A stretch of DNA of 64,000 bases from Chlamydiia bacterium. Its GTDB lineage: Bacteria > Chlamydiota > Chlamydiia > Chlamydiales > GCA-2402025. A program made the position numbers and the translations under genes. Below the pieces are notes generated by a model, which did not search any database, was not told the origin of the DNA, and saw nothing but the letters and a program-made list of their open reading frames with translations. Numbering within the stretch: the first letter of the stretch is position 1; every line of letters starts with the position of its first letter. This document shows, piece by piece, positions 1-64,000 of the stretch. Location: positions 545,226 through 609,225 of the forward strand of contig JAUICV010000002.1 of assembly GCA_030427725.1 (NCBI GenBank), given 5' to 3'.

Positions 1-415
1 CTAAAGATCTTTTTTGGGATAGGGAATTTTGGATGATAAATTGTTTTAGGGAAACTCCCTGGATGAATTCTAAAGCAATATATAGACCACGTTCCCACTT
101 TCCCTGCCCATACAGTTTTATAATATTGGGATGATCAGACATCTGAAGAATTTCAGATTCTTTAAGAAATTGGTCTGTAATAGATTCTAAGGTTTTTGAA
201 TTAATCTTCTCAGAGAAAAAATCGGGAGAGAGCACTTTGACAACAAGAGGAGTTTTTGTTTCCGGATCAATTCCAAGATAAAGAAGAGCCATACTTCCTT
301 TAGAAAGCAAGCTATCAATTTTATAAGGACCAACTTGATTGGGAAGTGGAGGTTCTGCTTTTTCGCTAACTGCGTGTGGCAGGGTCACCTGCGTGTAAAA
401 CTCTTTATCTTCCAT
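1..415 (-). CDS. pkn5: Ser/Thr protein kinase, N-terminal part (3' end runs off the window edge), Pkn5-like position
   Basis: Not in the ORF track because it is open at the window edge. Hand translation from ATG 415..413 gives MEDKEFYTQVTLPHAVSEKAEPPLPNQVGPYKIDSLLSKGSMALLYLGIDPETKTPLVVKVLSPDFF...HPNIIKLYGQGKWERGLYIALEFIQGVSLKQF with no stops. It shows a Gly-loop-like segment, a VxK motif and an HPNI..LYG kinase subdomain pattern. Pkn5 (CT673) follows cdsQ in Chlamydia. Confidence 0.7.
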   Translation of the reverse strand, partial: MEDKEFYTQVTLPHAVSEKAEPPLPNQVGPYKIDSLLSKGSMALLYLGIDPETKTPLVVKVLSPDFFSEKINSKTLESITDQFLKESEILQMSDHPNIIKLYGQGKWERGLYIALEFIQGVSLKQFIIQNSLSQKRSL

Positions 416-424
416 ATATTTTTT

Positions 425-829
425 TTAAGAAACTTCAGTAATTTTAACACCGATAGTGTCACCTATTTGCACAAGCTGACCTTTAGCCACAGGCTTTCCA
501 GAAACAGTCAGTTTAACGAAAGCTTCTTTATTCGGAGAAATTTCTAAAGTATTTCCAGGTTTTAACTTGAGCAAATGTTTTAAAGGCATTTTCAGCCTCG
601 TTGCTTCGACAATAATATCTAAAGGGATGTCAGATGCTTTATTAAGCGTTTCAGATTCATCTTCATCATCTTCAAAATCTAAATCGTCTTCTCCAGATTC
701 ATCTTCTAGATCTTCATCGTCGTCTAATTCTTCATCATCGTCTAATTCTTCATCATCGTCTAATTCTTCATCCTCAAAATCGAAATCTTCATCTTCTTCG
801 AAGTGATCATCATCAGAGTGTTTATCCAT
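425..829 (-). CDS. T3SS cytoplasmic sorting-platform protein, C-terminal SpoA/FliN-like module (SctQ-C) with poly-acidic N-terminal half
   Basis: The ORF track gives 425..865. The tail LKMPLKHLLKLKPGNTLEISPNKEAFVKLTVSGKPVAKGQLVQIGDTIGVKITEV is a FliN/SpoA-type signature. Start placed at ATG 829..827, which has an AGAGGA about 9 nt upstream and overlaps the upstream stop as ATGGATAA. Confidence 0.75.
   Translation of the reverse strand: MDKHSDDDHFEEDEDFDFEDEELDDDEELDDDEELDDDEDLEDESGEDDLDFEDDEDESETLNKASDIPLDIIVEATRLKMPLKHLLKLKPGNTLEISPNKEAFVKLTVSGKPVAKGQLVQIGDTIGVKITEVS
720..773. repeat. Three tandem copies of an 18-nt unit (tcgtctaattcttcatca), coding for DDDEEL-type acidic repeats on the minus strand
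   Basis: Direct reading: units at 720..737 and 738..755 are identical, and 756..773 differs at its last base. In-frame within the SctQ-C gene. Confidence 0.9.
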
Positions 830-1688
830 AATTGGGTTCCTCTTCATAAAGGGCATAGTCAACAATGGTAAGCTGACTATTTTTTTTGTGTGTAATGAGT
901 AAATTGCGTCCTTCTAAACTTATTTGCATGCTACCAGACTCTTTTTCTGGATTAAATGTGCAATTATCTAAGATTAGCAAATCACCAACTTTTAATGAGG
1001 AAAGCTCATTAGATGTTAAAGAGACGTGACCGCACGTAACACTTAAAGAAACATCGGGGTTGATGTCTTTAACAGAATTTAAAGAAGCTGGTTTTGATTC
1101 AAAATGCGCTGAGATAACTTTTTGAAAAGTCGAAGGAAAAATTGCGCGCACTGTGATTGCTTTGCTCGGTAAACCTAATTTGACATCTACGCAGTAAGAA
1201 TCTTCTGAGACAAGTGGTTCGCTTGTCATTTTAACACTTAAATCCTCAAAAGGTTTTAATTCGTTGAGCTCTGATAAAATTTTAAGAGTTAAAAATCTAA
1301 AGAAACCTTGGCGGTAGCTTGGATCATCGAACGTTTTTTTCTCTTCGGCAGTGTCTAAAAGAGGTGATGTTAAAGATTCGATATCATCATCTGCAACAAC
1401 AAGAAAAAAAACAGGATTTAAGGGAGAGAGAGTACAACTAATGATTGTCGGATCTTCACCGAAACCTTTTAGAAAATCACCAAACTGCTTCCAGTCACTT
1501 TTTAAATGTGTGATTGTTAACTCATTTTTTTCTAATGTTTTTTGAACGCTTTTTTCTAAAGATTTCCATGGAAAAGTTGGGGTTTGCCCCCACATGGGGA
1601 TCTGCCCTCGCTCTTTCAGAGCTTCCGTCAGCGTTTCTAAAAAAATGTCCGAACTTTGGGTCATGATCTTGTGTCCTCTTTTGATCAA
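822..1688 (-). CDS. sctQ: T3SS sorting-platform protein SctQ/CdsQ, N-terminal gene of a split pair
   Basis: 288 aa. The C-terminal block VSLTSNELSSLKVGDLLILDNCTF...SMQISLEGRNLLITHK is SpoA-like. It lies downstream of sctN-sctO-sctP, as CT672 does. Confidence 0.7.
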   Translation of the reverse strand: MIKRGHKIMTQSSDIFLETLTEALKERGQIPMWGQTPTFPWKSLEKSVQKTLEKNELTITHLKSDWKQFGDFLKGFGEDPTIISCTLSPLNPVFFLVVADDDIESLTSPLLDTAEEKKTFDDPSYRQGFFRFLTLKILSELNELKPFEDLSVKMTSEPLVSEDSYCVDVKLGLPSKAITVRAIFPSTFQKVISAHFESKPASLNSVKDINPDVSLSVTCGHVSLTSNELSSLKVGDLLILDNCTFNPEKESGSMQISLEGRNLLITHKKNSQLTIVDYALYEEEPNYG

Positions 1689-1707
1689 AATAACCGGCGC
1701 TAAGGAT

Positions 1708-2349
1708 TTAATCCATGATTTTTTCTATGGAATGATTGATTTTTTCTTCTTTGTTTTTTTTCAGAGCTTCGACAGATGTCGTTTGTTTTATTTTAGGGGG
1801 AGCAAAATAGAACTTACACTGAGGAAGAATATGCGTTAGTCTCTCGCTTAGAAATCCTATTTGGTTAGAAAAATTCAACTGCTGTTGAGGAGTAGTGAAA
1901 ATGTCTAAATGAAAGCTATGCGGCGCTGTATCGTAATGACTAATTTCGACTGTTGTCCCATGAAGAGTTGATAACTGATTGTCAATTTCTAAAGTTGTTG
2001 TTGAAATGCCTTTTTTCATTTCATGAGATAGAGTGGTTGAAAGGCGATCTAAGAGCTCAAAGGTGTCAAGGGAGCAGTTAGACGTAGCATCTAATTTGGA
2101 AGTATCTAGTTTAACCTCATGGAGGATCAGATCTTTAGCTAAGATTTGTTCTTTACTAGCTAATAAGGCTGAATCACAGTTTTCAGGGGTGTTTTTGCAA
2201 AGATCGTCAATAGACGGAAGCTTTTTCTTTTTGAGTTTTTGTTTCAACTTATCGATGTAGAAGGGTTTTACTGTTTTTCCAGAGCGTTTTGTTTTATGTT
2301 CTGTTTTATGGGAGGTGTTTTGAGCTGGCGTTATACGATGTGAGGACAT
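1708..2349 (-). CDS. T3S4/FliK-C-like domain protein (second ruler-like gene)
   Basis: 213 aa. The C-terminal part TFELLDRLSTTLSHEMKKGISTTTLEIDNQLSTLHGTTVEISHYDTAPHSFHLDIF...FSNQIGFLSERL aligns by eye with the C-terminal domain of the neighbouring 497-aa protein. Confidence 0.5.
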   Translation of the reverse strand: MSSHRITPAQNTSHKTEHKTKRSGKTVKPFYIDKLKQKLKKKKLPSIDDLCKNTPENCDSALLASKEQILAKDLILHEVKLDTSKLDATSNCSLDTFELLDRLSTTLSHEMKKGISTTTLEIDNQLSTLHGTTVEISHYDTAPHSFHLDIFTTPQQQLNFSNQIGFLSERLTHILPQCKFYFAPPKIKQTTSVEALKKNKEEKINHSIEKIMD

Positions 2350-2369
2350 GGGAAAGGGGCTCTTGTTAG

Positions 2370-3863
2370 TTAATTTTTTTGGCCATGGTCTTTTTTTTGG
2401 GTGACCCTCCCTTTTTTTTCTAAAGCTCTGTGCTTTTCTAAAAGAGAAGGCCTCTTAATGTTAACGTCAAAGCTGTATTTACTAGAAGCAAAAGCTGATG
2501 CTAAATCTGAAATATTTTCATTAAAGAGCTCTACAGCCTTTGGGGAACCTTGCAATTCTAGGTTAAACGATTTGGTTCCGCTATGCTCTAATACAATTTT
2601 AGCACCATCAAAAACAGAGCCTTTCATAGCAACTGTTACAGTAGTTGTGGCAGAGTCTCTATGTTGCTCAACTGTTATCAGACCCACCATTTTTTCAAAA
2701 AGCTCAAAAACTTGTGGGTGAAGTTTTGATGTAGCAGGAGCATTGGATGGGGTAGGCGCTATGTTGGGTTGCGCGCTAATATCTGTTTGAACTTGGAGTT
2801 CTTCGCTAGCTTGTTCTTCTTTTTGATCATCTTTTTCATGATCTTTTTTTGCTTTTGTATCAGTTGTGACAGTTTTGCTAGAAATTCCAGCAACTTCTTT
2901 AGCATTTGGCGGTAGTTTCCCTTTTTCTTCATGGGGTTTCTTCTGATTTGAAGAAACAACTGCGCCTTCAGCTTTAGGAGCCATGGTTTGTTCTTTTTGA
3001 TTGGTTTTAAGGCCTTTTGCTTGTTCTTCTACTTTTGGTTTCTTTTCTTGAGGTTTGGCATTGCCTTCTTCTTTTACAGTTTTAGAGGCCGGATCAAATT
3101 TCAAGTCCTTCATAGGCTTGTTTTTTTTCTTTCTTAAGTATTCATCGAAAGAAGGTTTTTGTTTGTTGATAAGGGAGGTGTCTTTGTGCTTTTTTTTCTT
3201 TTTATGACTTTTTTCAGGACTAGATGCTGAGGGGGCTGTTTTTTCTTCGGGCTTTGTAAGGTTATTTGATGGAGTAGAGGAGTTACTTGATGTGTTGTCA
3301 TTATTAAAGTTTTGAGAGTTAGTTTCAGTGGGCTGAGGTGATTGCTCTTGAGAAGGAGCGGGAATCACCTCTTGAGTTGCAGGAGCTTCTTCTGTAAAAG
3401 AAGGGGTAGGAGTTGGCGTTGCAGCTTGAGTTGTAGGAGCTGTCGGGGTTGATGGCTTACTAGAGCTTGATTCTAATTCCGGCGTTTGAGGAGGCTCTTG
3501 ACTCGTTGCTTTTGAAGAGCTGCTTTCATCAAATTCAATAATTTTTCCAGAAGATGGGGAGGACGACAGTCCCTTGGCATTAGAAGGGGATTGAATAGAA
3601 AGAGCATTTTCTTTTTCATCGCCTTCCATGGTCAGCTTAAAAGCATCTCCAGGAGATATTAGATTGGGGGCGACTTCAAGACCTTCTTCATCTTCGCCCT
3701 CTTCACTTTTCTTAAGATTTCTTTTTTTCCGTTGCTCTGATGCCCCAGATTCATGAACTTTATTCAGTTCTTCTTCGAATCTTTTAGGATCGACAGGTTT
3801 GTCTTTTTCAGACTCTTGAGGTTGTCTATAGCCCTCGATAGGGCGGGATTTCTCTGTTGACAT
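2370..3863 (-). CDS. sctP: T3SS needle-length ruler / substrate-specificity switch protein SctP/CdsP-like
   Basis: 497 aa. It has a long S/T/P/K/E-rich low-complexity centre, then VFELFEKMVGLITVEQHRDSATTTVTVAMKGSVFDGAKIVLEHSGTKSFNLELQGSPKAVELFNENISDL, which has a FliK/YscP T3S4-type pattern. Position matches CT671. Confidence 0.6.
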   Translation of the reverse strand: MSTEKSRPIEGYRQPQESEKDKPVDPKRFEEELNKVHESGASEQRKKRNLKKSEEGEDEEGLEVAPNLISPGDAFKLTMEGDEKENALSIQSPSNAKGLSSSPSSGKIIEFDESSSSKATSQEPPQTPELESSSSKPSTPTAPTTQAATPTPTPSFTEEAPATQEVIPAPSQEQSPQPTETNSQNFNNDNTSSNSSTPSNNLTKPEEKTAPSASSPEKSHKKKKKHKDTSLINKQKPSFDEYLRKKKNKPMKDLKFDPASKTVKEEGNAKPQEKKPKVEEQAKGLKTNQKEQTMAPKAEGAVVSSNQKKPHEEKGKLPPNAKEVAGISSKTVTTDTKAKKDHEKDDQKEEQASEELQVQTDISAQPNIAPTPSNAPATSKLHPQVFELFEKMVGLITVEQHRDSATTTVTVAMKGSVFDGAKIVLEHSGTKSFNLELQGSPKAVELFNENISDLASAFASSKYSFDVNIKRPSLLEKHRALEKKGRVTQKKDHGQKN

Positions 3864-3870
3864 ATAAGTT

Positions 3871-4410
3871 TTATCCCTTTCTTTTTTTTTGCTTTTTTAT
3901 GTACTCCTCGTGAGCTTTTTGTTCTCTTTTTAATGAGGTGTACTTAGCAGTGCCTATTTCATCTTGCTCTATGGCCTCTTTTTGTCTTATTTCATATTTC
4001 GCTTCTTTTTCCCACTCTTTTCGATGGATGTTTAGCTTTTCAACATCTTGTTGTTTCTTCAACATGTTTTGCCTAGATTCCTCAACATGCTTTTTTGCTG
4101 CCTCAACTTTTGGTACTTGAGCTTCGACTTTTCTTTTTTTTCTAACCAAATCCTCTTCCACAGTCTCTAGATATTTTTTTGCGACCTCTATTTTGTCGGA
4201 TGTGGTTCCCTCGTCCATTTCTTCATCGAGCTGTTTAACTTTTTCCATTTTATGGTCTAAGGTTTTTTGAGCTTCATCTTCTAGAGCTTTAAGGGTTTTT
4301 TTTTCATTTTCTAGTAATTCTTTTGCTTCTTTCAGTTTTTTTTCTGCTTCATCAAGACGTTTTTTTTTGATAAGCATTAACTGCTCTAGTGGATATTTTG
4401 GAAGTTTCAT
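3871..4410 (-). CDS. sctO: T3SS stalk protein SctO/CdsO (YscO/FliJ-like coiled coil)
   Basis: 179 aa, highly charged K/E-rich all-helical sequence immediately downstream of sctN, as CT670 is. Confidence 0.65.
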   Translation of the reverse strand: MKLPKYPLEQLMLIKKKRLDEAEKKLKEAKELLENEKKTLKALEDEAQKTLDHKMEKVKQLDEEMDEGTTSDKIEVAKKYLETVEEDLVRKKRKVEAQVPKVEAAKKHVEESRQNMLKKQQDVEKLNIHRKEWEKEAKYEIRQKEAIEQDEIGTAKYTSLKREQKAHEEYIKKQKKRKG

Positions 4411-4428
4411 AAAGATACCTCCCTACAT

Positions 4429-5748
4429 CTAATGGAAAAGGGTCTTAAGATAAGATAAAGTTTCTTCAAACGAGCACTTTTCATCGACTTTTTGTTTGAG
4501 AAAATTATTGACCTTATCAACGTATTTTATTGCAAAGTCAGCATCTTTATCAGATCCTGGTTTATACTCACCGATTCGAATTAGTAGCTCGTTTTTCTTG
4601 TAATTTGCTAAAACTTCGCGGATTTTCCCAACTAAAAGTTTATGTTCCTCATCGATGATTTCATTGATAATACGACTGACAGAACCTAAAATATCAACAG
4701 CTGGGTAATGATACTGTCTGGCAAGCTCAGCTGACAAGATGATGTGACCATCTAAGATAGAGCGAACCTCATCAGAGACCGGCTCATTCATGTCATCACC
4801 AGCAACTAGGACAGTGTAAAAAGCGGTGATGGAACCTTTGGCTGAGTTACCAGATCTTTCTAAGAGTTTTGGCAATGTAGCAAAAACAGAAGGGGTGTAT
4901 CCTGCCCTAGCAGGAGGTTCTCCAGCGGCTAAACCAATTTCACGAAGGGCTCTAGCAAAACGTGTCACTGAGTCCATCATCAAGATGACAGTTTTCCCCT
5001 GGTCTCTAAAATACTCTGCTATAGCGGTTCCAACATATGCTGCATTGAGTCTAAGTTGAGCTGCTTGGTCAGATGTTGATACAATAATCACAGAGCGTTT
5101 CATCCCTTCTTCACCAAGTGAATGCTCTAGAAATTCTCTAACCTCACGGCCCCTTTCTCCAATCAATGTGATCACATTGATATCGGCGCTTGAGTTTCTA
5201 GCCATCATGCCAAGTAAGGTAGACTTACCTCCACCAGCTGCGGCAAAAATACCGACCCTTTGCCCTCTACCACAGGTTAAAACACCATCAATACATCTAA
5301 CTCCAACTGAAAGAGGCTTTGTAATCATTTGCCTTTCTAATGGGTCTGGGGGAGGGTTAATCACTGAATAGGTTTCTTCGAGTTCTAGAGGTCCTTTTTC
5401 TGCTACATCTAAAGGTTCTCCAAGTCCATTAACGACTCGTCCTAAAAGATTTTTGCCAACCTTGATTTGAAGAGGCATTCTCATAGGGATTACTTCAGAA
5501 GAGGGGCCAACACCAGACATTTCACCAAGTGGAGAAAGGTAAACTTCCTCTTTGGTAAAACCAACAACCTCTGCCATTAAAGGGAGGCCCTCACGTTTGA
5601 TCATACAAACTTCACCCATCTTGACTTGGGGAACAACAGCTTTAATGAGCATACCAACGATTTCTGTGATACGGCCATGCACTGTTGTTAGCTCAATGCT
5701 CTCTAACTGAGAGACTAAGTTATCAAAATTAGGTGTTGAATCATCCAT
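4429..5748 (-). CDS. sctN: T3SS ATPase SctN/CdsN
   Basis: 439 aa. Walker A GIFAAAGGGKSTLLGMM, Walker B VILMMDSVTRFA, and FliI/YscN-type F1-ATPase beta-like sequence throughout. Confidence 0.97.
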   Translation of the reverse strand: MDDSTPNFDNLVSQLESIELTTVHGRITEIVGMLIKAVVPQVKMGEVCMIKREGLPLMAEVVGFTKEEVYLSPLGEMSGVGPSSEVIPMRMPLQIKVGKNLLGRVVNGLGEPLDVAEKGPLELEETYSVINPPPDPLERQMITKPLSVGVRCIDGVLTCGRGQRVGIFAAAGGGKSTLLGMMARNSSADINVITLIGERGREVREFLEHSLGEEGMKRSVIIVSTSDQAAQLRLNAAYVGTAIAEYFRDQGKTVILMMDSVTRFARALREIGLAAGEPPARAGYTPSVFATLPKLLERSGNSAKGSITAFYTVLVAGDDMNEPVSDEVRSILDGHIILSAELARQYHYPAVDILGSVSRIINEIIDEEHKLLVGKIREVLANYKKNELLIRIGEYKPGSDKDADFAIKYVDKVNNFLKQKVDEKCSFEETLSYLKTLFH

Positions 5749-5802
5749 ATTACAGCCTTAAAAGGAGATAGCTTCCCTTAAGATCCGTTATACACGAAAA
5801 AG

Positions 5803-6447
5803 CTATATTTGGATATTGAAAAGCATCTTGATATCATCGACAGCTTTACTAAGTAAAATAGAAGAGTATTCTAAAGACTGTTGAGCTTTATTCATTTTAA
5901 CTTGAATCAGTAACATCTGACCAGGTTTTAGCTGATGTCCACTAGCAGAGAGCTCTTTTAGTTTATTCTGAGCTCCAACTAGTTGTTTCTGCCCATCAGA
6001 GATATAAGCTAAGTACTTTTTTATAGGGTTTTGTCTAGCTGTCATAGAAGGGGGGGCTCCTACATCAACGCCAGCTTTTGCTGCAGCTGTTCTTATGTGC
6101 GCATTTGCTTCCGACAGTTTGTTTCGCAGTAGATATTTTTGTGATTGCTTAAGCTTTAAGTTTTTAGTGCTTAGTTGGTTTTGTATATCTCCTAAAACAC
6201 CCGATGTGGCATTCATCTGCCCATGAATTGACTCCATAGTTGGAGCTTGAGTCTGAGTTGGCTTTTGCGCGGCAAGCTCAAAAGGAGAGACTCCTTTACC
6301 TTCTGTAGGCGCTGATTCTTTTGCTGGCTCGTTCATATAGCTTTCAAAAGTTCTATCAGGCGTCTTCCCTGGATCATCTCCTTGTATAGGTTTTACACTC
6401 TCGGAAGGATTAGAGGCTGGGATTTTATCAGGAAACTCGTTGTCCAT
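5803..6447 (-). CDS. T3SS-cluster protein at the CT668 position, function unknown (C-terminus weakly rod/SctI-like)
   Basis: 214 aa. Disordered N-terminus and helical C-terminus GQMLLIQVKMNKAQQSLEYSSILLSKAVDDIKMLFNIQI. Located between sctN and the needle chaperone genes. Confidence 0.5.
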   Translation of the reverse strand: MDNEFPDKIPASNPSESVKPIQGDDPGKTPDRTFESYMNEPAKESAPTEGKGVSPFELAAQKPTQTQAPTMESIHGQMNATSGVLGDIQNQLSTKNLKLKQSQKYLLRNKLSEANAHIRTAAAKAGVDVGAPPSMTARQNPIKKYLAYISDGQKQLVGAQNKLKELSASGHQLKPGQMLLIQVKMNKAQQSLEYSSILLSKAVDDIKMLFNIQI

Positions 6448-6463
6448 AGACTTTCGCTACTCT

Positions 6464-6883
6464 TTAAGGGTTCATAGGAGGGGAGGATTTTTTTACAAAT
6501 TTATCTACAAAATCAAGGGCTGTTTCAGCTAGACCTTTAATTTGGCCATCCTCAGCTTTTGTAGCAGTCTCTGTTAAAATTTTTTCCCCTTCAGAAACTT
6601 GATCTGTTGTGAATGTTAAAGCAAGACCTAGAAAAGTTTTTGCCATATCATTTGTAGGGTCCTTTTCTAAAACTTCTTTAAAGCACTTGCATGATTGCTT
6701 AAGTTCAAGCTTATGAAGGTGTAGATAGCCCCTACCAATTTTTGGTAGGCTGCTTTCCGGATTTAAAAGCGCTGCTGCTTTAAAAAGTTTTAAAGCAGAA
6801 TCTTCATCGGCTTGATTGACTGCAATAAAACCCGCTTCTAAAAGAAGAGTAAAGTGTTCTTTGAACTTTTCTATATCTGACAT
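6464..6883 (-). CDS. cdsG: TPR-like needle-subunit co-chaperone (CdsG/YscG-like)
   Basis: 139 aa with helical TPR-like repeats (ALKLFKAAALLNP..., CKCFKEVLEKDPTN). Adjacent to the needle gene, as CT667 is. Confidence 0.6.
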   Translation of the reverse strand: MSDIEKFKEHFTLLLEAGFIAVNQADEDSALKLFKAAALLNPESSLPKIGRGYLHLHKLELKQSCKCFKEVLEKDPTNDMAKTFLGLALTFTTDQVSEGEKILTETATKAEDGQIKGLAETALDFVDKFVKKSSPPMNP

Positions 6884-6910
6884 AATTTATGGCCCTAAGC
6901 TTGCGAAGGA

Positions 6911-7156
6911 TTAAGATTTTTGGTTTCTAACAGCATTCATGATAACAGAGTTAACCTGTGAGATCATGTTTGAAAGAGATTCACCAATCTGTGTAATCTG
7001 TGACATCCCAAATTGCAGTAATAAGAATTTTCCAGGAGTAGCTCTAGACATGCTAGATGCAATCTGTCGAACCTGGGCAACGATATTACTTTGAAGTTTA
7101 GTGTACGCGCTAATAATGCTAGAAAATGAGATAGATCCCCATCTTAAACTACTCAT
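6911..7156 (-). CDS. sctF: T3SS needle subunit SctF/CdsF
   Basis: 81 aa, helix-turn-helix size class. The C-terminal helix QITQIGESLSNMISQVNSVIMNAVRNQKS is typical of needle subunits. Position matches CT666. Confidence 0.75.
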   Translation of the reverse strand: MSSLRWGSISFSSIISAYTKLQSNIVAQVRQIASSMSRATPGKFLLLQFGMSQITQIGESLSNMISQVNSVIMNAVRNQKS

Positions 7157-7249
7157 ATTTTTCTTCTCCTCTAAATAATAATTGCGTAAAGTGCGCTATT
7201 AAAATAACTCTTTACATAGCATAGTATATCTATGCAAGTAAAAAGTCAT

Positions 7250-7489
7250 TTATGCAGCAATTCTTGACATAACCTTTTGCAAAGCTGCATAACCTCGTAA
7301 AAGAGTTCCAAATTTTTCGAACTCTTTTATGTCAGATGATCCTTCTCGAAGGATTTTTTTTAACTCTGTAATACTTCCATCAACAGCTTGTTGGATTTCT
7401 TTTTTCTTTTTGGAATCAGATTTTAAATCCTTTTCTAAGTCAAATTCGAAAGCATTTTTATTGTTTTTTTCGCCTTCTAAACCAAACAT
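7250..7489 (-). CDS. cdsE: Needle-subunit co-chaperone (CdsE/YscE-like)
   Basis: 79 aa charged helical protein between sctD and sctF, as CT665 is. Confidence 0.55.
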   Translation of the reverse strand: MFGLEGEKNNKNAFEFDLEKDLKSDSKKKKEIQQAVDGSITELKKILREGSSDIKEFEKFGTLLRGYAALQKVMSRIAA

Positions 7490-7504
7490 AACAATCTCCT
7501 TAAA

Positions 7505-9262
7505 CTATTGTTGATTGTATAAAATTTTAAACTTAAGCCCATCTTTTTCAAGTTGAACTTCATCTGTTAAGACATTTGTAATGACCATGCCTTCTAAGTT
7601 ATCACCTTTTGATAAGATCAGCCCATTAATCACAACATACTCATTTTCTGTTCCGTATTTAGAGGTTCCAGTGACTTTAAATTTACTTGAAAGATCAATT
7701 CTAGCTGTCGAGGCTGTTGTCATAATTACAAAGTTTTTAACAGAGCGGATACCAGGCATTTTTTTTAAAGTAGCTATCAATTCATGGAATTTCTTTTCAG
7801 ATGATTGATTCACTCGCCCGGCTAAAACAAGTTCTCCGTTAGAAATTTGGAATGAGACGTTTACAAATCCAGCCTCTATAAGTGTGCTTTGAATCTCTAC
7901 TTGTAAATTGTTTTGTATAACAACTTCATTGCGTAGCTTTTCGGTATAGGGAAAATGTAAGTTTATATACTCAGATAAAAGCCCCGCTTCTTGCAGCGTT
8001 TCTACGTATCCTTTTAAGGTAAAATCACCTGGCATAGAAGCTGTCATATTTACAGCTCTCCAACTCGGATTTTTGTTTAAGAGGGCATTCATGTCGTTAG
8101 ACACCATCTCGTCTATTGTAATGTTGTCTTCAATATTTCGAACAAAGTTTAAACTTCTGAGCATATAGGTGAGTTCTTGATGCTCAATAGAGGTTAAAAC
8201 ATCCCCTAGAATAAAAAGTTTTCCTGTTTGAGGATTAAAGGTGTACTTTACACCTTGATAACGCTTCATAACCTCTTCAAGTTTATGTTCTTGATGGGAG
8301 TATGACACTTCAACGCTTTCACTTTTGAACAAAGAAATCGAACCAAATATTCCAAGGAATATTAAGAAAAGAAGAGCTCCTGCAATCACTAAATGCCTAG
8401 TCGGAATAAGAAGATCTTTCCAGCTTTTTTTCCCTTCAGAAATCTCTTCTGTAGAAAGCTCTTCATCATGTTTTTTCTTTGCATTGACAGTTTGAGAGTG
8501 GACACTAGCTGGAGAAAAAATCGTATCGCGAGCTTGCTCTTTGTCAATAAATAAGAAAGAAGTTGTTCCAAGGGCTACCATATCTTGAGAAGAGATGATA
8601 GTGTTCTCTTCAATTTTCATTCCATTTAGATAAGTGCCGTTGCGACTTTTTAAGTCTTCAATTGTTACATTTTCTTCTTCGTTGACATGAAGTTTTGCAT
8701 GCTGTCTTGAAACGCTTAAATCTTGAAAGATGACATCACAACTATTTGGATCCTTACCAACAATATAAGTATGGTTAGCTTGAAGGCCAAATTCAGCTCC
8801 TGTATTTGGTCCTGAAATAACTTTAAGCATCCAGCGTGATTCTGAAACTTCATTGAAAGAGAGAGAGTCTAAGGGGTCTTCAGTTTCTAAAAGAGTTGGA
8901 TGAGAAGAAATTAAATCTTCTTGCATCTTTTCTGTAGAAATTGAAGGATCATTTTCTGTGAATCGAAAAAGAGTGCTTCCAACTTGCAGGACATCTCCTT
9001 CTTGCAAAATCACCGGATCGGTGATTGGAGTTCCATTTACAGAAGCTGGATTAATAGTGCTTAAGTTTTCTACAACATAGCCGTCATCTGTGAGACGAAT
9101 GATCAGATGTTTTCTAGAAACCATTGGATCTTCGAGCACCTGAAAAGCAACATCTGGGTCTCGACCAATGATCCATTCCTCACTATCTTCTAGCCTAATG
9201 ATCAAACCACCGAGTGGTCCTTCTTCAGCTACAAGAAAACCTGCTATACTTCTTTCGTTCAT
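7505..9262 (-). CDS. sctD: T3SS inner-membrane ring protein SctD/CdsD with two N-terminal FHA domains
   Basis: 585 aa. Two FHA-like blocks (IIGRDPDVAFQV..VSRKHLII...NGT and YIVGKDPNSCDVIF..VSRQHAKL...NGTYLNG), one TM segment (LVIAGALLFLIFLGIFGSISLF) and a periplasmic C-terminal domain. Position matches CT664. Confidence 0.85.
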   Translation of the reverse strand: MNERSIAGFLVAEEGPLGGLIIRLEDSEEWIIGRDPDVAFQVLEDPMVSRKHLIIRLTDDGYVVENLSTINPASVNGTPITDPVILQEGDVLQVGSTLFRFTENDPSISTEKMQEDLISSHPTLLETEDPLDSLSFNEVSESRWMLKVISGPNTGAEFGLQANHTYIVGKDPNSCDVIFQDLSVSRQHAKLHVNEEENVTIEDLKSRNGTYLNGMKIEENTIISSQDMVALGTTSFLFIDKEQARDTIFSPASVHSQTVNAKKKHDEELSTEEISEGKKSWKDLLIPTRHLVIAGALLFLIFLGIFGSISLFKSESVEVSYSHQEHKLEEVMKRYQGVKYTFNPQTGKLFILGDVLTSIEHQELTYMLRSLNFVRNIEDNITIDEMVSNDMNALLNKNPSWRAVNMTASMPGDFTLKGYVETLQEAGLLSEYINLHFPYTEKLRNEVVIQNNLQVEIQSTLIEAGFVNVSFQISNGELVLAGRVNQSSEKKFHELIATLKKMPGIRSVKNFVIMTTASTARIDLSSKFKVTGTSKYGTENEYVVINGLILSKGDNLEGMVITNVLTDEVQLEKDGLKFKILYNQQ

Positions 9263-9339
9263 AACTTACTTCTTAGCTTTGCTCCGCCCGCTTAATGTTA
9301 CGGTTCTTTTCTTTTTAGCGTAAGTAAAAAGAATCTTTA

Positions 9340-9765
9340 TCATCGCTTGGTATTTTTATACTTTTCTAAGTAAGCTTTCCAGTAGTCTAAATAATTGGCA
9401 AAAGTTTCTATGTGATCGCTAAATTCTCTAGCATTTGTATCTTCACCAATATTTAAGACTAACATTAAGCGTTTGGTGTCAGGTGATAGTGCAAGCGTTG
9501 AACCACCTGTCCCTTGTCCTAAATAGTTTGCTTTCATGAAATGGATAAGAAGATCTTCATGAGATCCATCAGGCATTTCACCAATATCAGATTTAATATA
9601 AAATCCTGGGTACTGCTCTTTTAATTCAAAGGTTAGCTCATCGTTTAAGGTGAGTGTATAAAAATCCTCTTGGTTTTTTTCTTTATCAAAAGGTCGATTG
9701 AGTTTTTCGCAAAGCGAGCTAATCAAATGTTCGAGCATATATGCATATATCCATTTTCTAACCAT
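9340..9765 (-). CDS. Class I T3SS chaperone (CesT/Scc4-like, CT663 position)
   Basis: 141 aa, acidic, chaperone-size. The pattern FYTLTLNDELTFELKEQYPGFYIKSDIG...LMLVLNIGEDTNAREF resembles CesT-family chaperones. The start may be the internal Met (MLEHL). Confidence 0.6.
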   Translation of the reverse strand: MVRKWIYAYMLEHLISSLCEKLNRPFDKEKNQEDFYTLTLNDELTFELKEQYPGFYIKSDIGEMPDGSHEDLLIHFMKANYLGQGTGGSTLALSPDTKRLMLVLNIGEDTNAREFSDHIETFANYLDYWKAYLEKYKNTKR

Positions 9766-9941
9766 AGCATTTCAGCTATGCTTATCTTTTCGGTTTAAGT
9801 TTTTTTTAGTTTATTTGCAATGAAAAACAAAAGATGTATCGCTTGAAGTGAGCGTTTATTAAGCGATTTAAATCTAATCTTAAAACAGTGTAAAAAACTC
9901 ACTGAAAAAGTTCATATAAATATTAAAAGATGGAAGTAAAT

Positions 9942-9977
9942 AAAAAAACCTTCTCCAGCTTATGGAGAAGGTTTTTT
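9942..9977 (-). terminator. Hairpin terminator, bidirectional in appearance, downstream of the trx operon
   Basis: CCTTCTCC (9949..9956) / GGAGAAGG (9964..9971), flanked by an A-run upstream and a T-run downstream. Confidence 0.6.
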
Positions 9978-10004
9978 GTGAGTTGTTAAAAATAACAAAG
10001 GTAT

Positions 10005-10745
10005 CTAATTCCCAAAGTATTTAACGAGCAAATCATTAAGCTTATCTTTTGTTGTGAAACCAACTTGCCTTCCAACTTCCTTGCCATCTTTAAAAAAAAG
10101 AAGAGTGGGGAGTCCTCTAGCATTTAACTTGCCTAGCAGGGCTCTATTTGTGTCTGCGTTTAATTTTGCAAAAGTGTGATCAGATTCTTTTGAAAGTTCG
10201 TTCAAGATAGGGGATAAAGCTTTACATGGCCCGCACCAGTCGGCGTAAATATCTACGATAACTGTGTCCTTTTCTGAAATGAGATTCTCAAAATTGTCTG
10301 AAGATAAGCTTATGACTTTTGAATCTTTTGAGGGTTGAAAATTTTCTGAAACTTTAGGGTGATCTATCTGCAAAGCTTTGACCACCAAATTTTGCATTAT
10401 CTCAGATGCTTCCAAAGAAAAGTTTGCTGAGGTTTTGGTAAGTTTTTTGTATGTCTCACTTGTAACTAAATCGTAAATATTATCTATATCTTCATGGGAA
10501 AAATGCTTGAAAAAAGCTTGTTTCAATGTGTCTTGAAGATCTTTTTGATGATAGAGTTGACTTAGCTTTTCCATGAATTCTTCAGCAGTAACTTTAGATC
10601 CTGTAGCCTGAATCATTTGTTTTGCAACCGCATCATAGTTCTTTATTTGCAAAAGGCTTTCTATAATAACTTCGGTTTTATCAATATCTTTTGGATAAGC
10701 TAAGCTAGCTTGTCCTAGAAGTAATGCACAAATAATAGCTTTCAT
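10005..10745 (-). CDS. Thioredoxin-domain protein with N-terminal signal peptide
   Basis: 246 aa. Leader MKAIICALLLGQASLAYP. The C-terminal domain has WCGPC and LPTLLFFKDGKEV thioredoxin-fold motifs, preceded by a roughly 140-aa helical domain. Confidence 0.85.
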   Translation of the reverse strand: MKAIICALLLGQASLAYPKDIDKTEVIIESLLQIKNYDAVAKQMIQATGSKVTAEEFMEKLSQLYHQKDLQDTLKQAFFKHFSHEDIDNIYDLVTSETYKKLTKTSANFSLEASEIMQNLVVKALQIDHPKVSENFQPSKDSKVISLSSDNFENLISEKDTVIVDIYADWCGPCKALSPILNELSKESDHTFAKLNADTNRALLGKLNARGLPTLLFFKDGKEVGRQVGFTTKDKLNDLLVKYFGN

Positions 10746-10748
10746 AAA

Positions 10749-11717
10749 TTAGTTTCCTTTTTTGAGTTCCAAATATTGATAGGCATCTAACGCAGCTTTG
10801 CAGCCTGAGCCTGATGCTGTAATGGCTTGTTTATAGCGATTGTCAACGACATCACCAGCTGCAAAAACTCCTTGAGGGGCTTTGATAATGATGCCAGAAG
10901 AATTGGTTGTGACAGAGCCTTGAAGCCAAGAAGTGTTTGGAATTTGACCAATAGCAATAAAGACCCCATCACAGGAGATCTTTTCTAGCTTACCTGATTG
11001 GGTGTTTTCCAAAGTAGCTCCGTCAACATAGCCTTTAAGTGGATCTGAGATGTTGATAACTTTAGTAAAGGTCTTGATGGAGATGTTTTTCTTAGATGCT
11101 ACGCGCTCACGTAAAATATTAGATGCTCTAAATGTGTCACTTCTATGAACGATTGTGACCTTTTTTGCGAATTGAGACAGCAAAAGAGCCTCTTCAAAAG
11201 CGCTATCTCCACCTCCTACAACTAAAACGTTTTGATCTTTGTAAAGCGGGGCGTCACAAACAGCGCACGTGCTGACGCCTTGCCCAAAAAGAGATGCTTC
11301 AGAGTCAAGTCCTAAAAGTTTAGGAGAAGATCCCGTTGCAATGATTAAACTCTTTGTTTCGAGGATTTCATTGTTTGAAAGAGTTGCTCTATAAGGATAT
11401 GTGGAAAAATCCATACTTTTAACATCAAGGCTCTGGACCTTCGCTAAATATTTAATAGCTTGCTCTCTCATATTAGATATTAAAACAGGCCCATTGATTC
11501 CATTGGGGAATCCTGGAAAATTTTCAACCACATGTGTAGTAGAGAGCTGACCTCCAGCAACAGTTCCTTCTGCAACGAAGGTTTTTAAACCTAACCTAGA
11601 CGTGTAGATACTGGCAGTTAATCCTGCAGGGCCTCCCCCTGCAATTAAGACATCGTATGTGTCAGAAAATAGAGATAAGAAGGGAAGGTATAAACAAAGT
11701 ACAAATAGTAGTCTCAT
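10749..11717 (-). CDS. trxB: Thioredoxin-disulfide reductase (TrxB) with an unusual hydrophobic N-terminal leader
   Basis: 322 aa. FAD motif DVLIAGGGPAGLTAS, redox-active CAVCD, NADPH motif VVGGGDSAFEEA...HRSDTFRA. The first 18 residues, MRLLFVLCLYLPFLSLFS, are signal-peptide-like. Confidence 0.9.
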   Translation of the reverse strand: MRLLFVLCLYLPFLSLFSDTYDVLIAGGGPAGLTASIYTSRLGLKTFVAEGTVAGGQLSTTHVVENFPGFPNGINGPVLISNMREQAIKYLAKVQSLDVKSMDFSTYPYRATLSNNEILETKSLIIATGSSPKLLGLDSEASLFGQGVSTCAVCDAPLYKDQNVLVVGGGDSAFEEALLLSQFAKKVTIVHRSDTFRASNILRERVASKKNISIKTFTKVINISDPLKGYVDGATLENTQSGKLEKISCDGVFIAIGQIPNTSWLQGSVTTNSSGIIIKAPQGVFAAGDVVDNRYKQAITASGSGCKAALDAYQYLELKKGN

Positions 11718-11825
11718 AGGTAAAAACTATGCTTAAGCAGAGATTTAAAGTCCATATGAAAGGGGCCCTGAAATATATCAGCTAACAATGGTAAATAGAG
11801 GGTAGAATGAGAGTTAGAACATATA

Positions 11826-11855
11826 AAGAGTTTGGGAGTTAGCTCCCAAACTCTT
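11826..11855 (-). terminator. Hairpin terminator after the 11867..13444 gene
   Basis: 13-bp stem AAGAGTTTGGGAG / CTCCCAAACTCTT with a 4-nt loop. T-rich after the stem on the minus strand. Confidence 0.6.
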
Positions 11856-11866
11856 TTATGAAAACA

Positions 11867-13444
11867 TTAAGGAATGATTGTTTGTAGGGCGTTAGCACAT
11901 TCATTAAGATCACCAGAGGGTGATAGTGTACTATAAAGATCAATCCCATATTTTTGTTCATCTGGATAATAGGTTAAGGTTTTTACGATATATATAGTTT
12001 GGTCAGGCGTGGGACTAGGCATTGCAAAGCATTTACCTTGCATTAACTTTGATTTGTTTTTGTAAGTTATAGCAGGGACCTGTTTAATGAGAGTGTAAAT
12101 GTCGCTGATTTGAGTAAATGGAAGAGTAGATCTGGTAGGAACTTGAAAGGACATTTGTGATGTTCTACCATTTGAAATTGGGTAGTGTCCAATTGCAATT
12201 GCAAGACCGGACGATTCATCGTTAAATTGGGTTCTGAAAAATCCTCCTCCAATTGCAATTGCTTTATCGAAAACATTAGTGGATTCATCAAGCGCTGTGA
12301 TATTTACATTCGAAACTAAGGGTTTTGATAGGGGGTATAGAGATTTTTCCAGTTCAAAAGAATCTCTTGACACACTAGTAAAGAAAGATTTAGCTCTAGG
12401 AACTAAATCAGGTGTGTCATCATAAACAGTAACTGCTTGATACGCTCTCGAGGCTTTGCCTAATAGCGTTCTACAATTTTTGTATGTCGCAACTTTTGTC
12501 CAAGAGCCAACAATGTCTTGACGTTTTCTGAAGACCCAGGCCTCTTTAGAGGGAAGTAAAATGCTTACTTGGTCGGACCTGCTGGAGCTAGCTAAGCTAA
12601 GCTTTAATTGTTTTTGGTTGATATTAGCAAATGTTCCAAGAGAGATGTTTGTTATGCTATTGGACGCATTTTCTCTGATATTTAAACTTAATGTATTGTC
12701 TTGTTGGCTAAGGTAGCAAGAGACTCTTCTGCCTCCCCTTGGAGCTGCAGCGACAGCGACAGCAAGAGCTTGTCCTGTGACTGGTTTTTTTATCGAAGTC
12801 ATCGTTCCATTGCTATAGTGAAACTCTACAATATTTTTTTTGTTGTCACCAATAAAAGCAGCGATGGTATCTTGAGCTAAAGAAGCTCCTGCTGCAACTG
12901 TTTGGTCTGGATCGTCATATTCTGGTGGAGATGAGCTATCTAAGAGAGCTCTAGCGAAAGACCTTCTACTAAGTGTTTGTCCAGAAAGGGTCATCTCATA
13001 AGCATCAACTGAAGAGGAACCTCTCGTAAAAAGCCAAGTTCTTCGTCTTAAATTTTGCTGAACAGCATTGGAATCTGGAAACGTATTGAACTCATTTGTT
13101 GTGACAACAGCTGCATCAAAGATGTCTGGGATGACAAGTCCTCTATTTCTTGCTTCTTCCACTAATTCTAGTTGCTTGTTTAATGAATAGCGTGACAGTA
13201 AAAGATCCCAAGATTCTTCGCGTTTAACAATAGCAGAAGATAGAAGCTCATTGTTCGCTAAAACCTTTGGTTTTCCAGCTTCCATGATTGTTGCAAAGCT
13301 TTGAAAAGGGATAAAAGGACTTTCATCTGAGACGTCATTAGATATTTGAGTCAGGATTTTTTGCTGGCGATTTTCAGAAAAAAGAGAGCTCTTTGCAAGA
13401 ATAAAACAAAGGCTTAAACAAAAAATGTTTTTGAAATTCATGTA
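11867..13444 (-). CDS. Secreted hypothetical protein (lineage-specific family, intact copy)
   Basis: The ORF track gives 11867..13495. The internal Met at 13444 gives the signal peptide MNFKNIFCLSLCFILAKSSLFS. I recognise no known motifs. It is a paralog of the decayed gene at 13572..15085. Confidence 0.7.
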   Translation of the reverse strand, partial: YMNFKNIFCLSLCFILAKSSLFSENRQQKILTQISNDVSDESPFIPFQSFATIMEAGKPKVLANNELLSSAIVKREESWDLLLSRYSLNKQLELVEEARNRGLVIPDIFDAAVVTTNEFNTFPDSNAVQQNLRRRTWLFTRGSSSVDAYEMTLSGQTLSRRSFARALLDSSSPPEYDDPDQTVAAGASLAQDTIAAFIGDNKKNIVEFHYSNGTMTSIKKPVTGQALAVAVAAAPRGGRRVSCYLSQQDNTLSLNIRENASNSITNISLGTFANINQKQLKLSLASSSRSDQVSILLPSKEAWVFRKRQDIVGSWTKVATYKNCRTLLGKASRAYQAVTVYDDTPDLVPRAKSFFTSVSRDSFELEKSLYPLSKPLVSNVNITALDESTNVFDKAIAIGGGFFRTQFNDESSGLAIAIGHYPISNGRTSQMSFQVPTRSTLPFTQISDIYTLIKQVPAITYKNKSKLMQGKCFAMPSPTPDQTIYIVKTLTYYPDEQKYGIDLYSTLSPSGDLNECANALQTIIP

Positions 13445-13571
13445 AACAGATCCCCTGTAAAAATTATGAGATAGTTCATAAATACATCCTGACAAAGATT
13501 TGTGACAAATATTTTTTTTACGAGAGAACTTAGAAGGGGATAAATCCCCTTCTAGGTTGAGTTGACATGGT

Positions 13572-15085
13572 TCAATGAATAGTTTGGTAAGCTTGAACTT
13601 TTCCCATTACATTTTCACTTTCTGAAGGAGTGATGTATGTTTGTAGGGCGTATTGCTTGCTTTGTGGATAGTACGTGACTATGTTCAAGAGGAACTTTCC
13701 TGCTGAAATGTTTGAGCAAGGAAGCGCGTAAATTTTGAGTTGAGTAATTTTTGATTGGTTTGCGTAAGCGCTGATTTTAGAAACTAGTCCAGGAATAAGG
13801 TGATAGCAATCGTTGATTTGTGATATGGGGGTAGTGGGATTGGTTGTACTCATCTTTTATAGCGCGAACTAGAGCAACCTCTAATACAGAAGCTTGACGA
13901 CTTAACCATGTTTTACCGTACCCTGAAATAGCTGCAAGACCTGAACCAAGTTGATTGAAATCAGCAGTCATTCCTGACATGACAAGATTGCTAATTCCAA
14001 GCTGTTTGGATATGGGATGCGCTTCTGTGGTAGTTTTCGTTGTGGTGGAGCTATTGTCTGATTTGAAATAAACATCTGCTTTAGGAGTCGTAGCAGTAAG
14101 ATTTGCAATAGCTGTTGCTTGAAAATTGCTCCCAGAAAAGGACGCAAAGTCATCAGCATTTGTGTAGGTTTTTTTTGTTTCCCAGCCGTTACTAGTGCCA
14201 GAGTCATTTTTTAAAACTCTTACATGTTTTCCAGGCAAAGCGACAGTGATCGTGTCTTTTGTATCAGAGGAGGCTGCGATGATCTTTAATTCTGAGGAAT
14301 CTAAGTCAGGATAGGTTCCGAGTTCAATTGTTTGAGCAGACCCTAAATTGTAATACACTTCGATAGACAATCCATTACCATTTTGTAAAAGATATGCGCT
14401 AAAAGCTCTGGATCCTGAATCATTGCAAGCACTTGAAAGGCTAATAACTTTTTTGTCAAATGTACGAGTAGTCGATGTTGTCTCGCCATTTTTATAAAGG
14501 AGTTCTACAGCCTTTGTGCCTGATTGATTGACACAGGCAAAAAAACGCTGTGTCAGATTTTCTAGCAACTCCACTTGCGATAGAAGGGGCTGGAGAAGCT
14601 GAGGAGTCAAGGGCATCAAATTCGACTGTTCTAACGAGAGCGCTAGATAAAGAGCGTGATTTTAAGTTGAGTTTAGCTAGTTGTATTTTGCTCCCTAAAA
14701 TAGCTAAGAGAAGATTGCTTTTCTGTTTCGAAGAATCAAAACTATTGTAGCTATTTGTATAGGCTAAAGAGCCGTTGTAAACCTTAGGAATAGAAAGGAG
14801 GTTTTTAGATGGGGTGTAGGTTCCCCGGCTAATTGGTTCATATACTCTAATATAAAAGTTAGATCCTAAGGTCCAACTAGAGAGAAAGCTTGCGTTACTG
14901 TCATTTGGAGTCGACGTTTCATCAAAGATAGCTGAAAAAGTTTTATCTGCTAAAAGAGGCTCTTCATCAGATATTGCTGCGCTAACGCAATAAAGCATAT
15001 TTTGCTGGATGGCACTAGAAGCGCTAAAGACCCAAGAGTTTATAAGGGCAAGCGATAAAAGAAGGGTTGAAACGTGTTTCGTCGT
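13572..15085 (-). pseudogene. Decayed paralog of 11867..13444, with two frameshifts and a lost start codon
   Basis: Three overlapping ORF fragments in different frames (14492..14998, 13777..14619, 13572..13853) are together collinear with the intact paralog. For example VELLYKNGETTS matches VEFHYSNGTMTS, and NIVTYYPQSKQYALQTY matches KTLTYYPDEQKYGIDLY. The signal-peptide-like TTKHVSTLLLSLALINSWVFSA is preceded by ACG ACG and has no ATG. Confidence 0.7.
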
Positions 15086-15286
15086 ATAGTTCCTGTAGTT
15101 GGTATCTTGATTTTCTAAACAATATACTATTAAAAATAGTTTTCAAGATTTAATTTATATAGGAGCACTAGCAAGATTTCTTGATTAAGCATCTTATGGT
15201 TAAGTGGATGCGTGTAAGATTCTAAAGGTTTTAGGTCTTCATTTAAATTCAAAAAAAAGCTATACTGGAGAAAAGAGGTAGGTCTT

Positions 15287-15721
15287 ATGAATGATGAGCT
15301 TAAAAAAATCATAGAGTTCTTTGAGATGGAGCCTGAAGAGAAATCAGAGCACCTAGAGGATGTGTTTTCTAATACTGTAGAGTTTTTTGATAGGTTTAAA
15401 TACACGCTAGAAAATGGTTCTGCAGAGGAGAAAAAGCAGGTTGTAGAAGATGTCTTAAAGCTTCAAGAAAAGCTTCAGATCCAGACAGATGAAATGTGCA
15501 AGTCTATGGACATGTCAGAAGATGAGCTTAAAGAATTTGCCCAAAATCCAGAAAATTTTACCGAAGAAGAGTGGGAAGCTATCCAGGATGCAAAAATTAA
15601 ACTGGAATCTCAAGCTCATGATATTGGGGATCTTGTCCACTTTAAGGGATCAGCCGACTCAGAGAAAAAGCCGAAAAAGACCGGGAAAAAATCTAAATCT
15701 AAAAAATGGGTTAAATCTTAA
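15287..15721 (+). CDS. Small acidic helical protein with Lys-rich tail, function unknown (candidate chaperone or regulator of the downstream module)
   Basis: 144 aa, E/D-rich with a C-terminal KKPKKTGKKSKSKKWVKS. GGAG-type RBS (gagaaaagaggtaggtcttATG). Followed by a strong terminator. Confidence 0.6.
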   Translation: MNDELKKIIEFFEMEPEEKSEHLEDVFSNTVEFFDRFKYTLENGSAEEKKQVVEDVLKLQEKLQIQTDEMCKSMDMSEDELKEFAQNPENFTEEEWEAIQDAKIKLESQAHDIGDLVHFKGSADSEKKPKKTGKKSKSKKWVKS

Positions 15722-15750
15722 CCTAATATCCATCTAATATATTTAGTACA

Positions 15751-15784
15751 AAGACCTTATCTTGTTTAGATAAGGTCTTTTTTG
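15751..15784 (+). terminator. Rho-independent terminator
   Basis: AAGACCTTATC (15751..15761) / GATAAGGTCTT (15769..15779), followed by a T-run. Confidence 0.8.
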
Positions 15785-15790
15785 TGTGTA

Positions 15791-15810
15791 AATGACTAAA
15801 AATGACTAAA
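15791..15810. repeat. Perfect 10-nt tandem duplication AATGACTAAA x2 upstream of 15922
   Basis: Direct reading: 15791..15800 equals 15801..15810. Confidence 0.8.
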
Positions 15811-15874
15811 GATGGAAATTAAAATATTTACTTTATATTAAATGGTAAGTAAAATGGTATGTAGGGAGTTTATG

Positions 15875-15892
15875 TCACTTACGTGTAAGTGA
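15875..15892. promoter_or_regulatory. Inverted repeat TCACTTAC-GT-GTAAGTGA, 30 nt upstream of the 15922 start (operator or 5'-UTR hairpin candidate)
   Basis: 8-bp perfect arms read directly. GTAAGT also occurs at 15844..15849. Confidence 0.35.
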
Positions 15893-15921
15893 TCAATTTA
15901 GATTATTAAAAGGGTAAAACA

Positions 15922-25271: not shown

Positions 25272-26606
25272 TTATGTAGATTGTGTCGAAGGCGCTTGAA
25301 CTTTAGAGACAATAAAATCTTCTGCAGTTGAAAGCATTAATTTAGACATAATCATAGCTCGTTGATCTTCGCTTTTGTTCGGGTTAAGAAGGTCTCTGTC
25401 TACGAACATAGCATCAAGAGGAGTCTTGACATCTTTAGTTATCTCTTCTGGAGAAAATGTCAGCTTGTTGTCCATTACGATTTTTCTGCAAAGGTAGAAA
25501 AGTCTCACAGCTTTTTCAGCGTGCTCGGCAATATCTTTCTTTTTCTCAGTTTGCTCTTCTTCGGAAAGCTTGTTGAAGTTAGCTTTTTCTTGAGGAGATG
25601 ACATAAGCTGTTGCATTCTGAAGCTCACTTCTTTATCTAAAAGGCTCTTTGGTAGGTCAAATTGACATTCAGATAGAAGCTGCTCTGCTACTTGTTCTCT
25701 AAGATCTTTTTGATGTTCTTCTTTAGCTTGTTTTTCAATAAGATGGTTAAGCCTTTCTTTCATGATATCAGCAGAATCAACACCAACTTTTTTAGCTAAA
25801 TCATCATCAACAGGAGGAAGGACTGGCTCTTCTATTGTTTTTAGAGTTACTTTAACTTTTTTAGGCTCGAAATTTTTCTTGTCCTCTTCACTTGCGTCAT
25901 CATCAACAGTGCTTAAGCCTTCTTTTGATTCACCAGCTTTCATTCCGATGACAAGATCCCTCATCCACTTGGCCATAGTCTTTTCAGAGATTTCTAGTCT
26001 AGTGTTGGTAAATACTCTATTTTCTTTCCCGTCTTCTTCTAAAATGTCTACATCTACTATAGAGTAGTCTCCGAGTTTTGCTTCTCTATCTTTGACTTCT
26101 TGCCATGATGCGAAAAAGAGTCTAATGCGACCCAGAACTTCATCAAATTTTCCATCTTCAATTTCGTGAGTAGAGTCTTTTAAAGAAAATTTACTAAAAT
26201 CTAGTTCTGGAACTAAAGGCTCACATTCGAAAGTGAAGATAAGCTCAGCTGATTCTTTCGAAAAAGATTTTGGTTCAAATGAAACTTTTGAATCTGTGTT
26301 CAAAGGGCGGATGTTTGATAGCTTTGAGGCCTCTTGAAATGACTCGTTAGCCACTGCTTGATGCCATTTTTCTTCTACGGCACCTGGAAAGCTTTTTAAG
26401 ATAAGGTCTTTAGGAGCCTTGCCTTTTCTAAATCCTGGTATAGAAGCTTCTTTAGATACTGTTTTAATCGCAGTTTCGTGGCTTTTTTCCAATAAGGCAG
26501 GTTTTACAACAACTTGAAATTCAATTTGGCAATGAGGTTTTTTTTCTACAGAAAGTTCTAGGAGTTCATTTTGAAATTGCTCTTTTGAAGCTTCTTGGTT
26601 TTCCAT
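25272..26606 (-). CDS. tig: Trigger factor
   Basis: 444 aa. IPGFRKGKAP motif. tig-clpP-clpX order as in many bacteria and in CT705-707. Confidence 0.9.
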   Translation of the reverse strand: MENQEASKEQFQNELLELSVEKKPHCQIEFQVVVKPALLEKSHETAIKTVSKEASIPGFRKGKAPKDLILKSFPGAVEEKWHQAVANESFQEASKLSNIRPLNTDSKVSFEPKSFSKESAELIFTFECEPLVPELDFSKFSLKDSTHEIEDGKFDEVLGRIRLFFASWQEVKDREAKLGDYSIVDVDILEEDGKENRVFTNTRLEISEKTMAKWMRDLVIGMKAGESKEGLSTVDDDASEEDKKNFEPKKVKVTLKTIEEPVLPPVDDDLAKKVGVDSADIMKERLNHLIEKQAKEEHQKDLREQVAEQLLSECQFDLPKSLLDKEVSFRMQQLMSSPQEKANFNKLSEEEQTEKKKDIAEHAEKAVRLFYLCRKIVMDNKLTFSPEEITKDVKTPLDAMFVDRDLLNPNKSEDQRAMIMSKLMLSTAEDFIVSKVQAPSTQST

Positions 26607-26660
26607 TGTAAAAGTCCTTGGATTTGATGATAAGGTAGTTCATCTTATAAAAGTCAGAAA

Positions 26661-26732
26661 AGCGGGCAATGGGGTTCGAACCCACGACCTTCTCCTTGGC
26701 AAGGAGACGCTCTACCACTGAGCTATGCCCGC
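26661..26732 (-). tRNA. tRNA-Gly (anticodon GCC)
   Basis: The reverse complement GCGGGCATAGCTCAGTGGTAGAGCGTCTCCTTGCCAAGGAGAAGGTCGTGGGTTCGAACCCCATTGCCCGCT folds as a cloverleaf. The anticodon loop TTGCCAA gives GCC. No encoded CCA. Confidence 0.92.
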
Positions 26733-26958
26733 GCTTGAATATGGTAAGAATTCTAAAGTTTGTCTGAAATATTTTCAAGTGAAAGCTTTAAACAAATATC
26801 CGAGGGGGCTTTTTTGGGACCTATAATAGATAGACTCAGAGATGATTAAGAAACCCTTTTTAAATCTTTTATAAATATTTTAATAGAGCTCAGTTAAATA
26901 AATAGAAGTTTTGTGGAAGATTTTTTAAGTAGGTCGTAATTTTTTTATTGCAGCTCAT

Positions 26959-29900
26959 ATGATAAAAAAGGTACAAGCTAATCCTTTAGTGATAAGTAGG
27001 CAAAAGATACCTTTAGAAGCTATGTTAAACGTTAGAAAACTAAGGCAAGATTTTTCTTCTAATATATTAAAAGAAGGGAAGGATTTATACGAAGCCAACA
27101 AGGTTGTTTCTGCAAAAATCATTCATTTAGATCCTGAGACGATTAGGGTAAATGGAAAGGTTGTTGGTCAATTCGATAATACTTACGAGGTCGAAATTGA
27201 AATAGATAGAGTTGAGTGTGAGACAACAGACTCCAATTGCGATTGTCCCTATCATTACGACTGTCAACATCTAGCAGCTCTTTTATATCACTTAGAGGAG
27301 AGTTTAGATGAGATTTTGGTCAATTACTCGAAAGAAAACGATCTTGAGCAGATGGCAGATGAAGATCTTTCAGAAGAACAAGAAGAAATTTTAGAAGCTG
27401 TGAAGGAAGCAGCCTCTAAAGAAGAACAAAGAAAAGAAGAGCAGTATCAGAGGCAGTTATTACATGAATATGTCAATGCGTCTAGAACGTTAGCTAAATC
27501 TCCATTTTTTCTTCCTGTTCAGACCTATCAGGTTGATAGAGCAGAACCTGTTGTTCTATTTTCAAGAAATGAGTCTAGGGCAAATATTGAAATGCAAATA
27601 GCATTAAGGCTTCCTTCTAGATCAAAGCCTTTGCATATTCCTAATTTGAAGGCTTTAATCGATGCAATGAGGCATGAAGAGCCATTTGTGATAGGAGGAA
27701 AACGTTACTTTTTCTCATTAAACTCTTTCGAGGGTTTTCATAAAGACCTAATGAAAATGGTTCTAGATGCCGTAAGATTTTTTGAGAAGCCTCAAAATGA
27801 AAGGGCTCAGAAACTGGGATGCATTGAAGAAAAAACGTTCGGTATTATCTTATCCAGAGCATATGAATATGCCTTAAAAAAATGGGTTGATCAAGGTAGC
27901 CAACTCCAAGGTGGAGAGCTTCCTACGCTTCCTTGCTTGTACTTTGAAAACTTTGAGTCTCCAGTCAAATTTTCTCCAAAACAGTCTAAATTTATCATTG
28001 AGCTAGAGTATATAAAGCCACCAACATCTAAAATTTTGCTAAACCCGAAGGTTTTAGTAGATAAGGTAGCTTTAACGTTAGAAGATGTGTGGTTCTTCCA
28101 TTGCGCGAAGCCGGGCATGATTTGTGATAATACTTATTTCACATTTGCAGAAGAAGTTTCAAGGCAACATTTATTGGGACTATATCCGTTAAGAGATATG
28201 ACAGTGCCAGAACCTCTCTTTGGGACATTTGTTGAAAATGCTCTTCCGGAATTGTCGAGATATGCAGACATTCATGGTTTAGACATTGTGAATAGCTTTA
28301 TAACGCTTCCTTACACAAAAGAAGTTAAAGCTGTTTGCAATCTTTCCTTTTTAAATGGAGAGCTTGATGCGTCTCTTTCTTTCGAGTACGATGGGAAACT
28401 TATTCCAGCTATTGCAACTCAATTGAAATTTGATGATATCGATTCATTCGTATCTGATGAAGGGATTGTCGCTAGAAATCTTGTGGAAGAAAGAGGTCTT
28501 ATTGAAAGTCTTTTTCAGGATTTTATTTTCGATCAAGAGCAAGGCCTTTTTATAGCAAAGACTGAGAAAAAAATTATAGAATTCATGACAGATACTATTC
28601 CCAAGTATCAAGACAGAGTTGCGTTTAATTGTCCTCAAAATTTATTGGATCAATTTATTTATGATGAAACGACTTTTGAGGTGGCGTTAATCCATACAGA
28701 TCGTATGGATGTCTATACTATTGATCTGAAAGTCAATGGATCGCTTAGAGGTGTTCAAATGGACTCTCTTTGGGATTGCTTACTGTCAAAAAGAGCTTTT
28801 ATTGAGCTTGATCAAGGGAAGTCTAGAAAAGAAAAAACTGGAAAAATCTCTAAGATCTTAGTGTTAGATTTAGACAGATTGGGTCCTGTTATTAAGTTGT
28901 TTGATGAGCTTGGAATAGAAAATCTTTCAGATCACAGTTTGGAAAGACCTATTTGGAGTATTGCGAGCATAGATAAGTCCAACTTTAAAGGGCTGCCGGT
29001 TAAAGTTTCTATGACAAAGCGTCTTATGGAAATTAGAAAACAAATGCTAGGTGAAAAGCAAATAGCTTTTTCTAATATCCCAAATGAGGTGAATGCAACG
29101 CTGCGAAATTACCAGGTTGATGGGGTTCATTGGCTAGAGCAGTTAAGAAAAATGTTTTTAAATGGGATACTAGCGGATGACATGGGTCTTGGAAAGACGC
29201 TTCAGGCCATTGTTGCTCTGGCTCAGTTAAAGACACCATCGTCACCACCGGCTTTGATTGTGTGTCCAACATCACTTCTTTATAACTGGAAAGAAGAGTT
29301 TTCGAAGTTTAACAAAGCATTTAATGTTTTAGTGATAGATGGGATCCCATCTCAAAGAAAAAAACTTATCGCTAGTGTAAAAAAATATGATGTAGTGATC
29401 ACGTCGTATAGTCTGTTACAAAAAGACGTAGAGCATTATGGAAAAGTTGATTTCTCTTACATGATATTAGATGAAGCTCAGCACATAAAAAATAGAGGCA
29501 CAAGAAACGCAAAGTCTACGAAACAAATTAGAGCTCAACACAAAATGATTTTATCGGGTACCCCGATAGAAAATTCGTTAGAAGAGCTGTGGTCTTTATT
29601 TGATTATCTAATGCCTGGTTTCTTAAATTCTTATGATCGCTTTGTGGAAAAATACATCAGAGTTTCTGGAGATGAGCAAACTCAAAACCTTCAATATTTA
29701 AGGAAAAAAGTTTCCCCATTTATTTTAAGACGTATGAAAGTTGATGTGCTAGAAGATCTACCTCCAGTTTCTGAAATTACATATCACACCCAGCTTTCTG
29801 ATACACAACTTGAATTATATAGATCCTATGCAGAATCAGCTAGGGATGAGCTTGTTAAGCTTGTTGAAAGGGATGGTTTCGACAAAGTGCAAATCCATGT

Positions 29901-30489
29901 CCTTGCAACGCTTACGAGGTTAAAGCAAATTTGTTGCCATCCTGCAATTTTTGCAAAAGAGAGTGCTGAATCAGGTGACTCTGCAAAATATGAAATGTTA
30001 CTTGAGCTTTTACAAACTCTTGTAGAAGGTAAACACAAAACGGTCATCTTCTCACAATACACTCGAATGCTTCAAATCATGAAAGAAGACTTCGAAAAGA
30101 TGGGGATTCGCTTTGTTTACTTAGATGGATCTAGTAAAAACAGACTTGATATTGTTAATCAGTTCAATGATGACCCAACAATTTCAGTGTTCTTAGTTTC
30201 TTTAAAAGCTGGTGGAACAGGACTGAATTTAGTTGGAGCAGATACTGTGATTCACTATGATATGTGGTGGAATCCAGCTGTTGAAAATCAAGCGACAGAT
30301 AGAGTCCATAGAATGGGACAGAAAAACTCAGTGTCAGTTTACAAACTTGTAACACTTGGAACAATCGAAGAAAAAATTGTTGAAATGCAAGCTAGAAAGC
30401 AAGGGCTTGTTAAAAAAGTTGTCAGCTGTGATGACGAAGCAATTTCAAAACTTACTTGGGAAGATGTCTTAGAGCTATTACAGACGTAG
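26959..30489 (+). CDS. SNF2-family helicase with N-terminal SWIM zinc finger (CT708-like)
   Basis: 1176 aa. SWIM CDCPYHYDCQHLAALLYH. Helicase motifs LADDMGLGKT, LDEAQHIKN, SLKAGGTGLNL, and QATDRVHRMGQ. Confidence 0.92.
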   Translation: MIKKVQANPLVISRQKIPLEAMLNVRKLRQDFSSNILKEGKDLYEANKVVSAKIIHLDPETIRVNGKVVGQFDNTYEVEIEIDRVECETTDSNCDCPYHYDCQHLAALLYHLEESLDEILVNYSKENDLEQMADEDLSEEQEEILEAVKEAASKEEQRKEEQYQRQLLHEYVNASRTLAKSPFFLPVQTYQVDRAEPVVLFSRNESRANIEMQIALRLPSRSKPLHIPNLKALIDAMRHEEPFVIGGKRYFFSLNSFEGFHKDLMKMVLDAVRFFEKPQNERAQKLGCIEEKTFGIILSRAYEYALKKWVDQGSQLQGGELPTLPCLYFENFESPVKFSPKQSKFIIELEYIKPPTSKILLNPKVLVDKVALTLEDVWFFHCAKPGMICDNTYFTFAEEVSRQHLLGLYPLRDMTVPEPLFGTFVENALPELSRYADIHGLDIVNSFITLPYTKEVKAVCNLSFLNGELDASLSFEYDGKLIPAIATQLKFDDIDSFVSDEGIVARNLVEERGLIESLFQDFIFDQEQGLFIAKTEKKIIEFMTDTIPKYQDRVAFNCPQNLLDQFIYDETTFEVALIHTDRMDVYTIDLKVNGSLRGVQMDSLWDCLLSKRAFIELDQGKSRKEKTGKISKILVLDLDRLGPVIKLFDELGIENLSDHSLERPIWSIASIDKSNFKGLPVKVSMTKRLMEIRKQMLGEKQIAFSNIPNEVNATLRNYQVDGVHWLEQLRKMFLNGILADDMGLGKTLQAIVALAQLKTPSSPPALIVCPTSLLYNWKEEFSKFNKAFNVLVIDGIPSQRKKLIASVKKYDVVITSYSLLQKDVEHYGKVDFSYMILDEAQHIKNRGTRNAKSTKQIRAQHKMILSGTPIENSLEELWSLFDYLMPGFLNSYDRFVEKYIRVSGDEQTQNLQYLRKKVSPFILRRMKVDVLEDLPPVSEITYHTQLSDTQLELYRSYAESARDELVKLVERDGFDKVQIHVLATLTRLKQICCHPAIFAKESAESGDSAKYEMLLELLQTLVEGKHKTVIFSQYTRMLQIMKEDFEKMGIRFVYLDGSSKNRLDIVNQFNDDPTISVFLVSLKAGGTGLNLVGADTVIHYDMWWNPAVENQATDRVHRMGQKNSVSVYKLVTLGTIEEKIVEMQARKQGLVKKVVSCDDEAISKLTWEDVLELLQT

Positions 30490-30549
30490 TGACATCAACG
30501 TAAGACTTTCTTCTTTTGGATAAACACTTTCGCTGCTATTCTTGAGAAA

Positions 30550-31671
30550 ATGGTTAAAAATGAAAGGCATGTTCCTATGAAAGGAAATCTACAAATATCT
30601 CCAAAACTTTTGAAAAAACTTGGAGACTTAGTTGTTAATAAATGGGGTCAATTTTCCGGAATCTTTTCCTCAGATATTGGAATCGACCTTGGAACTGCCA
30701 ATACTCTAGTTTATGTAAGAGGAAAGGGTATAGTTTTAGCAGAGCCGTCTGTTGTCGCTGTCGATTCGATGACAAATGAAGTGTTAGCAGTTGGACAGAA
30801 AGCTAAGGCTATGCTTGGAAAAACTCCTCGAAAAATTCACGCCGTAAGGCCTATGAAAGATGGTGTTATTGCTGACTTTGAAATTGCAGAAGGAATGCTC
30901 AAAGCTCTGATAAAAAAAGTAACCCCATCAAGATCTTTATTTAGACCTAAAATTTTAATAGCTGTTCCATCAGGCATTACCGGTGTTGAGAAACGAGCTG
31001 TAGAAGATTCAGCTCTTAGAGCTGGAGCTCAAGAAGTTGTTTTAATTGAAGAGCCGATGGCTGCCGCAATTGGTGTAGATTTGCCTGTTCATGAACCTTC
31101 AGCGAACATGATCATAGATATTGGTGGTGGTACAACAGAGATTGCGATTATTTCCTTAGGTGGAATCGTTGAATCTAGATCATTAAGGATTGCCGGGGAT
31201 GAGTTTGATGATTGTATCATCAATTATATGAGAAGAACGTATAATCTTATGATCGGTCCAAGGACTGCTGAAGAGATTAAAATGACTATCGGATCTGCGT
31301 ATCCTTTAGGAGATCATGAACTGGAGATGGAGGTTCGTGGAAGAGACCAAGTAGCAGGACTTCCCGTCACAAAAAGAATCAACTCTGTGGAGATCAGAGA
31401 GTGTTTGGCTGAGCCAATCCAGCAAATTATAGAAACGGTGAAGCTTACCTTAGAAAAGTGTCCGCCAGAACTTGCTGCGGATCTAGTTGAAAGAGGTATG
31501 GTCTTAGCTGGAGGTGGTGCGTTGATCAAAGGATTGGATAAAGCCTTGATCAAAGAAACAGGACTTCCTGTGATCGTTGCTTCTAACCCGCTTCTTGCTG
31601 TTTGTATGGGAACAGGAAAAGCATTAGAGTTTCTCGACAAGTTCAAAAAACAAAAAGCTGTCGTTGGTTAA
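30550..31671 (+). CDS. mreB: Rod shape-determining protein MreB
   Basis: 373 aa. [23 protein letters not shown], and [12 protein letters not shown] actin-fold motifs. The start may be downstream. Confidence 0.95.
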
Positions 31672-31734
31672 ATAACGGCTCTTTTTTTCTTTAACATTTC
31701 AAGCTTTAGTCTTTAGTAGACGTCTAGGGGTGAT

Positions 31735-33546
31735 ATGAGTATTGATTTTTCAAATTGGTCCAACCATAAAAACTTGCAAAACTGGATTTTAGAAATGAAA
31801 AATCTTTGCAAGCCTGAAAGTGTTCATCTCTGTGATGGATCAAAACAAGAATTTGACACCTTTTGTAAAAGATTAGAAGACGAGGGAGTCTTTAAACGCT
31901 TAAACCCAGAAAAAAGGCCAGGCTCTTTTTGGTGCGTTTCAGATTCAAATGACGTGGCAAGAGTAGAAGATAGGACTTTTATTTGTTCAGAGAAAGAAGT
32001 AGATGCTGGTCCTACAAATCATTGGTGTGATCCAAAGGAAATGAAACAAACTCTTCTAAAGGTGTTCGATGGCTGCATGGAAGGAAGAGAGATGTATGTC
32101 ATTCCGTTTTGTATGGGGCCTATAGGATCAAAGCTTTCTATTATTGGTGTAGAAATCACAGATTCACTCTATGTTGCAGTTAACATGTTCATCATGACAC
32201 GAATGGGGCAAAAAGCCTTGGAGTTTCTAGGGCAAAGTGGTGAATTCGTTCCTTGTATGCACTCTGTTGGAGTTCCTTTAGAAAAAGGGGAAAAAGGCCC
32301 TAGTTGGCCTTGTCAGCCGACTGATAAAAAATACATTGTTCACTTTCCACAAGAGAAAAGTATTTGGTCTTATGGGAGTGGGTATGGGGGGAATGCTCTT
32401 CTTGGGAAAAAATGCTTAGCGCTTCGTATAGCTTCTGTTTTAGCTAAAGAAAATGGGTGGTTAGCAGAGCATATGTTAATCTTAGGTTTAACCTCTCCCG
32501 AAGGAGAAAAAAAATATATTGCAGCATCGTTCCCAAGCGCCTGTGGGAAAACGAATTTAGCAATGATCACTCCAACGCTTCCTGGGTGGAAGGTAGATTG
32601 TGTTGGGGATGATATAGCGTGGATGAAGTTTGGGAAAGACGGGAAGCTTTATGCTATCAATCCTGAAAATGGCTATTTTGGAGTAGCTCCTGGCACCTCA
32701 ATGCAGTCCAATCCAAATGCTATGAAAACAATAGCAAAAAATACCATCTTTACAAACGTTGCTTTAACAGATGATGGAGATGTTTGGTGGGAAGGGATGA
32801 CAAAAGAGACTCCAGAGCATCTTTTGTCATGGACAAATAAGTCATGGGATAAGGGATCTCAAGAAAAAGCAGCCCATCCGAATTCCCGTTTTACGACGCC
32901 AGCAAAACAGTGCCCAATAGTGAGTCAAGAGATGGACAATCCTGAAGGGGTGCCTATTTCTGCGATTATTTTTGGAGGGCGAAGAGCTAGTCTTGAGCCT
33001 TTAGTGTATGAAGCATTTGACTGGAATCACGGGACGTTTTTAGGAGCTGCTCTATCATCTGAGATGACAGCAGCAGCTAAAGGAACTATAGGAAAGCTCA
33101 GGCATGATCCCTTTGCTATGCTTCCTTTTTGTGGATATAACATGGGGGATTATTTTAAGCATTGGATCGAGATGGGACAACAATCTGATGCTTCAAATCT
33201 ACCTAAGATTTTTCATGTTAATTGGTTTATAAAAGATGAAAACGAGAAGTTTATTTGGCCAGGATTTGGAGAAAACTCTCGAATCTTGAAATGGATTTTC
33301 CAAAGGTGTGATCATAAAATAGAATCGTTGGATACACCACTTGGAAAATGTCCTAAGGTTGAAGATTTAGATCTTAACGGTCTTAATTTATCAAAAGAAA
33401 CATTAGAGAAGCTTTTTCACATAGATAAATCGGGTTGGGAAGAAGAGATTAAAGGCATCGAAGAATATTTCTCTAAATTCAAAGATCATCTTCCCAATGA
33501 AATAAAAGATCAGCTTGAAAATTTACGCAAAAGATTAAACCAATGA
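31735..33546 (+). CDS. pckA: Phosphoenolpyruvate carboxykinase (GTP)
   Basis: 603 aa. GTP-PEPCK motifs [24 protein letters not shown], and FGGRR. Confidence 0.95.
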
Positions 33547-33992
33547 GAGCGCTAATACAAAGAGTTTCAAGTGCAAAAGTTGAAGTTGATAATGAAATAA
33601 AAGGCTCAATTAATAAGGGTCTACTAGTTCTTTTTGGAGTGCATGAAGAAGATACCTCTGAGCCTATTTCGTATCTTTGTGAAAAATTGATTCATCTTAG
33701 AATATTCCCTGACGATAATAATAAAATGAATCGTTCGTTAGTAGATGTGAAAGGAGATCTTTTGATTGTTTCACAATTTACACTCTATGCTGATTGCTCA
33801 CAAGGAAGAAGACCTTCTTATATACATAGTGCCAAAGCTGAAAAGGCTTTAAAGCTTTATGAAGCGTTTTTATCCGAGTTAAAAAAAATATCACGTCAAT
33901 ATGGCACGAAAATAGAAACTGGTGTCTTTGGAGCAGATATGCGGGTCTCGCTTGTCAATGATGGTCCTGTCACAATTATTTTAGAAAAATAA
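33543..33992 (+). CDS. dtd: D-aminoacyl-tRNA deacylase
   Basis: 149 aa. MRALIQRV..., SQFTLYAD, and GPVT motifs. 4-nt ATGA overlap with pckA. Confidence 0.92.
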
Positions 33993-34061
33993 AACCCTAT
34001 CATAAGCTAAGGCACAATAGAGACTTTGGAGTGTGTAAACTGATGATAGTGTAGAAAGAAA

Positions 34062-34083
34062 GGCTCTAAAAGAGTTTAGAGCC
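34062..34083 (-). terminator. Hairpin between the convergent dtd and ndk genes
   Basis: GGCTCTAAA / TTTAGAGCC with a 4-nt loop. T-rich downstream on the minus strand. Confidence 0.55.
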
Positions 34084-34095
34084 TAAAAAAATAGC

Positions 34096-34521
34096 TTATC
34101 TAGAAGAGATTTCTTCTGGTTTGAAAAAGAAATTAATTTCTACAGAGGCTGTTTCTGGAGCATCAGATCCGTGAACAGCGTTTGCGTCAATTGATTCAGC
34201 GAAGTCTTTTCTAATTGTGCCATCAGCAGCTTCTTTAGGATTAGTTGCCCCCATGATTTCTCTGTTTAGAGAAATTGCATTATCTCCTTCTAGAACCTGA
34301 ACTAGGACAGGGCCGGATGTCATAAAGGACACAAGGTCATTGAAAAAAGGTCTTTCTTTATGAATTGCGTAAAATCCTTCAGCTTGTTCTTTAGACAGGT
34401 GAAGCATTTTGGCTGCGACAACTTTAAGACCTTTACCTTCGAATCTTGCTAGGATTTGACCGATAACATTTTTTTTCACTGCGTCTGGTTTAATAATTGA
34501 GAGAGTTTGTTCATTTGACAT
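34096..34521 (-). CDS. ndk: Nucleoside diphosphate kinase
   Basis: 141 aa. [10 protein letters not shown] and NAVHGSD active-site His context. Confidence 0.95.
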
Positions 34522-34706
34522 AGTTTTAATTTCCCAAAATTTAAGTGGTTAAACAAATTTCCAGATAAGATCGTAGCAAGATAAAGACATTTTTTCTACG
34601 AAATTTCATTTTTCGAAAAGGGAAATTTTTTTTTGAAAAGGATCTGTTTTTAAAAAGAGCTTTTAGGTGTTACACTCAAGGTGTGTATGAAGGAGTAGTT
34701 TTTTAA

Positions 34707-35837
34707 ATGCTAGAAGGGGTTAACAAAATTTTAGTGGCTAAACTAAGACATCATGGGGATGTATTACTATCAGCCCCTCTTTTTTTAGCTTTAAAAAATC
34801 ATTTTCCCAAGGCTCACATCGATGCTTATATCTATAAAGAAACCCTTCCAATGCTCGAGGGTCATAGATCTATCTCCAACTATATCCTCTACGACAGAAA
34901 GATTTCAAAAAACAGTTTTATATCAAAGATTAAACAGGAATTCAAATTATTAAGGCGTGTAAAAAAAGCTAAGTACGATCTCGTGATCAACCTCACAGAA
35001 GGTGATAGGGGAGCTTTAGCGGCTTTTGTTTCTAAAGCCAAATACCGAATAGGGTTTGATCCTGAAAAATCAGGTTTTTTTGGAAAGAAAAAAGTCTATA
35101 CCCACACAACAAGAATTTGTCACGGCTTTCGACATACTGTTGAGCGTCATTTAGATATCTTAAGGTGTTTGAAGCTTCCCATAAATGAAGAAGATAAAAC
35201 ACTAGAATTTGTTATTCCAAATAACGCTTATCAGAGTATGAAAAGTAAGTTAGAAGAGGCTCAAATTAACCTAAAGACATTTGCTCTAGTACATCCGGTA
35301 TCAAGGTGGCTATTTAAATGCTATGATGAAAGAAAAATGGCTCAGGCAATTTGCTATTTGCAGGATCAGGGGTTGGATATTGTCTTTACTGGATCAAATG
35401 ATCCTTTAGAAATAGCTATGAATCAAAGAATTAAAGAAAAGCTTTCTGATCGCACAAATGTATTAGATCTAAGTGGTAGCATTTCTTTAAAAGAGCTAGG
35501 GGCTTTAATCGATCTGTCTCAAATTTTACTTTGTGTGGATTCTGTACCATTGCATATAGCGAGCGCTTTAAAAGCTACAGTGGTAGCTCTTTTTGGTCCT
35601 TCTTCAGAAAAAACTTGGGCTCCTTGGCTCAACCCTTTTGCTATAATAGTCAAAGAAGATTCCTTCCCTTGCAGGCCATGTTTTATGCCGGGGTGTGGTG
35701 GCTCTGGCAAAAGCGATTGTTTAGTCAGTATGCCTGTAAGTAAAATTACAGATGCATTAAGCAAAGCGCTGCAATTAAAAAAAAGATCACAGAATTCATA
35801 CGCTCCTAAAGAAGAAGGGTTAATAACCCTTTCTTAG
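34707..35837 (+). CDS. Glycosyltransferase family 9 (LPS heptosyltransferase-like)
   Basis: 376 aa. N-terminal ILVAKLRHHGDVLLSAPL and C-terminal LLCVDSVPLHIASAL...LFGPS are typical of RfaC/RfaF/RfaQ-type enzymes. Confidence 0.8.
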   Translation: MLEGVNKILVAKLRHHGDVLLSAPLFLALKNHFPKAHIDAYIYKETLPMLEGHRSISNYILYDRKISKNSFISKIKQEFKLLRRVKKAKYDLVINLTEGDRGALAAFVSKAKYRIGFDPEKSGFFGKKKVYTHTTRICHGFRHTVERHLDILRCLKLPINEEDKTLEFVIPNNAYQSMKSKLEEAQINLKTFALVHPVSRWLFKCYDERKMAQAICYLQDQGLDIVFTGSNDPLEIAMNQRIKEKLSDRTNVLDLSGSISLKELGALIDLSQILLCVDSVPLHIASALKATVVALFGPSSEKTWAPWLNPFAIIVKEDSFPCRPCFMPGCGGSGKSDCLVSMPVSKITDALSKALQLKKRSQNSYAPKEEGLITLS

Positions 35838-35891
35838 AATTTATTTTGGAAATAGGTTATACTGTCTGTCCTTTAAAGAAGGAGGTAACAG

Positions 35892-36587
35892 ATGACGGTA
35901 CAAACCGCTCTTCATTTTTGTAAGCTTGATAAAGCAAATCCGGAAGAAAGAGCTCTTTATGAGCAATTATCAAATAGAGTAGAAAATTTAAGTTTATTGG
36001 GTTCATCTACAATCTTAAAGGACTTTGTAGAGAGCTTTAAGTTGGAAGCTTCTACAGATCATGAATTCGGCTTGCTCGTAACGCAAGAAGATGAAGTCTG
36101 TGAAAAATGTATGGAGCTTGCAGCAGCGTTTTTCTCAAAAAAAGCAATTCAAGAAGATTTAGTAGACATTATTGCAGGACAGGTAAGTAGGGAAAGTTTG
36201 TCGCCATTAGAACAAATCACATTGAATACGATGCTATTAACGAAGGCCTGTATTTTAATGGCAAGTGAATGTCACGATGAAATACCACAATACCTGAAAG
36301 AAATTTCATCAGACTCTATAAGATGTAAAGCTTCTATGTTATCGTGTGAAAACTTTCCAGATCATGAAGATTTTGGTTTTTTCGAGAAGCTAGCGCTAGA
36401 TTTAAAATCACATCCATCAATCCAAACTGGAGTGTATCTTTTTTTAGTAAAGCAGTCTTTAGACAGGAAGCTATTTATCGATGCTGAGAGGTATTTGGGA
36501 AAGATAGATAGTTCTTGCCAGGGTTACGAAATTTACAAAAAGATGCAAGCCAAGTGTCTTAGAAAAGATTCTGGATTAGATAACTGA
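35892..36587 (+). CDS. CxxC helical paralog family, member A
   Basis: 231 aa. RBS aaggaggtaacagATG. Motifs VCEKCMELAAAFF and GVYLFLVKQSLDRKLFIDAERYLGKIDSSCQGYEIYKKM. Confidence 0.65.
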   Translation: MTVQTALHFCKLDKANPEERALYEQLSNRVENLSLLGSSTILKDFVESFKLEASTDHEFGLLVTQEDEVCEKCMELAAAFFSKKAIQEDLVDIIAGQVSRESLSPLEQITLNTMLLTKACILMASECHDEIPQYLKEISSDSIRCKASMLSCENFPDHEDFGFFEKLALDLKSHPSIQTGVYLFLVKQSLDRKLFIDAERYLGKIDSSCQGYEIYKKMQAKCLRKDSGLDN

Positions 36588-36671
36588 TTTTTTCTTCAGA
36601 AGACATATAGCTATCTAAAAAATTTTTGGTAGTGCTAGTATCCTCTCCTTTTTAATAGGAGGAAAACATAT

Positions 36672-37250
36672 ATGACAGTTGGAGCCAATTCTCGATATTG
36701 TTCTTTGCTTACACAATCTGATTTAAGTTATGCAGAGTGGATAAGGATTGAAAGCTTAAATGATCAGATCTATACTTTGGCAGAGAGAAGTTTTAAACAA
36801 GCAAATAGCTTGCAAATTTTTGTAGCTTCCTTAGAACAAAATCCTAAGATTAGTGAATCCATGCAAATAACTAGAAGGACGTTTTGTGTAAAATGCATAG
36901 AATTTGCAGGAATCTCTTTTGGGCAATTTGCTGAGAACTCTGGAGTCTCTTCGAAAATCACTCAAGAAATTGCAGAGCAAGGGTTAAATGAGAGAGAAAG
37001 AGTTGCTCTGGATGGTTTTTATTATCACCAAGCGAGCATTGGAGCTACAGTTGATCAATCAATCGAAATAGCATTGAAAATAGCGAAAGGACCTTTTAGG
37101 TGTACGGCTTTTTATAATATCCTGCTAAATAATTCCGGGATGTCTGAGGAAGTATTAATGGAAAAAACAGAGATGTTTGAGCAAAGCGATGTTAAGGCAG
37201 GTTTTTATCTTTTTTTAGCAAAAAAGGCAATTAATAATAATAACAGTTAA
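36672..37250 (+). CDS. CxxC helical paralog family, member B (ends at an in-frame TAA that cuts off a conserved tail)
   Basis: 192 aa. RBS taggaggaaaacatatATG. Motifs FCVKCIEFAGISF and GFYLFLAKKAI. The 35 codons after the stop still match the member A tail. Confidence 0.6.
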   Translation: MTVGANSRYCSLLTQSDLSYAEWIRIESLNDQIYTLAERSFKQANSLQIFVASLEQNPKISESMQITRRTFCVKCIEFAGISFGQFAENSGVSSKITQEIAEQGLNERERVALDGFYYHQASIGATVDQSIEIALKIAKGPFRCTAFYNILLNNSGMSEEVLMEKTEMFEQSDVKAGFYLFLAKKAINNNNS

Positions 37251-37370
37251 AAAGCTGCTGAATATCTAAAGCTTGTTGATGAAAGTTGTAGATCTTATAG
37301 AACATACAAAGAGGTGGTGGACATGTTGAGTAGTGAAAGGGGTCTTCTCTTTGTTTAACAAGGATGGTTT

Positions 37371-37533
37371 TTAGCTTGAATAAGAGGCTTTTGCCATCTT
37401 ATTCAAGCTGTGAATACGAAGTAACGTTTCTAGCTTTTGGTTGTTAATTTTTTTATATGACAGTCTTTCTCCAAAGATCAACTTCAATCTAGAGAAAAAG
37501 GTTTCAACAAGGCCAGTGAAAGGTGAGCGGAAC
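37371..37533 (-). mobile_element. Remnant of a DDE transposase C-terminus (IS5/IS4-superfamily-like), non-functional
   Basis: The lower part of ORF 37371..37673 reads RFRSPFTGLVETFFSRLKLIFGERLSYKKINNQKLETLLRIHSLN. This resembles the R..VE.fF..LK......Y.K motif around the catalytic Glu of IS5-like transposases. There is no upstream body, because lptB occupies that space. Confidence 0.35.
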
Positions 37534-38259
37534 CTAATAAGAGAACTCGTGTCCAAGGTAATACTTCCTGACATCTGGATTTTCAGATAGCTCTTTTGGA
37601 GTCCCAGAGAAAACAGCTCGACCATCTTGAATAAGATAACTTCGATCAACAATAGAAAATATTTCTCTTGCATTGTGATCGGTGATTAGAACACTGATGC
37701 CTTTTTCTTTTAAGAGTCTAATAACTGTTTTAACTTCTTGGATAGTGATCGGATCGATATTAGCAAAAGGCTCATCTAACAGGAGGAGTTTAGGGTTTGT
37801 GACAAGAGCTCTAGTAATTTCTAGGCGCCTTCGTTCTCCACCAGACAAGGTGCAAGCGAGTTTTTTTGCAAGATGTGATAAATTGAGTTCTTGTAGTAGT
37901 TCTTTGAGTCTTGTTTTTCTGAAAGTTTTATCGGGTGAAAAAATTTCTAAAATACTCAATATATTTTGCTCAACTGTCATTGAGCGAAATATAGAGGGCT
38001 CTTGCGCTAAATATCCCATTCCTAGTTGAGCTCTTTTGTGTACAGGGAGTTTTGTTATCTCGCTCCCTTCAAAATAGACTTGACCGCTATCGCTTTTGAT
38101 AAGGCCCATAGTTAAATAAAATGCTGTTGTTTTACCAGCCCCGTTAGGGCCAATAATTCCAACAACTTCTCCTGGAAAGATCTTAAGACAAAGATCTTTT
38201 AAGATTGTTTTTTTACTATAAGATTTGGCTAGGCCTTTTGCTTCAAAAAGAGGGGTCAT
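37534..38259 (-). CDS. lptB: LPS export ABC transporter ATP-binding protein LptB
   Basis: 241 aa. Walker A GPNGAGKTT, signature LSGGERRRLEI, Walker B LLLLDEPF. Confidence 0.9.
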   Translation of the reverse strand: MTPLFEAKGLAKSYSKKTILKDLCLKIFPGEVVGIIGPNGAGKTTAFYLTMGLIKSDSGQVYFEGSEITKLPVHKRAQLGMGYLAQEPSIFRSMTVEQNILSILEIFSPDKTFRKTRLKELLQELNLSHLAKKLACTLSGGERRRLEITRALVTNPKLLLLDEPFANIDPITIQEVKTVIRLLKEKGISVLITDHNAREIFSIVDRSYLIQDGRAVFSGTPKELSENPDVRKYYLGHEFSY

Positions 38260-38861
38260 AAAACCTTCCTCAAAGCGTTTGAGCTTGTTGCTGCATCAAA
38301 ACAAGAGGCTTCAAAACTAGGCTTATGGTGTTTGAAAGAAAGTAGTGCGTTGTAGGCCCTCCCTTGAAAATAGGGCTTGTCTTGAAAAGGAAAAGTTTCT
38401 AAAGCAGCTTTTGTTAAATCAAAAAAAGACAGGTCCACTTGTTTTGCTCCAAAGCTGTTTTTTTTATAGTCATATAGGCCTTCTCTTGCATAGATTACCT
38501 TGACGTGGTGGATTTTTCCCCCAGAAGTGTCTGTTGAAACAGCCTCATCAAGAACACACTTGGCATCTTGCATTTTTTCGGTTATGTGGTGTTTGTGGTC
38601 TATGTCTTCCAAAAAAAGAGTTGAGGATTTAGCAAAAATTTTAGAGTGGAGATAGTCCTCTTTGTCTTTTTGCCAAATATCTTTTTTTATGCCTGTTTTT
38701 TCAATTTTTATTTTTTGAGAGCTCTTAGGGATTGTTTGATGATCTTTTATAAAACGCTCATAATTTTTTATGTCTTTGGGCTGAACATAAAAATAATAAT
38801 AAAACAAGTAGCCCAAAGCTAAGGAAAGAAAAGCTAGTGTTGAAAAAAAGGTTTTTTTCAT
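38256..38861 (-). CDS. Membrane-anchored protein, LptC/LptA-like by position
   Basis: 201 aa. N-terminal TM FFSTLAFLSLALGYLFYYYFYV. Located between kdsA and lptB, with a 4-nt overlap with lptB. Confidence 0.4.
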   Translation of the reverse strand: MKKTFFSTLAFLSLALGYLFYYYFYVQPKDIKNYERFIKDHQTIPKSSQKIKIEKTGIKKDIWQKDKEDYLHSKIFAKSSTLFLEDIDHKHHITEKMQDAKCVLDEAVSTDTSGGKIHHVKVIYAREGLYDYKKNSFGAKQVDLSFFDLTKAALETFPFQDKPYFQGRAYNALLSFKHHKPSFEASCFDAATSSNALRKVL

Positions 38862-38870
38862 AAAACGTTT

Positions 38871-39689
38871 TTAAGCAAGATTGTAAATTTGCACTAAAGT
38901 CCTTAGTAAAGGCTTTAGGTCTTTAAAGTCTATAACTGATGTTTTATCACACAAAGCATTTTGGGGGCTGTTATGAGACTCCATATATAGTAAGTTGCAT
39001 CCAGATGCGACAGCAGCCTTTGCCAAAACAGGGATGAACTCTCTTTGCCCTCCAGAAGAGCTTCCAAGACCTCCTGGCAATTGAACAGAGTGAGTGGCGT
39101 CGAAGCAAACAGGATAGCCTAATTCTTGCATAATTGGGATAGCTCGCATGTCTGAGACTAAGTTGTTATATCCAAAGCTTGTTCCACGATCTGTCAAAAT
39201 GATCTTTTTGTTACCAGTAGACGCAATTTTTTCTACGACGTTTTTCATGTCCCAAGGAGCCATAAATTGGCCTTTTTTGACATTGATAATGCTTTTAGTC
39301 TTCCCGGCAGCAAGTAAAAGATCTGTTTGTCTACACAAAAAGGCTGGGATCTGCATGATTTCACAAACCTGGCTAACAGGTTCAGCATGCTCAGGAAGAT
39401 GAATATCTGTAAAAACAGGGACATTAAATGTAGTTTTTACTTTATCTAAAATGTTTAAACCTTCTTCAAGGCCAGGCCCTCTGTAACTGTCAACAGATGA
39501 TCGGTTAGCCTTATCAAAGCTTGATTTATAAATAAAAGATATATCTAAGCTTTCGCAAATTTCTTTTAAAGTCTCACAAGTGCTCAGCGCATGATCTAGA
39601 TTTTCAATAACGCATGGACCTGTGATAAGCGTTAATCTTTTTTTATCACCGATTTCAAAATCTCTTAGTGGAATTGTTTTGATGGGCAT
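38871..39689 (-). CDS. kdsA: 2-dehydro-3-deoxyphosphooctonate aldolase (KDO-8-P synthase)
   Basis: 272 aa. GPCVIE, KSSFDKANRSS, FDATHSVQ, and QREF motifs. Confidence 0.93.
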   Translation of the reverse strand: MPIKTIPLRDFEIGDKKRLTLITGPCVIENLDHALSTCETLKEICESLDISFIYKSSFDKANRSSVDSYRGPGLEEGLNILDKVKTTFNVPVFTDIHLPEHAEPVSQVCEIMQIPAFLCRQTDLLLAAGKTKSIINVKKGQFMAPWDMKNVVEKIASTGNKKIILTDRGTSFGYNNLVSDMRAIPIMQELGYPVCFDATHSVQLPGGLGSSSGGQREFIPVLAKAAVASGCNLLYMESHNSPQNALCDKTSVIDFKDLKPLLRTLVQIYNLA

Positions 39690-39753
39690 GGCATTTCCTT
39701 TATAGGTTTATGAAGGAAATTATAAAGCCTTAAAGCTCCAAAATCAAAACAAA

Positions 39754-40410
39754 TTAAGGGGAGGTTAATATTTCGGAGTCAAAAACATCTTCCATAGTAT
39801 ATAGACCAGGAGTTTGGTGAGTTAGCCATTTAGCTGCGTGTAAAGCTCCTTTGGCATAAGGGATTCTGCTTTTTGAGCTATGAGATAAGGAGATGGTCTC
39901 ATGTTCACTTGAAAATTCTACCTTATGACTGCAGGAAAAATAAGGGGTTCTTTGAGTGTGAATGTTTAATTCTTCGGAATCATTGAAAACGGTCTTGATA
40001 AGTTCTAGAGTGGTCCCTGAGGGGCTATCTTTTTTAGAGCGGTGGTGTGACTCAAAAAGATCTACTTGAAAGTCTTCTAAAAGAGGTTTTGAGGACTTTA
40101 AAACATGTACTAAATAATTCATCCCAAAGGAAAAGTTGCTAGCGTGCAAAATAGGGATCTGAAAGGCTGCTGTCTTTAGTTTGTCAAAATGAGGTTCTAA
40201 AAGACCTGTTGTTCCACTGATAAAAGGTGTGTTTGTTTCTAGGGCCAAAGAAAGCGCTTTTACCATACCATCGGGGCTAGAGAAATCGATGATAACATCA
40301 ATTGGATCAGAAATGCTTCGCTCTAAAGTAAATATTGGACTGTTTGAAATCTCTTGAGTTAGAGTTTGTCCCATTTTTCCAGTTAGACCCATCACATATA
40401 CATTTAACAT
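39754..40410 (-). CDS. dapB: 4-hydroxy-tetrahydrodipicolinate reductase (short form)
   Basis: 218 aa. N-terminal VMGLTGKMGQ Rossmann motif, FISGTTG, and ESHHRSKKDSPSGT (the E.HH..K.DaPSGT catalytic motif). Confidence 0.8.
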   Translation of the reverse strand: MLNVYVMGLTGKMGQTLTQEISNSPIFTLERSISDPIDVIIDFSSPDGMVKALSLALETNTPFISGTTGLLEPHFDKLKTAAFQIPILHASNFSFGMNYLVHVLKSSKPLLEDFQVDLFESHHRSKKDSPSGTTLELIKTVFNDSEELNIHTQRTPYFSCSHKVEFSSEHETISLSHSSKSRIPYAKGALHAAKWLTHQTPGLYTMEDVFDSEILTSP

Positions 40411-40537
40411 AAGCGTCCTTTATAAAATTTACTCTTAGGGTAAAAAAAGATTCGAGATTTTGCAATCGTAAAAAAATATAGTTAAAGAAAAAGACATGCA
40501 TGCATATAGTCCCCCTCTTTTTTTTAGGAGAAAGCTG

Positions 40538-41971
40538 ATGACTACAACTACGATAAAGAGCTCAGAGCTTTGCAAGATCTTTGGTGAGCCTGAATCATAT
40601 GGACAACAAGAGCATTCAGCCCATTGGGCGCAAGCAAAAGATTCCATGCAGCGATGTCTTGAAACACGTGGAATGGGAAACGCTCCTTTGGAGTACTTTT
40701 TAAAGCATGCAGTAGTAGATCTTAAAGAGTGGATTACTTCCAAAGAAACTTTAGATGTTTGTGACAGGTGTGCTTCGCTTGCTGCGAATTTTTTTGTAAA
40801 GGATATCCCGAGAGATGTTCCTCGGATAGAATCAGCTATTAAAATCTGCGAAGGTTCACCCCTGGGATTGTTTGCTAAAGATCAACTTTTAAAAAGGCTT
40901 GTTACATTCTACCTCTCAAATGATGAGATAGATAAAGCCGAAATAGAAGCTGCAAAAATAGAGCAAAGTGATATCAAATGTTTCGTTTACCAAAAAATTT
41001 ACAGAGAGAGGATTAAGCGTTTTGGGATAGATTCTGCTATTAGCTCCGCTGAGATAAAGATTGGAGAAAGGGATAAGGAGGCATTAACAGTAGCTCTTTT
41101 GATAATTGTTCATCATTTGCTAAAGAGTGGCAGTGTTCAAGACGCTGCTATTTTTATTGAAGGTTTATTAACAGCGGGTTTGTTAGGTGAATTTGAAATA
41201 AAAACGGTTTTAGAGTCAGCATTGCAGAAATCTTTAGAAGCTGGAGATGTAGAATATGTTGACTACTATGTAAGTAAAATGGAGCTTAGCTCATCAGAGG
41301 CTTTTCTTCGTGTGATCGTTTCTCGTCTTGAGTGCCCACAAGACGCAAATCAAATAGTTGGACTTTTTTCTTCTTATATTGATGAAGTTGATACACTGGC
41401 ATCAGAATCTCGCTTAGATAAGCAGTTTATTCAGATGTTAATTCAAGCTTTTAGTGAGCTAGAAGATATTGAAGCTTTAGAAGGGCTGTTTGAAAAGATA
41501 GAAGAGCAAGACCAAAAGTTCGCTGTGAAAATAGCAATTTTGGGAATACTGCGGAAAAGAAAAGAGACTGGAGCAGTTGTTAGAGTAGCTTTACAAGCTT
41601 CAACATTAGATATAGCCCCCATAAAGAGAGTTAAGACTTTAAGAGGGTGTATCTTTAGCTCTTTGTTAAATAACGATCTAAAGTCTGCTGTAAGCTTGTT
41701 TAAAACAATTGAAGAGCTTCGAGGAAAGGCCTCTGTCTTTGATTTAGATTGCCTTGAGGATCAAGAAGAATTTATAGCTCTATCTAGATCCTATCTATTT
41801 TTGGCTTACAGATTGGAAACAGGATGTGAAGGTTATCTTGTTCTTGCTGAAGCACTTTCTGAAATGGTTGAAAATCCAAAAGTAGAACTCCCAGAAGATC
41901 TAAAAGCAGAAATTTCAGAAATTCTAGATGAACAAGTAGTAAGTCAGTTTTCAAGCTTGAATGTAAATTAG
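40538..41971 (+). CDS. CxxC helical paralog family, member C (long form)
   Basis: The ORF track starts at 40496. ATG 40538 follows taggagaaagctg. Motifs VCDRCASLAANFF and DIKCFVYQKIY. Long helical repeat-like C-terminal extension. Confidence 0.6.
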   Translation: MTTTTIKSSELCKIFGEPESYGQQEHSAHWAQAKDSMQRCLETRGMGNAPLEYFLKHAVVDLKEWITSKETLDVCDRCASLAANFFVKDIPRDVPRIESAIKICEGSPLGLFAKDQLLKRLVTFYLSNDEIDKAEIEAAKIEQSDIKCFVYQKIYRERIKRFGIDSAISSAEIKIGERDKEALTVALLIIVHHLLKSGSVQDAAIFIEGLLTAGLLGEFEIKTVLESALQKSLEAGDVEYVDYYVSKMELSSSEAFLRVIVSRLECPQDANQIVGLFSSYIDEVDTLASESRLDKQFIQMLIQAFSELEDIEALEGLFEKIEEQDQKFAVKIAILGILRKRKETGAVVRVALQASTLDIAPIKRVKTLRGCIFSSLLNNDLKSAVSLFKTIEELRGKASVFDLDCLEDQEEFIALSRSYLFLAYRLETGCEGYLVLAEALSEMVENPKVELPEDLKAEISEILDEQVVSQFSSLNVN

Positions 41972-42005
41972 AAAATTTCAACTAATTATTATCCGGGGTT
42001 AAAGG

Positions 42006-43031
42006 ATGTCTGTGCAACAACAAATGGCCTTAGGTCAACAACAGCTAAGAAGGTTTTATTGTAAAAATCCTGAAATGTCTCAAATTTCTTTAGTGCAAAA
42101 CGCTTTAACCAAACGCCTTGGACGCCTTGGAAGGGTTTATGAGGAGTTGGAGCCAACGCTAAAGAAAGATGAGGGTTTCTGTAATAGATGCATTATTTCG
42201 TTGGCAGAGAGGGTTTTTAGTGAGTTAGATAAAACAAAAGATATCAGAGCTCTTAATGTTCATATCTTAAATTTTGAACCGGGGGAACATGAAGGTAAAT
42301 TGTTTTTCAAAGATGTTTTATGTAAAATACTCTCGATAGAAAATGTCTTTTTCAATCAATTGGATAAGGCTAAAGTAATAGCTGCTATTATACTTGACAA
42401 AGAAGAAAAAAAATCAGCTCTGGATTTTATTAAAGAATTCGAAAACCCCTATATTACAGAGGGTACAGTTGTAGAAGGGCAAGTCTTTGAACGTATCCAA
42501 AATGCTATTTTAAAAAGACAGTCAGACCAGGCTCTCTATTTGATTAAAAAGCTATGTCCAAACTCGCATGTTAGCCTTCGAGGGATTGAGCGATTCATAA
42601 GTTTTCTTCTGGAACATGATGAAATAGATCTAGCGGCAGATATAGCAGAGCGGTGCCTAGCTGACGATAAGACAAAATCAGTTGCTTTAGAAAAGGTTGT
42701 GAGTAATCTTAAAAGATCTAAGGCTGATTATTCAATTAAACTTGCTATAGATCTTGCAAAAAAAATGCCATTGTCCGAGATGAAAGTTGGGTGTTATAAG
42801 GATTTGTTTTTGACGTGTGTAGAGGACGGATTGTTAGTCTCAGCTGAGGCTATATGCGATTATATGCGCTTAGAAATGAGTGATCAAGATGTGGCCTATT
42901 GGTTCTTGTGGCTGAAAAAAGAGGCTGAAAAGGTTCAAAATGAAGCTTTGGTTAAATCTCTTTCATGTAAGTTAGACTCCCTAAATGGGCTAATAGAGCC
43001 TTCTAAGGCAAGAATCTGTAGTGAAGTTTGA
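42006..43031 (+). CDS. CxxC helical paralog family, member D
   Basis: 341 aa. Motif FCNRCIISLAERVF at a position equivalent to that in A-C. Helical repeat-like remainder. Confidence 0.6.
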   Translation: MSVQQQMALGQQQLRRFYCKNPEMSQISLVQNALTKRLGRLGRVYEELEPTLKKDEGFCNRCIISLAERVFSELDKTKDIRALNVHILNFEPGEHEGKLFFKDVLCKILSIENVFFNQLDKAKVIAAIILDKEEKKSALDFIKEFENPYITEGTVVEGQVFERIQNAILKRQSDQALYLIKKLCPNSHVSLRGIERFISFLLEHDEIDLAADIAERCLADDKTKSVALEKVVSNLKRSKADYSIKLAIDLAKKMPLSEMKVGCYKDLFLTCVEDGLLVSAEAICDYMRLEMSDQDVAYWFLWLKKEAEKVQNEALVKSLSCKLDSLNGLIEPSKARICSEV

Positions 43032-43101
43032 TGTGGAGATTTTCTGAGAAAAAGGTTGAAAAACATTTGGTTTTCAGATTAGAATAACGCCATCCATTTG
43101 A

Positions 43102-43175
43102 GGACCGGTAGCTCAGCTGGATAGAGCACCCGCCTTCTAAGCGGGCGGTCGCAGGTTCGAATCCTTCCCGGTCCG
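43102..43175 (+). tRNA. tRNA-Arg (anticodon TCT)
   Basis: GGACCGGTAGCTCAGCTGGATAGAGCACCCGCCTTCTAAGCGGGCGGTCGCAGGTTCGAATCCTTCCCGGTCCG. Acceptor GGACCGG/CCGGTCC, anticodon loop CTTCTAA, one C:T mismatch in the T-stem. Confidence 0.9.
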
Positions 43176-43200
43176 TTTTTTTACATTCAAGATCGACATT

Positions 43201-45819
43201 ATGCAGGAAAACGACACTCAATATCTTGGCGATTATGTCTTTGAAAAAAGATGTTTCGATGACGTTGAAGAGTTGTTTTCTCAGTTTTCTTCTGACGATT
43301 TCAAAAAAAGTCCTCTTTATAAACAAAAAGAACTTGTTAATAAAAAACTTTATGAGTTGATTAAATCTCATGCTTCTAGAGAGTTTTTGTTTTTAGAAGT
43401 TATCGATTTCATCCATAGAGTAAGAGACCAAAATTTAGTTGAGCGTTACAATTTAATAGATTTTGAGCTTTGGCTGAATCAATTTTCAAAACTAGAGCCT
43501 AGTGAAAATTATTATATTAGAGGCCTAATAGCAGGGAAGTTTATCCCTAGGGATGACTATCAGCTGCTGTTCCCCATAGGAATGGGAAAAACTTATGAAG
43601 GGTCTCATATCGTTACAGCTCATGCATCTCCTGACTTAGATACAATTGTAGCTTCCTTTTGGGGATGGATGGATGCGTTTTCTGCTAGGGTGTCTAAGGG
43701 ACTTCATATTTGGAATGTTCCAGGAGGACCTCCAGCTTCTCACGTTGAAGTTGAGCAGCTTTTTTACAACATCATGGGAAACCATGTGTTTGATTATCTC
43801 TCGAAATCAAGGTCTCAGTTGTCTCTAACGAGTCTTGATCTGATGACTCAAGATGACTTCGTTGTCAGGAAGAAAGAAGATCATTCGTTAAACTCCGCGA
43901 CTGAGAGATCAGCGGGAGTTGTCATTGTAGATGATGAAGGGTATTATCTAGGTGACTGGAGATCATTTGATGTCGAGAGTGTTAGACAAGTTATTATGTC
44001 TTTAAACTCTTGTATTAGATGGTTAGAGTCGGAATTAAGGGTGCAGCTCATTACGCTTTTTGCTGAAGAGGCTCCTGGAAAAGACAAGGTGATGTCCTTT
44101 GCTAAAGAGTCTTATTGTATTAAGATCAAAGAATGTGAACCCTTTAAAGAATTTACTGAGAAGCAAGTTAAGCTTTTGGATGGATATTTAAAAGTTGTTT
44201 TGAGAACAGAGAAGGGCGTTGAAGCGTCTTTTGAAGAATTTTCTAAAGCATTACTTGAGCTTCAAATTGTTGATTTTACCCACTTTCAAAGAAACTTAGA
44301 GAATTTAGCTTCCTCAGAGTTGTTTAATCAAGCTGGGGAATTTGTAGAAAATAGACCATCACTTTTTCATTATTTAGAAAAGATAGTTAAAGAACTCAAC
44401 GAAGTATTCAAATCCTTTAGATTATATGTAGATACGTTAGATATTGCCCACAAGGTTAAGACTCATGTTTTTGGCTATGAACCGCAATATTTACCTCATA
44501 GAACGGATGTTGAAGAGATTCTAACCAAGATGGGATCATATCCATATCTGACTGTGAACATGCCTGCGCCAAATGACAAACAAATTCCAGTAGGCATTGT
44601 AAAAGCAGCTGATTTGAAAAAAAGAATTTTAGGAACGGCAACTCTTAGAGATTTTTGTAATAGAGATGAGACAAAAGTCCCTCCTTATTTTGAAGTTATA
44701 TCAGTCATTGATCATCATAAATCATCGATCTCTACAAGCTCAGCTCCAACGGCTACTTTAACTGATGCTCAATCCGCAAACGCAGTCGTTGCTCAGTTTG
44801 CTTTTGCTATTCATGATAAGTACTCAAAATCTGGGATGGATGAAGCGTCCGTTTCTACTCAATTTGATGAAAGGCAAAAAACAGCAAAGACCGCTACTGA
44901 TTTTAGATGTCTACGTAACCTTCTAATGAAAAAAGAAGCATATCTTCAAAGTAAAGATTACTTCGTATCAGATCAAAGGCAGGTCTTGGAGTATACTCAG
45001 TATATTTTTGCAATACTTGATGATACGGATCTTCTAACGAAAGTCTCATATAGAGATGTTATGAGTATGAAGGGCCTACTGAACAGACTCAAGACTCTGA
45101 TCTTAAAAAAAGAAACTGAAGTTGTTGATTTTGACGATCTTAAAAAAGATGAAAAGTTTGTTGAAAATGCTGCTAAAAAGCTCCTTCAGAACAAAGATTT
45201 ATACTCGTTATATAGTAAAGTCTATTCGAAAAAGGAACAGGTTGTAGAGGATAATTTAAAGCTGTGTGCAGAAGGGAAAGAGTCAAATATCTTTGTTGAT
45301 ACGAAGATTCAAAATGGCTGCGCAAGGGTTGGGCAAACGAAGATTTTCGCTAAAAATTATCCGTTCTTTTATGACAGAAAAAATCAAGTCAGAGATCTCT
45401 GGTTTAAGGAGTCCTGTCAGGTGATTGAAGATCATCCACAAATTGATCTTCATATGCATATGATTTCAACTGTTGCGAGTGCAGAAGAGCTTTTCAAAGG
45501 AGAAAGAGATACATATCTTCATAAAGATGAAATGTGGATATGGATACCAGAAACAGAGCTAGCCGTAGAGCACTTAAAGTACTTTTTATCTGTCTTCAAG
45601 AAATCGCCTAAAATGATTTCTAATGATGTAGAGCTAAAATTCTATGGACCAAGATCTAAAGAGTTTTCAACGATCTTTAAAGAGAGTTTCGTTAAAACGA
45701 AAGAAACATTCTCTGAAGAAAAATTAGAAGCAAGTTACGCTGTGATTTATTATAACGCAGGGTCTATTAACTCTAGAAAAGCGGCAGTATCGCCATATCT
45801 TCCTAAAGTAAGCACATAA
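43201..45819 (+). CDS. Large DHH-family phosphoesterase-like protein with CBS-like insert
   Basis: 872 aa. DHH motif I HASPDLDTIVAS and motif III VISVIDHHK lie about 360 aa apart. The insert contains CBS-like strands (GVVIVDDEGYYLGDW and IPVGIVKAADL). Confidence 0.5.
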   Translation: MQENDTQYLGDYVFEKRCFDDVEELFSQFSSDDFKKSPLYKQKELVNKKLYELIKSHASREFLFLEVIDFIHRVRDQNLVERYNLIDFELWLNQFSKLEPSENYYIRGLIAGKFIPRDDYQLLFPIGMGKTYEGSHIVTAHASPDLDTIVASFWGWMDAFSARVSKGLHIWNVPGGPPASHVEVEQLFYNIMGNHVFDYLSKSRSQLSLTSLDLMTQDDFVVRKKEDHSLNSATERSAGVVIVDDEGYYLGDWRSFDVESVRQVIMSLNSCIRWLESELRVQLITLFAEEAPGKDKVMSFAKESYCIKIKECEPFKEFTEKQVKLLDGYLKVVLRTEKGVEASFEEFSKALLELQIVDFTHFQRNLENLASSELFNQAGEFVENRPSLFHYLEKIVKELNEVFKSFRLYVDTLDIAHKVKTHVFGYEPQYLPHRTDVEEILTKMGSYPYLTVNMPAPNDKQIPVGIVKAADLKKRILGTATLRDFCNRDETKVPPYFEVISVIDHHKSSISTSSAPTATLTDAQSANAVVAQFAFAIHDKYSKSGMDEASVSTQFDERQKTAKTATDFRCLRNLLMKKEAYLQSKDYFVSDQRQVLEYTQYIFAILDDTDLLTKVSYRDVMSMKGLLNRLKTLILKKETEVVDFDDLKKDEKFVENAAKKLLQNKDLYSLYSKVYSKKEQVVEDNLKLCAEGKESNIFVDTKIQNGCARVGQTKIFAKNYPFFYDRKNQVRDLWFKESCQVIEDHPQIDLHMHMISTVASAEELFKGERDTYLHKDEMWIWIPETELAVEHLKYFLSVFKKSPKMISNDVELKFYGPRSKEFSTIFKESFVKTKETFSEEKLEASYAVIYYNAGSINSRKAAVSPYLPKVST

Positions 45820-45855
45820 AAAAACCCTCAAAACAGATCATCTTGAGGGTCTTTT
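45818..45855. terminator. Bidirectional hairpin terminator between the convergent genes
   Basis: A-run, CCCTCAA (45825..45831) / TTGAGGG (45843..45849), then TCTTTT. Confidence 0.7.
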
Positions 45856-45865
45856 ACAGGAATTC

Positions 45866-46117
45866 TTATTCAGCTGACTCGCCATTTTCTTCTAAAATTT
45901 CTAGATTAACGCGAACGCCGTTTCTAGATGCTACAGACATCAATAATGTTCTAATAGCGTTAATGGTTTTTCCCTTTTTCCCGATGATTTTACCAATGTC
46001 AGATTTCTCTACATTGAGTTCTATGATAAGGGTGTGAGTTCCTCCAACTTCGTTAATTTCAACTTTTTCTGGGTGGTCGACTAAGTTTTTAACGATGTAT
46101 TCAACGAATTCTTTCAT
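45866..46117 (-). CDS. KH-domain RNA-binding protein (YlqC/UPF0109 family)
   Basis: 83 aa. IGKIIGKKGKTINAIRTL is the KH GxxG loop context. Confidence 0.88.
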   Translation of the reverse strand: MKEFVEYIVKNLVDHPEKVEINEVGGTHTLIIELNVEKSDIGKIIGKKGKTINAIRTLLMSVASRNGVRVNLEILEENGESAE

Positions 46118-46462
46118 TTTCCGGTCCTTTTTGGCTACAGTTCCAAATCTGCTTTAGATAAACGCTTCTCGCTAAGGTAGTTTAAAGCTGTTAATCGAAT
46201 AAATCCAGAGTAATTTCCCTCTGAATATAACAACTATAAAGAGCCCTAGAAAGAGGCTGGCTTTTCCTTCAAATCTTAAATAGATTTTATACTCAATGAA
46301 GTAGAGTGTTTTGACTTAATAGTCAATTTATTTTTAGCCTTTTTAAAAAAAATACTCTAAGACCCAGAGGGTTGTACATCTAGCTCCTGCTCAGAGCTCC
46401 TAAAAACCCTCAAAAATAGGGCTTTTTGATCAAAATATTGAATTTAAAATAAAAATTATATT

Positions 46463-46493
46463 TTGCAACCCACTAAATCACAGAGAGTTGCAA
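46463..46493. promoter_or_regulatory. Inverted repeat TTGCAAC-N17-GTTGCAA in a 485-bp ORF-free region
   Basis: Read directly. Located about 110 nt upstream of the 46603 start. Confidence 0.25.
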
Positions 46494-46602
46494 TAATACC
46501 TCTTTTTTATATCTTTAAATTAAAATAATAATTTGCTAATATTGAAGTAAGGGAAAAATGGGCCTCATATAGAAAAGGTCTAGAAAGAAAGGTAAAAAGG
46601 TT

Positions 46603-47382
46603 ATGACACAGGCACAGGCTGCAAGTACCAAAATAACAATTTTTGGGATGCCAACGTTTGAAGAGCAAGTTAAGCAAAAGTCTAAACAAAGACAAATTGT
46701 AGAAGCTAAGCTTGATCGAGCAGAAGTTAAGAAAAAAGGATCCAAAGATAATTTCATTGGTCCAAAATATATGGAGTATGTTGAGAAAGCTTTGGTCAAA
46801 CAGATGAAGCAGAATAAAAAAATGACGAATTTTATTAAGCTTCAGAAGTACTACTCTGATCTAATGGCTGGATTATATAAGGCGATAGGATCTCTTTCTA
46901 ACTATGATGACTTGAAGCAGTTTTTACAAAAAAATAGCTTTTATCAAAAGGTTGGTTCTGTCGGAAGTGGTGATATCAGAAACTTTCTACAGTTTGCTAA
47001 AGATGAAATGAATCGATTTGAAAATTCACAGGCTTATAAACAAGATGAAGCTGATTATGCTCATGAACAAAAAGAAATAAATAAGTATGAAGAATGGATT
47101 CATTCACCTAGATCTACTGGAGCTAGAAGACATTATGCAAGAAAACATTTGGCAAAAGAGCGAAATAAGCAACAAAATACTGAAAATCAGATGCAGAACC
47201 TAAGAGGTGGAGAGGTTTCAATCCTTCAAGATGATGCAAACTCATTGAAAAATCACGCTTCTAGCAGTACAACGTTTGCTAAACAATTATCAAGTGATGA
47301 GAAAAGTATTGGTCAGGCTTTTTCCGGAATGGGAGACTTTTCGATTAACATTGCGCTAGGTTATGCAAATGACCTAGAATAA
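46603..47382 (+). CDS. Hypothetical protein (259 aa, charged and helical)
   Basis: RBS aaaggtaaaaaggttATG. No recognisable motif. Confidence 0.55.
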   Translation: MTQAQAASTKITIFGMPTFEEQVKQKSKQRQIVEAKLDRAEVKKKGSKDNFIGPKYMEYVEKALVKQMKQNKKMTNFIKLQKYYSDLMAGLYKAIGSLSNYDDLKQFLQKNSFYQKVGSVGSGDIRNFLQFAKDEMNRFENSQAYKQDEADYAHEQKEINKYEEWIHSPRSTGARRHYARKHLAKERNKQQNTENQMQNLRGGEVSILQDDANSLKNHASSSTTFAKQLSSDEKSIGQAFSGMGDFSINIALGYANDLE

Positions 47383-47451
47383 AAATTCATGGTTTTTTAG
47401 AGTAAACTCTCTAAATGTGGTCTTTTCAGGGTAGCTTGGGGAGACCTTTTT

Positions 47452-48348
47452 TTATGCCTGAAAGGTTTCCAGAAGTTTTTTAAATCTTAGATCCAAGGGG
47501 GCTTCGATCGTGATACACTCTCCTGTAAAAGGATGTGTAAATTCTAAGCTTTTGGCGTGAAGCATCAATCTGTCAAAATCAGGGTTTAATGAGCCGTAAA
47601 TAGGATCAGAGACAATAGGGCAGCGAATACTTTTTAAGTGCACTCTTATTTGGTGGGTTCTGCCAGTAATTGGCTTAGCTTCTACCAGACTATACTTTTC
47701 ATCGTAGCCTAAAACGTCAATTAGGGTCGTTGCAGCCTTTCCCTCGGAATTTATGACCATTTCCTTTCTTTTGGTATGATGTCTTGAAATAGGGCCTTCT
47801 ATGACTTTTACAAGAGGTCTGTTTTGGCATAATGCCACGTATGTTTTTTTTATTTGTCTATCAGCGAATAATTTGGTCATTTCAAGAAGCGCTTTTGGAG
47901 TCTTAGCGCATAAGATAACGCCGGATGTGTCTTTATCAAGGCGGTGGATTATCCCAGGTCTTAGTGGATTGTCAAAGTCACTCATAGGGCCTAAATATGA
48001 AATTAAAGCATTAACAAGTGTTTTGTCGTAATGACCTGGAGCTGGATGAACAACAAGTCCTGTAGGCTTGTTGATTGCTAAAAGGTGCTCATCTTCAAAT
48101 AAGACCTCGAGCTTAAGATCGTAAGGTTTTAGATCTAATGGTTTTGGTGTTTGAAAGTTAACCGAAATGAGATCGGACATTTGAACTAAAAAACGTTTTT
48201 TAGCGAGCTTGTTGTTTAATGTAACGAATCCGTCATCAACTAGCTTTTGGAAATAACTTCTTGAAAAAGAAGGAAATCTCTCAGATAGGTATTTATCTAG
48301 TCGAGTAGCCTCTACCAGATCTGCCTTAAACTCCTGCTCTTGCTCCAT
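47452..48348 (-). CDS. rluD: 23S rRNA pseudouridine synthase, RluA/RluD family
   Basis: 298 aa. N-terminal S4-like RLDKYLSE, catalytic HRLDKDTSG, and GRTHQIRVH. Confidence 0.92.
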   Translation of the reverse strand: MEQEQEFKADLVEATRLDKYLSERFPSFSRSYFQKLVDDGFVTLNNKLAKKRFLVQMSDLISVNFQTPKPLDLKPYDLKLEVLFEDEHLLAINKPTGLVVHPAPGHYDKTLVNALISYLGPMSDFDNPLRPGIIHRLDKDTSGVILCAKTPKALLEMTKLFADRQIKKTYVALCQNRPLVKVIEGPISRHHTKRKEMVINSEGKAATTLIDVLGYDEKYSLVEAKPITGRTHQIRVHLKSIRCPIVSDPIYGSLNPDFDRLMLHAKSLEFTHPFTGECITIEAPLDLRFKKLLETFQA

Positions 48349-48425
48349 AAATCTTTCTATAAAATGATTTGAAAGAAGCTAGGATAGCATAAGAGAGGAT
48401 TCAAATAGAGCTAAAAAAACTTTTA

Positions 48426-48725
48426 TCACTCGCCCTTTTCAGCTTTTTTCAAGTCTTCGCTAGCTTTTTTCATTCTAGCTTGCTCTTGTTTCATCTGAGT
48501 AGAGATAGACTTTAGCAGAGCCTGCATAAATCGCTTAAACTCATCTTTTGTCATGGGCATGTTTGGGAAGAATTTCTCTCCTGCCTCAAGTTGAGATCCT
48601 TGAGAGGAGTCGCTACTTGTTGGAGGGAACCCGGGGATGTTTGAAGGAGCGTTTGGGTCATTTCCATCAGGAGGAAAAGATGGAAATTGGTTGCTTGGAC
48701 CATCTGGTGGAATTGAATTTGACAT
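48426..48725 (-). CDS. Hypothetical Pro-rich small protein
   Basis: 99 aa. PPDG/PPTS-rich N-terminal half and a charged helix at the C-terminus. Confidence 0.45.
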   Translation of the reverse strand: MSNSIPPDGPSNQFPSFPPDGNDPNAPSNIPGFPPTSSDSSQGSQLEAGEKFFPNMPMTKDEFKRFMQALLKSISTQMKQEQARMKKASEDLKKAEKGE

Positions 48726-48798
48726 AAGTGAATCTCCTAGTATAGTAAAGACACGCCCTTAGGGGCCCTTACGGTTTATTATATCATAAAATTATTAT

Positions 48799-49443
48799 TT
48801 GTTAAAGAATTTTATCTTGTTGATTATGAGAGAATTAGGAATAAAGACTTATATAGACGCTCAAAAAAGGTCTTTAATTTTTTTAATTGGGGATAAAAGC
48901 TACGGTCCTTTCTATGCTCCTCTTTTTAAAAGAGATACAAAAGATCTTCTAAGGTATAAAGATCTTAGAGAATTTGAGGCGGCCCTTGGAAAGGTAGAGC
49001 TAAAAGTTTGTAAAAGCTATGCAATCTTTTTGCTTTCTAAAAGAAACTATAGCGAAAAAAAACTTCAGGAAAAATTAAGGCTTAGGTGGTTTTCAAATCC
49101 AACTGTTGAAAAGGTCATATCCTTATTAAAAGGATATGGTTACGTAAATGATGAAAAGCTGGCGAGTAGTAAGATTAAATTGTATTTAAGTAAGGGGTAT
49201 GGAAAAGCTCAAATCTTGCTTAAATTAAACGTTGAATTTGGATCTTTAGAGAACTTAGAACAGGTTTTTTCTGAGATCTATGAAGTGCATTTTGAAATGG
49301 ATTTTTTGGTTGCTAAAATAAGAAAACGGATAAAACAAATAACTTTCCAAGAAAAGAATAAGCAGTATCAATTTTTAAGAAGGAAAGGTCATAGTCATGA
49401 CCTAAGTCTTCAAGTGCTGGATCAGGTTTTTCAAAAAAACTAG
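48799..49443 (+). CDS. recX: RecX-like regulatory protein
   Basis: 214 aa. Repeated three-helix pattern (SEKKLQEKLRLRWFSNPTVEKVISLLKGYGYVNDEKLA..., KGYGKAQILLKL). The TTG start is uncertain, with ATG 48826 as the alternative. Confidence 0.6.
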   Translation: MLKNFILLIMRELGIKTYIDAQKRSLIFLIGDKSYGPFYAPLFKRDTKDLLRYKDLREFEAALGKVELKVCKSYAIFLLSKRNYSEKKLQEKLRLRWFSNPTVEKVISLLKGYGYVNDEKLASSKIKLYLSKGYGKAQILLKLNVEFGSLENLEQVFSEIYEVHFEMDFLVAKIRKRIKQITFQEKNKQYQFLRRKGHSHDLSLQVLDQVFQKN

Positions 49444-49499
49444 TATCAATTTCTTCAATTTTCTATAAGTTTTATAAAAAGGCTAAAAGGGTTTTCGGT

Positions 49500-50501
49500 A
49501 TGAAAATAGGTGTTATAGGAGTTTGTGAAGAGAACTGTCCTATCTACATAAGAGAAAAGCTTACGACAGCCTTTCAGAGGCTTTATGAGAAAGTTAAAGC
49601 TGAAGGATCGTTTGTTTTGCTTTCAACTTGTCGAAGAGCGGAGCTTTATTTTAGCACTGAGGATCTGACAAGAACCCATGTCGAAATTTTAGAAGAGTTA
49701 AGGTGTCATATGAAAGAGCCTTTTGAACAAGCTCTTTTTAGTCTTTTTGAATCCGAATGTCTTTTGCATCTTATGAGAGTTACATCTGGCCTAGAAAGTT
49801 CAATACTAGGAGAGAGTGAAATTCAAAAACAAGTCAAGCTTGCCTATGAAGTGGCTAAAAGCAAAGTAAAGTTAGCTCCAGAGATTCACTATAGCTTTCA
49901 AAAAAGTTTAAAACAGGGAAAAAATTTAAGGGCTTCCTTTGAGTTTTTTAAAAGACAAGACTCATTAGCCCATATCATTTTAATGCAGCTAAAGTTGTTT
50001 TCTAAAAAGAATTTTCAGGATCAGAAAGTTCTTTTTATAGGGAATTCTCAGATAAATAGAAGGATTTTACCGGTGTTTTTTGCCAAACAGTTTGAGCAAA
50101 TTTCACTTGCTACAAAAAAAATCGATGAGAGTCTCTATCAGTCGCAAAAAAATTTTAAGGTTCGATCATATGAAGCAATAGATGATTTAAGCTCTTACGA
50201 TGTTGTTGTGAGCGCTACAAGTGTCACAAACTATCTTATAGATAGAAAGCAAATTCCACAGGCAGAACTGGTCCTTTTCGATCTCAGTGTACCAAGAAGT
50301 ATTTGTCCCAAAGTCAAAAATGTAGCAACTTTAATGAACATGGAAGAGTTAGGAGCCCTTTTTCAGAAAAAAAGAAATCTTGTCCAAAATGAGCTGTTTT
50401 TATGTGAAAAAATCCTTTCAGCTCAAGTTCTTCGATACAAAACGCTTTTCAATCAAAAAAGCGAAAACAAAAAAAAGCATAGGCAGTTAAGTATAGCTTA
50501 A
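49500..50501 (+). CDS. hemA: Glutamyl-tRNA reductase (short chlamydial type)
   Basis: 333 aa. STCRRAELY catalytic-Cys motif and GESEIQKQVK. Confidence 0.8.
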   Translation: MKIGVIGVCEENCPIYIREKLTTAFQRLYEKVKAEGSFVLLSTCRRAELYFSTEDLTRTHVEILEELRCHMKEPFEQALFSLFESECLLHLMRVTSGLESSILGESEIQKQVKLAYEVAKSKVKLAPEIHYSFQKSLKQGKNLRASFEFFKRQDSLAHIILMQLKLFSKKNFQDQKVLFIGNSQINRRILPVFFAKQFEQISLATKKIDESLYQSQKNFKVRSYEAIDDLSSYDVVVSATSVTNYLIDRKQIPQAELVLFDLSVPRSICPKVKNVATLMNMEELGALFQKKRNLVQNELFLCEKILSAQVLRYKTLFNQKSENKKKHRQLSIA

Positions 50502-51898
50502 AATTCAGCTGTTTTTGGAGCCCTTGGAAAAGCTATCGCATCCCTAATATTTTCGATTCCTGTAACGAATTGGACGAGTCTTTCAAATCCAATCCCAAAT
50601 CCCGAATGGACAACGCTTCCATATTTTCTAAGGTCCATATACCAAGAGTAATTTTCAACAGGCATACCGGTCTGCTTGATTTTTTCTTCTAAAACATCAA
50701 GCCTTTCTTCTCTTTGAGATCCTCCGATTAGCTCTCCAATTCTAGGAACTAAAACATCCATAGCAGCAACTGTCTTGCCATCGTCATTATCTCTCATATA
50801 AAAAGCTTTGATCTCCTTTGGGTAGTCCGTAAGGACAACAGGCTTTTTAAAGACCTCTTCAGCGATATAGCGCTCATGTTCTGATTGGAGATCGCAACCC
50901 CACTTAACTTCATATTGGAAAGATTTTTTAGAGTTAAGAAGAAGGTCTATAGCCTTTGTGTAGCTTAGCCTTTCAAAAGAAGAGTCTTTTATTTTTTGTA
51001 ATCTATCGATTAGCCCTTTTTCAATGAATTTATCAAAGAATTCCAAATCCTCAGGACAGTTTTCCAAAATGTCATTTATTAGATATTTTAGATAGTCTTC
51101 TGCAAGATCTATGTTGTCGCTAAGGTCATTGAATGCAACCTCTGGCTCTATCATCCAAAACTCTGCAATATGTCTTGACGTATTTGAATTTTCTGCACGA
51201 AACGTTGGGCCAAAAGTGTAAGTTTTGGACAGTCCACAAGCATAGCTTTCAGCGTTTAGCTGACCTGAGACTGTCAAGTAAGTGGCTTTTCCAAAAAAGT
51301 CTTGTTTGAAGTCGATTTTATTATCATCAGTGGTTGGAATATTTGTTAGTGGGAGAGTTGTTACTTGGAAAAGCTCTCCGGCTCCTTCGCAATCTGATGC
51401 CGTGATGATAGGTGATTGAAGGTATAAAAAATTTCTTTCTTGTAGGTATCTATGCGCTGCAAAGCTTAGTCTTGAGCGAACCCTAGCAACAGACCCTTGA
51501 GTGTTTGTTCTAGGCCTAAGGTGTGCGATACTTCTTAAAAACTCAAAAGAATGGCGCTTTTTTTGGAGGGGGTAGTCTTCAGGGCAAGCTCCTAAAAGAG
51601 TCACATTAGTAGCTTTCATTTCGATGCTTTGGCCCTTTCCCGGGCTTTGAACTAGCTCTCCTTCGACACAAACAGAACACCCTGTATTAAGTTTTGAAAC
51701 AAGGTCCTGATAGTCTGTTAAAGAGTCGTCAATTACAACTTGGAAGGGATGAAAAACAGAGCCATCGTTTAATGCTAAAAACGAAAAAGTTTTTTGATGT
51801 CTTGCAGAGCGAATCCAACCACAAAGTTTTATGTTTTTTCCTAAAAGCTCTTCGGTGTTTTTTTGATAAAGCTCTTTGAGTAGTAGGTCTGGTTTCAT
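50498..51898 (-). CDS. asnS: Asparagine--tRNA ligase
   Basis: 466 aa. Class II motifs FRAENSNTSRHIAEFWMIEPE and GFGIGFERL. Confidence 0.95.
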   Translation of the reverse strand: MKPDLLLKELYQKNTEELLGKNIKLCGWIRSARHQKTFSFLALNDGSVFHPFQVVIDDSLTDYQDLVSKLNTGCSVCVEGELVQSPGKGQSIEMKATNVTLLGACPEDYPLQKKRHSFEFLRSIAHLRPRTNTQGSVARVRSRLSFAAHRYLQERNFLYLQSPIITASDCEGAGELFQVTTLPLTNIPTTDDNKIDFKQDFFGKATYLTVSGQLNAESYACGLSKTYTFGPTFRAENSNTSRHIAEFWMIEPEVAFNDLSDNIDLAEDYLKYLINDILENCPEDLEFFDKFIEKGLIDRLQKIKDSSFERLSYTKAIDLLLNSKKSFQYEVKWGCDLQSEHERYIAEEVFKKPVVLTDYPKEIKAFYMRDNDDGKTVAAMDVLVPRIGELIGGSQREERLDVLEEKIKQTGMPVENYSWYMDLRKYGSVVHSGFGIGFERLVQFVTGIENIRDAIAFPRAPKTAEF

Positions 51899-52776
51899 GA
51901 AAGGGCCTTTTCCTTCGTTGCTAAATCTTTCAATAGTGCGATCTCATCTTTCCACATGATTTCACCATTTGGAGTTTCCAGATATTTTGGAAGAGCTCTT
52001 ACCTTTGGGTCAGTCATCAGGTAATGAAAACAATCGAGGCCGATTTTACCATGGCCTAGGTTTGCATGGCGATCTTTTTTTAGTCCAAGATCGTGTTTTG
52101 AATCATTTAAGTGAAAAGCGTAGAGATGTTTTAGTCCAATTACATTTTCAAAGTCTAAGAGGGTTTTCTCCCAGGCTTCGAAAGATCTGATGTCGTATCC
52201 AGCTGCAAAAATATGGCAGGTGTCTATGCAAACTCCAATGGGAATATAGTTTTTAACTCTCTCTATAATGTAGTTGAGGTGTTCAAATTTGTGACCGATA
52301 GATGTCCCTTGGCCGGCAGTTGTTTCAAGGAGTAGCCGGGTGGGACCTTCACTACAAAGTTTTTCCAAACTTAGGAGGCTTTCTACAATCAAATCTAAAG
52401 ACTCTTCTAAAACTCCCGTTGTGTAGGCTCCGGGATGAAAATTTAGATAAGAAAGTTTTAGCTTATGACAACGTTTGAGCTCTCTTTCAAACGCTTCTTG
52501 GCTTTTTTGACGTAAATCTTCTTTGATGGATCCTAAGTTGATAAGATAGCTTCCATGGCTCATGATGTGAGAGTAGTCGTATCGCTTTTGAAATTCTAAA
52601 AATAAGTGAGCTTCTTCATCGCTAATTTCTTTTCCATGCCACTGTTTTTGGTTGCTGGTAAAGAATTGAAAAGTTGTTGCCTCAATGAGATTTGCTTTTA
52701 AGACTGCTTGAGAAACCCCTCCTGCTGCAGAGGTGTGAGCGCCGATTAAGAGTTTTTCTGGAGGAGTTTGATCCAT
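51895..52776 (-). CDS. nfo: Endonuclease IV
   Basis: The ORF track extends to 52890. The internal Met at 52776 (MDQTPPEKLLIGAHTSAAGG) gives a canonical N-terminus. HGSYLINL, FHPG, and HLNDS metal-site motifs. Confidence 0.9.
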   Translation of the reverse strand: MDQTPPEKLLIGAHTSAAGGVSQAVLKANLIEATTFQFFTSNQKQWHGKEISDEEAHLFLEFQKRYDYSHIMSHGSYLINLGSIKEDLRQKSQEAFERELKRCHKLKLSYLNFHPGAYTTGVLEESLDLIVESLLSLEKLCSEGPTRLLLETTAGQGTSIGHKFEHLNYIIERVKNYIPIGVCIDTCHIFAAGYDIRSFEAWEKTLLDFENVIGLKHLYAFHLNDSKHDLGLKKDRHANLGHGKIGLDCFHYLMTDPKVRALPKYLETPNGEIMWKDEIALLKDLATKEKALS

Positions 52777-52854
52777 ACATGCTACCTTTAAACTGAGAAG
52801 ATATATCAGGAAAAGTATACTGAATCTAAAGAGATTTGACAATAGGTGTAACAA

Positions 52855-54441
52855 TTGAATAAACCCGCAGAGCTTGCAAAAAACTATCATACCATTTTAT
52901 CACATACGAGATCTTTTTTTTCTGGAACCCTAATCAGTCGGTTTTCAGGGATGTTTAGGGATATTGTCTTAGCCATGCTTTTTGGAACGTCAGCTTTACT
53001 TTCAAATTTCATGGTAGCTTTTAGACTCTCAAATTTTTTTAGAAGAGTTCTAGCTGAATCTCCGCTGTCTGCAAGTTTTATTCCTACGCTTGAATCATTT
53101 AGAAAAGAATCTGAGAAAAAAGGAGCTTTGTATTTCAGGGATGCATTTATTTCTCTGTTTGTTCTTGGTGTAATAGTGACCTCTGCATCGCAGCTAGGCC
53201 TTAAATTTTTTGCTCACCATTTTTTTCAAAAGGAGATTTTATCGATTATCTCCTTAATCCAAATCATGTTTCCGTCCCTTATTTTTCTAATGCTTTATGG
53301 ACTTTGTTCCTCGTATCTTCAAAGTTTTGGAAAATTTTTTATAGGGGCTGTAGCTCCAACTCTATTTAATGTGGTTTGGATTGTATTTGCTTATTTTGCA
53401 AAAGATTTGAGAGATGAAAGTGCTATGCAAACGCTCTCTTGGGGTGTTTTATCTGCTTTTTGTATTCAGTTTTTTATTACAGCTCTTTTTGTCTTCCAGA
53501 AAGTAAAAATAAAGATTTCAAAACAAGAATTTATAAAATCACCTTACTCTAAAAACTCTATTAGTTCCTTTTTTAAACCATATTTTTTATCTATGACAGG
53601 CGTTGGAGCAACTCAGCTCAATACGTTTTTGGATAGTATTTTTTCGAAAATTGCGGATCAAAGTGGGCCTGCTTATCTTTGGTATGCTATCCGGCTTGAG
53701 CAAGTTCCTTTATCTCTTTTTGCTATAGCTTTAGCATCTGCATTATTGCCTCAGCTGTCTAGAGCTTTTCAAAGTGATCAAAAGGAGTTTAAAGCTCTTT
53801 TAAGTAAATCCTTAAGTAAAAATTTTATCCTCATGAGTTTTTGCTCAGTTGGATTAATTCTTTTTGGTTTTAGTGTTATTAGGCTGATTTTTTATAGAGG
53901 TGAGTTTGATCAGTCTTCCCTGCAAATGACATTAAGATGTTTGTGGGCCTATTCTTTAGGGCTTGTGTTCCAGGGTGGGGTTATCATTCTTTCTCAAGCG
54001 TTTTACGCATCTAAAGACTTCAAAACTCCTGCAAGAAGTGCAGCGTTAGCTGTTGTGTTGAATGTTATTTGTAATGCGTTATTGATCTTTTACTTTGAGT
54101 TTGGATCTGTGTCGATAGCTTTAGCTACAAGCTTAGCAAGTCTTGTTCAATTTATTTACCTAAAAGTAAAAATATCAAGACAGATGGCTATTTTCTATGG
54201 GAAAAATGCTGTTTATGGTTTTGTTTCTGTCATAGTGGCTGGAATTTTAGCGTTTTTTTCTATGATTGTATTGAACGATCCTACAGTAAAATTTATAAAA
54301 AGCGGCACTGTTCAAATCTTAAGTTTTTCTAACGTGGTCATGCGGACAATCTTTTCTGCTGGTCTTTTTGCAGCAGTTTTTTTAGCGCTAGCTTGGATGT
54401 TTCGGATCGAAGAGATAAAAGCTATTTTTAAACGGATATAA
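52855..54441 (+). CDS. murJ: Lipid II flippase MurJ/MviN
   Basis: 528 aa polytopic membrane protein. N-terminal SRFSGMFRDIVLAMLFG motif. Confidence 0.88.
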   Translation: MNKPAELAKNYHTILSHTRSFFSGTLISRFSGMFRDIVLAMLFGTSALLSNFMVAFRLSNFFRRVLAESPLSASFIPTLESFRKESEKKGALYFRDAFISLFVLGVIVTSASQLGLKFFAHHFFQKEILSIISLIQIMFPSLIFLMLYGLCSSYLQSFGKFFIGAVAPTLFNVVWIVFAYFAKDLRDESAMQTLSWGVLSAFCIQFFITALFVFQKVKIKISKQEFIKSPYSKNSISSFFKPYFLSMTGVGATQLNTFLDSIFSKIADQSGPAYLWYAIRLEQVPLSLFAIALASALLPQLSRAFQSDQKEFKALLSKSLSKNFILMSFCSVGLILFGFSVIRLIFYRGEFDQSSLQMTLRCLWAYSLGLVFQGGVIILSQAFYASKDFKTPARSAALAVVLNVICNALLIFYFEFGSVSIALATSLASLVQFIYLKVKISRQMAIFYGKNAVYGFVSVIVAGILAFFSMIVLNDPTVKFIKSGTVQILSFSNVVMRTIFSAGLFAAVFLALAWMFRIEEIKAIFKRI

Positions 54442-54501
54442 AAAAAGCCAAATCAGAGATCTGATTTGGCTTTTTAACTCGGTCAGTTAATGCTAAAAAG
54501 C

Positions 54502-55119
54502 TTAGCAAGTGTGAGCTAAAAATTCGCAAACTAGAGGAACGTTCACAGGTAATGGGAACGAAATTTGTTCTAGTTCAGGAAGGCTTTCTAACTTTCCTTC
54601 GCAAGATTTAGGGTCGAAAGAAACATACTCTGGAGCTTCTTTTTGAGCTGCAAGTGTTTCTTTGATTAAACGATTGTTTTTTGACTTCTCGCTTAGAGAA
54701 ATAACCATCCCAGGTTTTACTTGGAAAGAACGTACATCAACTTTTTTCCCATCAACACGGATATGTCCGTGTGAGATTAATTGCTGAGCATGGAAAATTG
54801 TTGCAGCAACTCCAAAACGGAAAACAACAGAATCTAAACGGCACTCTAACAACTCAATAAGATTTTGAGGAGTCATACCAGATTTTTTTGTTGCTTTCTT
54901 GTAATAGTTAATAAGCTGCTTTTGGCTTAACATTCCATAAATAGCCCTTAGCTTTTGCTTCTCTTCTAGCTGAAGACCATAGTCAGACTTTTTTCTTCTT
55001 CTTGCACCATGCATTCCAGGTGGATTCGGTTTATGAAGAAGAGGGTTTCTTCGGCGGCCAAAAATGTTCATCCCGAAACGACGAGCGATTCTATTTTTTG
55101 GTCCTGTATAGCGTGCCAT
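54502..55119 (-). CDS. rpsD: 30S ribosomal protein S4
   Basis: 205 aa. MARYTGPKNRIARRFG and an S4 domain (RLDSVVFR). Confidence 0.97.
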   Translation of the reverse strand: MARYTGPKNRIARRFGMNIFGRRRNPLLHKPNPPGMHGARRRKKSDYGLQLEEKQKLRAIYGMLSQKQLINYYKKATKKSGMTPQNLIELLECRLDSVVFRFGVAATIFHAQQLISHGHIRVDGKKVDVRSFQVKPGMVISLSEKSKNNRLIKETLAAQKEAPEYVSFDPKSCEGKLESLPELEQISFPLPVNVPLVCEFLAHTC

Positions 55120-55414
55120 GAATATCTACCTCTTAGATTTAAAAATCAGTTTTTTTAGCGCTCATGCTAGAGCATATTTCAATTAAAAACAATAGCTATA
55201 TCCTAGGGCTCTTAACCAAAGATTTAACTATCAGCTGCACTATGAGAGGACTAGCTATCATAGCAAAATGTTAACTTTTAAGTCACTTACTTTAAGAGAG
55301 ATGATTAAAAAAAATATTTAACAAGTTGGATTAGTAGATATTTTGTGATAAAATGGGTCCTGGAGGGGTCTGTGAGTTAGGTATAATGCCTGAAAACTAC
55401 GGATCAAAAGGTAG

Positions 55415-55939
55415 ATGGAGATAGATCCAGTTTTAAAAGCTTCAAGAGTGGCGTTATCATCAGAGCTAACAAGTTATGCTCTAAGATTGAAAAGTCAGCT
55501 AGAAAGCTCTAATAAAATGACGCATTCAGAGTACATGCGTATTCACAAATTGGCACTTAACTTGATTGCTCAAAAAAAAATGTTGTCTAGTAAATCCAAA
55601 GCCTTAGAAAGTCCGGAACTAGCTAAAAATGATAAGATTTTTTTAGAAGCAATTTTAGCAATTAGAACAAGGCTTAAATATCTTAATCCAAAGACTCATC
55701 TAAAGGCTTCTATAGACCTTCATAAAAAAAAGATTACATACCACAAGAAAACAGCAAAGAAGCTGCGGAGGAAATTGAGGCGGGTTTCAATTGCAGTTTT
55801 CACCGCTAAGAATCTTAAAAAAGCTAAAAAGAGTGAGCTTGTAAGGGAAATAAACGCTCATCAATTAGAGCTTTCAAAAACTGAGCTGAAGTTAAGTGCT
55901 TTAACCAAACAGCTTCCTCGTATAAATGAACTTTTTTAG
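55415..55939 (+). CDS. Hypothetical basic coiled-coil protein
   Basis: 174 aa, K/R-rich (HKKKITYHKKTAKKLRRKLRR). No recognisable motif. Confidence 0.5.
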   Translation: MEIDPVLKASRVALSSELTSYALRLKSQLESSNKMTHSEYMRIHKLALNLIAQKKMLSSKSKALESPELAKNDKIFLEAILAIRTRLKYLNPKTHLKASIDLHKKKITYHKKTAKKLRRKLRRVSIAVFTAKNLKKAKKSELVREINAHQLELSKTELKLSALTKQLPRINELF

Positions 55940-56016
55940 ATCAAAGCTTCATTGACGAAATACTAAGATCAGAAGTATCCTTTCTAACAAAAAAGTTTAA
56001 AATTGAGGATACTTTT

Positions 56017-64000: not shown

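What the first reader, a model, noticed from the sequence alone, without database searches (positions are those of the whole stretch)
10005..11717. Thioredoxin reductase and thioredoxin-domain partner both carry signal-peptide-like leaders
The trxB gene has all cytoplasmic-type motifs (FAD GGGPAG, CAVCD, NADPH GGGDSA...HRSDTFRA). It nevertheless begins with MRLLFVLCLYLPFLSLFS immediately before the Rossmann fold, and there is no in-frame alternative ATG, GTG or TTG between the leader and DVLIAGGG. The gene 3 nt downstream encodes a WCGPC thioredoxin domain behind a classical leader (MKAIICALLLGQASLA-YP). A flavoenzyme that needs NADPH has no obvious electron source in the periplasm. So either the leader is an uncleaved membrane anchor on the cytoplasmic face, or this is an unusual exported redox pair. 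Chlamydial envelopes are heavily disulfide cross-linked, and their reduction accompanies EB-to-RB differentiation. A dedicated envelope-associated reductase system would therefore be biologically interesting.
Basis: partly seen in the sequence, partly recalled or inferred. Interest (0 to 1): 0.6.

Follow-up and report, generated by a model that had tools for sequence, protein, structure and literature searches.

The report
Exported thioredoxin reductase–thioredoxin gene pair
This chlamydia-like bacterium keeps its normal cytoplasmic thioredoxin system. It also carries a second thioredoxin reductase and thioredoxin that both sit behind secretion signals, so a disulfide-reducing system thought to work only inside the cell appears to work in the cell envelope or beyond, where no NADPH supply is known.

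Summary
On the minus strand, a 322-aa low-Mr thioredoxin reductase (10749-11717) is followed 3 nt later by a 246-aa WCGPC thioredoxin-domain protein (10005-10745). Both start with short n-h-c leaders, and the reductase has no other usable start codon.

- **Second system:** the genome also holds a leaderless canonical TrxB and TrxA.
- **Conserved leaders:** every close homolog of both proteins keeps a leader, although the leader sequence drifts. The leader-bearing reductases form clades apart from canonical chlamydial TrxB.
- **Anchor reading:** the leaders are too short for a membrane anchor (uncharged run median 14 residues). Their charge pattern puts the enzyme outside the membrane either way. 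The "cytoplasmic-face anchor" reading is therefore unlikely.
- **Export route:** no TatC was found, so export would be Sec-type.
- **Distribution:** leader-bearing TrxR, with a leader-bearing Trx partner or fused to Trx, is common in chlamydial families that lack DsbD/ScsB and OmcB, as this genome does.
- **Role:** the envelope cross-link rationale fits poorly here. A DsbD-independent reducing route, perhaps fed by host NADPH, fits better, but this is inferred.

No paper describing a bacterial exported TrxR was found. This scan had already flagged fused versions on other DNA (chlamydiae, Dependentiae). This window holds an unfused two-gene variant. Localisation and electron donor remain untested.

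The parts
11825..11856 (-). Terminator-like hairpin of the upstream gene (11867..13495). It marks the 5' boundary of the trxR-trx unit.
   Evidence: 14-bp stem found by the scan.
11718..11824 (-). 5' intergenic region that presumably holds the promoter of the pair. No sigma-70-like match and no clear Shine-Dalgarno box were found.
   Evidence: The promoter scan found nothing here. The upstream sequence was read directly.
11664..11717 (-). Leader of the reductase, MRLLFVLCLYLPFLSLFS. It has an n-region (MR), an h-region with Pro12 and a c-region ending LFS. The predicted signal-peptidase I site is Ser18|Asp19.
   Evidence: The equivalent n-h-c leaders of all orthologs mostly end L-x-A|E. In the AF2 model the leader is a detached helix (residues 2-14, pLDDT 62-70) ahead of beta-1 (residues 20-26).
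10749..11717 (-). Leader-bearing low-Mr thioredoxin reductase paralog (322 aa including the leader). Motifs: FAD GGGPAG 11622-11639, redox CAVCD 11253-11267, NAD(P)H GGGDSA 11199-11216, HRSDTFR 11127-11147.
   Evidence: Pfam Pyr_redox_2 scores 2.5e-42. TIGR01292 scores 319.6 bits, below the cutoff of 343.45. Sequence search of solved structures gives TrxR 5uth at 1.3e-75, aligned from residue 17 on. The AF2 model has pLDDT 84, and Foldseek matches 5uth at E 5e-34 with TM 0.77-0.81.
10746..10748 (-). 3-nt spacer between the TrxR stop and the partner ATG. This spacing suggests translational coupling.
   Evidence: Junction AAAGGAAACTAATTTATG.
10698..10745 (-). Leader of the partner, MKAIICALLLGQASLA. 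The predicted cleavage site is Ala16|Tyr17 (S-L-A).
   Evidence: All close partner homologs start MKK-hydrophobic-small residue. AF2 pLDDT is below 50 for residues 1-20.
10374..10679 (-). All-helical N-terminal domain of the partner (residues 23-124), followed by a disordered linker (126-141). It belongs to no established family.
   Evidence: AF2 predicts helices with pLDDT 80-90. There is no significant Pfam hit. A faint DUF2059 signal appears in Pfam (2 of 8 members, best E 0.008) and in PDB (2x3o and 3oao, E 0.14). The domain is duplicated in homolog P0122 and absent from the 118-142 aa partners of other clades.
10014..10316 (-). Classical thioredoxin domain of the partner (residues 144-244), with WCGPC at 10224-10238 and a GLPT cis-Pro loop at 10104-10115.
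   Evidence: Pfam Thioredoxin scores 7.4e-25. TIGR01068 scores 99 bits, above the cutoff of 96.8. Foldseek matches thioredoxins at E 1e-11 with rmsd about 1.1 A.
9943..9977 (-). Intrinsic-terminator-like hairpin with a T-run that ends the two-gene unit.
   Evidence: 15-bp stem found by the scan.

Best explanation
A two-gene operon encodes an extracytoplasmic thioredoxin system, in addition to the normal cytoplasmic TrxB/TrxA.

Shown:
- Both proteins carry short Sec/signal-peptidase-I-type leaders that must be translated.
- The leaders are conserved as a feature, not as a sequence, in all relatives.
- The mature parts are an intact low-Mr TrxR (FAD site, CAVC, NAD(P)H site) and a classical WCGPC thioredoxin with an extra helical domain.
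- The genome lacks TatC and lacks the DsbD/CcdA/ScsB electron importer.

Inferred mechanism:
1. Both pre-proteins cross the inner membrane unfolded through Sec, and the leaders are cut off (Ser18|Asp19 and Ala16|Tyr17).
2. The reductase folds outside the cytoplasm and picks up FAD there. An ApbE flavin transferase with a lipoprotein-type leader is present and, by what is known of ApbE enzymes, uses FAD as its substrate, which implies that FAD reaches this compartment.
3. The reductase takes electrons from NAD(P)H. The most plausible source is host NADPH that reaches the periplasm by the same route as the host nucleotides taken up by the four NTT transporters.
4. Electrons pass through FAD and CAVC to the partner's WCGPC.
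5. The partner reduces or isomerises disulfides, or repairs oxidised cysteines, in envelope or secreted proteins. This would replace the missing DsbD route.
For: - **Start codon and leader:** there is one usable start codon.
- **Second system:** a leaderless TrxB (44% identical) and a TrxA are present in the same genome.
- **Conserved TrxR leaders:** all 18 homologs at 55-65% identity, and about 17 at 45-49% identity, have n-h-c leaders. Leaderless TrxRs begin at query residue about 20.
- **Partner leaders:** the downstream gene is a leader-bearing WCGPC-type Trx in every locus of the two nearest clades that was examined (all with a readable downstream ORF). This holds in unrelated gene neighbourhoods.
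- **Leader shape (50 leaders):** net n-region charge is +1 to +3 in 47 of 50 and 0 in three. The uncharged run has a median of 14 (range 6-18). The distance from Met to beta-1 has a median of 21. Most leaders are followed within a few residues by Asp or Glu, often directly.
- **Tree (leader columns removed):** canonical chlamydial TrxB is one clade (99*). The window protein sits in an all-leader clade (100*). The leader label needs 2 changes, against a shuffled mean of 28.
- **Catalytic motifs:** they are invariant across the clade, and the fold is that of TrxR.
- **Own-genome context:** TatC was not found. DsbD_TM was not found. ApbE is present with a lipoprotein leader. Four NTT transporters are present. 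DsbB is present.
- **Phylum level:** a second TrxR is found in 39/47 (f7), 50/62 (f10) and 5/11 (f30) genomes, all families without a clear DsbD_TM (f7 0/47, f30 0/11, f10 10/62 weak hits). It is found in 0/29 Chlamydiaceae-like f4 genomes, which do have DsbD. All sampled second copies carry leaders, including 24/24 in f10.
- **Analogy:** yeast Trx1/Trr1 work in the mitochondrial intermembrane space on cytosol-made NADPH (PMC5601281).
Against: - No experimental localisation exists. SignalP and DeepTMHMM were not available, so the leader call rests on rules and conservation.
- Position -3 is Leu rather than Ala (tolerated), and -1 is Ser.
- No NAD(P)H source is known in any bacterial periplasm, and uptake of non-covalent FAD after Sec export is unusual. 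Periplasmic FAD enzymes in the papers read here (PMC12224317) use Tat.
- The link to DsbD loss is imperfect. Family f9 (0/26 DsbD) has only the canonical TrxB. Some DsbD-positive genomes (f17, f18) carry the exported pair.
- The families are related, so the pattern may reflect only a few evolutionary events.
- No obvious exported client was found. AhpC has no leader, and no MsrA or MsrB was found.
- The sister genus G114 lacks the pair, though its contig breaks next to the syntenic site.
- The TrxR scores below NCBIfam's equivalog cutoff, and its 2'-phosphate motif is HRS rather than HRR.
Confidence: 0.55

Rival explanations
1. The pair is secreted beyond the periplasm, by type II secretion or vesicles, into the vacuole lumen or host cytosol. 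There it runs on host NADPH and FAD as an effector system that reduces host or vacuolar proteins or counters host oxidants.
For: Both proteins have the same Sec-type leaders. The host cytosol would solve the NADPH and FAD problem. From general knowledge, other chlamydial Sec-leader proteins are known to reach the host; cHtrA is described so in the title of PMC3107777, listed. No periplasmic client was found in this genome. The partner's extra helical domain could be a targeting or client-binding module.
Against: No secretion signal beyond the Sec leader can be recognised. Nothing in the neighbourhood is conserved that would link the pair to a secretion system. The strong tendency to occur where DsbD is missing points to an envelope housekeeping role. 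Presence of a type II secretion system in this genome was not tested.
Confidence: 0.2
2. The system does not reduce. Outside the cytoplasm and without NADPH it runs the other way. The exported thioredoxin could act as a disulfide donor re-oxidised by DsbB, as a DsbA substitute. Alternatively, the flavoenzyme could pass thiol electrons to O2 or another acceptor, as a sulfhydryl oxidase does.
For: The genome has a DsbB (PF02600, 40 bits). Its only DsbA-like ORF has SYQN where the CxxC should be, so a periplasmic oxidant seems to be missing. From my own knowledge (papers not read here), thioredoxin exported to the E. coli periplasm can be oxidised by DsbB and can replace DsbA.
Against: The NAD(P)H-binding motifs GGGDSA and HR[S/T/N]xxF[R/K] are conserved throughout the clade. 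An oxidase would not need them. WCGPC is the most reducing active-site type in the thioredoxin family. The reductase and the thioredoxin are always kept together or fused, as expected for electron flow from TrxR to Trx.
Confidence: 0.1
3. The leaders are uncleaved membrane anchors. Either the pair is tethered on the periplasmic face, or, it is N-out/C-in with the enzymes on the cytoplasmic face using ordinary cytoplasmic NADPH.
For: The enzyme has cytoplasmic-type cofactor requirements. Position -3 of the predicted site is Leu and -1 is Ser, which is not a textbook AxA. In Dependentiae, a parallel TrxR-Trx family has real anchor-length N-terminal segments (median 19 uncharged residues, followed by a linker of about 30 aa).
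Against: The uncharged run is 16 residues, with a Pro, and ends 2-3 residues before strand beta-1, which leaves no linker. None of the 50 chlamydial leaders has a run of 20 or more. A positive N-side and an acidic C-side predict that the C-terminal domain lies outside. The partner's S-L-A|Y site and the many L-x-A|E sites in orthologs are ordinary cleavage sites. A cytoplasmic-face copy would duplicate the canonical TrxB/TrxA with no clear benefit.
Confidence: 0.1
4. The leader is meaningless: a start-site artefact, a decaying duplicate or a chance hydrophobic N-terminus.
For: The TrxR scores just below the NCBIfam equivalog cutoff. No promoter or Shine-Dalgarno box was recognised upstream.
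Against: There is no alternative start codon. The ORFs are intact, the catalytic residues are invariant and column identity across the clade averages 71%. Leaders are conserved in dozens of orthologs and on both partners. The label clusters on the tree.
Confidence: 0.03

Closest known systems
Cytoplasmic thioredoxin system, TrxB/TrxA (E. coli 1TDE/2TRX; closest solved structures M. smegmatis 5uth and E. histolytica 4a5l)
   Same: It has the same two components and the same fold. It shares the FAD GxGxxG motif, the CAxC redox centre in the pyridine-nucleotide domain, GGGDSA, and WCGPC with a cis-Pro loop in the partner. Identity to solved TrxRs is 39-43% in the fold comparison.
   Different: Both proteins carry Sec-type leaders. 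They form a second copy beside a canonical leaderless pair. The 2'-phosphate motif is HRS rather than HRR across the clade. The partner has an added helical domain of about 100 residues. The TrxR scores below the TIGR01292 cutoff.
DsbD / CcdA / ScsB membrane electron transporters (ScsB reported in all Chlamydia strains tested, PMC3322552)
   Same: The proposed job is the same: to supply reducing equivalents, ultimately from NADPH, to thioredoxin-fold proteins outside the cytoplasm.
   Different: There is no homology and the logic differs. DsbD carries electrons across the membrane from cytoplasmic Trx. Here the whole NADPH-to-Trx chain would be outside. DsbD_TM was not found in this genome or in most families where the exported pair is common.
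NTRC, the NADPH-thioredoxin reductase C of plastids and cyanobacteria (7p9d/7p9e), and other TrxR-Trx fusions
   Same: A low-Mr TrxR is dedicated to one thioredoxin module. Chlamydial relatives in families f7 and f10 are true TrxR-Trx fusions of about 470-530 aa. NTRC chains are among the top structural matches.
   Different: In the window, the two modules are separate genes. All chlamydial forms carry bacterial signal peptides. NTRC works in a compartment that makes its own NADPH.
Yeast Trx1/Trr1 in the mitochondrial intermembrane space (PMC5601281)
   Same: A TrxR/Trx pair works in an oxidising compartment that is topologically like a periplasm, and it depends on NADPH made outside that compartment. 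This is the best functional analogy for "host NADPH feeds a periplasmic TrxR".
   Different: That system is eukaryotic. The same cytosolic proteins are dually localised, with no dedicated paralogs and no cleavable leader. Diffusion of NADPH into the chlamydial periplasm is unproven.
Dependentiae (Babeliales) "bifunctional thioredoxin reductase/thioredoxin" family
   Same: It is a second phylum of intracellular, protist-associated bacteria. Its TrxR-Trx proteins carry N-terminal hydrophobic segments, and the family is large (more than 100 clusters). Expansion of TrxRs was noted for Babela (PMC4378268).
   Different: The segment has anchor length (median 19 uncharged residues) and is followed by a linker of about 30 aa. 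The Trx site is CPSC, not CGPC. The proteins are fused. The family lies outside the leader-bearing chlamydial clades among the best matches to the clade profile. No tree was built with it.

Membership tests
Low-Mr thioredoxin-disulfide reductase (TrxB, TIGR01292) | Two-Rossmann-domain fold of low-Mr TrxR | tested here: met
   AF2 model has pLDDT 84. Foldseek matches 5uth at E 5e-34 with TM 0.77-0.81, and the top 50 hits are all TrxRs. phmmer against PDB gives 1.3e-75.
Low-Mr thioredoxin-disulfide reductase (TrxB, TIGR01292) | FAD-binding GxGxxG/A motif at the N-terminus of the mature domain | tested here: met
   GGGPAG at residues 27-32. The two glycines, Ala and Gly are invariant in the clade.
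Low-Mr thioredoxin-disulfide reductase (TrxB, TIGR01292) | Redox-active CxxC in the pyridine-nucleotide domain | tested here: met
   CAVCD at residues 151-155, invariant in the clade.
Low-Mr thioredoxin-disulfide reductase (TrxB, TIGR01292) | NADPH site: GGGDSA plus the HRRxxxR 2'-phosphate motif | tested here: inconclusive
   GGGDSA is present. The second motif is HRSDTFR. The window clade has HR[S/T/N]xxF[R/K], whereas all 24 canonical chlamydial TrxBs and 23 of 25 outside TrxRs have HRRxxxR (one reads NRT and one was not captured). Two of the three basic residues are kept. The preference between NADPH and NADH is untested.
Low-Mr thioredoxin-disulfide reductase (TrxB, TIGR01292) | Score above NCBIfam's curated equivalog cutoff | tested here: not met
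   319.6 bits against a cutoff of 343.45. It is a divergent paralog rather than the housekeeping ortholog, which sits elsewhere in the genome.
Low-Mr thioredoxin-disulfide reductase (TrxB, TIGR01292) | NADPH-dependent reduction of thioredoxin | not testable with these tools
   This needs purified protein.
Thioredoxin (TIGR01068 / PF00085) | WCGPC active site, buried Asp, cis-Pro loop, Trx fold, score above cutoff | tested here: met
   The sequence reads VDIYADWCGPCK ... GLPTLLFF. TIGR01068 scores 99 bits, above 96.8. Foldseek matches thioredoxins at rmsd about 1.1 A. The protein departs from the single-domain format of about 105 aa, because it adds a leader, a helical domain and a linker.
Sec / signal peptidase I signal peptide | Positive n-region, h-region of about 7-15 uncharged residues, polar c-region with small residues at -1 and -3 | tested here: inconclusive
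   The n-region and h-region criteria are met for both proteins and for 50 related leaders. The partner's S-L-A|Y is a standard site. The reductase's L-F-S|D has Ser at -1 and Leu at -3, which is acceptable but not classical. Most orthologs have L-x-A|E. No trained predictor was available.
Sec / signal peptidase I signal peptide | The leader is conserved as a feature among orthologs while its sequence drifts | tested here: met
Tat (twin-arginine) substrates, the usual route for periplasmic FAD enzymes | S/T-R-R-x-F-L-K motif and a TatC in the genome | tested here: not met
   The leader has a single Arg and no RR. No TatC (PF00902) was found in a genome that is 93% complete, and the search's positive controls matched.
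NTRC-type TrxR-Trx fusion | Reductase and thioredoxin in one polypeptide | tested here: not met
   The window has two ORFs separated by a stop codon and 3 nt. Fused forms exist in other chlamydial families.
DUF2059 (periplasmic helical domain) for the partner's N-domain | Significant profile match | tested here: inconclusive
   Pfam DUF2059 matches 2 of 8 members, best E 0.008. PDB entries 2x3o and 3oao (DUF2059) are the top hits, but at E 0.14.

The most novel reading that the evidence does not exclude
Obligate intracellular bacteria of at least one phylum (Chlamydiota), and perhaps two (also Dependentiae), run a complete NAD(P)H-dependent thioredoxin system outside the cytoplasmic membrane. 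They fuel it with host-derived NADPH. This would be "redox parasitism", parallel to ATP parasitism through NTT transporters. In many lineages it would have replaced the DsbD/ScsB electron importer as the source of envelope reducing power.
Probability: 0.3. Interest if true: 0.9.

Novelty: new variant of a known kind. Interest (0 to 1): 0.72.

Why it matters
The textbook view is that the periplasm has no NAD(P)H, so reducing power must be carried across the membrane by DsbD-family proteins. A Sec-exported, NAD(P)H-type thioredoxin reductase with its own exported thioredoxin contradicts that view. Such pairs are conserved in more than a hundred chlamydial genomes and are concentrated where DsbD is missing.

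If the system is real, three consequences follow:
- Pyridine nucleotides and FAD are available in the envelope of these intracellular bacteria, most simply from the host.
- There is a testable candidate for the redox control of envelope and secretion-apparatus proteins in the many chlamydiae that lack OmcB and ScsB.
- Flavoproteins can be assembled after Sec export without Tat.

The system can also be tested directly with standard reporter fusions and enzyme assays in laboratory E. coli.

Tried and rejected
- **Genome-contig scan:** It gave no chlamydial loci and no organism names. It only showed that outside relatives are leaderless.
- **Cluster members:** The listing of cluster members returned no organism names.
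- **P0158:** this 1427-aa ankyrin/PH protein was the second-best hit of the profile search. It looked like a eukaryotic relative, but it scores high only because it holds two TrxR domains at 36-38% identity. I dropped it.
- **Synteny with the sister genus G114:** the contig ends inside the neighbouring cdsD region, so absence of the pair there cannot be told from an assembly gap.
- **Horizontal-transfer signal:** GC content of the pair (0.35-0.42) matches its surroundings. Nothing was learned.
- **Promoter scan:** no sigma-70-like site was found upstream.
- **Fold search of the partner:** it was dominated by the Trx domain and said nothing about the helical domain. Profile searches of that domain alone gave only a faint DUF2059 signal.
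- **Exported clients in this genome:** AhpC has no leader and no MsrA or MsrB was found.
- **Functional link to the adjacent T3SS genes (cdsD, CesT-like chaperone):** rejected, because orthologous pairs sit in unrelated neighbourhoods.
- **Lipoprotein reading of the reductase leader:** rejected, because FVLC|L is not a lipobox.
Full report
**What is there**

Both genes lie on the minus strand. ORF 10749..11717 encodes 322 aa beginning MRLLFVLCLYLPFLSLFS-DTYDVLIAGGGPAG. ORF 10005..10745 encodes 246 aa beginning MKAIICALLLGQASLA-YP and containing WCGPC. Translating the stated coordinates places the motifs as follows:
- GGGPAG at 11622-11639
- CAVCD at 11253-11267
- GGGDSA at 11199-11216
- HRSDTFR at 11127-11147
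- WCGPC at 10224-10238

Reading the codons shows no ATG, GTG or TTG between codon 2 and the Rossmann glycines. An in-frame TAG lies four codons upstream of the ATG. The leader therefore cannot be skipped.

The partner's ATG follows the reductase stop by 3 nt, and an AGGA box lies inside the end of the reductase gene. Terminator-like hairpins bracket the pair at 11825-11856 and 9943-9977. It looks like a self-contained two-gene operon.

**What the proteins are**

The reductase matches Pyr_redox_2 (2.5e-42) and TIGR01292, the thioredoxin-disulfide reductase model. Its score of 319.6 bits is slightly below the curated cutoff of 343.45. It aligns to solved TrxRs from residue 17-23 onward (5uth at 1.3e-75). 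An AlphaFold model (pLDDT 84) superposes on TrxR structures (5uth, E 5e-34, TM about 0.8). In that model the leader is a separate N-terminal helix ahead of strand beta-1.

The partner passes the thioredoxin equivalog cutoff (TIGR01068, 99 against 96.8 bits). Its model shows four parts: a leader (1-20), a confident all-helical domain (23-124), a disordered linker (126-141) and a textbook thioredoxin fold (145-244). The helical domain belongs to no established family. The only hint is a sub-threshold similarity to DUF2059.

The genome (1.75 Mb, 6 contigs, 93% complete) contains a second TrxR on another contig. It is 44% identical and aligns from query residue 19. Its N-terminus is an ordinary MEDQNVIIIGSGPAA and it has HRRDELR. 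The genome also has a leaderless thioredoxin of about 100 aa. The window pair is therefore an extra system, not the housekeeping one.

**Are the leaders real?**

Homology searches show a clear pattern. All 18 proteins at 55-65% identity start with a Lys/Arg n-region, a hydrophobic core and usually L-x-A|E just before the conserved YDV(L/V)I(V)GGG. Another 17 or so at 45-49% identity do the same. The leaderless TrxRs that follow in the ranking start 5-12 residues before the glycine motif. The six close partner homologs also all start MKK-hydrophobic-small residue.

I measured 50 leaders from all chlamydial groups:
- The net n-region charge is +1 to +3 in 47 of 50, and 0 in three.
- The longest uncharged run has a median of 14 residues (range 6-18, never 20 or more).
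- The distance from Met to strand beta-1 has a median of 21 residues.
- Most leaders are followed within a few residues by Asp or Glu, often directly.

About 14.5% of crude ORFs in this genome pass a loose leader filter, so chance cannot explain unanimity.

A maximum-likelihood tree built without the leader columns gives three results. It puts all canonical chlamydial TrxBs in one clade (99*). It puts the window protein in an all-leader clade (100*). It needs only two changes of the leader label, against a shuffled mean of 28. The leader is therefore an old, selected feature of distinct paralog lineages.

**Anchor or cleaved signal?**

The window leader has 16 uncharged residues with Pro12 and ends 2-3 residues before strand beta-1. 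No linker is left. A positive N-side and an acidic C-side predict N-in/C-out. Even if the leader were uncleaved, the enzyme would be outside the inner membrane.

For a single-span N-terminal segment this is topologically self-contradictory. Only an N-out/C-in arrangement would keep the enzyme cytoplasmic, and the charge pattern argues against it.

I could not run SignalP. The reductase's L-F-S|D site is acceptable rather than classical, so cleavage remains an inference.

**Export route and cofactors**

- The leader has no twin-arginine motif.
- No TatC was found in the genome, and the search's positive controls matched. Export would be through Sec, in the unfolded state.
- FAD would therefore have to be acquired outside the cytoplasm. 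The genome encodes an ApbE flavin transferase with a lipoprotein-type leader. By established knowledge of ApbE enzymes, it uses FAD as its substrate in the periplasm, which implies that FAD gets there.
- Four NTT-type nucleotide transporters show that host nucleotides cross the outer layers.

That NADPH does the same is my inference, not a result. The closest precedent is the yeast Trx1/Trr1 pair, which works in the mitochondrial intermembrane space on NADPH made in the cytosol (PMC5601281).

The pyridine-nucleotide site is conserved, which argues that NAD(P)H really is the substrate. The window clade, however, has HR[S/T/N]xxF[R/K] where all canonical enzymes have HRRxxxR. This change could alter the preference between NADPH and NADH.

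**Distribution**

I searched 300 genomes sampled across the phylum.

Close orthologs of the window pair occur only in scattered genomes of families f30 and f15. More distant unfused leader-TrxR plus leader-Trx pairs occur in f30, f17, f18, f8 and f10. Gene neighbourhoods differ between loci: a polyketide synthase, ABC transporters, or Ddl. The pair therefore behaves as a mobile or independently retained two-gene module. Its position next to cdsD and a CesT-like chaperone in this window appears incidental.

Most genomes of the large families f7 (39/47) and f10 (50/62) have a second TrxR. Every copy I examined is a leader-bearing TrxR-Trx fusion of 470-530 aa or a leader-bearing pair. In a dedicated scan of f10, 49 of 61 genomes had the fusion, and 24 of 24 parsed copies had leaders.

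Some genomes of DsbD-positive families carry leader-bearing TrxR-like proteins that have lost the CxxC.

**Relation to DsbD and OmcB**

The DsbD/CcdA/ScsB membrane domain was not found in this genome. Across the phylum the pattern is as follows:

| Family | DsbD_TM | OmcB (Chlam_OMP6) |
|---|---|---|
| f3 | 18/18 | 16/18 |
| f4 | 29/29 | 28/29 |
| f6 | 32/32 | 23/32 |
| f11 | 5/5 | 5/5 |
| f13 | 6/6 | 4/6 |
| f17 | 5/5 | 5/5 |
| f18 | 5/5 | 0/5 |
| f1 | 0/2 | 0/2 |
| f7 | 0/47 | 0/47 |
| f8 | 0/2 | 0/2 |
| f9 | 0/26 | 0/26 |
| f15 | 0/7 | 0/7 |
| f30 | 0/11 | 0/11 |
| f10 | 10/62 (weak hits) | 0/62 |

OmcB shows almost the same split, and it was not found in this genome. This agrees with published work. 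ScsB is reported in all Chlamydia strains tested (PMC3322552). OmcA/OmcB are reported missing from Simkania and Rhabdochlamydia (PMC6490308).

Leader-bearing, CxxC-containing TrxR systems are thus concentrated in the lineages without DsbD and OmcB. This is why I read them as a DsbD-independent source of envelope reducing power rather than as a reductase for an OmcB-type cross-linked shell.

Four caveats apply:
- f9 lacks DsbD and has only the canonical TrxB, even at a relaxed threshold.
- Some members of f17 and f18 have both DsbD and the exported pair.
- The families are kin, so the pattern may rest on few evolutionary events.
- Absence in metagenome-assembled genomes is never proof of absence.

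**Other envelope redox parts here**

A DsbB is present (PF02600, 40 bits). The only DsbA-like ORF has SYQN in place of CxxC. This keeps alive a minority reading in which the exported thioredoxin serves as DsbB's partner, or in which the pair runs oxidatively. The conserved NAD(P)H site and the constant pairing or fusion of reductase with thioredoxin argue against that reading.

I found no exported peroxiredoxin or methionine sulfoxide reductase that could be a client. Clients are unknown.

The genome also encodes an FMO-like NADPH/FAD enzyme (PF00743, 186 bits) and another Rossmann protein with similar leaders. Exported "cytoplasmic-type" flavoenzymes are therefore not a one-off in this organism.

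**Beyond Chlamydiota**

A profile search of 1.8 billion representative proteins turned up many N-terminally hydrophobic TrxR-Trx fusions of about 485 aa. A follow-up search attributes these to Candidatus Dependentiae/Babeliales, through source names such as "bifunctional thioredoxin reductase/thioredoxin".

Their N-terminal segments have anchor length (median 19 uncharged residues; 83 of 116 have 18 or more). They are followed by a linker of about 30 residues, and the Trx site is CPSC. This is a parallel but architecturally different solution, and its topology is open.

**Prior knowledge**

Full-text searches for periplasmic, exported or secreted bacterial thioredoxin reductase found nothing relevant.

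This scan had already reported exported TrxR-Trx fusions in chlamydiae (e1-4787029, e1-3606123). It had also reported a lipoprotein-type fusion in Dependentiae with the same host-NADPH idea (e1-2080959). I consulted these notes after my own analysis, and they agree with it.

This window adds four things:
- the unfused two-gene form, with a partner that carries an extra helical domain
- the clade-specific HRS motif
- the demonstration that the same genome keeps a canonical pair
- the co-distribution with loss of DsbD and OmcB

**Verdict**

The "exported redox pair" reading is supported at about 0.8 for export as such. It stands at about 0.55 for the full mechanism stated, including the role as a reducing route. 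The "cytoplasmic-face anchor" reading is unlikely. The envelope cross-link rationale is not supported for this lineage.

This is a new variant of a known kind: the thioredoxin system, relocated. Localisation, cofactor loading, the electron donor and the clients all need experiments.

Noticed in passing
Own genome, contig C1:834889-836418 (+), outside the window: A 509-aa FMO-like flavin monooxygenase (PF00743, 186 bits), which needs FAD and NADPH, also begins with a leader (MRYIINILILLCFNIGTSEF). It lies about 1.5 kb from the DsbB gene (C1:832860-833402). This is a second NADPH-type flavoenzyme with an export-like N-terminus in the same genome.
   Followed up: partly
Own genome, contig C1:118523-119656 (-), outside the window: A 377-aa protein has the leader MKSIFVVLLLTISIETQA|IT, followed by a GAGPSG Rossmann motif. 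It has only weak Pyr_redox_2 similarity.
   Followed up: partly
Own genome, contig C1:104427-104927 (-), outside the window: The only DsbA-like (Thioredoxin_4, 41.5 bits) ORF has SYQN where the CxxC active site should be, while a DsbB with its cysteine pairs is present. It is unclear what DsbB oxidises here.
   Followed up: partly
Loci L130 (G127), L136 (G201), L138 (G116), L020 (G206): These are leader-bearing TrxR-like flavoproteins that have lost the redox CxxC. For example, GISASATFDG replaces GVSTCAVCDA. They occur in DsbD-positive families f6, f3 and f31. Their function is unknown.
   Followed up: partly
Phylum-wide scans (300 genomes): OmcB (Chlam_OMP6) and the DsbD/ScsB membrane domain are found in almost the same set of chlamydial families and are missing together from the rest. 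f18 has DsbD but no OmcB.
   Followed up: partly
Proteins P0217 and P0309-P0426 (Candidatus Dependentiae/Babeliales): This is a large family of TrxR-Trx fusions of about 485 aa. Each has an anchor-length N-terminal hydrophobic segment, a linker of about 30 aa and a CPSC thioredoxin site. Its topology is unknown.
   Followed up: partly
Locus L015 (G230:C8), 789-1298 (+): An MsrB-like ORF (…YHVLRECGTEAPWSGRF…) lies directly upstream of a leader-bearing TrxR and a leader-bearing Trx. It is a possible client, seen only in this one locus.
   Followed up: no
Protein P0122 (377 aa), partner homolog: The helical N-domain of the thioredoxin partner is tandemly duplicated in one homolog. In other clades the partner is a bare leader-plus-Trx protein of 118-142 aa. 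The helical domain is therefore an optional add-on.
   Followed up: no
Own genome against sister genus G114: MsrA and MsrB (a fused ORF in G114:C23) were found in the sister genus but not in the window's genome, which is 93% complete.
   Followed up: no
window 11867-13495 (-): The upstream orphan ORF has no Pfam hit. It carries a leader ending SSLFS|EN, the same c-region as the reductase's LSLFS|D.
   Followed up: no
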